From contig NC_135807.1 in assembly GCF_964213995.1 (NCBI RefSeq), forward strand, positions 115,134,001 to 115,198,000: 64,000 nucleotides of DNA, in the 5' to 3' direction. Of the stretch, positions 1 to 64,000 are shown piece after piece. A program made the translations under genes and the position numbers. Each line of letters begins with the position of its first letter. Position 1 is the stretch's first letter. This DNA comes from Mustelus asterias (Eukaryota). Below the pieces are notes generated by a model, which saw only the letters and a list, made by a program, of their open reading frames with translations, searched no databases and was not told where the DNA came from.

Positions 1-1050
1 GTTTCAAGTCTAAATGACCTTTCATCAGAGCTCTGACGAAGGGTCATCTAGACTCGAAATGATAAGACCATAAGACCATAAGACATAGGAGCGGAAGTAA
101 GGCCATTCGGCCCATCGAGTCCACTCCACCATTCAATCATGGTTGATTTCAACTCCATTTACCCGCTCTCTCCCCATAGCCCTTAATTCCTCGAGAAATC
201 AAGAATTTATCAATTTCTGTCTTGAAGACGCTCAACGTCTCGGCCTCCACAGCCCTCTGTGGCAATGAATTCCACAGACCCACCACTCTCTGGCTGAAGA
301 AATTTCTCCTCATCTCTGTTCTAAAGTGACTCCCTTTTATTCTAAGGCTGTGCCCCCGCGTCCTAGTCTCCCCTGTTAATGGAAACAACTTCCCTACGTC
401 CATCCTATCTAAGCCGTTCATTATCTTGTAAGTTTCTATCAGATCTCCCCTCAACCTCCTAAACTCCAATGAATATAATCCCACGATCCTCAGACGTTCA
501 TCGTATGTCAGGCCTACCATTCCTGGGATCATCCGTGTGAATCTCCGCTGGACCCGCTCCAGTGCCAGTATGTCCTTCCTGAGGTGTGGGGCCCAAAATT
601 GCTCACAGTACTCCAAATGGGGCCTAACCAGTGCTTTATAAAGCCTCAGAAGTACATCCCTGCTTTTGTATTCCAAGCCTCTTGAGATAAATGACAACAT
701 TACATTTGCTTTCCTAATTACGGACTCAACCTGCAAGTTTACCTTTAGAGAATCCTGGACTAGGACTCCCAAGTCCCTTTGCACTTTAGCATTATGAATT
801 TTGTCACCGTTTAGAAAATAGTCCATGCCTCTATTCTTTTTTCCAAAGTGTACGACCTCGCACTTGCCCACGTTGAATTTCATCAGCCACTTCTTGGACC
901 ACTCTCCTAAACTGTCTAAATCTTTCTGCAGCCTCCCCACCTCCTCAATACTACCTGCCCCTCCACCTATCTTTGTAATGTATGGCTCTATTCTCCCCCC
1001 ACAGAAGCTGTCAGACCTGCTGAGATTCTCCAGCATTTTCTGTTTTTGTA
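1..1050 (+). mobile_element. Penelope-like terminal-repeat palindrome (family 2) with inverted hammerhead pair, split by a CR1 insertion (pieces 1-61 and 977-1050)
   Basis: Positions 2-59 form an imperfect palindrome. The + strand reads AGAGCT-CTGACGA-A-GGGTC-ATCTA-GACTC-GAAA and the - strand CTGATGA-AAGGTC-ATTTA-GACTT-GAAA. The sequence resumes after the CR1 with TATGGCTCT...CAGACCTGCTGAGATTCTCCAGCATTTTCTG; related termini lie on the - strand at ~49250-49340 and ~58945-59050. Confidence 0.6.
62..976 (-). mobile_element. CR1 LINE, 5'-truncated (ORF2 C-terminus plus 3' UTR)
   Basis: ORF 149..1054 carries CR1 motifs (LQKDLDSL..W, FNVGKC, RDLGVLV, LVRPHLEYC, RRLRGDLIETYKI). The tail is (TCTTATGG)n and the TSD is AATG at 58-61/977-980. 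Confidence 0.92.
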
Positions 1051-1169
1051 TCAAATTCCCAAGAAGGGGTTCAGCAGTGGGTGAGGGTTAATTAATGGTG
1101 GCCATTGAAGTCATTACAGCCCTGAATTTCTTAATCTCCATCTTGTTCCAACGATTTGCCTCTTACATT

Positions 1170-1520
1170 TTTTTTGATTCATTCATGGGAGGACATGGGG
1201 ATCGCTGGCTGGCCAGCATTTATTGCCCATCCCTAGTTGCCCTCATTGAGAGTCAACCACATTGTTGTGGCTGTGGAGTCACATGTAGACCAGATTGGGG
1301 AAGAATGGCAGATTTCCTTCCCGACAACACACTAGTGAACCAGATGGGTTTTTCTGACAATGGTTTCATGGTCATCAGTAGATTCTTAATTCCATATACT
1401 TTTATTGCATTCAAATTCCACCATCTGCCATGGCGGGATTTGGATCCATGGACGCAGATCCCGAGAACATTAGCTGAGTTTTAGGGGGATTAATAGTTTA
1501 GAGATAATACCACCAGGTCG
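1170..1520 (-). mobile_element. tRNA-type SINE sharing its 3' end with the LINE at 6410-8530
   Basis: Contains TTCAAATTCCACCATCTGCC and the GCTGGCCAGCATTTATTGCCCATCCC terminus. Related copies lie at 4005-4380, 13373-13514 and 60762-60900. Confidence 0.6.
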
Positions 1521-1529
1521 TCACCTCTC

Positions 1530-2250
1530 AATGTCATGATCTGCTGCTCACAAATTTATCCCCAAAGTAATTGATGGCATGCATGGTAATGTCATCAACT
1601 AATGTGCAGGAATGAGGTCAGTCAGACACAGGGGCTCCTGACTTTCACTGAAGTGATTGAATCTCCACAGGTACAGGAGTCATTGACTGCACATCTGACA
1701 ATCAAATCTTCTCAGACTATCCAGGAGTATTTATAAAACCATTCCCTTAATTTTCAGTTTGTGCGATTATCAGAAAATTATCATGCATATCTGTGCAAGA
1801 TATCTTGGGAGAGGCCACGACACCGCCATTCTGCAAAAGTCACATCTCACATAGGCCTTCACACCTTCATGCAGTATCAGGTCTTGATTCCATGGAGATA
1901 AGGGCTACCCTCGATGGATGTGGCCTGAAAGGAGTCCCAGCACTGATGCAGAGAAAAGGCACAACTGGATACAGAAGAGCAGAAGGGTGGTCATAGAGCC
2001 TGTCATTGGGTTTCAGACATTGTGATTCAGGTGTTTGAAATGATCTGGCGGTACCAGCAAAGCTTCCCAAAATGGTAGTGGTCTGCTCTACCCTGCACGA
2101 TGTTGCAACATAGAGAGAACTGAAAGAGGGGGAAGGTGATGACTGTCCTACATACTTAGAAGAGCAGCAGGATGAAGAAGAGCTTACTGCAGCCAGGGTT
2201 CCTGCAGCCATTCATCTAGATGCCAGAGAAGCCCATAATGGATTCAACCC
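1530..2250 (+). pseudogene. Decayed PIF/Harbinger (HARBI1-like) transposase
   Basis: Fragmented frames VCDYQKIIMHICARYLG, DKGYPRWMW and PSTDAEKRHN, plus an acidic C-terminus, align by eye with the transposase at 29526-30812. Confidence 0.6.
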
Positions 2251-2359
2251 AGTACAGTTCACATAACTTGAATATGTGAAGCCAAATAGCAAAACAGTCT
2301 CTACTGACCCCATGCCATCTTCCAAACACAAATCATTTCCACAATCAGTACGCCCTCCA

Positions 2360-3990
2360 CCTATGGACTGTGCATCCTGTTCTATGTGGGAACTCATGGA
2401 CACTTCTCATTTCCTGGACAACCAAATGTGCAGAGACAGTTGTCATGTGGAGGAGTTGAAGTCTGGATTTAGGAGCTTAAGTAGCACCTAGAATCACTGC
2501 GGCACATGTGTGAGGTAGAATATTTCATGAATAGCACATTTATCGACATGGTTACCCTACAGCTTACGGGTATGCAAGTAGAGAGGGAATAGGTGACTGC
2601 CAGGCAGTCACGAAGCATCAGGCAGCTACAAGAGCCCCCTGAGTGCATCTCCCTCTCCAACCAATATTCCATCTTGAACTCTGGTGAGAGGGGTATCTCC
2701 TCCGGAGTGTGCAGCCAAAACCTAATCCATGGCTGGCTGAGGAGTATGGAGGTGGGGACGTGCAATTGGGGAGCTGGTGGAAGATTTAGAAAGCAAAAGT
2801 GATAATGGATTTGATATTTAGAGACACAAACACATGGCCACAATTGTGAATCCAAGGTGATATGTTTGCTTCTCTGACTGTGAAGTTGTACGAACTAAGT
2901 AAGGGCATGATGGGAAAATTGATCAACTATTTGTTACAATATAAAGAACGGCTGACCAAAGCGATTTCAAAATGCCAGACCCTTGTAAGAGTTAATAAGG
3001 CTGTATGAGTAAATAAAACAAGATAAGGTCAGGGAGGAAGGAGTCACCGACCTTCTTCTGTTCCATCAAAGGACAAGATAAGGTTATGAATAATGAGACA
3101 AAGAGTTCTGGTAGGTCAGCAAGTTAAAACCTGATTAATGATATTGCTCACAATTCTATTACTACTCAAATTCCTGAAAATGCTCTGGTCACGAAAACTG
3201 ATAATGATTATGTATAAATACTGAACTGATTCTTTGTATAATTGCGGACTTGTGGAAGAATCAGGAGCTGTATCAACTGCTCTCTGACCCCAAGTTTCAG
3301 CCATATACTGCATGCAGTTATTCATAAATAAATGCTTGTTCTATTGATGAAACACATTTTGTAGAGTCTATCTTTCACAGTCAAGAAGCAGGAAAAGTTT
3401 CCACTTCAACATGACACAAGAGTCAAGGATGGTACTCAGTGACTGGAGAACATTCTGAGGGGGTTGGGGTCAGGAGCAAACAGCCAGTGATTGTAATCCA
3501 TATTAACATTAAGGATAGAGGCAGAGAGAAGAATTTAATTAATTAATTGAACAGGCCAACTTCAATGAGATGAGAATGGATCTGGCCCAGATAAACTAGA
3601 ATCAAAAATTGGTGGACAAAGCTGTAATGAACAATGGGTTATCTTTAAAGTAAAATTGATGTGGGTACAGCTGAGGTACATTCCTATGAGGGGGAAAAGT
3701 AAGCTCCCTGGATGGCAAAAGAGATAAAGAATAAGATGAAGCAGTAAAAGGGTATAAATGACAAATGTCCGATTGATTTTAAAAACAGGCTGAATATCCT
3801 TGTTCAGAGGACAAGTGAAAAAGAGACAAAGAGAAAGTATGAGGAAAGGCTGTCAACTAACATGAAAGGCAATGCAAAAGTGTTCTACAGGCATAAAAAT
3901 AATACAACAAATGTGGTACATTAGTGGCAGGGGACCAATCAGGAATCTTAAAGATGATTTACCCATGCTTGCAGGGGACATGGATAAGGA
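2360..3990 (+). mobile_element. Old CR1 LINE 5'/middle remnant (ORF1 zinc-finger and esterase pieces, ORF2 pieces)
   Basis: CASCSMWE..., ISLSNQYSIL and an LPxTRVKD-like motif (split by the LTR at 2879-3411), followed by degenerate ORF2-like sequence. Confidence 0.6.
2879..3411 (+). mobile_element. Solo LTR (533 bp)
   Basis: TGT...ACA termini and a 4-bp TSD TGAC (2875-2878/3412-3415). TATAA near 3237 and AATAAA near 3327. Removing it restores the CR1 ORF1 motif. Confidence 0.8.
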
Positions 3991-4004
3991 ATTAAATGTA
4001 TATT

Positions 4005-4380
4005 TTATTTATTCATTCTTGGGATATGGGTATTGCTGTCTGGGCCAGTATTTGTTACCCAACCCTAATTGCTCTTGAATTGAGTGGCTTGCTAGATCAT
4101 TTCAGAGGACATTTCAGAAACAACCACAATGCACTGGCTCTGGAGTCAGAAGTAGGCCAAACCAGACAGGAGGGCATATTTCCTTCTCTAAAGAACATTA
4201 GTTAACCAGATGGGTTTTTACAACATTGGTGTCATGGTCATTGGACTTTTTAATTACAGATTTTTATGGAATTCAAACTTCATCATCTGCCATTGTGGGA
4301 TTCAAACCAGGGCTCACAGAGCATTACCCTTGGTCTCTGGATTACTAGTCCAGTAACAATACCACTACACCAATGCCTCC
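4005..4380 (-). mobile_element. tRNA-type SINE (same family as 1170-1520)
   Basis: Colinear similarity to 1170-1520, with box-B-like GGTTTGAATCCC on the - strand. Confidence 0.6.
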
Positions 4381-4852
4381 CCCCCTTGTCTTTACCAAGG
4401 AAGACTATCCCGCCCAGGTCACTGTGAAAAGTAAGTTGCTGGGCTTGATATTGATAAAGAGGAGAAATTTGAAGGCTAGCTTTATTTGGAATCGATAAAT
4501 CACCAGGATTAGATAGGATGCATCCAAGAATACTGAGCGAAGGAAAGCCTCTACCTTCCATGCTTTCCTGGTTGGAGAAATTGGTCTCTTCCTCCCCTCT
4601 GCTGGAAACAGCACTTCACCATGGGACCTCATGTCCCATGTACACTCTCTGGGGACGAGTTGGAGAGTGCCAGATGGGGGAGGCTCGGAGGAGACCTCCT
4701 TTCCACGTCAAACTTTCCAACTCTTCTGGTTGCTGAAGCCTCAAGAATCAAGGTAGAATTCCATCACTCTGATCACTGCTGGGGACCCTTTAACTAGAAC
4801 TCTTTCCATTGACAGGTACAGGTCACTTGCACACCCATTGTGATTAATTGAC

Positions 4853-4913
4853 AAACACAGTAAGAAATCTAACAACACCAGGTTAAAGTCCAACAGGTTT
4901 AATTGAGAAAGCC
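4853..4913 (-). mobile_element. Penelope-like terminal fragment (family 1)
   Basis: AAACACAGTAAGAAATCTAACAACACCAGGTTAAAGTCCAACAGGTTTA matches the reverse complement of ~23255-23303. Confidence 0.75.
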
Positions 4914-5621
4914 AAAGATGGAATGCTAACATGTTGTGGTTGAATGAATCAACATTGGCAAAGCCAACTTTGCAATGATTGGGTTCTGGGTTGGTTCTAT
5001 TAAAACACTATCCTATTAGCCTTCAGCAATGGCTTCACTGGCAGGAACTTGCAAATACGTTGTGACCAATTAACATGTATAGTTTCCATTCTTCATTTGG
5101 ACATAGAAACATATAATGGAAATATAAAAATGATTAAAGAATACAAGATCAAACATGAACTTATTGAATGGTGGAGCATGTTCGAGGGGCCACATTGCCT
5201 ACTCTTGCTCCTGATTCAAATGTTTGTATGTTTTAAAATGGTGAGTGGACTGAATTATATCTGTATTTCCTGTTCTAATGAACGCTTGGCTTCCCATCTT
5301 GCTGCATCTGACAACTGCACTTGTTTTACGTCCATCTGTACAATGCTGCAGAAAATCACTATTGCCAATAAGAAAATACTAGGAAATGACCCTGTTAGAG
5401 CAGAGGGATTCAACTTATTTCACATATTTTATGGAACACCTTTGACATGTTCATATACTTTGTCATTTGTTATACCTCAGTTACATCTGATACTGCAAAT
5501 TAAACCTCATTTTTAAGATACTGCACCATGCACTGGTCAGAATTTACTTGACATGTTAGAATGTTCCTTTTATTCACTTGTGAAGGCAGGATTTGCTCTG
5601 GTGCCTTATATTTATGCACAC

Positions 5622-5747
5622 AGCATGGGATTTTACAGCCTTGCTCATCCCAAAACCATAAAATCCCACCCGAGGTCAAAGGGACCTTCCCAGGCTCTGC
5701 CCCTCGCCCACTCCGGTTCCCACGGCAGTTGGGTAAAATTCCGGCCA
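5622..5747. mobile_element. Short non-autonomous Harbinger-type MITE; relatives at ~39070-39185, 46178-46280 and 54731-54858
   Basis: Termini of the GGGATTTTA ... TAAAATTCCGGCC type resemble the Harbinger TIR at 25687. The internal AAATCCCACCCGAGGTCAA motif recurs in the other copies. Confidence 0.5.
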
Positions 5748-6409
5748 CAGAGTCTGGAAAAGATGACACCTCACAGAATGGGACAGATTTCTGTTCCTGG
5801 TTCAGGACTGCCCAGAGTTAATGGGAGAAAAAATTACGACTGGTGCACAGATCTGGAGACCCAACCTCCATTTTCCATCATGTGAGAAAAGGGGATTGGG
5901 GGAGTAGGTCGGGATCTCCGCACACTGCTATTCAGAAGTTGTCAACACTACTCTAGAAGTGATAATTTCAAACCTTCTGAGGTTTTCAGTGAGGCAGCTG
6001 CATTTTGGAATACACATAAAGTAACCCTGTGATAAGCAGTGGTATAAATCATGGAGGCAGGACGAGTTTAAATGGGGAGTAAAAATGGTATCATCCCCTT
6101 TGCAGTAAATGGTGAAATGTGGTATCCTATGTTATAGCTATGTCTACTATAGTGTGCAACAACAGTGCTGTGATTGAAAAAGGCGAGTGACCATTACATA
6201 TTATCATTGCAAGGCTGTCACTTCTACTTTATTTATTCTTTCATCAAGTGTCAGATCATGCCCGAGATCAGGTGCAAAGCCTTTTCTTGTCAGTGTGAAT
6301 CATGAATGTCTATCTTGTGGAACCATGTATTGGATTCAATTTGAATTTGAATTGGTTTTTGCCCTGGCCACTCTATGCATTGCTTTGTAACTTTAATACA
6401 GGAATATAT

Positions 6410-8530
6410 TTTTCAAATTCTTTCATGAGATGTGCTCATCACAAACTAGGCCAGCATTTATTGCCGCCAAGTGCCCTTGTGAAGGTGGGGGTGAGCCACC
6501 TTCTTGAATCACGACAGTCCCCGTGGTGTAGGTACACCCACAATTCTGTTAGGGAGGGTGTTTCAAGGTTTTGTCCCAGTAAGAGAGAAGGTACGGCGAT
6601 ATAGTTCCAAGTCAGGATGGCATGTGATTTGAGGAGGATTTTGCAGGTGGCGCTGTTGCTATGCATCTGTGGCCCTCGTCCACCTAAGCGGTAGAGGTAA
6701 TGGGTTTGGAAGGTCCTGTTGAAGAAGCCTTGATGTTTGCTGCAGTGCATCTGTATATGGTACGCATTACTGCTGCTGTACATCAGTGATGGAAGCAGTG
6801 ATTGCTTAAGGTTGTGCATGAGGTACCAAGCAAGCAGACTGCTTTGTCTTCGATGGGTTGAGCTTCTTGAGTGCTATTGGAGCTGCACTCATCCAGAATG
6901 AAGACAGACTTTGGGGGATCAAGAGGTGAGTTACTTCCCACAGAATTCCCAGCCTCTGACCTGCTCTTGTAGCCAAAGTATTTATATAGTTGGTCCAATT
7001 CAGTCTCTAGTCAATGGTAACTCCCAGGAAGTTGATATTCAGTGATGTTAACATACCTGAGTATTTAGGGAGGATGGTTAGATCCTTTCTTGATGCAGAT
7101 GGACATGTGCCGCACAGGAGTTAGGCAAAATGCCACTTGTCGCTGAATAGCCTAAGCCTGAATGTTACCAAGGTCCTGTTCCATATGGACATGAGGATTT
7201 GTGAACTGTGCTGAACATGGCGCAATCATCAGTGAATACCTCCACTTCTAATCCTCTGATGGAGGGAACATCATTGATGAAGCAGTTGAAGATGGATGGG
7301 CCTGGAATATTATCCTGAGAAAGTCCTGCGGTGATTTCCTTGGACTGAGAGGATTGACCACCAATAACCACAACCCATCTTCCCTGGTGCTCAGAATGAT
7401 TCAAACCAGTGGAGGCATTTCCCCAATTCCCATTGACTCCAGTTTTTGGTGGGGCCCCTTGATGCCACATTAAGTTAAATGCTGCCTTAATGCTTCATAT
7501 TTGAATTCACTTCATATTTGAATTCAACTCTTTTGTCCAAGTTTAGATAAATACTATAGTGCAGTCAGGAACTGAATGACCCCGGCAGAATATGAACGGA
7601 GTGGGAATGGAGGGATACAAAAGAGTGGTCTAGTTTGGACCAGGGAGCGGCGCGGGCTAATTGTTCCTTGTTTCTCGTTTCAAGGCTTCATTCTATGATC
7701 ATCTTGCTGGTGCCAGTACAGAGCGAGACTGCGGATAGTTGGGAACCTGTCTCGGGGGCAGGGAATTCAGATGGTGTTCGTGGAAGTGGAAATGACTAGG
7801 GTTGGGAAGCATTTTCCGATCAGGGCCATTGTGATCTCCTGGACTCGTTTCGATCGCCTCAGGGGGTCGGAGAGGAATTTCCCAGATTTTTTTTCCCCAT
7901 ATTGGCCCTGGGGTTTTTCACTCTGGGTTTTCGCCTCTCCCTGGAGATCACATGGTCTGGAATGGGGGGGGTGGGGGTGAGTTAATAGGTTGTAATGAAC
8001 AAAGCATCGTAGCTGTGAGGGACAGCTCGGTGGATAGGATATTGGTATGTAGATAGGCTGGAAAATTGGGCGGGGATCCTGGATTCAGGATTCAATCCTG
8101 GACCGGGGAGCGGCGCGGGCTTGGAGGGCCGAAGGGCCTGTTCCTGTGCTGTATTGTTCTTTGTTCTTTGTTCTTTCTTTTCTTTAGAACCCAAACTAAG
8201 CACCAGTGAGCAGGTTATTGCAGAGTAACTGCTGTTTGATAGGATTGCCAAAGATCCTTTCCATCACTATGTTGATGACTGATAGCAGACTGATGTGGCA
8301 TTAATTGGCTAGGTTGGATTTGTCCAGTCTTTTGTGGACAGGATATACCTGAACAATTTTTCACAGTGTAGCAGCTATACTGGAACAGCTTGGCTATGGG
8401 CACAGCTACTTCAGGAGCATTATTGCCAGAATGTTGTCAGGGTCCATCGACTTTGTAGTATCCTATGCATTAAGATGTTTCCACTTAGCCCTTTGGGCTG
8501 AAGATGCTTTAGCCTTGTCTTTTGCACTTA
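6410..8530 (-). mobile_element. Degenerate CR1/L2-group LINE (RT and C-terminal fragments)
   Basis: ORF 7165..7470 gives VVIGGQSS..EITAGLSQ...GPSIFNCFINDVP...VFTDD, and ORF 6439..6819 gives the C-terminus. Same family as 51255-52105 and 21312-23420. Confidence 0.8.
7592..8185 (+). mobile_element. CR1 3' end with a long structured 3' UTR variant
   Basis: Starts in the ORF2 end (MNGVGMEGYKRVV*) and ends in (TTGTTCT)n. Relative to 63830-63910 it has an extra ~440 bp between 22-bp direct repeats (7636-7657, 8099-8120). Confidence 0.85.
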
Positions 8531-8728
8531 TGGTGACTGGCGAGTTCAAGTGAAAGAACAAGATTGCGAAAGTAGAATAATCTTCAGGTGCATTAGAACA
8601 AACCATCCTCTGAATTTAGTGGTATTCTGCACTGTAAAACACTGAACGTGTAGCCCAGTATGAGAACAAAAGGTAATTGCTTAAATATTGCCCACAGCTT
8701 CCATTACTTTTTTTAAAAAGAATTGGCC

Positions 8729-10752
8729 TGTAATAATTCCACGGAGGTGAAAGCCCCGTCACCAAGTTACTTTATTTACACCATACATCTGTACACAGCC
8801 AGCTCTCCAGTTGCTCCCTGCTGAATGCAGGCTGGGAGTCTGACACACCTGCTTTAAAATAGGGAGCATGAAGCACCTTGATTTAACCATCAATTAGGAC
8901 TCATCAGGTAGTTCATACTCTAGCAAGCTAACCTCAATAGCCTGGCTGAAGTCATCACATTCCTCCCCCCCCAAAGTCTGAGGAATCCCCTCGGTTTGCT
9001 TCTCACAGGGGTCTTTTCCTCTGCTTGAGCGCCAGGTCCGGATCCTCCAACTCGGCCTCTGATGTCAGCGGTGTGTAACGGTTGGGCCCTGTCTCTTCCG
9101 CCGCGAACGCCAGTGGTCTGGTTCCTCGTCCACTTCAGGTGGTAGGGGAATCATGGCAGCTTCATCTCCTGTGTCCATTTCGGATTCTGAGGTCCCCATC
9201 AAGGGTGCAGGGGAGGCGGTATTTGCTTGTCGAGGGGGACTCTGCTCGTCTCTAAGGCTGCAGCCTCGGTTCCGGAATGGGTGGAAACTTGAAGCTCGTC
9301 CAGGTGTTTCCTTACCAGTGCCTCGCCTACACGTACTCGGTAGGATACCAGTCCGGTCCTGGACTCGACTGTTCCGGTTACCCAGGCGGGTCCATTTGCA
9401 TAATTTCTGACCCAAACTCTCTCCCCCACTTCAAAGTGCCTCTCTCAGCGAGTGTTGTTATGGCCCCTGCACTGGGCTTCCTGGTGTCTTTCCACCTTTC
9501 CTCCCAGGTTGAGCAACAACAGGCTCAGTCTAGTGCGGGGCCGTCTGCCCAACTGCTAGTGCAGTTCCCGTGGTGGCGTGTGGAGTGGTCCTATAGTCAA
9601 ATAACCACCTTGAGAGTTTCATCTCTAATGAGGCCGCTGGCTGTTTTTTCAACCCGGCCTTTAACGTCTGAATTGCCCCATAAATGGGCCTGCAAAATCG
9701 ACATGAGTCATGACCATTGTCTGCCTGGTAATTCCCACGGGTGCAGCAGGGCTGCCAGTGGTGCCTTCTGCTCCTGTTGGCACTTCTGGCACTGTCCTAC
9801 CAGTTTCACTATATCTGCGTCCAGACCTGACCGCCAGACTTAGCTCCTGGCCAGCATCTTCATTTTTGATACTCCAGGGTGTCCATGGTGTAGTTCGGCC
9901 AGTATGGCCCGACGGCCCTGCCTTGGGATGATGACCCGTGCTCCCCACAGCAGCATCCTGTCTTCCACCGTGTTCTGCTCCCTCCTGCTCCAGTATGGGT
10001 GGAACTGTGGATGGACTGGTCTTTCCAGCTGCCCTGTCAGCACCAGGTGCTCTACCTTCGCCAATATAGGGTCCTTCTGCGTCCACTGGCGTATATTGTG
10101 TGCATCCACCGGGAGAGTATCCATGAAGTTTAACATCATCAGGGTCTCCTCCATTCTGGGCACCAATGGTGGGGTGTCTGGTAATGGTAGCCGGCTTAAG
10201 GCATCGGCGTTTGCCACTCTAGTCCTTGGTTGGTGCTCCAATCGATACTGATATGCCTCCAGCAATAATGCCCAACGCTGGATCTGGGCTGACGCTATCA
10301 GTGGCACTACTTTGTCTTCCTTCAGTAGGCCCAGCAAGGGTTTATGATCTGTTACGACCGTAAATTTTCACCCATACAAATACTGGCGAAATTGTTTTGA
10401 CTGCGAAGATTACCATCAATCCTTTCTTTTGAATCTGAGCATATCTTCGCTCTGCCATTGCCAGGATCCTAGAGGTATACGCTATTGGCCGCTCTTGTCC
10501 GTTCTGCCACCTGTGAGCCAGCACTGCGCCCAATCCATATGGGGACGCGTCACAGGTGAGTACCAATTCCTTCCTGGGGTCATAATGTACCAATACATTT
10601 TCGGATGAGAGTTGCAGTTTAATTTTCTTGAAGGTCCTGTCCTGGTGGGTCGACCATTCCCAAGTTTGTCCCTTTTTTAGCAACTGGTGGGGGGGACCCA
10701 GAATGGAGGCCCTATTCTGTATGAATTTCCCCTAGTATGTTGCCAGTCCAGG
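8729..10752 (-). mobile_element. Gypsy LTR retrotransposon 3' half (RNase H, integrase, PPT, 3' LTR 8729-8959), degenerate
   Basis: LVLTCDASPYGLGAVL, IQRWALLL..Y, ELHHGHPGVSKMKMLARS, HVDFAGPFMG. A polypurine tract adjoins the TG...CA LTR; stops and frameshifts are present. Confidence 0.92.
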
Positions 10753-12281
10753 TAGACAATGGTCGTGACTCCATGTCGATTTTACAGGCCCATTTATGGG
10801 GTCCATGTTTCTGGTGATAATAGATGCCCATTCCAAGTGGTTAGACGTCTATAAACAAAACTCAGCAAACACGATGGCAACCGTTGAGAAACTGCACAGC
10901 TCGTTCGCAACGCACGGGATCCCAGAGGTATTAGTTTCCAATAATGGTTCAGTGTTCACCAGCCTAGAGTTCACAAAATTTATGAAATCAGTGGGACCTG
11001 GCACATCAAGATGGCACCTTATCACCCGGCATCAAATGGGCTAGCGGAGAGAGCAGTCCAGACGTTAAAGGCCGGGTTGAAAAAACAGCCAGCGGCCTTA
11101 TTAGAAACAAAACTTTCAAGGTGGTTATTTGACTATAGGATCACTCCACACCTCACCACGGGAACTGCGCCAGCAGAGTTACTGATGGGCAGACGGCCCC
11201 ACACCAGACTGAGCCTGTTGTTGCCAAACCTGGCAGGAAAAGTGGAAAGACACCAGGAAGCCCAATGCAGGTGTCATAACAACACTCACCGAGAGAGGCA
11301 CTTTGAAGTGGGGGAGAGAGTTTGGGTCAGAAATTATGCAAATGGACCCGCCTGGGTAACCGGAACAGTCGAGTTCAGTATCCTACCGAGTATGCGTAGG
11401 CGAGGCAGTGGTAAGGAAACACCTGGACCAGGTTCGGGCCTCAAGCTCTCCACCTGTTCCGGAGCCCAGTCCGCCCTGCAGCCACAGGGACGAGCAGAGT
11501 CCCCCTCGACAAGCCAGTACCGCCTCCCCTGCACTCTTGATGGGGACCTCAGGGTCTAAAATAGACATGGGACAAAGCTGCAGTGATTCCCCAACCACCT
11601 GAAGTGGACGGGGTACCAGACCTCCAGCGTTCGGGGCGGAAGAGACGGGTGCCCAACCGTTACACACCACCAACATCTGAGGTGGAGTTGGAGGATCCTG
11701 ACCTGGCGCTCAAGCGGAGGAAAAGACTCCTGAGGGAAGCAAACCGAGGAGATTCCTCGGACTTTGGGGAGGAGGAGTTTGATGACTTCAGTCAGGCTAA
11801 TGAGTTTGGCTTGCTAGAGTATGAACTACCTGATGAGCCTTCGCGTTCCGTGCCCGCTGGGCACCGCAGGGCCTGGGGTGTATTATGAACCCCGACAATC
11901 ACATTATGATTTAATGTTTTAAGTTTCCTTTTGATTTTGTTTTTGGTTCGGGCTGTTTCCCCTCCTTTTGGGGTGCTGCTCCTTTTGATTTGTCCCTATG
12001 TTAATTTGAGTTCGTTTATTTGGTTGGTATCAAAAGAAATACCTGATAAGCCTTCCTAAGTTAATTTGATTTAGTTTAATTTGTTGGTGCAGAAAAGAAG
12101 TATCTGATGAGTCCTACTTGATGGTTAAATCAGGAAGCCTCATGCTCCCTATTTAAAGCAGGTGTGTCAGACTCCCAGCCTGCATGCAGCAGGGAGCAAC
12201 TGGAGAGCTGGCTGTGTACAGATGTATGGTGTAAATAAAGTAACTTGGTGATGGGACTTTCGCCTCCGTGGAGTTATTACA
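10748..12281 (+). mobile_element. Gypsy 3' half of the same family in the opposite orientation (integrase core, PPT, 3' LTR 11778-12281)
   Basis: FLVIIDAHSKWLDV and APYHPASNGLAERAVQTLK. PPT GGGGAGGAGGAG, then an LTR that is the reverse complement of 8729-8959, interrupted at 11838-12100. Confidence 0.92.
11838..12100 (+). mobile_element. Tx1/L1-like non-LTR 3' fragments (two tandem units) inside the Gypsy LTR
   Basis: Reads ...RARWAPQGLGCIMNPDNHIMI* followed by a T-rich UTR ending AAAAGAAA. The target motif TAYCTGATRAG occurs at 11827-11837, 12040-12050 and 12101-12111. The family assignment is from recall. Confidence 0.55.
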
Positions 12282-12364
12282 GGTGCATTGGTGTTAACAT
12301 GCAATACCTGTTATAAATGTTGGATTGTAAAACCATCACAGCCCCTGACAACGTGCTGTGTCCC

Positions 12365-12715
12365 TTCACCATCTGAAACTGTTGGCTTGCACAGTTCATG
12401 CTCCAGCACTGGGAACTCCAATCATTTCAACCTTTAGCATTGTTGGTTTTGACTATTCACAATCTTAGCACTGGCAACTTCTGCATTCACTCTGTGGCAT
12501 TTGTGGCGACGACCGTGCACCCTCCGGCACTGGTGACTACAACCATTCACCAAGGAGCACTGGCAACTTCAAGCATTCACTCAGCAGTACTGGCAGCTTT
12601 GACTGCCTTCTGGCACTGGCTGCTTCAGCTGTTTACAGTGCAGTACTTGCAGCTTCAACCATTCGCCCTCTACCGTTGGCAGTTTTGGCCATTCACCCTG
12701 AAGCACTGGTGGTAC
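12365..12715. repeat. Degenerate ~30-bp minisatellite (~11 units)
   Basis: Recurrent TTCAC...GCACTGG...CTTCAACCA units at ~30-bp spacing. Confidence 0.7.
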
Positions 12716-12741
12716 TTGCTTGTACAGCAAGAATCATTCAC

Positions 12742-14430
12742 ACAGGAAGAGAATTATCAGCCCCTTGTGAATGTATCAGTCCTTCAAAATCCCCAAAGCA
12801 AAATGAAATACACACATTGGCAATGTAGCAAGCAATATTGTTTAAAGTATGAAATAAGTGTTTCTAAAAAAAAATTCAAGATAGAAAGTTGAGATTTTGC
12901 CTCAGGTGCAAATTGTGCCCAAACCTGCACTAACTTCCAGAAGTTTCATTATCCTTGACTTTTCGGCAGCATTGACTGAAATTGATAGCTTTGACAGCTT
13001 TCCCTCTGGCACTGAGAGATTTGAGTGATCATCCTCCCACACTGGTGGCTGTCACCTTCTTCAAGTGACAAGGATGCCTGTCTTATTCCTTTCAACCTGT
13101 AACTTTAACATTGAGCCAATTAATGATAGGTACAAATGAATAAATAATTAAGCTAATCACACTTAACAAGGTGTAAAGAGCTTACTGCACTGCCTGAATT
13201 AACAATTGTGTTGGTGGAGCCTTTGAAATTGATTTATATGGGTCATTGCTCATTATCTGTTTTGGACAGTGGCTTGCCAGTTGTGTGGTGGTGAATATAA
13301 TATACTTGTGGATCTAGTTAATTTTCATTTCAAATCGGGTTACGTGAGTAAAAAATCTTTACACTTACTCAGCTAATATTCTGGGGACCTGGGTTCAAAT
13401 CCCGCCACGGCAGATGGTGGAATTTGAATTCAATAAAATTATCTGGAATTAAGAATCTACTGATGACCATGAAACCATTGCGATTGTCGGGAAGACCCAT
13501 CTGGTTACTAATATTTTTGGTGTGGCACAGTGGTTAGCATTGCTGCCTCACAGCACCAGGGATCCGGGTTCAATTCCAGTCTTGGGTTATTGCCTGTGTG
13601 ATGTTTGCATATTCTCCCCATGTCTGCGTGATTTTCCTCCGGGTGCTCTGGTTTCCTCCCACAGTCCAAAGATGTGTGGGTCAGATTGATTGGCCGTGCC
13701 AAATTAACCCTAGTATCAGAGGGATTAGCAGGGTAAATATGAGAGGTTGTGGGAATAAGGCTTGGGTGGGATTGTGGTCGGTGCAGACTTGATGGGCCGA
13801 ATGGCCTCCTTCTGAACTGTAGGGATTCTATGATTCTCTGTGTGATAAAACTGTTTTTCAAAACGTAATCAAATTAGACCAAGTTACCACCCTTATTATA
13901 TGAAGGCATATAGATTTGAACAATTAAAAAAAATACCTTCTAGTGCTGTCCAATGACACAGGTTTACAGCAGATTTTATATTCAAAGACATGCCAATTAG
14001 TTTGTGCTGGAGGATCATGGGGAAGATAGCAAGCTGGTTTGATGAATCCTGTTGGAAGGGGGAATATCCTGTAAGGGAGCAGGCGCGGCGGGGTGGCAGA
14101 GGGAGAGGGGATAGGAGATAGAGGCAGTTGGTGGGGGTGTGAAGCCCCCAGGTGCCTTAACGCAGATCTAAATGGACAACACAAAACCAAAGCATTGGCA
14201 CAGGAGAATTATCAGCTCCATATGAACCTTGTGAATGATCAGTCCTTCAAAATCCCCAAAATAAAAGCAAAATGAAATACATGCATTGGCAATACAGCAA
14301 GCAAAGTATGAAATAAATATCTCCAAAAAAAAACTAAAGATATGAGGTTGAGTTTTGGCTTCAAGTGCAAATTGTGCCCAAACCTGCGCTAACTTCCAAA
14401 AGTTTCTTTGTCCTTGAGTTTTCAGCCAAA
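12742..14430 (+). repeat. Diverged ~230-bp direct duplication (12742-12970 and 14200-14430)
   Basis: Shared blocks GAGAATTATCAGC, ATCAGTCCTTCAAAATCCCCAAA and GTGCAAATTGTGCCCAAACCTGC. Confidence 0.8.
13521..13838 (+). mobile_element. HE1-like tRNA/V-SINE with CR1-type tail (type A)
   Basis: Box A TGGCACAGTGG, box B GGTTCAATTCC, V-domain core CTGCGTG..TTTCCTCCGGGTGCTC and tail (ATTCTATG)n. Confidence 0.85.
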
Positions 14431-14819
14431 CTAATTGGCATATCATTGAATGTGAAATCTGCTCTAAACCTGTGCCATTGGATAGCACTTGAAAGTATTT
14501 TTAAATTGCTGCAACGTATGTGCCTTCATATAAGTCTGGTAACTTGGTCCAATTTGATTAAGTTTGAAAATGGCTTGATCACAAATGCAAAGATCTTTTA
14601 CTCACACAACCCAATTTGAAATGAAAATTAACTTCCAAAAAATATGCAATTTTTAGTGTTTTGGGGTCTATAGAATCTATATGCACAAACTTTACAATTT
14701 GTCTATTCGTGACCATACAGCATAAATGGCCAGTTTAATTTTGGATCTTCCTGCAAGGCCTACAAGGGAGGGTAATAAGTGGAAACTTAGAGTGGTGATG
14801 AATTTGTCCTCCGGGCATA

Positions 14820-15840
14820 ATCTGTAGGAGCAGGAGTAGGTCATTCAGCCCTTTGAGTCTGCCCTACCATTTATGGTTGATGCACCAACTCAACATCATA
14901 CACTCCTCACACCCCTTGATACCTATAGAGTCGAGAAATCAATGTCTTTCTTGAATATTGTGATGTTAATGTACCTTTAAGAGATTTTTAAAAAAATCAT
15001 GATCTCTGATGCTCTCACAATCAGTGTTTCTCAGCTTTAGCTGAAGTGATTGTGTTACTGGGCTGACTACGATGAGTCCTTTTATTGCAACTTAAGCATT
15101 TTAAATGGGTTTGTTTGTGTTTACTCTGGGACTAGTTTTACAATCCTGCATTGTTGGGAGGATGGTCATGTGTTTTTGGACAGGTTTTTCCCAGTGAGTT
15201 TAAGGTTTCATTTTCAGTTCTGAGTGGCAGTTGGCTTCTAACAGGGATAACAAGTTGAACAGAAGCCGCTCTCTCCCTTTTTTTTTGTTTGGAAATTCTG
15301 CAAAATCTTAAAGCAAAGTTTTGCCATCCTGATGGAAAAACTCTGCTGTTAGTAGTTTGCCTAAAGTCCCTAATGTTCTGGGAAGTTGTTCTGACTTTAA
15401 CCTGTTCTGAGTTTATCAAGAATGAGAGTTTTCAATTTTTCAACCATTGGTCTGTGCTGTGTTAAATCTGTGAAAAGTGTCATTTGTCTATGGGATTGTT
15501 TTGATTGAAACATTGTCGATATCTTTGCTTAAGGTTATATATTATCATGATTGTTTGTTTCTTGTTTGTAATTTGTAAACGTTTTTGCTAATTTTCTTAC
15601 TATACATGTTAACTATATTCTTAAATAAACTTTGTTTGATTGAAGCTCCCTAGTGGGTCACTTGATTCATACCTGAAATGAAACATCTCATGCTTATCCT
15701 AGTCAAATTCAAGATGCAAAGCTTATGATCCATAGAACACTTTGGAGTTTCTGACCTGAACCATAACAATATGTTCAGTGGTTTGACCTCTACTGCCTTC
15801 TGTGGTAAAGGATTCCACAGGCTCTTCACCCTCTGAGTGA
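14820..15840 (-). mobile_element. Old CR1 3' end, split by a solo LTR
   Basis: TAGGAGCAGGAGTAGGTCATTCAGCCC tail region, and QRVKSLWNPLPQKAVE on the - strand. Confidence 0.65.
14959..15768 (+). mobile_element. Solo LTR (810 bp)
   Basis: TGTGATG...CATAACA inverted termini, 4-bp TSD ATAT (14955-14958/15769-15772) and AATAAA at ~15624. Confidence 0.85.
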
Positions 15841-16499
15841 TCAGACACCGAGTGCCTTTGAATGAGGGACCTCCACTGGTTTTGTTTCTCATGTGGTCCA
15901 CATGGCGAATCTCCCACCTGACACTAGGTTCCTACCAGCAGCAGCAGGATGAGGCCCTTAAGTCAGCATTAATTGCCACCTTGCCATTAACTGGGTTTGA
16001 GCTGGTGGGTTTCCTACCACCGACTTGAATAAATCCTTACTTGCCACCAAACACGGCACAGGTGAGGGCATTAAATTCCACCCTAGGAATCTGTCCTTTA
16101 TGACAGTAAACCTCCAATTCCTTCCGAAAATATATTTGTACACAAGGAGAAACTGTTGTCAAAAAATGCTCGGCTTGCATTTTTTATTTTAATTTTAACA
16201 GACATGCTGACCACACCAAGCTCCACCACATCACTCTATTCCTCCACTATTGCTCAATTATCAGACTACATTATCAGATAAGCAAACTATTTCCCCTCGT
16301 TTAATATTGGGAGGATTGAAACCATTGGGTGGGAAGTTCTGCCCCCACCAGCCCCCCACCCCCTCAGCACATTTTGTGGTGGTGCAGGTGGTCCGCCATT
16401 GGTCAGCAGTGGGACCTTCCAGTCCCGCCACTTTCAATAGGGTTTCCTGTTTTTCGCACTCTTCTCTGCTGGGGAACCAACGGGTATGATTGGAAAATC

Positions 16500-16880
16500 G
16501 CGCCCATTATTTTCAGTTCCCACTCCAAAGCCCTGTTCTCTAGCTACAGACTCCATCCCTTTCCCTGGCAACAGTCTGAGATTCAACCAGTCTGTTTGCA
16601 ACCTCAGTATCACATTAAATCCTGAGGGGAGCTTCCGACCTCCTATTCATGCCCTCAATAAGACTGCTTACTTCCTCCTCTGTAATATCACTCAACATTG
16701 TCCATACCTCAGCCAATCTGCTGCTGAGGCCCTCATATACACATTTGTTATCTTTAGACTATCTTAATAAATTCCTAGCTGCTTATACATACCCTACCCT
16801 CTGTTAACTGCGATCGTTTCAGAACTCTGCTGCCATGTATGAACTCACACCAAGTCCCATTCCCCTATTACCCTCCACTG
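16500..16880 (+). mobile_element. L2 LINE ORF2 fragment, degenerate
   Basis: NQSVCNLSITLNPE..F..HALNKTAYFLLCNI....PYLSQSAAEALIYTFVIFRL is an L2-type post-RT region. Confidence 0.75.
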
Positions 16881-17283
16881 GCCATTGCTGTAGCCACTGT
16901 CTGTGCGTGGCCTTCAAGAAATGACTTACATCATGAAAGTACCAGGGTAGATAGGGAGCCAGGGCCCAGGATAGGATAAGGTCTGTAAAATTTTATTACT
17001 GTTCTAATAGCCATCTGCCCCCTGAAAATCTTGGGATTTCAGAAGGCAAGGTCCTAATAAGCTCCCGAAAGGCCTCCATCCATCCTATTAATGAGCCAGA
17101 TGATTTTGCCTTGCAGCTCATGCCTCCATCCTCAGGAAAATCATTATTGCCGGAAAAGAGGTGGCAGATTGGCACAAAGGCCACTCTTTTGTTCCATTTA
17201 GTCTTGATTTAGAACAGGAGAATCAAATCCAAGATTAACATCTGACAAGTTATGTATATTTTCAGAACATTAACAAATGGAGA

Positions 17284-17640
17284 TCATAGAATCACAGAAG
17301 CCCTATAGTGCAGAAGGAGGCTATCTATTCGGCCCATCGAGTTTGCACCTACCTTCTGACAGACCATCTTACCCAGCCCATCCCCATCTCCGTAACCCCA
17401 TGCATTTACCCTGCTAATCCCCCTAATCTACACATCTTGAAACACGATGGAGCAATTTAGCCAATCCACCTAACCTGCACATTTTTGGACTGTGGGAGAA
17501 AACCAGAGCACTCAGAGGAAACCCACGCAGACATGGGGAGAACATGCAGACTTCACATAGACAGTCACCCAAGGCTGGAATCGAACCCAGGTCCCCGACA
17601 CTGTGAGGTAGTAGTGCTAACCATCGTGCCACCATGCTGC
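17284..17640 (-). mobile_element. HE1-like SINE type A
   Basis: Reverse complement of the 13521-13838 consensus. Confidence 0.85.
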
Positions 17641-20600
17641 CAGTGAGATGAACTCAAACTGGGGCTTAGTTTCAGCTCATAGATTGCACTGATATGTCTC
17701 CACAAAATCTTACCATTTTGTAAAATGCCTACAACTCCTTGGAAATAATAAAATTTGAAATGTGATATGGCAAAGTTCCCTCCCCTTCAACTGGTAAATA
17801 ATAAAGAGATGATATCCCCTTGAGTGGTGCATTGATTCCTTATTATGTGTTCCTGCTCTGACAACCAGTGTCACAGAGCTTTCAGTTGACAAGGTTAATA
17901 ATTCTGTCTGTGTTAAGAGTTCAAAGCTGTAAGTATGCATTTAGGCTTGACTTCAACTTTAGCAAGAGCAGTATAGTTAACAGCTGCCCTCACTGCCTGT
18001 GTTTCTGTTTCAGACCTCAGTAAATGCTATCGAAGGCCTCTGTGATTCTGGTATACCTTATTTCAACCAGGGGAGAGCTGAAATGTTAAAGGTGATATTT
18101 CTCATTTTCAGGCACATATGGCAGTGAACTTGGTCTTGGATAATTACAAAGAAATGGTTGATAGTGAGTCAGCAGCCTGTCTTACATCCTATCCAATTTT
18201 CCTTCCATTGAAGTCAATATAGTGAAACATACCATCCTTAGGAAATGGGAAATGGTCAACATGCTTCTTGACTTGACAGGCCTTCACCACATATGAGACT
18301 GGCTCTGTCTTCTCCACAGCTTTCCCTGGCACCCAGGCAGATCCGCCGCCAAAATTCCATGACTTGAGGTCGTCCACATTAAATGATCTGTCCTCTTTTT
18401 GAGAGTTATGATACACTTTCTGAGAGGCTTGCTGCGGAGGCTGCTTTAGCCCCACCATGGCCGTGGAACTGTCTTGTTCAGAGGCTGGCACATACAAACT
18501 TGATGAGGAGCTCACTTGCTCGTCACCTAGCGTTGACTCCACTCTCTTGCATAAGTGGTCAACATGCTTCTTGACTTGACAGTCCTATGCCTTCACCACA
18601 TATGAGACTGGCTCTGTCTTCTCTACAGCTCTCCCTGGCACCCAGGCAGATCCGCCGCCAAAATTCCATGACAACATGAGGTCACCCACATTAAACGATC
18701 TGTCCCCTTTTTGAGAGTCATGATGCACTTTCTGAGAGGCTTGCCTAGCCTCCATCTTCCCCGACAAATTTGGGAACACTAAATCTAAACAGGTAGACAG
18801 GTGAAAACCATTAGCAACTCTGCAGGCGTAACCCCGGTGATGCCGTGCAGTGTAGTGTTGTAGGACAGCAAAACACTCCCCTAACGCAATGACAACAGCC
18901 TTTGAGGCTACTTCATGGAAGCCTTCAACATCTGCATGGCTCACTTTGCCAACCCATTTGAGGCAGGTTGGCAGGGAGCTGACCTGACATGACAAATGCC
19001 ATTAGACTTGGGGATAGTCTGAAATTCATAAGCCGTGAATGCCATTCTGTAGTCTGATACCAACACTTTGGGAAGACCATGGATTGCAAAGATCGGCCTC
19101 AGTTTACCAATCATAGCTGTGGCTGTGCTGGGTCTTATGAGCTGAATGCCCTGCCACTTGGAATGGGCATATACTAAGATTAGGAACATGAACCCCATGA
19201 AAGGTCCAGCAAAATCTACATGAAGTTGCAACCACGGGTGGCCTGGCCATTCCCAAGGGTACATGTTCACTGGTGGAGGTAACCGAGTCTGACAACTTTC
19301 GTACTGCCCAACCATTTGTTCAATTTCTCTGTCAATGCCAGGCCACCAGACATAACTTCTGGCCAATGCTTTCATTCTGCTCTGGCTAGGATGGGAATCA
19401 TGAAATTCTGGAGCAGGGGCCTTTGCCCTGGGGGTGATTCAATAACATGAGCCCCCCTCCCACAATAGCACCCCATCTTCGCAGATTATTTTGTCCCTGT
19501 GTTACAAGTATGGCTTCGTTTGTTCTGCCTTGTTGAAGTGTCGCCCTGCCAGTACCATTTCCTTGACCTTTGCTAACATGGGGTCCCTATCTGTCCATGA
19601 CTTAATGTGGGTTGCTGAAACAGACAGGGTGTCCAAAGAATGTAGAGATACTATCTCCTGCAGAACAGGCAGTGACAATATGGTCTGTGGTAGGCGAAGG
19701 CAGCTCAATGCACCGGCATTTGAAATCTATGTTCCCGGCCTATGCTGGAAGGTATAACTGTTTGCTGCCAGCAACAAAGCCCATCTCTGCATCCTGGCTG
19801 ACGGCACTGGCTTATCTTCACGGAAAAGGCCCAATAATGGTTTATGGTCTGACACAATAGTGAAAAGCTGACCATAGACTTTTTGGTGAAATTATTTCAT
19901 TGCGTAAATGACTGCTAGGTTTTCTTTGTCGCTTTGCGAGTACTTTATCTCAGTGTATGACAAAGTCCTTAAAGCAAATGCAATTGGCCTCTCTGCTCCA
20001 TTTTCCATTCTATGTGATAGAACTGCTTCAACTCTGTTTGGTGAGGTGTCACAAGTGACTACTAATGGCTTGCTTGGGTCAAAGAGTATGAGCAATGGCT
20101 TTTAAATTTTACAAAAGCTTCTTTCTACTTGCCTCCCCATTTTCCTTGCGGATGGTTCTTTAAAAGCTGCTGTAGGAGAGCCAGAATTGTTAATACATTT
20201 GGCAGGAATTGATCATTCCCCGGAAAGACTTCAGTTCTGGCACATTCATAGGAGCTAGCACTCACCTATAGCTTTCACCTTATCTTCCAGGGGTTGCAAC
20301 TCCTTTGCACCCACTTTGAAACTGAGGTACGCAATCTCCTCAGCTTGAAAAATAAATTTGTCCCTTTTCAATCATATGTTGGTTTCCTTAAACCTCTCAA
20401 GGATTTCTTGCAGGTCTGCGCTATGTTCCTCAGGAAGCACACCAATAATTAGGACATCGCCCAAGTATACCATCAATTTCCCTGAAACAGGCTCTCCATC
20501 ATGTGTTGAAAAATGGCACAGGCTGATGAGAAACTGAATGGCAATCTGTTGCACTGCTCCAACCCGTTGTGGGTATTTATTATAATTAAAATTCTGGAGT

Positions 20601-21420
20601 CCTCTTCCAGTTCCAGTTGTTGATGAGCATGACTTAGGTCGAGCTTAGTATATTTGAGGCCCCTGCTGATTAAACACAGAGGTTCTCTATCGTGGGAATA
20701 GGGTAATGATCCAGTTGAGCCCCTGTTTACCGTTAGTATGTCAGTACCCGCAGATCCTCATGTTTTGGTCGGACGTCAGGACACATCCCATTCTGACAAC
20801 TGCACAGGCTTGATGACACCCAAGTCTTCCAACCTTTTTAGTTCAACCACTACTTTTTGGTGTAATATGTATGGAACTCAGAAAAACCGAGGCGTGGCCT
20901 CAGGGTTTAGGTAAATTTTAGCTTTAACCACTTCTATCTGACCAAGTTCTCTCTGGAATGCCTGATGATATTTACATCAGAATTATTGAAATCCTCCATC
21001 CTGGACATTAAGTATTCCCAGCCTGTCCAGTTTTATTTATCTTAACCAGTGCCGTCCCATGAGTCCGGACCTCTGTCCTTCAATCACCATCATGGGTGAC
21101 TGAGCTGACTGGTTCCAATAGGATAAAGACATGAGTTTGCCCCCATTATTTTTAGTGTCTCTCCAATGTATGTCACCAAAGTAACCTCAAAATAGATCAG
21201 CTGTAAGGGCTGTTGTGCCTTCTGGAGAAGTTTGAATATCTTTTCCCCAGTGATGGTGGCCATCATGCAATTGTCAACCTCCATCTTCAGGGGGTGGCCA
21301 TTATTTAGTTATTTTTTAAATTCATTCACATTACATGTGTGTCGCTGGCTGGCTAGCATTCATTGTAAGAAGTTTAACAACACCAGGTTAAAGTCCAACA
21401 GGTTTATTTGGTAGCAAAAG

Positions 21421-21464
21421 CCACACAAGCTTTCGAGGCTCTGAGCCCCTTCTTCAGGTGAGTG
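21421..21464 (-). ncRNA. Minimal type-I hammerhead ribozyme motif
   Basis: Reverse complement of the motif at 23197-23240. Confidence 0.75.
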
Positions 21465-21742
21465 GGAATTCTGTTCACAAACAGAACTTATAAGACACAG
21501 ACTCAATTTACATGAATAATGGTTGGAATGCGAATACTTACAACTAATCCAGTCTTTAAGAAACAAAACAATGGGAGTGGAGAGAGCATCAAGACAGGCT
21601 AAAAAGATGTGTATTGTCTCCAGACAAGACAGCCAGTGAAACTCTGCAGGTCCACGCAACTGTGGGAGTTACAAATAGTGTGACATAAATTCTGATTCTA
21701 GGATCGCATGATAAAGACTCAGGAGGAAAAAAGCAGAAATAT

Positions 21743-22450
21743 TTATGTGAAATAGTGTGACATAAACCCAATATCCCGGTTGAGGCCGTCCTTGTGTGTG
21801 CGGAACCTGGCTATCAGTTTCTGCTCCGCGACTCTGCGCTGTCGTGTGTCGCGAAGGCCGCCTTGGAGAACGCTTACCCGAATATCAGAGGCCGAATGCC
21901 CGTGACCGCTGAAGTGCTCCCCAACAGGAAGAGAACAGTCTTGCCTGGTGATTGTCGAGCGGTGTTCATTCATCCGTTGTCGCAGCGTCTGCATAGTTTC
22001 CCCAATGTACCATGCCTCGGGACATCCTTTCTTGCAGCGTATCAGGTAGACAACGTTGGCCGAGTTGCAAGAGTATGTACCGTGTACCTGGTGGATGGTG
22101 TTCTCACGTGAGATGATGGCATCTGTGTCGATGATCCGGCACGTCTTGCAGAGGTTGCTGTGGCAGGGTTGTGTGGTGTCTTGGTCACTGTTCTCCTGAA
22201 GGCTGGGTAGTTTGCTGCGGACAATGGTCTGTTTGAGGTTGTGCGGTTGTTTGAAGGCAAGAAGTGGGGGTGTGGGGATGGCCTTGGCGAGATGTTCGTC
22301 TTCATCAATGACATGTTGAAGGCTCCGGAGGAGATGCCGTAGCTTCTCCGCTCCGGGGAAGTACTGGACAACGAAGGGTACTCTGTCCACTGTGTCCCGT
22401 GTTTGTCTTCTGAGGAGGTCGGTGCGGTTTTTCGCTGTGGCGCGTTGGAA
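21743..22450 (-). CDS. Penelope GIY-YIG endonuclease region with Cys-rich linker (N-truncated)
   Basis: CHSNLCKTC, NVVYLIRC..C...YIGET...LRQRMNEH, HF..HGH, E...I..F.T..GLN. Confidence 0.9.
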   Translation of the reverse strand, partial: FQRATAKNRTDLLRRQTRDTVDRVPFVVQYFPGAEKLRHLLRSLQHVIDEDEHLAKAIPTPPLLAFKQPHNLKQTIVRSKLPSLQENSDQDTTQPCHSNLCKTCRIIDTDAIISRENTIHQVHGTYSCNSANVVYLIRCKKGCPEAWYIGETMQTLRQRMNEHRSTITRQDCSLPVGEHFSGHGHSASDIRVSVLQGGLRDTRQRRVAEQKLIARFRTHKDGLNRDIGFMSHYFT

Positions 22451-22918
22451 CTACCCAGCCTTCAGGAGAACAGTGACCAAGACACCACACAACCCTGCCA
22501 CAGCAACCTCTGCAAGACGTGCCGGATCATCGACACAGATGCCATCATCTCACGTGAGAACACCATCCACCAGGTACACGGTACATACTCTTGCAACTCG
22601 GCCAACGTTGTCTACCTGATACGCTGCAAGAAAGGATGTCCCGAGGCATGGTACATTGGGGAAACTATGCAGACGCTGCGACAACGGATGAATGAACACC
22701 GCTCGACAATCACCAGGCAAGACTGTTCTCTTCCTGTTGGGGAGCACGTCAGCGGTCACGGGCATTCGGCCTCTGATATTCGGGTAAGCGTTCTCCAAGG
22801 CGGCCTTCGCGACACACGACAGCGCAGAGTCGCGGAGCAGAAACTGATAGCCAGGTTCCGCACACACAAGGACGGCCTCAACCGGGATATTGGGTTTATG
22901 TCACACTATTTCACATAA
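22449..22918 (+). CDS. Penelope GIY-YIG endonuclease region, second (inverted) copy
   Basis: Same peptide as the - arm except GEHF changed to GEHV. Confidence 0.9.
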
Positions 22919-23196
22919 ATATTTCTGCTTTTTTCCTCCTGAGTCTTTATCATGCGATCCTAGAATCAGAATTTATGTCACACTATTTGTAACTCCCACA
23001 GTTGCGTGGACCTGCAGAGTTTCACTGGCTGTCTTGTCTGGAGACAATACACATCTTTTTAGCCTGTCTTGATGCTCTCTCCACTCCCATTGTTTTGTTT
23101 CTTAAAGACTGGATTAGTTGTAAGTATTCGCATTCCAACCATTATTCATGTAAATTGAGTCTGTGTCTTATAAGTTCTGTTTGTGAACAGAATTCC

Positions 23197-23240
23197 CACT
23201 CACCTGAAGAAGGGGCTCAGAGCCTCGAAAGCTTGTGTGG
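23197..23240 (+). ncRNA. Minimal type-I hammerhead ribozyme motif
   Basis: CAC-CUGAAGA-A-GGGGCU-CAG-AGCCUC-GAAA-GC-UU-GUG, giving core boxes, stem II, palindromic mini stem III, NUH=CUU and stem I CAC/GUG. Confidence 0.75.
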
Positions 23241-24849
23241 CTTTTGCTACCAAATAAACCTGTTGGACTTTAACCTGGTGTTGTTAAACTTCTTACTGTG
23301 TTTACCCCAGTCCAACGCCGGCATCTCCACATCATGACTAGCATTCATTGCCCATCCCATTACTTTTGAGAAAGTGGTGGTGAGCTGCCTTTTTGAATTG
23401 CTGCAGTCCACATGCTGTGGGTTAACCATTAAAACAATTTCTATAAATGGTACCTTGCAGAGTTGGACTTGATTGAGTGTGTAAGCCTCAGATCCCTCCT
23501 TTGATTCCTCCGCCAGCTTGTTTACAGGGGCTGTTGATCCCACAAATTAAACGATTCCTCAATATGTCTTCCCATGAAGACCTGAACTGCTTAGCCAGCT
23601 TGTTGAAGTCTGGTCATGAAACCAGAGACCATCTCTCCTGACTCTCTAACTGCAGAATGGAATTTTTACCTTTGCATGATAATGGAACATCGAGTGTTAT
23701 TGTGATCCTTAACTAAATTAACTAACTAGTTCAAGGTTTTTGTGTCTGGAGCTTCGAGGCATGTCGAATGCCTTAGCTGGTTGTAAGCCTGTGGGCCGCA
23801 GACTGTGAGCAGTATCACTTTCTGCTTCACCTCAGTTGCTATTCAATTTATGATGAAAAAATATGATAGCCTTTGATTGTACTGCCCCCAACTCTCAATC
23901 TTGGGAATAAATGGTTCTTTTTTTCAAAATAATGGCATCTTAAGATGTGTCTTTACCCTTTTGCACTTTGAATATGAGTGATCACTCTCCCCTCCAAGTC
24001 TGCACTGCCAGCTTTCAACGACTGATCCAGTTTTCCTCGTTGCCAGTGTAATATCTCAAGCCATCTCAATGTGGCAAATAACTAACTAAAGGATTTATTG
24101 ATAATAAGAACTATATAGAATGAAGGATTCAACAGCACAACTAATATAGGTTATGGGCATGAATCTGTTTATGTCACCAGTGAGGGGTAATGAAAATTGG
24201 AAGACTTCCAAGGTATCATCGTATCTCGAGTCCCTGCCACCATTCCTGCAGTTGGTGAGCGTGGGCTCAAGATCACCTCCACTATATTTGGCATGCTCCA
24301 AACCTCAAACAGACAAAGAGGCTGTTTAGACCATCGTGTCTGTGATGGGTCTTTGGAAGAATTATCCAATTAGTCCAACTCCCCTGCTCTTTTCCAATTC
24401 AACTGTATATTTTTTATCCTTTTCAATGTCCAACTCTCTTTTAGAAGTTGCTATTGAATCCACCACCAACCTATCAGGAAGGGCATTCCCTTACACCAGA
24501 TCCATGTGCAAAATAATTTCTCCATATCTGTTTCTGCTTCTCTTGCCAATTGCATTAAATCTATGTCCTCTGGTTACCGACCCGCCGACCAGTGAAAATC
24601 ATTTCTCATTATTTATTCCATGATAATCTTTCTTAATTTTGAAAAAAAACTCTATTAAATCTCTGCTTCCCCTTCACTGCACCAAGTAGAAGAACCTCAG
24701 TTTCTCCAATCTTCCTCCGAAGAGATTGCTTGGACAGGACTGGAAATTTCCACCCAAAGTCAACGGAATTTTGGCTATCCATGACTATTCCCGCCTCTTG
24801 AATTATTAACTTCAGTATCAGAAAAAACAAGTACATCTGAAGCTATACA

Positions 24850-25686
24850 TTCCAAAGATCTGTAGCTTAGGTGGATTGGCCATGCTAAGTTGCCCCTTGG
24901 ATGTGCAGGGCAGCACGGTGGCACAATGGTTAGCACTGCTGCCTCACAGCATCAGTGACACGGGTTCAATTCCTGGCTTGGGTCGCTGTCTGTGTGGAGT
25001 TTGCACATTCTCCCCATGTCTACGTGGGTTTCCTCCAGATGCTCCGGTTTCCTCCCACAGTCCAAAGATGTGCTGGTTAGGTGCATTGGCCGTGCTAAAT
25101 TCTTCCTCAGTGTACCCGAACAGGTGCCGGAATGTGGCAATGAGGGGATTTTCACAGTGGCTTCATTGCAGTTACTTCATTGCATCAGCACGGTGGCACA
25201 GTGGTTAGCACTGCGGCCTCACAGCACCAGGGACCTGGGTTCAATTCCCGCCTCAGGCCACTGTGTTGTGTTTGCATGTTCTCCCCGTGTCTGCGTGTGT
25301 TTCCTCCGGGTGCTCCGGTTTTCTCCCACAGTCCGAACATGTGCTGGTTACATTGATTGGCCAGGCTAAATTGACCCTAGTATTAGGGGATTAGTGGGGT
25401 AAATATGTGGGGTTATGGGGCCTGGGTGGGATTGTGGTCGGTGCAGGCTCGATGGGCCGAATGGCTTGCTTCCGCACTGCAGAAATTCTAAATTCTAAAT
25501 GTCAATGTCAGCCGACTTGTGACTAATTAATAAACTTTACTTTAACTTTTAAATGGATGGGAAATGTGTGGCATTATGTGGATAGAGTGGGCGAGAGGTG
25601 TCAGAGGTGTCAGAGAATCAGTGTAGACTTGATAGACTGAATGGCCTCTTCTGCACGCTAGAGATTCCAGGATTCTCTAATTCTAT
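24850..25686 (+). mobile_element. Nest of three SINEs: outer old HE1-like, type-B (24908-25548) and type-A (25187-25500)
   Basis: tRNA heads at 24908 and 25187. The type-B tail resumes at ~25500, TGGATG flanks the type-B copy, and the outer tail ends at 25686. Confidence 0.75.
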
Positions 25687-27119
25687 GGGCCCGATTTTAT
25701 CTTTTTGAATCTAAGTGCTGGGCAGGCTTGAATCTGGGAGTGTTTCAGACCTGACTTTTAGACCCATTCTCCTGTGCCCCCATACGCACTCTGCCTGAAA
25801 AAAAACAGCGATTCTGAATCGTGCCGCACAGCCTGTGGGCGGGGCTTATCACGCCCGAAACGATGCAGCTCCAGCTGGCACATGCTCACAAAAAAAGACA
25901 GAATGCTGCTCCCCTATCACATCGTGCACGGGTCGGATAATGCCTCCTCCACGGACATTGCCCCACCTCCACAAAATTACTTACCCCCTTATCCTCCCAC
26001 CCGCCTGCCAGCCAGACCAATCGCAGCCCCCTCCCCCCTTCCCCCCCAACGATTTCAGACAGAGTGGCAGCGGACCTCCCTTCCCCCTCAATCATCTCAG
26101 GCAGAAAGATCCACCCTCCTTCCTTCCACCCTACAGATATCAGGCAGGGTAAGTCCCCTCACCCTCACCACGGACCCCCTGCACAAGGCCCCCATCTCCT
26201 CCGGACTCAGGTGGCTGTGTGACACCTCCCTCTCTCTCCCCTGTCTCCAATCATTGAGGCACTGAACCACCCGCCACCCCCCCCAACCCCCGCTCCCTCC
26301 CGCCCTCCCCATCAGCCCACTGCAAGTGCTCACTTGCCTTCCCATCAATGCTAACGAGCAAACTGCATGGAACTTTCTGGAATGCTCTGCCAAACTGCCT
26401 GCAGCTGATCTGCCCTAACGAGGAGCAGCTCCATTAAAAACACAAGAATGGACAGGCAGGCAGGCATTCCTGCACAAAATGTGCGCACGACCAGCCGCCC
26501 TGCCCTCAATTCTCTGAGGGCGACCTGGGGAGGCTACTGGATGCAGCAGAGGCGAGGGGGGATACCCTCTTCCCCCCAGGAGGACACAGACCAAGGGGGG
26601 CTGATGGAAATGCGACCTGGGAGGAAGTCGCCACCTCGGTCAGTGCCAGGGTACTGGCCCCCCGAACCGCGAAGCAGTGCTGGAAAAATGTCAATGACCT
26701 CATCTGTGCATTAAGGGTGAGTGCTGAACCCCATTTTGCATCTTCCCCCATATCTCCCCCAGATCCTCCCATCCCCAGCACCCTGCATGCTTCCAGCCCC
26801 TGACCCTCAAGCAGCTCCTTCCTTTCCTCCCAATGAGCCCCACTGTACTTGCCCTCTAAGGGCCATGACCTGATACTCTGCAGGAGTCATGCCACCATTT
26901 CTTTCATGGCTCCTTCTGTCTCCACAGGAGGAGACCGAGCCCAACACCCGTGAGAGGGCGAAGACAGGGGGTGGTGAGCCAGACCTCTGGGACCTAACTC
27001 CCTTTGAGGAGCGGTGCTGGAGCTCTCAAGAGAAGGGGAGATGCGACCTGTCAGCGACAGATTGGTCGGGCTGCCGTCAAGACGTGAACACCTGTCATTC
27101 CTCCACTCAGTTTGAGGCG

Positions 27120-27415
27120 ACGTCTCGGGGCAAGAGTTTCGGGTACGAGGGGCAAAGTTTAAAGGAGATGGACAAGGCATGTTTATTTGCATAGAGAGGG
27201 TAGTGGGTGCCTGGAAATCGCTGCCAGGGAGAGTTCACAGGTGCAGATATGATAGTGACCTGTAAGGGGCATCTCTACAGCTATGTGAATGGGATGGGAA
27301 TAGAGGCATATGGTCCCTGGACGGGTACAAATCAGATGGGCAGCCTGGTCACTACAGGCTTGGAAGGCCGAAGGGCCTGTTCCTGTGATGTAATTTTTTT
27401 GGTGCTTTGTTCTAT
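27120..27415 (+). mobile_element. CR1 3' fragment inside the Harbinger Myb gene
   Basis: AGAGGGTAGTGGGTGCCTGGAA...GGCTTGGAAGGCCGAAGGGCCTGTTCCTGTG matches the other CR1 ends. Confidence 0.8.
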
Positions 27416-27747
27416 GTTCAATGGAGAAATGTGAATCACGTGTTTGGCATCCCAGATTCCTCTCTCTCCCGTGCACTTAACCTTGTGTCCTGTGTTGCAG
27501 GGACAGATCCAGATGCCCAGGGGTCTTCTGGACTACAGGTCCTGGCTATAGCTCACACCCCTCCTGGTCCAGACAGCTCAGATGAGTCCTCAGAGGATAT
27601 GGGTGAAGGGACCTCTGAGGGTGGCACCGTTTTGGCGTCAGCTTCCACCTCACAACTCACCATCCCAGATACTGACATGTTGGTGGGTCCAGTTGGTGTT
27701 GAGGCTTCTGGGTCACTCTCTGGTGAGCACAACACATCTGCCAAGAA

Positions 27748-27946
27748 CCTTTAAGTTTCATCTTTGCAACCATATTCCCCCCGGAACCCAAAGACTTTGG
27801 TTTCCCGGAAGCTGCTTGGCGGGTCATGGGAATAATGCCACCGGATCGTTAGTTGGCATCGTTTATGGTTGGAACTACGACGGTATGTGATCATCTTTGA
27901 ACCTCCGACTTTCGTTCTTGATAAATGAAAACATTCTTGGCAAATG
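27748..27946 (-). pseudogene. 18S rRNA fragment (~200 bp, central domain)
   Basis: The - strand reads CATTTGCCAAGAATGTTTTCATT..CAAGAACGAAAGTCGGAGGTTC...ATACCGTCGTAGTTCC.ACCATAAACGATGCC...GGGAAACCAAAGTCTTTGGGTTCCGGGGG..TATGGTTGCAAAG.TGAAACTTAAAGG, which is conserved vertebrate 18S sequence. Confidence 0.95.
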
Positions 27947-29525
27947 TCCATCGGGTGGAGGAGGGAATGTTCAAGGCCTCTGTCATGCGGGGGCCTGCTG
28001 GAGGTGAGGACTCAGCTGGCCCCAGGCTACATGCTGGGCCTCTGAGATCACTTCTCCCTCAGCTGCTGGAGATGCAGCAACAGAGCCAGGGAATGCAGGA
28101 GGGACTGACGGCCACACTGGACCGACTGTGAGGCTGTTGGGAGGAGTCCCAAAGATTTCAGGCGGACCAGCTATTGCCTGTCTTGCATGTTTCCAGGCCA
28201 ACACTGCAAGGGTGGTGTCTACAGTGGAAAGCCTGGGACAGGGGATCCTCACCATGACTGACAGGCTCCAATTTATGGCCGAGTCACAGCAGGCCACAGC
28301 TGAGGGACTGAACAGGCTTCTCGAGATTCTGTGGCTCATGGCTGAGAGGCTCAAGAGTTTGCAGGAGACCCAGTGGGACAGTGCTGAGACACAGCAGGCA
28401 ATGGCAGCAGCCATTGAGAATGTGGACCAGTCTCAGAGGGTCATGGCTGAGGGCTTGCAGAGCGTGGCCCAGTCTCAGAGGGCACTTGCTGCGGCCATTG
28501 AGAGGTGGCTCCTGACTCAAGTGGCCATCGCAGATGGCTTGACCACCATGGGTAGGAAGCAGGTGGTCCTCCAGGACTGGCAGTGCCAGGTGACACTGGA
28601 GCTTCTGGAGCTCATTGCAGAAGCACCATCGTCCAATGGAGTGATCCTGGGGCCCACAGGAACCCCAAGGGAGGAGGAAGGGCTCGAGCCCATGCCGGGG
28701 CCTTCCAGCCAGGAGACTGTGGTAGTGGCTACACCTTCTGACACTGGGGCATCTCAGGGGCAGTGGGATGAAGAGGGTGTCATGGAAACATACCAGACAC
28801 CTGGAAACAGGGCAGGGCCTCTAGAGGACGCCCGCCACACGCATCACAGGCCATGGGGTGAGGGAGGCAGCTGGCCCCCTTCACCTCCTATTTACATTCT
28901 GGTAAATCACTGAGATGTAGTGGTAGGCCACGTAAGGTTAGGAAGTTGTAGTTGCACTGAGAGGGCTGCTCTAGTTAGAAAGATATTTAAGCACCTTAAC
29001 GTTTTCTGTTCATACCTTTTTATATTAGAACGTCTTAATTAAACACATTTGTTGCAAATAAACATTTTTTCACCACCCACCTGTGACTAATTTGACTCGA
29101 TTCTGAATCCTTTTCCATTGATTGCCGGAGGGATGCTTCATGTTGGTGTCAGTTTGGGAGGCCCCTCAATGCTGTGTCACTGAGAAAAGGAAGCCATTGG
29201 TTCCCCAGACCCCACAAGTGATTTCCTCCCGTCCCCCACCGCACCCACCCCAGGGCTCTGTATGGGGGTTTCAGATCCCTTTCCCACTACACAGACGTGG
29301 GCCCAGGTACCAGCATGCATGTGGAGCTCAGGTAGGAGTCAGACTAGTTTGCACCAGGACATCATCATAATGGTGTTTAGCGAGTTGTCATCACCCTCCT
29401 GCCTGCCAAAAAACTCACTGACACAGAGTACCCAGACCCACCACTCTGGTGTGACAATGTGCAAGACATAGAAGGCATTTGGGAGGCGGGGAGTTTGGGG
29501 GGGTGGAACCCACAGACACAAACCC

Positions 29526-30812
29526 CTAGCGAGTGAACCACCTGGTGATCAGGGTCTCCCTTGCCACCCTCGCATGCCTCATTTGGGCTGCCAGCCCTTG
29601 AGCGCTTTGTTGGTATTCTTCAGCATGCTCTTCCTCATCTTCCTCCTCTTCCTCTTCCTCCTCTTCCTGCTGGCCATCCTCCCCAGCGATGTCCAGCTGG
29701 TCAGACTCCATGTCCTCCTCCTCTTCCTCCAAGAGGTCACCTCTCTGAAGAGCCAGATTGTGCAAGGCACGATCCCGACCATTATGCAGGAACAGATCAC
29801 TGTGTTGTATTGGAAGGCCCTGCCAGATCGGTCCAGGTACTAGAATCACATCTTGAGGAGCCCAATGCACTTCTCCACTATCGCGCGGGTGGCTACATGG
29901 GCCTTATTATAGCAGGCCTTCGCCTCAGACGCAGGCCTCTGTACAGGCATCATCAGCCATGTCCGAAGTGGGTAACCCATATCACCCAGGAGCCAACCTC
30001 GCAGCCTGGGCTCCTCCTCGAATGCCTCCGGGATGTCCGAGCTCTTGACAATGAAACTGTCATTCATGCTGCCTGGATGTCTGGTGCAGACGTGCATGAT
30101 GGTCATGTTATGGTCGCACACTAGCTGAACATTCAGGGAGTCGAACCCCTTCCTATTTACAAACCTTTGCGGATTCTGTAAGGAGGCCGCGAGGGCAATG
30201 TGTGTACAGTTGCTCACCCCCTGCATGTTAGGCACCTCCCCCTCAGTGGCTACGAACCCTGTAGCCCGGGATTCCTGCTGTGCCTGGTCCAGGTTGAAGT
30301 TGATGAACCGGCCAGCTTGGGCATACAGGGCTTCAGTAACCTGCCTCACACAGGTGTGCACGGCAGATTGGGAGACGCCACAGACACCTCCGCTAGGGGT
30401 CTGGAAAGAACCAGTCACGTAGAAGTTTAGAGTGGCCGTCAATTTGATAGCCTCCTGAGAGTGGGTGCCTCCCCCACCTCCCCCAACCACCCCCCACCCT
30501 GGCCAGGAGGTGCCAGGCCCTGCAACAGGCTGCACAGGTGTTGCACGGTTTATTTTCAGAGTCGGAGAGCTCGGCGGCACATGGTGTCTGACACTTGCTC
30601 GAAGTGCATGGAACTGCCGGGGTCTCTTCTCCCTCCTTCTCCTACGCCACCCCTCTCTGGGTAAATGGTGGCCATCTCCTGCCTCTGGTGGTGGTCTCCC
30701 TCTTGTCCTGGAATTGGTAAGGCCTGGGCCTCCTGTGCCCGCAATTCTTCCTCCTCAGCTCCAGCAGCAACCAAAAGAACAGCAAGATTTATTGGTTGAT
30801 AGAAAAAGCCAT
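29526..30812 (-). pseudogene. Harbinger DDE transposase (HARBI1-like), disrupted
   Basis: LNFYVTGSFQ, GVSQSAVH, QGVSNCTHI (the first catalytic D position reads N), NRKGFDSLNVQLVCD, PGSMNDSF, LLGDMGYPL and IVEKCIGLLKM*. Frameshifts are present. Confidence 0.9.
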
Positions 30813-30911
30813 GTTGTCACTCTGAAGGTAGGGGGGGAGAGGAGATGCAGAGGAACACATGTAGAGGTTATGGAACACTGCTTGCTCCTAGCACATCAAC
30901 AGTCACTGTCC

Positions 30912-31292
30912 ATACCCCCCAATTCCTCCAGCCACATGTTCCCCACAATCACAGCCCCCCAATTCCCCCAGCCACATGCTCCCCACAATCACAGCCCCCC
31001 ACAATTTCCCCAGTCACATGCTCCCCACAATCACAGCCCCCCCAATTCCCCCAGCCACATGCTCCCCACAATCACAGCCCCCCCAATTCCCCCAGCCACA
31101 TGCTCCCCACAATCACAGCCCCCCACAATTTCCCCAGTCACATGCTCCCCACAATCACAGCCCCCCCAATTCCCCCAGCCACATGCTCCCCACAATCACA
31201 GCCCCCCCAATTCCCCCAGCCACATGCTCCCCACAATCACAGCCCTCCCCCCCCCAATTGCCCCAGCTACATGCTCCCCACAATCACAGCTC
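30912..31292. repeat. ~41-42-bp C-rich minisatellite (~9 units) in a predicted 5' intron (30822-31505, - strand) of the transposase
   Basis: Unit CCCCCAATTCCCCCAGCCACATGCTCCCCACAATCACAGCC. On the - strand, donor GAG|GTAAGT at 31505 and acceptor CCCTACCTTCAG at 30822, just before the ATG at 30812. Confidence 0.85.
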
Positions 31293-32239
31293 CTTACAAA
31301 GTTGAGAGGCTGCAGCAGTGCTATTTGCGAGGGCTTTGTACACATCCTTCAGCCGGAAGTCAGCTGAGTGCACGAGGACCCAGCAGCACCGCAAGACCCG
31401 GGGTCAGTGCTGCAAGTTGGACACCGGAGACCCTGCAGAGCAAACCCCGCCGCCGCAAAGGACACCCATGAGTAGCATGGAGCCGTCGGACAACAATGCA
31501 CTTACCTCCTCACTAACCCTCACTGGTGGAGCACCCGAATCGGACTTTTATTCAGCATGTCTGATTCGCGCTGATTCGGGATTGGTGAATGCAGTGGTAA
31601 AGGGGGAAGTGCCGGTTAAGTTGGGGTGTCCAGCCTATTAATTTAATTTAAATGCATGCAAATGCATTTAAATTGCCGTCGCACCCGTTTCGGGCTGGTC
31701 CCGATCGTGGCCATTTTAGGCGCTTGGTAAAGCGGGAACAGGCGCGGAGGCGGTAGCAGATCACACTACTCACCTCACACCTGACTTTACCAAGTTTTGA
31801 TGCCTGACAACGGGTGCAACTTGATGGTAAAATCGGGCCATATAATTCTATGGTTCTTGCTGCTGTGCCAGATTCTCATGCAGTGAAATGCTGCCTCTGG
31901 TTGCGGACTCAGAAAATGTATTGTGCTTCAGCCTGCCCCCTTGTCCTCAGCTTCTGGCTCGATTCCATGTTTGCTTTCAAGTAGGCTTTTAGTGGGATGT
32001 GATAATCTGTTTCCTCAGCAAAAACAGAATATGTTTTTAATGTTTTTCAGTGTGATTAAAAGTCATGGCCGCCTGCCTACATCTCTGAAGGCTCATCATG
32101 TACCCATCACACCAGAAAAACCCCTTGCACCTTGCCACTTTCCTTGAATGGTTACTGCAGTTATTAATACCCAGGCCAGAAACTCCAAGGTTTTTTATGA
32201 AGTTAACCTTGACCCTAAGTTTTACATTTGAATTTGGCA

Positions 32240-35070
32240 TAACAAAAGAACAAAGAACAAAGAACAGTACAGCACAGGAAACAGGCCCTTCGACCCTCCA
32301 AGCCTGTGCCGCTCCTTGGTCCAACTAGACCAATCGTTTGTATCCCTCCATTCCCAGGCTGCTCATGTGACTATCCAGGTAAGTCTTAAACGATGTCAGC
32401 GTGCCCGCCTCCATCACCCTACTTGGCAGTGCATTCCAGGCCCCCACCACCCTCTGTGTAAAAAACGTCCCTCTGATGTCTGAGTTATACTTCGCCCCTC
32501 TCAGCTTGAGCCCATGACCCCTCGTGATCGTCACCTCCGACCTGGGAAAAAGCTTCCCACTGTTCACCCTATCTATACCCTTCATAATCTTGTATACCTC
32601 TATTAGATCTCCCCTCATTCTCCGTCTTTCCAAGGAGAACAACCCCAGTCTACCCAATCTCTCCTCATAGCTAAGACCCTCCATACCAGGCAACATCCTG
32701 GTAAACCTTCTCTGCACTCTCTCCAATGCCTCCACGTCCTTCTGGTAGTGCGGCGACCAGAACTGGACGCAGTACTCCAAATGTGGCCTAACCAGAGTTC
32801 TATACAGCTGCATCATCAGACTCCAGCTTTTATACTCTATACCCCGTCCTATAAAGGCAAGCATACCATATGCCTTCTTCACCACCTTCTCCACCTGTGT
32901 TGCCACCTTCAAGGATTTGTGGACTTGCACACCTAGGTCCCTCTGTGTTTCTATACTCCTGATGACTCTGCCATTTATTGTATAACTCCTCCCTACATTA
33001 TTTCTTCCAAAATGCATCACTTCGCATTTATCCGGATTAAATTCCATCTGCCACCTCTCCGCCCAATTTTCCAGCCTATCTATATCCTGCTGTATTGCCC
33101 GACAATGCTCTTCGCTATCCGCAATTCCAGCCATCTTCGTGTCATCCGCAAACTTGCTGATTACACCAGTTACACCTTCTTCCAAATCATTTATATATAT
33201 CACAAATAGCAGAGGTCCCAGTACAGAGCCCTGCGGAACACCACTGGTCACAGACCTCCAAAGCTTGTGTGGCTTTTGCTACCAAATAAACCTGTTGGAC
33301 TTTAACCTGGTGTTGTTAAACTTCTTACTGTGTTTACCCCAGTCCAACGCCGGCATCTCCACATCACAGACCTCCAGCCAGAAAAAGACCCTTCGACCAC
33401 TACCCTCTGTCTCCTATGGCCAAGCCAGTTCTCCACCCATCTAGCCACTTCTCCTTGTATCCCATGAGCCTTAACCTTCTTAACCAACCTGCCATGTGGG
33501 ACTTTGTCAAATGCCTTACTGAAATCCATATAGACGACATTCACGGCCCTTCCTTCATCAACCGTTTTTGTCACTTCCTCAAAAAACTCCACCAAATTTG
33601 TAAGGCACGACCTCCCTCTTACAAAACCATGCTGTCTGTCACTAATGAGATTGTTCCGTTCTAAATGCACATACATCCTGTCTCTAAGAATCCTCTCCAA
33701 CAACTTCCCTACCACGGACGTCAAGCTCACCGGCCTATAATTTCCTGGGTTATCCCTGCTACCCTTCTTAAACAACGGGACCACATTCGCTATCCTCCAA
33801 TCCTCAGGGACCTCACCCGTGTCCAAAGAAGCGACAAAGATTTCCGTCAGAGGCCCAGCAATTTCACCTCTCGTCTCCCTGAGCAGTCGAGGATAGATGC
33901 CATCAGGCCCTGGGGCTTTGTCAGTTTTAATGTTCCCTAAAAAACCTAACACTTCCTCTCTTGTAATGGAAATTTTCTCTAACGGGTCAACACCTCCCTC
34001 CGAGACACTCCCGGTTAACACGCCCCTCTCCTTCGTGAATACCGATGCAAAGTATTCATTTAGGATCTCCCCTATTCCCTTGGGTTCTAAGCATAATTCC
34101 CCTCCTTTGTCCCTGAGAGGTCCGATTTTCTCCCTGACAACTCTTTTGTTCCTAACGTATGAATAGAATGCCTTAGGATTCTCCTTAATCCTGCCTGCCA
34201 AGAACATCTCGTGACCTCTTTTTGCCCTTCTAACTCCCCGTTTGAGTTCTTTCCTACTCTCTCTGTATTCCTCCAGAGCTCCATCTGTTTTCAGTTGCCT
34301 GGACTTAACGTACGCCTCCCTTTTCATTTTAATCAGATCCTCAATTTCCCTGGTTATCCACGGCTCTCGAATCCTACCTTTCCTATCTTTCCTTTTTACA
34401 GGCACATGCCTATCCTGCAGCCTTATCAATAGTTCCTTAAAAGACTCCCACATGCCAGACGCGGACTTACCCTCGAACATCCTCTCCCAATCAACATCCA
34501 CCAATTCCTGCCTAATCCGGCTATAGTCAGCCTTCCCCCAATTTAGCACCCTGCCCGTAGGACAGCACTCATCCTTGTCCATTACTATCCTAAAGTTAAC
34601 AGAGTTGTGGTCACTATTTGCCACATGTTCCCCTACCGAAACTTTGACGACCTGACCGGGCTCATTTCCCAGAACTAGGTCCAGTATAGCCCCCTCTCTA
34701 GTCGGGCTATCTACATACTGTTCCAAAGAACCTTCCAGTACGCATTTTACAAATTCCTCCCCGTCCGGTCCCCCAGCTCTAAGCACTTTCCAGTCTGTGC
34801 CAGGGAAATTAAAGTCCCCCACTACAACAACCCTATGTTTTCTGCACCTATCCAGAATCTCCTGACATATCCTTTCCTCCACTTCCCGTGGGCTGTTGGG
34901 TGGTCTGTAGTACACCCCCAGCATAGTGACTGCACCCTTCCTGTTTCTGAGTTCCACCCACAGCGACTCAGTACATGACCCCTCTAAGTTGTCTACCCTC
35001 TGCACCGCGGTAATATGCTCCTTAACTAATATTGCTACTCCCCCACCTTTTTTAGCCCCTCCTCTGTCTC
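32240..35070 (-). mobile_element. Young CR1 LINE, 5'-truncated; ORF2 (APE end plus RT) open except for one Penelope insertion
   Basis: GVYYRPP, VVGDFNFP, KAPGPDG, NYRPVSLTS, DFSKAFDKVPH, GVPQGSVLGP, FADD. Tail (TTGTTCT)n and CATA on both flanks. Confidence 0.95.
33261..33363 (+). mobile_element. 103-bp Penelope 3' terminus inserted in CR1 ORF2
   Basis: Matches 23229-23331; 13-bp TSD TCACAGACCTCCA (33248-33260/33364-33376). Confidence 0.93.
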
Positions 35071-37069
35071 ATAGATGAGCATAAGGCACTGCATAGGTGC
35101 GCATAAGTTGTTTCACTCCAGGTATGATTCAAGTGACCTACTAGGAAGCTTTTATCAAACAAAGTTTATTTAAGACTTTGTGGAAATTAATTTGCAATTC
35201 CAGCTATGGCCAAATATTTAATTCATTTTGTTCTGCAAGATTAAAGATGCTCACTTCAAATAAAACATCATGGAGTTGCTGGAACTTGTGAAACTATAGT
35301 TAAAAGCAGTTCAAAGCTGCAGATGCTGGTAGGGAAAAATAAAGTTATGACAAACAACTCTGTCAAGTAATGGAAAATGCTAATTGGCAAACAAGGCCTT
35401 CAGTGAGGCCAGCGCTTGCATATTCAGGACAAAAGACTAACCTAAACTTTGTGTTAGTTCCATAAACAAGGTGTTTCCAGCCTTGGCCACAAGATGAAAA
35501 TAAGACCCTTTCAATAACAAAATTCCAGAGAGCAAGGTACGGTGAGTTATAACTGTTACATTTTCTGTATGAATCGACAGAACACCACAGTAAAATTCAC
35601 TGTGCCTGTTCTCCTTGCTAGCAGGTAATAAAAGCTTAAAAGATTTGAGTACTCACTCTGCATTGCCTGCTTAATCCTCAACAACCACAGTTAAAATATA
35701 ACAAAAAGAATCAGCATAACCTTTACCAGTTCCAAAACTTAAACATTGCGCTCCTAACTCCTAACAGCTAACTATCTCAGCTGTTCCAATTTAAACACCA
35801 TGGCACAGACATCCATCCTTCTACAGACTTGGCATAAAAACAAGTATGCTCACATGATGGTGGATCTTCAGCTTTTTAACAGCTATGTGAATTGGTCCTT
35901 TGAATGAGGGATCAATTCTCTGCGGTTCCTGAGACCTGAAACTTTCAGAAAACTTCTGAAGAGAGTGGGGCAGAGAGACAAGGCCTTCTTCCATCAGCTT
36001 CTATCAGCAACTGAGGAACAAAACTAAAAACTGGACTTTTCAGTAAAAAGAATAGCTGTCCCCAGCATATCACCTGACCTGTCAATCATCCCCAAATCAC
36101 TCTGCAATCCCATTAAAGACACAGGACCCTGCATTAGCTCAGATTAAAATCAACATGATATCAATTATACTGCCTCGGCAGCAATAAAGAATACTGGTTA
36201 CAGACAACACAGCACCAGTGAAATGCCAGGGCCTGTTTGAAACATCTTGCAGAGAAACATGATTAAAATATATTTTTAAAGACACAGTATTGTTACACAA
36301 TGTATTGCGGCAATGGTCAGGGTGGCTCAAGGAGGTCAGCTGTCATTATTTTGTGTGGTTACAAAAGGTTGTCATGGCATTAGTAAGTCTTGCACAGCTT
36401 AGAGCTCATCAAGATAAAATACCTTGCACTGCCAATGTTCTGATGCATCTACATGTTATGTATATGCAGGACTGTAATAATTTAATGTGACAACATTTAA
36501 ATGGATAATGCACAAGGCACACAATATTTTCTTCCTTGATTTTTGAAGGTTAAAATTTGTACAGCATTTTGACAAAATAAAAAAAAATGCAATTCAGGAC
36601 TCTACACCAATCTTTTGCAATGGGATTTGTGTAAGGGCTGGGACAGGTTCAATCCTGTGTATAATTGAGAGGTACAGATAACATATTTGGATGGATGTAT
36701 TCAATGACTGCCATCACTGCAGCTGGAGGTGACGGTGATTGGCAGAAAGCCAGTAGAATGTTTCCCCAGGTAATTTCCCGCTCCTGTGCACTGCACATAT
36801 ATCTAAAATGAGGCAGATTCTGAAGACAAAACCCTGTTGTTGAGCTGCACATACACAAAGTGGCAAGGAGTCTCTCTGCAGTACATGATTAATTGTTGGT
36901 GTCACCTTAAAAGATTTCATCTATCATGGTGACAACTGAAGGTTGCATGGCCAATGCAGTGGTAACAATGAGCCCATTGCATCTCGAGTGTTCTGCTGGT
37001 GAATTCTGATCTTGTGACAAGTATTTTTAGGAACAAGGAAAGGCTGCTAAACTCAACAAACCCATTCCG

Positions 37070-38070
37070 TTTTGTTAGATTGTTCGGGCTATTCGATTCC
37101 TAATAGTTATCAGATTTGATCGGGGTGTTAAAATCATGCAGCGTTTTGACAGAAGAATTAAGGAGAAACTTTTTCCAATGTGGAAGTAAGATTAGTAACC
37201 AGAGGACATTGATTGACAAATGAATGAGAGGCGATGAGATGAACCATTACTTCATGAAGCAAATGTCATGACACAGTAGAAGACGCTAGTTTCACACCAG
37301 AAATTGACAGTAGCCTAGGAGCTAAAAATCGTGAGGAAATTAATATCAGTTGAGACAAAGTATTGGATAAACTTAGGGGACTAAAATTCAACAAATCTCC
37401 CCAAACTGACAACAAACACATCAGTGTTCTGGAAGTGAAAGCTACAGATAGCCATCAGATTTTTGAATGGACCTACCTCGCATTAAGTTGATCTTTCTCT
37501 ACACCCTAGCTACGACTGCAATACTACATTCTGCACTCTCTCCTTTCCTTCTGTATGAACGGTATGCTTGCAAGAAACAATACTTTTCACTGTATACTAA
37601 TACATGTGATAATAATAAATCAAATTAAATCAGAGATAGTGAATGTGCTGCCGATGATTTTCCAAATTTTCTTAAATTCGGGAACATTCTCATCAGGATG
37701 AAACAATGCACTTAAAAATACATAGCATGATTAAAACAGGTCAGTCCGGGTTGATTCAAGGGAAACCCTATTTAACAAAGTTGTTCGAGTCTTTTGAGGA
37801 TGTAATTAATAAGATGGATAAAGGGGAACCATTAGATGCAGTATATCTGGATTTCCAAAAGGCATTTGACAAGGTGCCACTCAAAAGCTTAATGGGCAAG
37901 ATAAGGGCTTATGGAGTTGGGAGTAATATATTAGCATGCATAGAGGATTGGTGAATGGGTAAAAAACAGAACGCGGGCATAAATGGAACTTTTTCAAATT
38001 GGCAGGCAGTGCGTTGTGGAATGTCGCAACGATCAGTGCTGGGATGTCAGCTTTTTAAAATCTATATTAA
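37070..38070 (+). mobile_element. Old CR1 RT fragments
   Basis: DKGEPLDAVYLDFQKAFDKVP (ORF 37706..37954). Confidence 0.75.
37452..37631 (+). mobile_element. Rex1/Babar-like LINE 3' end
   Basis: Close match to 38430-38620; tail AATAAATCAAAT. Confidence 0.7.
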
Positions 38071-38299
38071 GCATTCATGGATGTGGGGGGTAAATGTAAA
38101 TTGAAGGCATCTTGAGCACAACAGGAGCATGTTGCAGGTGTCATTATTTATGTTCCTATTTTAATGTTTGTGGACAGGGATGATAACTTTGTATGTTCAT
38201 CTTTGTTTATCTGAAGTAACAAAAACTTTTTTTACTTTAAAGGGCTGAGTTGATTGAATGCTTTGAATAGTTGCCAGATGCTGCAGAGGTTTGGAACTG

Positions 38300-38622
38300 T
38301 ATGGGGAAAGCAGCCAACATAATTAAGGACCCCACGCACCCCGGAGATTCTCTTCTTCCATTGGGAAAAAGATACAAAAGTCTGAGGTCACGTACCAACC
38401 AACTCAAGAACAGCTTCTTCCCTGCTGCTGTCAGACTTTTGAATGGACTTACCTCACATTACGTTGATCTTTCTCTACACCCTAGCTATGACTGTAACAC
38501 TACATTCTGCGTTCTTTCGATCCCTTCTCTATGAATGGTATGCTTTGTCTGTATAGCATGCAAGAAACAATACTTTTCACTGTATACTAATACATGTGAC
38601 AATACTAAATCAAATCAAATTA
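38300..38622 (+). mobile_element. Rex1/Babar-like LINE 3' end
   Basis: IIKDPTHPG..LLPLGKRYKSLRSRTNQLKNSFFPAAVRLLN followed by a (TCAAA)n tail. Confidence 0.75.
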
Positions 38623-39516
38623 AATCCATATCCCATTAATGACAGAATTAAGATTGCTGACACTTAGGCTATTATGCTGATGCCCTGATAAAGTGCAGAA
38701 GAAGGTTGAGGGTGTAAAACCCTAAACGGCACAAAACACAAGCTATTACATACACACCTGCTTCCATTTCTGTAGCAGTTGGACCAAGCCATTGGAATGT
38801 TGCCATTGTGCAGAGGTGGGACTTAAATCAGGTTTGCAGTTTTGGGAGCCTGTTTTAAATTCAGCTGGCCAGGTTTCCAATGGGAAAGCCAGCAGTGAAG
38901 TGGAAGTGGGAGAGCTGCCAGCCTCAAGGGTTACTGCTGATTATAACAATTCATGAGGCCCAGGATGAGAATGAGTGCTTCCCTCTCCCCCTCAAAGAAA
39001 CCTTCAGTCTCCCCACTGTTGATTGTGGTCTGACTTGAACCCTTTTTGGGACTGGTCACCTCCCACCCCTTCACCCACCAACTCTGTGTGAAACCGGAAA
39101 ATCCCGCCCGAGGTCAATGGACCTTTCCATGGTCAGCCCCTGACCCGCTATGATTCCTGTGGCAGGCGGAATGGGAAAATTCACCTCAATATGTCTGGCT
39201 GCGAAGCAGGAAACGGAAGGGACATATTGTAAAGAAGTGCAGCTATTACATTTAGCAGGACCTGCAATTCCCTGACTTTGCCAGCAGGCTACCATGCTTC
39301 CCCCATATCCTTCCGAACTCCCTTTACAAACAAGTGTCATTGTTCATCCTGGGACCCCTATAATTGGCTTTACTGCGTCGGCTGCTGAAGTATTTTCTTA
39401 ATCCATCATGCCATATGCTATTTAAAGGAGAATTGCTGGTGAGGTTATTGTGTCACTTGCTGAGATGCAGAAACTTACTCTGTTTCTATTGCCTGTCTAT
39501 GCTGTTAGGCATTCCC

Positions 39517-39548
39517 AGTAAGAAGTCTAACAACACCAGGTTAAAGGT
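39517..39548 (-). mobile_element. 32-bp Penelope micro-insertion
   Basis: AGTAAGAAGTCTAACAACACCAGGTTAAAG flanked by a 17-bp TSD TGC[T/C]GTTAGGCATTCCC (39500-39516/39549-39565). Confidence 0.8.
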
Positions 39549-39577
39549 TGCCGTTAGGCATTCCCCCAGCATATCAT

Positions 39578-39945
39578 CGTAGAATCATAGAATTCCTACA
39601 ATGCAGAAGGAGGCCATTCAGCCCAACGAGCCTACACCGACCACAATCTCACCCAGGTTCTATCCCTGCAACCCCACGTATTTACCCTGCTAATTCCCCT
39701 GACACTAGGGGCAATTTACCATGGCCAATCAATCTAACCCACATATCTTTGGAGTGTGGGAGGACCCGGAGGAAACCCACACAGACATGAGGAGAACATG
39801 CAAGCTCCACACAGTGACCCAAGGCCAGAATTGAACCCAGCTCCCTGGTGCTATGAGGTAGGAGTGCTAACCACTGTGCCACCGTGCCATAATAGAATCA
39901 TAGAATCCCTACATTGTAGAAAGAAGCCCTTTGGCCCATTGAGGC
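39578..39945 (-). mobile_element. HE1-like SINE type A plus an adjacent second tail fragment
   Basis: Reverse complement of the consensus at 39578-39888, with a second tail at 39892-39950. Confidence 0.85.
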
Positions 39946-40049
39946 TGCACTGACATAGAGTAAAATACATGGGTGCCAATCTTTGAACATCAATGATATC
40001 ACTAAAGCTCTTCAGAAATGTTCGCTGATCCCCCAGCATATGGAAGCCA

Positions 40050-40393
40050 AACAAAAGGCATAGATAAGGTGAACGGTGGGAAGCTTTTTCCCAGGTCGGT
40101 GGTGACGTTCACGAGGGGTCATAGGTTCAAGGTGAGGGGGGGGGAGGTTTAACACGGATATCAAAAGGGCATATTTTACGCAGAGGGTGGTGGGGGCCTG
40201 GAATGCGCTGCCGGGCAAGGTGGTGGAGGCGGACACACTGGGAACGTTTAAGAATTATCTCGATAGCCACATGAATGGAGTGGGAATGGAGGGATACAAA
40301 AGAATGGTCTAGTTTGGACCAGGGAGCGGCGCGGGCTTGGAGGGTCGAAGGGCCTGTTCCTGTGCTGTATTGTTCTTTGTTCTTTGTTCTTTG
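40050..40393 (+). mobile_element. CR1 3' fragment
   Basis: Matches 63560-63910; (TTGTTCT)n tail. Confidence 0.88.
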
Positions 40394-42052
40394 TAAAACA
40401 GCTTCTTAGGGGTTGAAACCAAATCTCCCATGGAAGCCGTCTGAGTATTCAGACGAAACACTTCAACACAACTGGGATACAATAGATCAAACCAGTACAT
40501 ACAATGGCAGATATACAGGTATTCACATAAACTTTATTTTATGTTTTTAGGATTTTGTTAATTTAAAGCTTAATTAGCATCTTAAGGCATCTATTTCCTG
40601 GTTAATTGGCAGATCAAACAATCCGACCTCTATCACATAAAGTGGTTATGACCTCCATTTTGAAATGGAATCAGGAAGGGTACTTTAATTGAAACACATT
40701 TTTCCCTTTCTATCATCAGGAACATTTAAATGTGATACAGAAATCCAAATGTAGAGGAAAAACTGAACAATAATTCTGAAAGGACGTTGATAAAAAGAAC
40801 TGCAGGTATTACCTGATAAGATAGACAGTGACCATCAGCTAAAGGTTGCAAGTATTTCACATGAACTAGGCAATGTTTTGATCTTGTATGTAATAAGTAC
40901 CAAGTGGACATACACTTAGCATATTTATAGCCTGGTATTCAATTGCAGCATGTTTAATTCATAACTTGTTTAGCTGTCTATTTTCGGATATCTTATGCTT
41001 GCCTTTATTCACAACTGGCGCAGATTTACTCAACATGAGCTGTTTATTTTTTCAAATCTTCTGTGTGAAAAAATTGAAAAATTATTGTTTTCTGTGTTTT
41101 CAATCTTCTCCCTGTTCTTCAAAGCAACTCATTCTAATTAACATAATTAGTTAATTATCTGTGAAGGTGATGGATTATCCCCAGAAGTGTGAAATCTTGT
41201 ATCCTGCAACAACCAGTGAGAAAATGTTTCTGGAAATGTGGTTGGAAAGAAGTTTGTGCTAGACTGAGTGTTGCGCCCTGGCAATAATAAGAAAGAAATA
41301 ACTTATTTTTCAATAGCTCCTTTCATGATTTCAGGATGGCCCAAAGACAATGAAATACTTTTGAAGTGTAGATACTGTTGTAATGTGGCAAAACTCCCAC
41401 CAGCTAAATCGCACACAACAAGATCCTTACAAAGACAATTCCAGAAAAGTAAATGCTTGAGTGCAGTTGACATTTAAAGTAATGAATGGGACATCCCTTC
41501 TCTGGGCCTGACAATGCGAAAGAGGGAAAGGGAGGAATCTCCCCACTTGCTAAGGTTTTAGAGACTTCTTCACAGACAAGTCCAATTTTGAGAACTTCAG
41601 AATGATGCCAATTTCTAAGATTTCATCAATTTCATAAACCCCTGTCAATTTCGCACAACCTCTGATTTCAGAGGCCCTCCAATTTTAGAACCCCAGTATT
41701 TCAACAAATGTTTTCCCAAATTGAGGTAAGAAAGAAACCATGTAAACTCAACATTTATTGTAGTATTTTCCTGACCTTTGATCAGTCCCATGAACCGTGG
41801 TTGTGCTCTGACCCTGGTTTCACTGGTGAATTTCAGGAAACCTGAGAAACCTATGCAAGTGTGGATAGATTTCAATATACATTAAAATATCATCGAATCG
41901 GTCAGTTAATGTGTTTAAATTGATAACCCACCTCTCCAGAAGGGCTGTTGTATGACCAGTCAAAGGCTGACAACATAAAACTGGTATTTGACTCACTGGA
42001 TCCAATTCTAAGACGCAAAAGCAGTTCAGCCATTGTAATGCCCCACTCTACG

Positions 42053-42325
42053 GGCAGCACGGTGGCACACAGGGCCAGGTTCAATTCCCGGCTTGGATCA
42101 CTGTGGAGTTTGCACATTCTCCCCGTGTCTGCGTGGGTTTCCTCCGGATGCCCTGGTTTCCTCCCACAGTCCGAAAGGCGTGCTGGTTAGGTGCATTGGC
42201 CATGCTAAATTCTCCCTCAGTGTACCCGATCAGATGCCGGAGTGTGGCAGCTAGGGAATTTTCACAGTAACTTCATTGCAGTGTTCATGTAAGCCTACTT
42301 GTGTCACTAATAAATAAACTTAAAC
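42053..42325 (+). mobile_element. HE1-head SINE with alternative tail (type B)
   Basis: Same head and core as type A, with tail TCTCCCTCAGTGTACCCGA...TTTTCACAGTAACTTCATTGCAGTG...TAATAAATAAACTT. Confidence 0.8.
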
Positions 42326-42659
42326 CTGAACCTAGCTTCAAATCTGAAAGAGATGAAACCACTCAGATGGCACTATGACCAAGATTTTCCGCCCTCATCC
42401 ATGGATGGGATTCTCCAGTCCCACAGCTTTGAACGGTGATTTGGCTGAGTACCACCTTCTTACTAGGAGGAGTGGTGGGGCATACAACATCAGAGAATTC
42501 CAGGCTACAGGCGGAATTTTGCGACCTCATCGCGCCCATTTGGAGGCAGGAAAATGTTGTAAAATTGGGCACGACTAGCAGGAATGGTGCCAATTTTTGC
42601 ATCCATTCCCATTTTACCAAGGAAAAAAATGGCACAATTGGGACCCTGCCATTTTAGTA

Positions 42660-43130
42660 CCACTACAACTTTACGTTGCCTACCACTACGTCTCGGTGTC
42701 TCCCGAGGATGTACATCGGAGGTGGAGTGGCTAGCTGCCCCATGCCCTTGGTGATCGTCTTATGGAGGGCCTGAACCTTGAGGACCCTAGCAGGCTTCCA
42801 GGTGTCAGGGACGTATCCATGGCACCCTTTTTTTCCCGTTGCCCCTGTGATGCCCCGGTGCCAGGAAGCGGGGGGGTCATCAGAAGATGTAGCCACAGCC
42901 ACAGTATCCTGGCTGGAAACCCCGGCACGGGCTCGAGCCCTTCCTCCTCCCACAGGGTTCCTGCGGGCCCCTGGGTCAATCCATGGGATGGCGGTGCTTC
43001 TGCAGTGAGCTCCAGAAGCTCCGGCTTCACCTGGACCTCCCAATCCTGGAAGACCACCTGCATTCTTGCCTTGGTGGCCCAGTCTCAGAAGTCACTTGCT
43101 GCTGCCATTGACAGGTGGCTCCCAAATCAT
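42660..43130 (-). pseudogene. Fragment of the Harbinger Myb gene C-terminus with a short inverted end (43074-43130, +)
   Basis: MQVVFQDWEVQVKPELLELTAEAPPSHG is homologous to 28560-28960; 43074-43130 matches 28464-28520 on +. Confidence 0.8.
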
Positions 43131-43194
43131 TGATGCTTGTGGGATCTTGCTCTGTAGAAATCAGCTGATATATTTCCCTTCATTACAACAGTAA

Positions 43195-43565
43195 TGGCAC
43201 GGAGGCACAGTGGTTAGCACTGCTGCCTCACAGCGCCAGGGGCCCAGATTCAATTCCGGCGTGGGTGACTGTCTGTGTGGAGTTTGCACGTTTTCCCCAT
43301 GTTTGCGTGGGTTTCCTTCAGGTGCTCCAGTTTCCTCCCACAGTCCAAAGATGGGTGGGTTAGGCTGTTGGCCATGCTAAATTGACACTGAATATCATGC
43401 GAATTAACAGGGCAAATGCACGGTGTTACGGGGATAGGGCACACATGGGGATTAACAGGGTAAATACATGGTGTTACGGAGGTAGGACTTGAGTGGATTG
43501 TTGTCAATGCAGGCTTGATGGGCTGAATAGCCTCCTTCAGCCCTCTCGGGATTTTATGATTCTAG
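43195..43565 (+). mobile_element. HE1-like SINE type A with an internal tail duplication
   Basis: Boxes A and B present; ATTAACAGGG.AAAT.CA.GGTGTTACGG occurs twice. Confidence 0.85.
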
Positions 43566-45136
43566 TAACTACACTGCAAAATTGATTAGCTGTAAAGAGC
43601 TATGGGTTGTCCAAACATCATGAGATGCATTATGTGGATGTAAGTCATTCTTCCTTTTTCCTAACGCATTTCTAAGCTGCTCAGTAATAAAAGTGAGGTT
43701 TATCTCATACAGTGGCATTGCACTTCCTTCCTGACCTGCCACAATGTCCTTGCTTGAAGGAGGAATTGACAGAATATTTATAATTGGTTGGCCAAATCAA
43801 GGAATAGTCTACAGCTGCCTTTGTGTATGCTATTATACCCGGTGCTGGCTGGGGCACAGTTGGAAATGGATGGAGAGGCTAATATCGATCTCCCTCAGTG
43901 ATACAGTGGGTGAGAACACCCTTCAGTGTTACACTGTGCAGTGAAAACATAGCATCCTGACACTGAAATAAAATAAAAGAACTTGAAGATTAAAAAAAAC
44001 ACAAACATAAGTTACGGCATACTTAATCGATGGCTTGCTATTACTTAGATGCACGGAGGAAACAGATACTCAAATATTAACTTAGGCACTGTCTAAAATT
44101 ACCATTGAACGAGCAGCTTTACTAAGACTAATTGAACCTGTTGTACATCAAGAGCAGAAGCTCACAGAGTAATTCCGGTAACTGGCCTTGGTTCTGTGGA
44201 TGTTGGATCGATAAATAGTACTCTGCTCACCACTAAGCTCCGGTACATGATGTGCTTATTAAAACTGAGAACAGCCATTGTGAGTACATCCTTCCACTCC
44301 AAATCGGCATTGTGCCAGCTCACATATCTGCTGTGGGACTCTTCACGGTGAAACAGTCCAATAGCACTTTATGCATCAACTCTCAGCCAATTGCTGAAAA
44401 CACCTTGAACCTATTGCAGCAATTCTCCAAAGCACTCCACCACACCATTTATTATATTATTCAGGGCTCAGGTCCAGCCCCCGTTATGTATTCCAGCCTC
44501 CTGTGGATGAAGAAACAAATTGAGGGTGCATGACAGAAAAACAAGTCTAAAGTACAAAGCTTTTGATCATTACAATGTATAATTTTAATGTAAAAGCGGA
44601 TGTCAATTCAGTAAATATTGTGCCATTGGCTTATATTGTATTTACAAGACAGGAACAGACCATTCACCCCATTAGATCAATGCTTGTGTTAATGTTCCAC
44701 ATGAACCTCCCCTTCCATTCTTCCTCATCCAACCCGATTAACATATTCCGCTATTCCTTTCTCCTTCATGTGGTATTCTAGCCTCCCCGCTTAAATAAAC
44801 CTATGTCAGTAGCCTGAACTACTCCTTGTGGTGGCAGATTTGATGTTCTAACAACCCTTTGGGTAAAATCATAATCTGGAATTCGACACACCCCCGCCCC
44901 CTGGCCCTGCCCTGTCTAGGTTTTCCCATGATGGAGGCAGTGAGTTATTGAACGGTGGCAGATATTCTGGTCCCACTGAAGTCAATGGCAATTTGCATGG
45001 TTCGCCAGACCCGCCGCCGGGTAACCCATGCACAAAGATGACTTCGGCAAGGCGTACCGGCAATCCTGTCCGTTTATCCTGCATTTCTCATTGGATCTAT
45101 TGACAACAACCTTCAACTTATGGCACCTAGTTATAG

Positions 45137-45455
45137 ACTCATAGAATCCTACAGTGCAGAAAGAGGCCATTTGGCCCATCGTGTCTGCACCACCCACAAT
45201 TCTACCCATGTCCTATCCTCATAACTCCATGCATTTACCCTAGCTAGTCCCTCTGACATTAAGGGGCAATTGTAGCATGGCCAATCCACTTAATCCACAC
45301 ATCTTTGTGCTGTGGGAAGAAACCGGAGCACCTGGACGAAACCCACGCAGACATGGGGAGAATGTGCAAACTCCCCACAGACAGTGACCCAAGCTGGGAA
45401 TCGAACCCAGGTCCCTGGCGCTGTGAGGCAACAGTGCTAACCACTGTGCCACCGT
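45137..45455 (-). mobile_element. HE1-like SINE type A, inside an old CR1 3' remnant (~44640-45730)
   Basis: Reverse complement of the consensus. Confidence 0.85.
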
Positions 45456-45835
45456 TCTTGTCTCTCCTGCAACTGGAAACATTGGGTTAGATTTTTCTGT
45501 CCCCAACTCTATGTTTTGCAGCGACGGAGAGGCCTGCGATTAACCGGCAGCTGGATCTTCTGGTCCTGGCGCTGTTAGTGGGGTCTCATTGTTTGCGCCC
45601 TCTGCTGCTGGGTTCAGTTCTGTTATCACTCTAGTCAATTCCTTCTGCACCTTCTCTGGTGACTTTATATATTTTTTTGGAGACCAAAGCTGGGAACAAT
45701 ATCCAAGTGTGGTCCAGCTAAGATTTAAACAAGTATAAATAACTCAGAAAGTTGCCCCAATTTTACTGTCAAAATTACGGCAAGGCTAATAACTGCTCAC
45801 AATTGGTTATGCGCAGGAGGTAATAGGTGTAGGGT

Positions 45836-46140
45836 GGCTCGTTGGCACAGTGGTTAGCACTGCTGCCTCACAGCATCAGGGATCCGGGTTCAATTTCCGG
45901 CTTGGGTCACTGTCTGTGCTGAGTCTACACACTCTCCCCGTGTCTAAGTGGGTTTCCACCGGGAGCTCCGGTTTCCTCCCACAGTCTGAAAGACGTGCTG
46001 GTTAGGTGCATTGGCTATGCTAATTTCTCCCTCAGTGTACCCGAACAGGCGCTGGAGTGTGGCGACTAGGGGGTTTTCACAGTAATGTTCATTGTAATGT
46101 TAATGTAAGCCTACTTGCAACTAATAAATAAACTTTAAAT
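45836..46140 (+). mobile_element. SINE type B
   Basis: Colinear with 42053-42325. Confidence 0.8.
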
Positions 46141-46305
46141 TTTTAAATGGAAACCAAAAAGTTACTATCAGAGATGTGGGGTGGGATTTTATGGCCTCAC
46201 TCATGTGAGACCGGAAATTTCCACCTGAGGTCAACAGACATTTCTGTTGTCCATCCCTCGCCCATTCCGATTCCAGCTCCTGGATCTCCTGCTCATTTTC
46301 ATCGA

Positions 46306-46514
46306 GTTAAAGTCCAACAGGTTTATTTGGTAGCAAATACCATAAGCTTTCGGAGCACTGCTCCTTCGTCAGATGGAATTTCCACTCCATCTGACGAGGG
46401 AGCAGTGCTCCGAAAGCTTATGGTATTTACTACCAAATAAACCTGTTGGACATTAGCCTGGTGTTGTGAGACTTCTTACTGTGTTCACCCCAGTCCAACG
46501 CCGGCATCTCCACA
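46306..46514. mobile_element. 209-bp non-coding Penelope-derived palindrome carrying two back-to-back hammerheads
   Basis: 13-bp TSD TCATTTTCATCGA (46293-46305/46515-46527); the arms are inverted around 46377-46386. Confidence 0.9.
46387..46423 (+). ncRNA. Minimal hammerhead ribozyme motif (second copy on - at 46340-46376)
   Basis: CCAU-CUGACGA-G-GGAGC-AGU-GCUCC-GAAA-GC-UU-AUGG. Confidence 0.8.
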
Positions 46515-47109
46515 TCATTTTCATCGAACCAGGTGTAGGAAAGTTGATTAGATCATCAAGGATTTAAAGAGGAACTCAACTGCCTGCCTTCAATTCAGTG
46601 AATTCAACTAAGGAGCTGCCACCTCTAAACACCTATAGAGGACAAGAGCAGCTCCCTGCCAGCTTAGAATATCTCTTAACAGAACTCTCCATCTACCTAG
46701 CGAAGGGTACCAAAATCAGAAAGAGCTTACAGGTAGCGGAATTGACAGCAGTACTCCAAAGGTTTTTCCAAAGCCAAGGTTGTATATTTTTTGAGAGTGA
46801 CTAAATTTCTGGGGGGGTTTTGGGTGATGAATAGACTTTGTACTTATTTGAACAGCATTCCAGAAGTATTTTACTTTAATCCATATGTTACTTGTTTAGT
46901 TAAAGTTCCCGATTGGTTAAATAAATAACTTGTTTATTGTCCACTTAAAGCGAGCGTCAGGTAAATCTTTTGTTTAACCTCTAAACATTAATGAAGAACA
47001 GTTAACACCTTCCCAAACACTTTAAACAGATTACGAAGTGAGGCATTCCTCTTTGGGGAATTTGGCGTGGGTTCTCAAAAAGGGGATCAACTTCTGTGTC
47101 GTAGCAGCA

Positions 47110-47420
47110 AGCATCTCTTCAGAGGTGCTGATTATGGCAGCCTTGAACACAGGCCAGACACTGTGAACAGTCTGTGTCTCTCTGTTATGGGGAGTTTCAA
47201 GTTGGCAGTGAAGCGCTGGCTGAATAGGGCTCTCTTATGAGGGCCTTTGAGTGCCTCAGGGTTGATTTTCCTGCGACATTATTTCTGTTGCTATCGCTGC
47301 TTTGGGGATGCTTTGATGTTGATCACAGAGCGGATTAGATGGTTGTCCATCCAGAAGTCATCAGTTCCTGTCATGGCACAGGTGATACAGCTCGTTCGGA
47401 TAATGAGATAGTTGAGCAAG
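47110..47420 (-). mobile_element. RTE-clade LINE fragment (end of the APE domain)
   Basis: The - strand gives LLNYLIIR...ITCAMTGTDDFWMDNHLIRSVI. Confidence 0.65.
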
Positions 47421-47971
47421 AAGAAGAAGGAGAAACGGAGTTCAAAAATTCATAGTTTTTACTCTTGATTAGTTTAAAGGATCTGGATAATTGACACTTT
47501 TATTATCAAGTCTATCAAGCCTGTTTCCATGCTGTAAACCTCTATGACTCTATGACTCTATAAGTAGTAAATTGTTTTTTTTCCAACATAGGGCAAGGTT
47601 CCGAATGAATTACTTTTTTAAAAGCTTTTTATAATACATAACACTTTGCACTATGGGGTTAATTATTCTGCACAGTGTATTGTGGGTCACTGTACATGTA
47701 AGTGCCATAGTTAGGCATAGGGGGTACAGTGGCCATAGGAGCTTTGTTGAAGGACAGAGCATGGCATAGGGGTCATGAGGGGTATAGGTGTAGATGGGAG
47801 CATGAGGTGGCATGGATGGGGCAAGGGGAGTATTTGGAGGGTGAGTGATGGAGTCTTTATGTTTTCATCACAACTAAAACTATGCTAGATTTGACATAGA
47901 AGAGTGCATATGTTAGAATAGTGAAATCAAAGTCCTTGCAATGTAAATTTTACAATCCTTCATATGATTGG

Positions 47972-48269
47972 TGATGCGCGATATAACACACGAGAGGCGT
48001 GATGTACTCGGGAAATAAAGGCTTTTATTGCCAACAATAACAGAGCTACCATATACAGTACACAATCCCAGACTAAAGGGTCACCAGGCAGAGCAGTGAC
48101 CTTTATACCTCTCCCAGGAGGCGGAGCCGACTGGGGTGTACCATAACAACTATATTAACAGGTAGAACAGCCCAACCCTAACCCCAACAGTAACATATAT
48201 ACAGACTCATAGTACTGGCCAGACCATGGCTCAGCACTACCTGGTGGGAACCAACAATGGTTCACCACA
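47972..48269 (-). mobile_element. Solo LTR (298 bp)
   Basis: TG...CA termini, 5-bp TSD ATTGG (47967-47971/48270-48274), and TATAAA and AATAAA on the - strand. Confidence 0.85.
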
Positions 48270-49847
48270 ATTGGTTAAGGATATACTTGATTAGTTGCTT
48301 GCCCAACCTTACACCAACCTCAAATGCTCCATAGGGAGCACTATACTGTTCCCATCTCACATTTCCAGCAACTTGTAATGCAAGATATCTTAATTAAATG
48401 GACAAGGAGAAGTCTATATTCTGTTGATGAGTTGCAGTAAATTCTGGGCCAATGCATTTGTTATTGAGGGAGGCAACATTTCTTTCCATCCCAGCTTGCA
48501 TGGTAATAACTTTTTAATCTGGGTTACTTCTTCTGCCCTTCCTGACAGTATTAAAGTCGACCAATCAGTTGAAGGTTGGTGGTTCACTAGAAATTGGCCT
48601 TTGCCCAAAATATAATAGCAGATCTTCAAGTGCTTGTTGTGTCTCCAAAAGCAGATATAAGTTTGCTCCAATTTCAGCCAATTTCACTCGAGCAAGTCCT
48701 GCAGGAGGTGGGTTGAGGTGGGTAGGGTTGGCATCACATAAAGAACAGGAGAAAGAGCCATTCTGCTTCCCCTGGCTCCATGCCACATGCGTGTGAAAGT
48801 GAATAAAATTAAAACCAAAGTTTTGGACGGTCTCCAGCGATCCCTTTAGGTTTTGTGGTTCAGGCTACATGTAGGACTAATAATTTTCAGGATCATCCAA
48901 ACTCTGGGAGAATCCTTAAATCGATATTAGGCTCCTCATTAACTTTGGCCAATGCCCATGTTCTGTGGTTACTCGGGACACCTGGAAAACTGCCAGGAAT
49001 GAAGATATAGATTGAGTATCGATTCTATTCAAACACCAACCGAGAGATTCAACAGACTTGAGTCACATGTCAGGCTGTTAGATTTTCTTTTAAGAAGAAG
49101 GCTAGCGACCATGCTGCGTTTTACAGAGATCCTTGTTCTTATTTTATGGATCTATTGATATCCTGATGTTATCTCACAAATCCACAGATTTATTAAGCTG
49201 GAATTTAAACTCGGAACCATAGCTGGTACAACAACAATTTCCCAGTAGAAAAAACAAAGTACTGCAGAGGCTGGGAATCTGGAACGAAACAGAAAATATT
49301 GGAAGTAGTTTGTGGGTCAGGCAGAATCAGTGGAGAGAAAAAAGAGGCTGAATTTTCTGGCTCTTCCTGCTGGCGGGATCTTCCAGTCCCGCCAACAGCA
49401 GCACCCGGCGGCAGGCTCCATGGCACCGTGGCTGGTGAACAATGCACAATGCCATTGATATTGGTGAGACCGGATGATCAATGGTGAGCCACCTCCACTG
49501 CCAGAAAATACGCTGCGACAGAGGTCAGAGGAGGGGCATGGTTGTTGGCTCTGACATATTCAGCAGACACATCAATCACAGTGAAAATTAGTCACCATCA
49601 TTCTGCCCTCTCTTTTCCAGGACAAGGAAGCTCACAATAAAAAGGCTAAAAGATGAAACAATAGTAGTTATGCCGTCATCCCCTGAACCTACAGGGAACT
49701 AACTGATGGTGTAACAGGACCTGTAGTGTCATCAAGAGCATGTGGGGTAACGGTACGTGATTACTTTATGCCCCTTCTCACACCCATCAGCTCACCTTCA
49801 TCCTGCTCACCAATCGACCAGTGCTCTTTCTGTTACCTTTCTGTCAG

Positions 49848-50530
49848 GATGTGGAGATGCCGGCGTTGGACTGGGGTAAACACAGTAAGAAGTCTCACAA
49901 CACCAGATTAAAGTCCAACAGGTTTATTTGGTAGCAAAAGCCACTAGGTTTCAGAGTGCTGCTCCTTCATCAGGTAAGTGGGAGTTCTGTTCACAAACAG
50001 GGCATATAAAGACACAAACTCAATTTACAAAATAATGGTTGGAATGCGAGTCTTTACAGGTAATCAAGTCTTAAAGGTACAGACAATGTGAGTGGAGAGA
50101 GCGTTCTCCAAGGCGGCCTTCACGACACACGACAACGCAGAGTCGCTGAGCAGAGACTAATAGCCAAGTTCCGCACACATGAGGACGGCCTCCACTGGGA
50201 TCTTGGGTTCATGTCACACTATCTGTAACCCCCACGACTTGCCTGGGCTTGCAAAATCTCACTAACTGTCCTGTCTGGAGACAATACACATCTCTTTAAC
50301 CTGTGCATAACGCTCTCTCCACTCACATTGTCTGTACCTTTAAGACTTGATTAGCTGTAAAGACTCGCATTCCAACCATTATTTTGTAAATTGAGTTTGT
50401 CTTTATATGCCCTGTTTGTGAACAGAACTCCCACTTACCTGACGAAGGAGCCGCGCTCCGAAAGCAAGTGACTTTTGCGACCAAATAAACCTGTTGGACT
50501 TTAACCTGGTGTTGTGAGGCTTCTTACTAT
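49848..50530. mobile_element. Penelope 3'-end palindrome (subfamily variant) with hammerhead motifs at 49942-49980 (-) and 50432-50470 (+)
   Basis: 11-bp TSD CTTTCTGTCAG (49837-49847/50531-50541), junction microhomology AGCGTT (50100-50105), and GIY-YIG C-terminal codons at 50101-50227. Confidence 0.9.
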
Positions 50531-51254
50531 CTTTCTGTCAGCCCAGACCACTTCCACCAATGGCATGGTGGTCCAGTCTTAAGCTGAGCCCTCAAGGCCG
50601 AAAGCTTCTTGAGGGCATTGTGCAAGGCAAACTTTCTCCACAAGTGAAAGTTGGCAGCTTTCCATCAACCATACTGCAGCAATTGTTGTCACTCTACAGA
50701 GGAGTATCTGGACAGACAGAAACATCTGCAAAACAAGCAGTAGAGGAATGCCCAAGTTTGAACAGATAATTTCTGTTAATATACTGGATGTGTTTTTGGA
50801 GAACAATGTTATAAAATCATGTTTGGCAGTTTTTATTGTGGGATCTTGACTAAGAGAATTTTGTAATGGGGTAAACAGATAGATGGTGAGGTAGGGAATC
50901 TTGGAGCCATGGTAGTGAAGGGAAATAGTTCGATAGAAAGCAGAGTGTGAACAAGCCTTGAAGGAGAGAAAAAGGCTGTCCCAGATGCCCTGCCTCCTCT
51001 TCCTCCTCTCAATCTCCTCCTGCTCTTCCAATTCCAACGGTAGCCTCCAGATTCCTGGTTGCACCCCAAAAATTCCGCATTGTGGAGGATGCAGGAGTTG
51101 ATCACAACCTAAGGTTCAGTATCTACTGTGGTCCAGGTATTCCAAAGTGCTGCTTTAGGATACAGATAGCCTTCTCCCAGATGTTCCTGCGAGCTTTATG
51201 GCTCTTGTTATACACCTTATGTTCTTGCATGGTGGAATGGCAGGGGGCAGTTTT

Positions 51255-52105
51255 TTAAAAATTCATTTGTGGCATGGGTGTCGCTGGCTGCCCAGAATTT
51301 ATTTCCCATCCCTCGCTGCCCTTGAGAAGGTGGTGGTGAGCCGTCCTCTTGAATTGCTGCAGTCCATGTATTGTGGATTGACCCACAGTGGTGTTAGGGA
51401 GGGAATTTCAGGGTTTTGAGCCAGCGACTGCGAAGGAACGGCGATATATTTCCAAGTCAGGATGGTGAGTAGCTTGAAGGGGAACTTGCAGGTGGTGGTG
51501 TTCCAATGTAGCAGCTGCCCTTGTCCTTCTAGATGGGAGTGGTTGTGGCTTTGGAAGGTGCTGTCTGAGAATCTTTGGTGAAGTGCTGCAGTGCATCTTG
51601 TAGATAGTACACACTGCTGCTACTGAGCATCAGTGGTGGAGGGAGTGGAAATTTGTAGATGTGATGTCAATCAAGCGGGCTGCTTTGTCCTGGATGGTGT
51701 CAAGCTTCTTGACTGTTGTTGGAGCTGCACCCATCCAAGCCACTGTGTTTATGTGGCGAGTCCAGTTGAGTTTCTGGTCAACGGTAATTCAAAGGATGCT
51801 GAAGTGAGGGATTCAGTGATGGCAGCACCATTAAATGTCAAGGGGTGGTGGTTAGAGTGTCTCTTATTGGTTATGATCATTGCCTGACATTTGTGTGGCG
51901 CAAATGTTACTTATCAATTGTCAGCCCAAGCCTGGATATTGCCCGGAGCTTGTTGCATTTGAACATCGATTGCTTCAGTATCTGAGTTGTTGTTAATGGT
52001 GCTGAACATCATGCAATCATCGGCGAAAATCCCCACTCTGACCTTATGATGGAGGGAAGGTCATTGATGAAGCAGCAGAAGATTGTTGGCCAAGGGCACT
52101 ACCAT
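51255..52105 (-). mobile_element. CR1/L2-group LINE 3' part (same family as 6410-8530)
   Basis: Colinear similarity with 6410-7310. Confidence 0.8.
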
Positions 52106-52694
52106 GAGGGTTTACCCTTTGTCTCGGAGTAGAAACTCTCTGGTTGTTCGTGGAGCTACAAAGACAGTGGTGTTAGCAGATTGCCTCAGAATGAAGGCAT
52201 TATGGCTGCTGTCGGGATGCAACTATTTACTGATGTGTACGATGCATTGTCACACACCAATTGCATATTATTGGGATGGTAACCTTTGCTTCCTATATCT
52301 CTACCATTGATGTGAGGCACCCTCACAGGATTCAGTTAGTGTCTCCCTGACCCATTGGAAATCCCACTCTCCTGGCAAGTCCATCTGCCCATTCTCCCTA
52401 CTTCTCCCTCTTTAGAGAGAGAATATCTCTTTTAGCATATAGGGTCTCCATCACCACTTGGATGCAATGACAGATGGTGTACTGGGAAATGTTGGATATG
52501 TCACCCATTGACACCTGGAAAGCTCAGGCCACAAAGACGTTTAACAGCATGGTGACATTCACTGGCAGTATGACCTGCATCCTGCTATGAGGCTCTAGTT
52601 TGTGCTAAAGGAGGTGGCAGTTTTCTAACACCCTCCTTGGTAAACTGGAGTCACTCCTGGCTCAAATGATCCACAGCCTGGTAGATTGGATGAA

Positions 52695-54164
52695 CACGTG
52701 TGTCATGAAGGCAGCCTTGGAGAACGCTTACCCAAATATCAGAGGTTGAATGGCCATGACCACTGAAGTGTTCCCCAACAGGAAGAGAACACTCTTGCCT
52801 GGTGATTGTCGAGCGGTATTCATTTATCCGTTGTCGTAGCATCTGCATGGTCTCCCCAATGTACCATGCCTCAGGACATCCTTTCCTGCAGCGTATCAGG
52901 TAGACAACGTTGGCAGAGTTGCAAGTGTATGTACCGTGTACCTGGTGGATGGTGTTCTCATGTGAGATGATGGCATCCATGTCGATGATCCGGCACGTCT
53001 TGCAGAGGTTGCTGTGGCAGGGTTGTGTGGTGTTGTGGCCACTGTTCTCCTGAAGGCTGGGTAGTTTGCTGTGGACAATGGCCTGTTTGAGGTTGTGCGG
53101 TTGTTTGAAGGCAAGAAGTGGGGGTGTGGGGATGACCTTGGCGAGATGTTCGTCTTCATCAATGACATGTTGAAGGCTCCAGAGAAGATGTCGTAGCTTC
53201 TCCACTCCAGGGAAGTACTGGACGACGAAGGGTACTCTGTCCGTTGTGTCCCGTGTTTGTCTTCTGAGGAGGTTGGTGCGGTTTTTCACTGTGGCGCGTT
53301 GGAACTGTCGATCGATGAGTCGAGCGCCATATCCTCTTCTTATGAGGGCATCTTTCAGCGTCTGGAGGTGTCTCTTGCGATCCTCCTCATCTGAGCAGAT
53401 CCTGTGTATACGGAGGGCTTGTCCGTAGGGGATGGCTTCTTTCACATGTTTAGGGTGGAAGCTGGAGAAGTGAAGCATCGTGAGGTTATCCGTGGGCTTG
53501 TGGTACAGTGAAGTGCTGAGGTGACCGTCCTTGATGGAGGTGCGTGTGTCCAAGAATGCAACCGATTCCGGATTCCATCGTATCGGGCAATGGGACCCTG
53601 TGCGAGAACCTCTCCGGCTATGTCGAGGGCATCCTGAAACCCATTGTACAAAGAACCCCCAGCTTTTGTCGCGACACTACGGACTTCCTACAGAAACTCA
53701 GCACACATGGAGCAGTTGAACCAGGAGCACTCCTTGTCACGATGGGTGTCTCGGCACTCTACACCAGCATCCCCCACGATGATGGCATTGCTGCAACTGC
53801 CTCAGTACTCAACGCCGACAACTGCCAATCTCCAGATGCAATTTTACAACTCATCCGCTTCATCCTGGACCACAATGTCTTCACCTTCAACAACCAGTTC
53901 TTCATCCAGACACACGGAACAGCCATGGGGACCAAATTTGGACCTCAATATACCAACATCTTCATGCACAGGTTCGAACAAGACCTCTTCACCGCACAGG
54001 ACCTTCAACCGATACTATACACTAGATACATCGATGACATTTTCTTCCTATGGACTCATGGTGAACAATCACTGAAACAACTATATGATGACATCAACAA
54101 GTTCCATCCCACCATCAGACTCACCATGGACTACTCTCCGGAATCGATTGCATTCTTGGACACA
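52695..54164. mobile_element. Penelope-like element with an internal inversion: RT on + (53575-54164), thumb/GIY-YIG on - (52695-53572)
   Basis: RT motifs GTAMG..F.P.Y.NIFM and YTRYIDDIFFLW; GIY-YIG VVYLIRC..YIGET. A ~28-bp breakpoint sequence is present in both arms. Confidence 0.92.
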
Positions 54165-54169
54165 ATGGG

Positions 54170-54640
54170 CACCACACTTTAGGAAGCATGTGAAGGCATT
54201 AGAGCGGGTGCAGAAAAGATTTACTTGAATGATTCCAGAGATGGGTGTCTTCCTTACAGCAGCAAAGAGGGATTAAACTGAGGTGTTCAAAATCATGAGG
54301 TGCCTGGACAGTGTACATTGTGAGAAACTGTTCCCCTTGACGGAGCCAAAAGGTACAAAGTTTAGTGATTGTTAAATGAATCATAGGCAACATGAGGAAA
54401 ACCTTTTTAACACAGCAAACAATTACGATTTGGAATGCATTGCCTATAAAGGTGGCAGAAGTAGATTCATACGTGGCTTTCAAAAGGGAATTAGATAAAT
54501 TTTTGATGGGAAAAAGATGCAGGGATTAGGGGAAAGAGTGGGAAGTGGAACTAGTTGGATTCTTGCTGACAACCAATATGAACTCAATGGGCTGAATGAC
54601 CTCCTTCTTTCTGTGATCTAACCATTCTATAATTCTAACC
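54170..54640 (+). mobile_element. Old CR1 3' part
   Basis: GCATTAGAGCGGGTGCAGAAAAGATTTAC, TTTGGAATGCATTGCC and an (ATTCTAT)n tail. Confidence 0.7.
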
Positions 54641-55084
54641 TAACAGTGGCTGAGATGCATATCACTGCTGTTATACTCTCAATATATCTTTCACAGTGCT
54701 TTGTGCTGGCAATCTTCTTGTGACGTACAATGGACGGGATTTTATGGCCTTGCTCGACCTGAGACTGGAAAATCCCACCCAAGGGCAACGGACCTTCCCA
54801 TTGCCCACCCCTCGCCTGCTCCAAGTCTCGTGGTGGGTGGGGTGGTAGAATTCCAGCAAATATCTGCAGTAGATACAGACAGTAAAAAGCTCTTTCCTTG
54901 CTCTTACTGTTAGCCATTTGCAAAATGGAATGATTAATTAGCGCTACAGCAAACATTTGGCATCATTATATTATGAAGGATAACACAATACTAAAACCAC
55001 AAATACCGCATTCACATAATTATCCACACTACTCCTTTGACAGAAAGCTACAGGCTGGGTCTTCCAATCAGGATGGGAAACCTT

Positions 55085-55950
55085 GGGCGGAATTTTCCTT
55101 AAAATGGGCAGATTGCTGCAATGAGTGGGAAAAGTGTCGTTGAAGCCTCAATGGAGGCTATATCCTCTGTTTAGTTGGCTGATTGACTAAAAAACTGCAA
55201 GGGGCAGGGCCAGTGGCAGAGCCTACCCTAACATCAACTTCATTTTTTAAAGATCGGGGCACCCATTTTCAAGGCCGAAGCGACAGAAAAAACCCCACTC
55301 AATGCAACACTTCCACCCTGGCAGTGCCTGGGCACTACCCCTTAACACTGCCCCTGGGCAATGTCCCTGTAACTGCTAAGGCACTAGCCCCTGGCATTGC
55401 CTGGGCACTTCCTCTAGCAATTGCCCCTGGCACTGTCTGGGCAGTGCCAGGAGGCAGTGCTGGGGCAGTGCCAGGGAGAGTGCCCAGGGAGCACCAGGGA
55501 GTATTATCCAGGGGCAGTGCCAGGTGGCAGTAATGGGGCGGTGCCGGAAACAGTGCCCAGGGAGTGCCAGGGAGTAGTGGCTGGGCTTGACCCTCTCCCC
55601 TCAGAGTGCTGTACTCACCTGAGCTCCTCTTGCAGGTTCTGCTCGCCAGGTGCACACGGTGGAAGATTCATGTTGGCGTGCCCTCTCACCAACATGAGTG
55701 GATAATATAACGAGGGGGTTTATCATGTGTGGAGGTTAGATAGTCAGGTGCAAATTTATTGTAATGAAGTTCCCAACATTCAACACTGGGATCCCCAATA
55801 TGTCATTGGCTGGGGGAGGGGACAACCACGTTACATCATTACATTGTCATGAAACATGATTTGGCTCTATTGGGGGGGCAAGGTGGGGGGGGGGGGGGGA
55901 AGGAGGTTGCTGACCCCACCCAATGAAAAAAGGAGCAGAAAATCACCCCC
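55085..55950. mobile_element. Probable non-autonomous Harbinger-type element with an internal GGCAGTGCC/GGCACTGCC repeat array (55315-55575)
   Basis: GGGCGGAATTTTC ... GAAAATCACCC imperfect TIRs; no clear TSD. Confidence 0.5.
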
Positions 55951-56774
55951 CCCCCCTCACTCACCCTTGTTTCCCCTGATCAGACAAAAACATGCACATT
56001 TGTCTTCCTCGGATTTTTCTGAGCGATCTTCCATGGGGGGCTCTTCACATCTGACCCAGTGTCACAAACTTTATAGGGAGCAACACAGAGAAACTGTGCA
56101 GAGGCCAATCCCACTTTATATGGCATTGCTGCTGTATTCCAGTGAGGAAAGAGTTTAGATATCCCAAAGCCACTTTGAAAACAGCTACAGAGAGCAGGTA
56201 AATGGGTAAGGTAAGAGAGTCAGGTAGGTGAGGAGGTAGGGTGGGTAGCATACATATATAAGGGGTAGAGTGGGGAAAAGGATAGGGTGGCAGTTGGGTT
56301 GGTGGAAAAGGTGGAAGGTGGGAGATGAGGTGGGTAAAGTGGTAGTCATGAGTAAGTAGGTGGCTTTGGGCTTGTCAGGTCAAGCCGGACAAAAATGGAT
56401 TAGGTGAGGAGGAGGCATTCGGATGGGACTTGGAGGTCAGGGGAGAGGGGAAGCCAGAGGGTGGGTTCTAGACAGGTCAGAGGGGTGGGGGGGAGGAGTC
56501 AGGGATCGGGGGATGTTTGGGATAGCGCTCATCAAGACAGGTCAGGTTAGATTGATCCGGGTTGGGGAAACTGAGGATTCAGGGGCGTGCAATCATAGGG
56601 TTAGCGATTGTTGTTGGGCTGGGGTGGTACTCCAGGATTGTTGTGGGGTTGGGGGGATGGCAGGAGGTGTTGCAGTATCAGTCAATGGAATCAGTTGTAT
56701 CATTACCAAGGAGTTAGACTAGAATTTTTCCGTCTCACATTTTCTGGGTAATTATCTAGGTCAGCAAGTCGGAA

Positions 56775-57235
56775 TCATAAGACGAAAAGACCATAAGATG
56801 TAGGAGCAGAATTGGGCCATTTGGCACATTGAATAGCAGAGCAGATTCAATCATGGCTGATATGATTCTCATTCCCATTCTCCTCATAACCCTTGATCCC
56901 CTTATTGATCAAGAATCGATCTGTCTCTGTCTTAAAGACACTCAATGATCTGGCCTCCACAGCCCTCTGTTGCAATGAGTTTCACAGGTTCGCCACGCTG
57001 TGTGTGGCTGAAGAAATTCCTCCTCATCTCAGTTTTAAAGGAGCATCCTTTCACTCTAAGGTTGTGCCCTTGAGTTCTGGTCTCTCCCACTAGTGGAAAC
57101 ATCCTCGCCACATCCACTCTATCTAGGCCCTCAGTATTCTGTAAGTTTCAATTAGATCCCCCTTCATCCTTCTAAACTCCATCGAGTACAGACCCAGAGT
57201 CCTCAACCACTCGCATGACAAGCCCTTCATCCTGA
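56775..57235 (-). mobile_element. CR1 3' fragment (family of 62-976)
   Basis: MDVARMFPLVGETRTQGHNLRVKG..FKTEMRRNFFS and a CATAAGA-type tail. Confidence 0.85.
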
Positions 57236-57442
57236 ATCATGCAAAATCTCCAACTCAAACTTGGATGCTTTTTGGACAGTCCCAGGAAACAAAGGAACTG
57301 CCCTTCAGAAGTTCAAACTTCCCAGCCTATTCCCACGGAGTGGGACTTCCGAGGGGTCTTGCCGTGCATCTTCTGGGATATGGCTGGTCTCTATCTGGAG
57401 ATTGGAAAATTCCTGGGACTTTCTGCCCCTGCGGTGCAGTAA

Positions 57443-58180
57443 TACAAAGAACAAATAACAGTACAGCACAGGAAACAGGCCCTTCGGCCCTCCAAGCCTG
57501 TGCCGCTCCTTGGTCCAACTAGACCAATCGTTTGTATCCCTCCATTCCCAGGCTGCTCATGTGACTATCCAGGTAAGTCTTAAACGATGTCAGCGTGCCT
57601 GCCTCCACCACCCTACTTGGCAGCGCATTCCAGGCCCCCACCACCCTCTGTGTAAAAAACGTCCCTCTGATGTCTGAGTTATACTTCGCCCCTCTCAGCT
57701 TGAGCCCGTGACCCCTCGTGATCGTCACCTCCGACCTGGGAAAAAGTTTCCCACTGTTCACCCTATCTATACCCTTCATAATCTTGTATACCTCTATTAG
57801 ATCTCCCCTCATTCTCCGTCTTTCCAAGGAGAACAACCCCAGTCTACCCAATCTCTCCTCATAGCTAAGACCCTCCATACCAGGCAACATCCTGGTAAAC
57901 CTTCTCTGCACTCTCTCCAATGCCTCCACGTCCTTCTGGTAGTGCGGCGACCAGAACTGGACGCAGTACTCCAAATGTGGCCTAACCAGAGTTCTATACA
58001 GCTGCATCATCAGACTCCAGCTTTTATACTCTATACCCCGTCCTATAAAAGCAAGCATACCATATGCCTTCTTCACCACCTTCTCCACCTGTGTTGCCAC
58101 CTTCAAGGATTTGTGGACTTGCACACCTAGGTCCCTCTGTGTTTCTATACTGCTGATGACTCTGCCATTTATTGTATAAT
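57443..58180 (-). mobile_element. Young CR1 3' part, near-identical to 32250-32985
   Basis: ORF 57519..58124 differs from 32325..32930 by about one residue. Confidence 0.93.
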
Positions 58181-58829
58181 TTCAGCGGAAACGTGACAAA
58201 AACTCAATTAAATCATAAACATAGCTTCCATTACACTTAAAGTAAAACTCGAGCAGCACAGTCGCCGAGTGGCAGGGAATTGGAGGAAATTCAGGGCTGG
58301 AGATATTTTATAATCAGGATCTTCCAGTTTGCAATTCATCAATGTCGAAAGAGTTTTGCAAGTTCACTTACATTTTGATATTTTCAGCCAGAATCCTCAG
58401 TATTGCAGGATTAATCCACTGACAATTATTCTTGTTACATCAAGGTTCACATTTTGATTCCTACTATACTTGGCCTTTCAGTATTTAATACACTGCCAAT
58501 GGGTACAAATGTTTCAGTCTCTGTTGCTCTCATCTCTCACTTTGACGGCCACGCACCAAAAGAATAGAAAAGGATTATTCAAATTTATCATAAGTTTGAC
58601 ATCATTTACAAACCAATTGACCCTGTAATACCATGAAATGGAGCATAAACAGACAAGTAATAAATCATGTCAGTGACTAATTAGTGAGTTCAAGAATTCG
58701 CCATACAAATTAGAGATGGAACAATAGCACGGGTGAGATGTTCATGGAAACAGCCAAGCTGTAATATAAGATAAAAATAAATGCTTGCAACAAAGTATCG
58801 ACAAGTCAACAACATCATCAATAACTTGT

Positions 58830-59275
58830 ATTTAAGTGGCAACTTTAATTTAGCAGAACATCCCAAAAAACTGTTTCACTGGAATGTGATCAAAGAAAAC
58901 TTGACACTTTACCATACAAGGTCATAATGGGACAGATAGCGCAAAGCTTGGCTATAAGAGATAGAAGCATAAAGTGCTGGCAAAGCTTGGCGGGTCTGGC
59001 AGCTTCTGTGGAGGGGGGCACAGAGTTAATTGGTTCAAATCTGTCTTCAGAACGCTCTAGCTTGGCTAATGAGATTGGTTTTAGGGAGTGTGCTGGAGCA
59101 AGTGAGGGGGATCGAGAGGTAGAGAATGGTTTACGGAGGAAATTCCAGAGCTTTAGCCCTCGGCAGCTCAAGGCACAAACGCCAAGACTGGAGTGGCAAA
59201 AATTGGAGATGCCCAAGAGGCCTGACTTGGAGGAGTGCAGAGATCTCGTCACGTTGTATGACTAGAGGAGGTTAA
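58830..59275 (-). mobile_element. L2 LINE 3' remnant, interrupted by a Penelope family-2 terminus (~58945-59050)
   Basis: RSLHSSKSGLL....SSLGVCALSCRGLKLWNFL. Confidence 0.6.
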
Positions 59276-59829
59276 GGTCAGAGGCAAAAAGTGACAACAA
59301 ATCCATCCAGTGTTGCCCAGAGCATGGCTGTATTGGTTATGGATCATCCTGTGTGACATTCAGTCTTACAGACGGTGCTAAGTTAACTAATTTCAACCAG
59401 CATAGGAAGAGGAATATCACAATCATCTCAACTTTCCTTGATGATGAAAATGTAAACAATATTACCAATCCTGATCACAATAACCCCCCAAGTAAACCTG
59501 CAACTGGAACCTCTCTGATAACAGGGACAAGATTTCTGGAATTGCATCCCAAGCAAGAATACGTACCCATGAGAAAGGGTGAGAAAACAAAAAATCAAAT
59601 TATTAATTATTTTAAGGTCCCAGTTGGAAAATGCATGTGTAAGCAAAAGTTTGGCTCTGCCAAAGTCAAAGGTTTGGTTTATTAATGCTTTTAATCTGCA
59701 TACAGGGGAGGGTGTTGGTGCTGAGTGTTGGTGGTGTGTGAGGTTAAAGAAGCCAAAAAGGTAAGTGTGCCGAGAAACTGCGAGGGACCCACCAACTTCC
59801 ACATTTAACGCAGGAACCCCCTGAGTGTC

Positions 59830-60040
59830 TTACCCAAGCCCTCTCCCCCACCTTATCCCCATAACGCCACACATTTACCATCTAGGTGGCCAATCCACCT
59901 AACCTGCATACCTTTGGACTGTGGGAGGAAACTCACACAGATACGGGGAAAATGTGCAGACTCCACACATAGTCAATCGAGGCTGGAATTAAACTCTGGT
60001 CCCTGGCGCTGTGATGCAGCAGTGCTAACCACTGTGCCAC
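59830..60040 (-). mobile_element. HE1-like SINE, degenerate
   Basis: tRNA head and V core on the - strand. Confidence 0.75.
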
Positions 60041-60299
60041 TCATTGACATCCACTGCTCTTCTTCTATTCTTGTCATATGACTTAGTTCAAGGCTGAATG
60101 TAGGGCATTTGTAACTAGAGGCTACAGTGGAGGTGATTGGACAACGGAGATTTGAAATAAAATTTATGGTGCATAAACATTGACAATAAAAGTAACAACC
60201 TAAAATACTTTCAAATACCAAGTGATTTCCCATGTAAAATTACAAACTCTTTCTCTTCATTTTCTTATGATGAGCTCTATGTTTTCAGCAGATCTGGAG

Positions 60300-62650
60300 G
60301 CAGGCTGCTTGCTCCCTAGTATTGACTGTGCAGGTGTTCATAGTTGACTTCCTCGGGACTTTCCTGTCTGCAAGAGCCTTCCTAAAGACTGCCCTGCATT
60401 CTGTGCTGGGGGAGACTCACTGGGACAGGACTCAGCACCTTTGGCTATAATGGATGTGTGGGCATTGAGGGGGAGAGTGATAGCACGTTGAGCAGAGTCC
60501 CCACTCAATGGGGCTTTTCTCTGCCTTCCCTCACATGGCTCACTTGTGCTTTTGCTCGCTGAGAGCTGGGAAGCACTTTGTTGTACTTCAGTTCGGCACT
60601 GAGCAGGCTTTCCTCCATTCGATTTAAACTGATACAATGACTGTACAGGGCACTGAGTACTAGGATGTACTCAGTTCCCTACTGTGTCTATAATCCGTAC
60701 ACTCTCTTCATGGATGTGAACATCAACACGTGATGTTCACATGTAGATGTGAACATTTACATGTGACTCCAGACCCATAGCAATGTGGTTGACTCGTAAC
60801 TGTCCTTTAAATGGCTTAGCAAGCCACTCAGTTTAGGGGCATTGAGAGATGGACAACAAATGCTGGCCTTGCGAGCGATGCCCACATTCCATGAGAGAAT
60901 AAGTTGTTAAAAAAGTTTATTTTCTGATTTTTTTTTTGTCTTTTTAAATACTTCCTCTTTGTTTTCTTGTACTCTGTTTTCTTGTACCCTCTGGTACTCT
61001 CTGTACTCTCTGCACTTAGAATATAGTGTTCAATTTTGGTCGCCATACTACCAGAAGGATGTGGGGACTTTGGAGAGGGTACAGGAAAGATTTACCAGGA
61101 TGTTGTCTGGTATGTAGGGCATTAGCTAGGAGGAGAGGTTGGAGAAACTTGGTTTGCTCTCACTGGAACGACGGAGGTTGAGGGACAACCTGATAGAAGT
61201 CTACAAGATTATGAGAGACATGGACAGAGTGGATGGTCAGAAGCTTTTTCCCAGAATGGAAGAGTCAATTACTAGGGGGCATAGGTTTAAGGTGCGAGGG
61301 GTAAGGTTTAAAGGAGATGTACGAGGCAAGTTTTTTTTTACATAGAGGGTGGTGGGTGCCTGGAACTCGCTGCCAGGGTTGTTCGTGGAAGCGGATATGG
61401 TAGTGACTTTTAAGGGGCGTCTTGACAAATACATGAATAGGATGGGAATAGAGGGATATGTTCCCCAGAAGGGTAGGGGGTTTTAGTTAAGTCAGGCAGC
61501 ATGGTCAGTGCAGGCTTGGAGGGCCAAAGGGCCTGTTTCCTGTGCTGTAATTTTCTTTGTTCTCTTTGTTCTTTGAAGGCCTGAGACATTTTGGCACCCA
61601 AACAGAGATGGACTCCTCTAACCTCTCTCCAGTGGTGCTGACAGAACCTCATACATTTTCTGCTGCTGCTCTGGAATACATTGATGCCCAGAGCTAGGAG
61701 GTTTCTGCAACCCCCCAATGGGGACTCGCCACTGAAATCCTTGTCTCTAAACCTGCTCCTGCTCACAGTATGGTTCATTATTTGACAACCCTAAGAGTCC
61801 CTGTCAAGGTGTGCGTATCTGCATTGCTGGACGATGCAAGTGTGTTGTGTAATGGTGCTTCCTCTCAGATTGCACCACCCCCACTAAGGAATCTTTATTC
61901 TCCTCCTGTACCTGTCTTTGTGGGACACTTGAAGGACCTGTGGGGGATGAAAGAAAAATGAATTAGGACTTACAAAGTGAAAAGTATTGAAGTCATAATA
62001 GTGCAGAGGATCATATTTCAGTTGTTGTTGACATCAATTCAAGATGAATGAGTGCTAAGTGCCTTGGAGCTGTGTGATACTAATTCTGTTACCAATCTGG
62101 GAAATCTCCATCTTTCTAAATCCAATGGATTTAACACCCCGTCACTCTGCTGATCTCCAGCATGTCCTCCTCCAGAGTGGTCAGGGATGATGATTCATAC
62201 TCTCTGCTTCTCCCTCATGCTCTACACTCTTTTCTCTCACTAATATGAAAAATGGAGTTGTGTTCAGAGGATGGAACAACATTTGTGGTAGTTGGTTTGA
62301 AGGATTGGTGTGAGCGGACAATGACTGAAGTGCTAGCTGTCGGGATGGGTATGTGAGGTGGTGTCTCAGGACAGTACGAGTGGAGGTGCAAGTTGTGTTG
62401 GTCTGGGAAAGCTGGGGAAGTCAAAATGAGAGGATTAGCACTTAAAAATGGCATGCCATTCGCCTTTCCTGCCCAGAGAAGGTCTTCAAATCACTTGTGG
62501 CACCATTCCCATGAACAGCAGATTCATGCCCTGCTCACCACCTCCGTGATTTCCAGTCACACATGCCTACTTTTAGAGACTGAATTCTTCCTCCCAATTC
62601 CTGCAAGCCCTTATATCCCACAGCATGATTATTCCGGATGCGTCTGAGAC
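60300..62650 (-). pseudogene. Decayed Harbinger Myb/SANT gene, interrupted by SINE and CR1 fragments
   Basis: The - strand gives LEITEVVSRA*ICCSWEWCHK*FEDLLWAGK, LTTLEEDMLEI and QQQKMYEVLSAPLER, in the same order as the motifs at 26448-28200. Confidence 0.5.
61020..61575 (+). mobile_element. CR1 3' part
   Basis: LEKLGLLSLERRRLRDNLIEVYKIMR followed by a TTGTTCT tail. Confidence 0.88.
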
Positions 62651-63121
62651 CCAGGGTTCAGCCTTGTCACACAGACTCCATTAGAGAAGTTGGAGGCAAT
62701 TGTAGAATTTGCCCCTGCAATTTTGAAGTTTCACGAGTCAGTGGTGGGTTGTTGTCATGGAGATGTGCTCCAATTATTCCAGAATTCCAGAAGGGGGATG
62801 ATGCAGTTCAGTTAAAGAGCCACAACAACATTCACTTCCTAACCCACTGCTGGTCTCCCCTGGAGTGAATGGGCTTAAATGTTAAAAAATCAGCCCATAG
62901 TTGGGTGACAATTACTATTCATTGTCAATTTAGAGAAAATGAATTGAAAATCCCCTGAGCACTCAGGAGGATCACATTGGAAATCAACAAAGTGTCAGAA
63001 GGGAGAGGGATATGGAGACCTTCCAGATACCTGGTGATGGAATGAGATATCACACAATCACTTAGCACGTAGCACCTCGCTCATGTCGAGCTGATAATAC
63101 CAACAAGAAGAATTAGGTCAG

Positions 63122-63911
63122 AAGTTGCATTTTGGTAGAACTAACGTAGGGGGGAGCTATACGATAAATGGCAGAACCATAAAGGGTGTAGATATGCAGA
63201 GGGACTTGGGTGTGCAAGTCCACAGATCCTTGAAGGTGATGTCACAGGTGGAGAAGGTAGTGAATAAGGCATATGGCATGCTTGCCTTTATAGGATGGGG
63301 CATAGAGTATAAAAGTTGGGGTCTGATGTTGCGGTTGTATAGAACGTTGGTTCGGCCGCATTTGGAATACTGCGCCCAGTTCTGGTCGCCACACTACCGG
63401 AAGGATGTGGAGGCTTTATAGAGAGTACAGAGGAGGTTTACCAGGATGTTGCCTGGTATGGAAGGGCTTAGTTATGAGGAGAGATTGGGTAAACTGGGGT
63501 TGTTCTCACTGGAAAGACGGAGGATGAGGGGTGACCTAATAGAGGTGTATAAAATTATGAAAGGCATAGATAGGGTGAATGGTGGGAAGCTTTTTCCCAG
63601 GTCGGTGGTGACGTTCACGAGGGGTCATAGGTTCAAGGTGAGGGGGGTGGGGGGGTGGGGGGGTGCGGAGAGGTTTAACATTGATATCAGTAGGACGTAT
63701 TTTACGCAGAGGGTGGTGGGGGCCTGGAATGCACTACCGGGCAATGTGGTGGAGGCGGACACCCTGGGAACGTTTAAGACTTATCTAGATAGCCACATGA
63801 ACGGAGTGGAAATGGAGGGATACAAAAGAATGGTCTAGTTTGGACCAGGGAGCGGCGCGGGCTTGGAGGGCCGAAGGGCCTGTTCCTGTGCTGTATTGTT
63901 CTTTGTTCTTT
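63122..63911 (+). mobile_element. CR1 3' part
   Basis: ORFs 63125..63421 and 63446..63838 separated by one stop; (TTGTTCT)n tail. Confidence 0.92.
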
Positions 63912-64000
63912 ACCTTTTACATCCAAGGGTGATTTGTTAGGCTCGGAAGTCATTCCATGTAAAATGGCTCACTTACACTGTCAGATGCATTGATTAACAT

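What the first reader, a model, noticed from the sequence alone, without database searches (positions are those of the whole stretch)
46306..46514. 209-bp TSD-flanked non-coding element made of two back-to-back hammerhead ribozymes
Seen: an almost pure palindrome of Penelope terminal repeat with a clean 13-bp TSD, no ORF, and an intact hammerhead core on each strand (46340-46376 on -, 46387-46423 on +). Positions 1-61 show the same back-to-back geometry in a different Penelope family. Known: Penelope-like elements carry minimal hammerheads whose palindromic stem III is thought to need dimerisation. Inference: these are either products of double priming that stop just past the ribozyme, or a self-propagating, retrozyme-like non-autonomous unit with a ribozyme in either transcription direction.
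Basis: partly seen in the sequence, partly recalled or inferred. Interest (0 to 1): 0.7.

Follow-up and report, generated by a model that had tools for sequence, protein, structure and literature searches.

The report
Mirror-image Penelope retrotransposon stump
This 209-base mirror-image insert is one of thousands of cut-short landings of a very abundant Penelope-type jumping gene, with centres that mostly differ from copy to copy; it likely formed when both cut DNA strands copied the same RNA, and its two ribozyme motifs are predicted to be locked shut.

Summary
In detail: 46306-46514, exact 13-bp TSD, 70-bp arms 96% complementary, and a minimal type I hammerhead core on each strand. It is not a self-propagating unit. 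The genome holds 4,087 such back-to-back joins with a gap up to 30 nt, and 45 of 46 fetched centres differ. The exact junction occurs 8 times, but three neighbouring variants are commoner, and those copies come from several subfamilies with the tail on either side. It is the short end of a size series of head-to-head insertions of a Neptune/Nematis-type Penelope element, a layout already in print (PMC8557442, PMC3846280). In 51 sampled insertions, 50 have exactly one tail, either arm can be the longer, and arm lengths are coupled (rho 0.89). That favours priming from both nicks on one RNA over fold-back. In any read-through transcript the antisense arm precedes the ribozyme and is predicted to sequester it. 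Joins pile up about 3-5-fold just upstream of the hammerhead; a pile-up at the predicted cut is only suggestive, because a control window also shows peaks. The scan noted this structure before, here and in other genomes.

The parts
46293..46305 (+). left target-site duplication, 13 bp
   Evidence: exact match to 46515-46527
46306..46377 (-). inverted arm: 3' end of a Penelope-like element without tail; stops 65 nt past CUGA (usually about 85-99) and reaches 5 nt upstream of CUGA
46340..46376 (-). minimal type I hammerhead motif; predicted cut between 46344 and 46343
   Evidence: motif scan; activity untested
46377..46378 (.). head-to-head junction; no microhomology and no inserted bases against the family's upstream sequence
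46378..46479 (+). direct arm: 3' end of the same element, reaching 13 nt upstream of CUGA
46387..46423 (+). minimal type I hammerhead motif; predicted cut between 46419 and 46420
   Evidence: motif scan; predicted unpaired as a ribozyme in the whole-element fold
46480..46514 (+). one-sided tail of about 35-37 nt
   Evidence: on exactly one arm in 50 of 51 sampled insertions; tail as described in PMC8557442 and PMC11167929
46515..46527 (+). right target-site duplication, 13 bp
21365..23335 (.). larger head-to-head insertion of the same family: 848-bp arms 99.9% alike, one tail, GIY-YIG coding remnant
49848..50534 (.). mid-size head-to-head insertion of the same family, 228-bp mirror part, one tail
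1..61 (.). back-to-back join of a second hammerhead-bearing family, AGCT centre

Best explanation
The element is a one-off, strongly 5'-truncated, head-to-head insertion of an abundant endonuclease-bearing Penelope-like retrotransposon, likely made when both nicked target strands primed reverse transcription on the same element RNA. Shown: the anatomy, the parent family, the diversity of centres and the family-wide regularities. Inferred steps: (1) the GIY-YIG endonuclease makes staggered nicks about 13 nt apart; (2) each 3' end primes cDNA, one at the outer start site (giving the tail) and one at the inner site (no tail); (3) both cDNAs stop early, here 13 and 5 nt past the hammerhead's CUGA; (4) host end-joining fuses the two 5'-truncated ends, blunt here and often with microhomology or templated inserts elsewhere. 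The hammerheads are passengers of the pLTR. A transcript from either flank reads the antisense arm first, so a long hairpin is predicted to form, and each strand carries only one ribozyme copy, with no dimer partner in cis.
For: Parent: a 32-nt stretch of the 3' end has 164,125 exact matches. Long arms carry an ORF end with a Pfam GIY-YIG hit preceded by a C-x4-C-x2-C linker, the motif given for Neptune/Nematis in PMC8557442. Size series: head-to-head pairs with anchor-to-anchor gaps of -2 to 2,340 nt; 209, 687 and about 1,970 bp in this window. Centres: 45 distinct of 46; 28 with inserts, 9 blunt, 9 overlapping. Among 51 kept pairs (58 candidates, 7 dropped for unexplained inserts over 60 nt): one tail in 50, TSD found in 47 (12-13 bp in 28), tail arm longer in 23, shorter in 21, equal in 6. 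Arm lengths: Spearman 0.89; 28 of 50 within 15 nt against 6.0 in permutations. Both arms share a 7-nt subfamily tag in 38 of 51 against 11.4 shuffled. In vitro, anole PAc nicks and extends both strands, has two RT start sites that bound the tail, and does not need hammerhead cleavage (PMC11167929). Whole-element fold: stem I and II pair probabilities 0 to 8 decimals.
Against: In this copy the tail arm is the longer one and the short arm ends about 24 nt before the usual inner start site (65 nt; 2 of 27 other short arms ended at 65 nt or less). Fold-back of a single cDNA therefore also fits this copy. PAc is Poseidon-clade, while this family is Neptune/Nematis-type. Arm lengths in short near-palindromes are hard to assign, which can inflate the correlation. 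The sample comes from the first 3.7 Mb of one contig. No full-length parent with RT was retrieved.
Confidence: 0.75

Rival explanations
1. Fold-back self-priming: one cDNA, primed at the tail, snaps back near its 3' end and copies itself to make the inverted arm.
For: PMC3846280 reads palindromes at inverted PLE junctions as self-priming (passages). It explains same-subfamily arms and near-equal lengths. In this copy the tail arm is the longer. Palindromic centres recur.
Against: In 21 of 50 one-tailed insertions the tail-less arm is the longer, some by hundreds of bases (214 vs 1115, 206 vs 572); a fold-back cannot add a tail absent from its template. Tail-less arms end in a narrow zone (74 of 162 arm ends at 85-99 nt, 72 at 125-129 nt). 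This junction offers no clean self-complementary primer.
Confidence: 0.15
2. A self-propagating, non-autonomous palindromic unit (retrozyme-like) that is transcribed, cleaved and re-inserted.
For: The exact 24-nt junction occurs 8 times, with different flanks. The hammerhead cores are intact. In the second family the AGCT centre is 12 of about 53 listed places.
Against: Three neighbouring junction variants are commoner. Of the 8, one (L006) has a longer centre; the other 7 carry the tail on the long side in 4 and on the short side in 3, and show at least three stem-I/III types shared by both arms of a copy. Identical centres also recur in a control window without a ribozyme core (5 of 35). There is no tandem array, which defines non-LTR retrozymes. 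The predicted fold excludes the ribozyme.
Confidence: 0.04
3. A longer head-to-head insertion later lost its middle by hairpin- or cruciform-induced deletion, leaving a short stump.
For: Long near-perfect palindromes of this family exist and are known to be unstable (recalled). Symmetric trimming would couple arm lengths. Templated inserts at centres fit repair.
Against: Long palindromes with 99.9% alike arms persist in this window. Solo arms are also cut short in the same zone. It does not explain the one-tail rule.
Confidence: 0.06

Closest known systems
Insertion structure of endonuclease-bearing Penelope-like elements: pLTR, adjacent inverted 5'-truncated copy, one-sided 30-40-bp tail, TSD (PMC8557442, PMC3846280; passages read)
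   Same: Head-to-head inverted copy, tail on one end only, TSD, hammerhead in the pLTR, GIY-YIG parent with C-x4-C-x2-C linker
   Different: Reduced to the two 3' ends with no ORF; short arm stops about 24 nt earlier than usual
Minimal hammerheads of metazoan PLEs (PMC4209133; passages read)
   Same: Type I, extra base between A9 and stem II, palindromic stem III; that paper already reports dual motifs on opposite strands 100-700 bp apart in Schistosoma mansoni
   Different: The two cores here are only 18 nt apart, inside a near-perfect hairpin
PAc (Poseidon of Anolis) in vitro mechanism (PMC11167929; parts 1-2 of 4 read)
   Same: Both strands nicked and extended; two RT start sites that bound the tail
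   Different: Different clade; in PAc the ORF starts in the hammerhead. The parts read do not derive head-to-head insertions from twin priming
Animal non-LTR retrozymes (bioRxiv 10.64898/2026.07.22.740005; part 1 of 5 and passages read)
   Same: Non-coding, PLE-derived, type I hammerhead
   Different: Retrozymes are tandem direct repeats with ribozymes on one strand; this is an inverted pair with no sign of its own amplification

Membership tests
EN+ Penelope-like element insertion | Terminal repeat linked to an ORF with C-terminal GIY-YIG endonuclease | tested here: met
   long arms of the family end an ORF about 250 nt upstream of the anchor; Pfam GIY-YIG E 9e-05, 2e-04 and 6e-04 in 2 of 3
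EN+ Penelope-like element insertion | Telomerase-like RT upstream in the same ORF | not tested
   no full-length copy retrieved; longest arm about 1.5 kb
EN+ Penelope-like element insertion | Inverted 5'-truncated copy, one-sided tail and TSD | tested here: met
   this copy; 50 of 51 one tail, 47 of 51 TSD
EN+ Penelope-like element insertion | Minimal hammerhead motif in the pLTR | tested here: met
   against the description in PMC4209133
Neptune/Nematis clades | CX2-5CxxC motif upstream of GIY-YIG | tested here: met
   C-x4-C-x2-C in translated arms; motif as given in PMC8557442
Neptune/Nematis clades | RT phylogeny | not tested
   no RT sequence in hand
Non-LTR retrozyme | Tandem direct units, each with a hammerhead on the same strand | tested here: not met
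   two inverted arms, one motif per strand; definition
Non-LTR retrozyme | Amplification as a unit with fixed structure | tested here: not met
Non-LTR retrozyme | Self-cleavage and circular RNA | not testable with these tools
   needs a cleavage assay and RNA reads of this organism

The most novel reading that the evidence does not exclude
The thousands of stumps are a fossil read-out of the Penelope insertion reaction: both arms are copied from one RNA from the two nicks, and the places where arms stop mark that RNA's 5' ends, one a few to 30 nt upstream of the hammerhead (a transcription start) and one at the hammerhead's own cut, so the minimal ribozyme does cleave in the germ line.
Probability: 0.35. 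Interest if true: 0.5.

Novelty: new member of a known kind. Interest (0 to 1): 0.2.

Why it matters
The single element is ordinary. Its value is as one data point in a very large natural experiment. How Penelope-like elements build inverted repeats and one-sided tails is stated as unresolved in PMC8557442, and the family statistics (one tail, either arm longer, coupled lengths, same subfamily) give a testable twin-priming model that fits the in vitro behaviour of PAc. If the stop positions mark RNA ends, they would also bear on whether the weak minimal hammerheads cleave in vivo.

Tried and rejected
Rfam scan: no hammerhead family match at the element. Sequencing runs: no RNA holder listed, which says nothing about expression. 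Contigs of 5 runs laid on the locus were swamped by other family copies, and no contig bridging an empty site was among the rows shown, so polymorphism is undecided. First arm-length estimates (and the second pass) ran through palindromic centres and were discarded; one search uses long natural copies as references. Cleavage-site footprint: 47 of 98 arm ends lie within 1 nt of the predicted cut (17% expected under a simple triangular null), 29 of 54 among joins with inserts. A control window 18-20 nt downstream also has sharp peaks (10 and 11 of 70 at single positions; 13 of 26 insert-only ends in a 3-nt window), and normalised join density at the cut (about 2,000-2,500) is not above that window (about 3,500-3,800). 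I do not count the footprint as shown. A hard stop within 20 nt upstream of the hammerhead was rejected: most arms run further (about 65 of 100 listed, by eye). Literature searches; 'Penelope-like' with 'twin priming' listed 3 papers, none on this by title or abstract (listing only). The library lacks many subscription papers, and I read no supplements; those of PMC11167929 (Fig. S2) bear on RNA ends at the cut.

Full report
Observation. The element lies at 46306-46514 between exact 13-bp direct repeats. Its arms, 46308-46377 and 46386-46455, are 96% complementary over 70 nt. The right arm continues into a tail of about 35-37 nt. No ORF of 120 aa or more overlaps it.

Parent family. The window lies in a 3.68-Gb genome. 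Earlier scan notes call such hosts sharks; I did not test this. A 32-nt piece of the element's 3' end has 164,125 exact matches. Long copies end an ORF about 250 nt upstream of that piece, with a GIY-YIG domain behind a C-x4-C-x2-C linker, the Neptune/Nematis mark in PMC8557442. The window holds two larger head-to-head insertions of the family, at 49848-50534 and 21365-23335. PMC8557442 and PMC3846280 describe this layout: inverted 5'-truncated copy, one-sided tail, TSD. PMC4209133 notes dual hammerheads on opposite strands.

Is it a mobile unit? The 24-nt junction has 8 exact matches. One has a longer centre. The other 7 carry the tail on the long side in 4 and on the short side in 3, and fall into at least three sequence types that both arms of a copy share. 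Among the first 100 of 116 neighbouring junction variants this one occurs 7 times, against 22 for the variant with a 1-nt overlap, 15 and 11 for two others (by eye). Back-to-back joins number 4,087, 2,009 and 750 for gaps of 0-30, 31-60 and 61-90 nt between the cores. Of 46 fetched (from the first 50 listed), 45 centres differ; 28 have inserted bases, 9 are blunt, 9 overlap. Identical centres also recur where no ribozyme core is kept (5 of 35). Recurrence therefore reflects preferred joins, not descent.

How it likely forms. I sampled 162 arms around the first exact 3' anchors of contig C1. Of 58 candidate inverted pairs, 7 with unexplained inserts over 60 nt were dropped. Of the 51 kept, 50 have exactly one tail and 47 a TSD, mostly 12-13 bp. 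The tail arm is longer in 23, shorter in 21 and equal in 6. A single cDNA folding back cannot give a tailed short arm, so a second priming on RNA is inferred. Arm lengths are coupled (rho 0.89; 28 of 50 within 15 nt against 6.0 permuted) and arms share a subfamily tag (38 of 51 against 11.4 shuffled; most mismatches are single substitutions), which points to one RNA. This fits PMC11167929: PAc nicks and extends both strands and starts at two sites that bound the tail. For this copy alone fold-back is not excluded, as its tail arm is the longer and its short arm ends early.

The ribozymes. On either strand the hammerhead arm is the 3' arm, preceded by its complement. The predicted fold is a hairpin of about -140 kcal/mol in which stems I and II have pair probability 0; in the right arm alone stem II reaches 0.23 and stem I 0.02. 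Each transcript has one motif, whereas these motifs are thought to cleave as dimers, weakly (PMC4209133; PMC6765202 passages). Activity was not assayed.

Why it stops just past the ribozyme. In the sample the stop rate is 0.0145 per nt about 6-16 nt upstream of CUGA, 0.004-0.005 inside the core, 0.0096 around the predicted cut and 0.0014-0.0034 beyond 70 nt from the anchor. Genome-wide, one subfamily group gives 1,724 joins just upstream against 408 inside the core, about 3-5-fold after rough normalisation. This element's ends (5 and 13 nt upstream) sit at this peak. The cause is not shown; an RNA 5' end there is one reading, RT release after the structured region another. A second peak at the predicted cut (47 of 98 ends within 1 nt) is tempting, but a control window shows peaks of like size, so I rate it suggestive only. 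Earlier scan notes proposed both readings; they are not independent support.

Second family (1-61). About 380 back-to-back joins match. The AGCT centre is 12 of about 53 listed places. The 12 fetched copies vary in arm length and mostly show one tail (by eye), as expected of a self-complementary 4-nt joining site. A mobile unit was not excluded as firmly here as for the main family.

Verdict. A real feature and a new member of a known kind; interest 0.2. The family-level evidence for twin priming on one RNA is the part worth keeping.

Noticed in passing
window 21365-23335: About 2-kb head-to-head insertion of the same family with 848-bp arms 99.9% alike, one tail and a 13-bp TSD; likely young.
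   Followed up: partly
window 33251-33366: Solo tail-bearing arm between short direct repeats that begins in the hammerhead's stem III palindrome, a few bases upstream of the predicted cut.
   Followed up: no
window 1-61 and loci L264-L284: In the second family the listed joins mostly fall within about 5 nt upstream of CUGA, tighter than in the main family; this may mark a fixed 5' end of a short non-autonomous form.
   Followed up: partly
L122 (G000:C1 about 2067505-2067669): Both arms stop within 1 nt of the predicted cut and enclose 153 nt of unrelated sequence; a similar pair at C1 about 746424-746937 encloses 426 nt.
   Followed up: no
listings: Many centres hold short locally templated repeats, typical of polymerase-theta-type end joining (interpretation recalled, not tested).
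   Followed up: no
window 27786-27913: 128-nt fragment of eukaryotic SSU rRNA on the - strand.
   Followed up: no
window 29846-30754: DDE_Tnp_4 (Harbinger-type) transposase-like frame in a GC-rich stretch.
   Followed up: no
window 32325-35068: LINE remnant with AP endonuclease and RT domains, interrupted by the solo Penelope arm near 33251.
   Followed up: no
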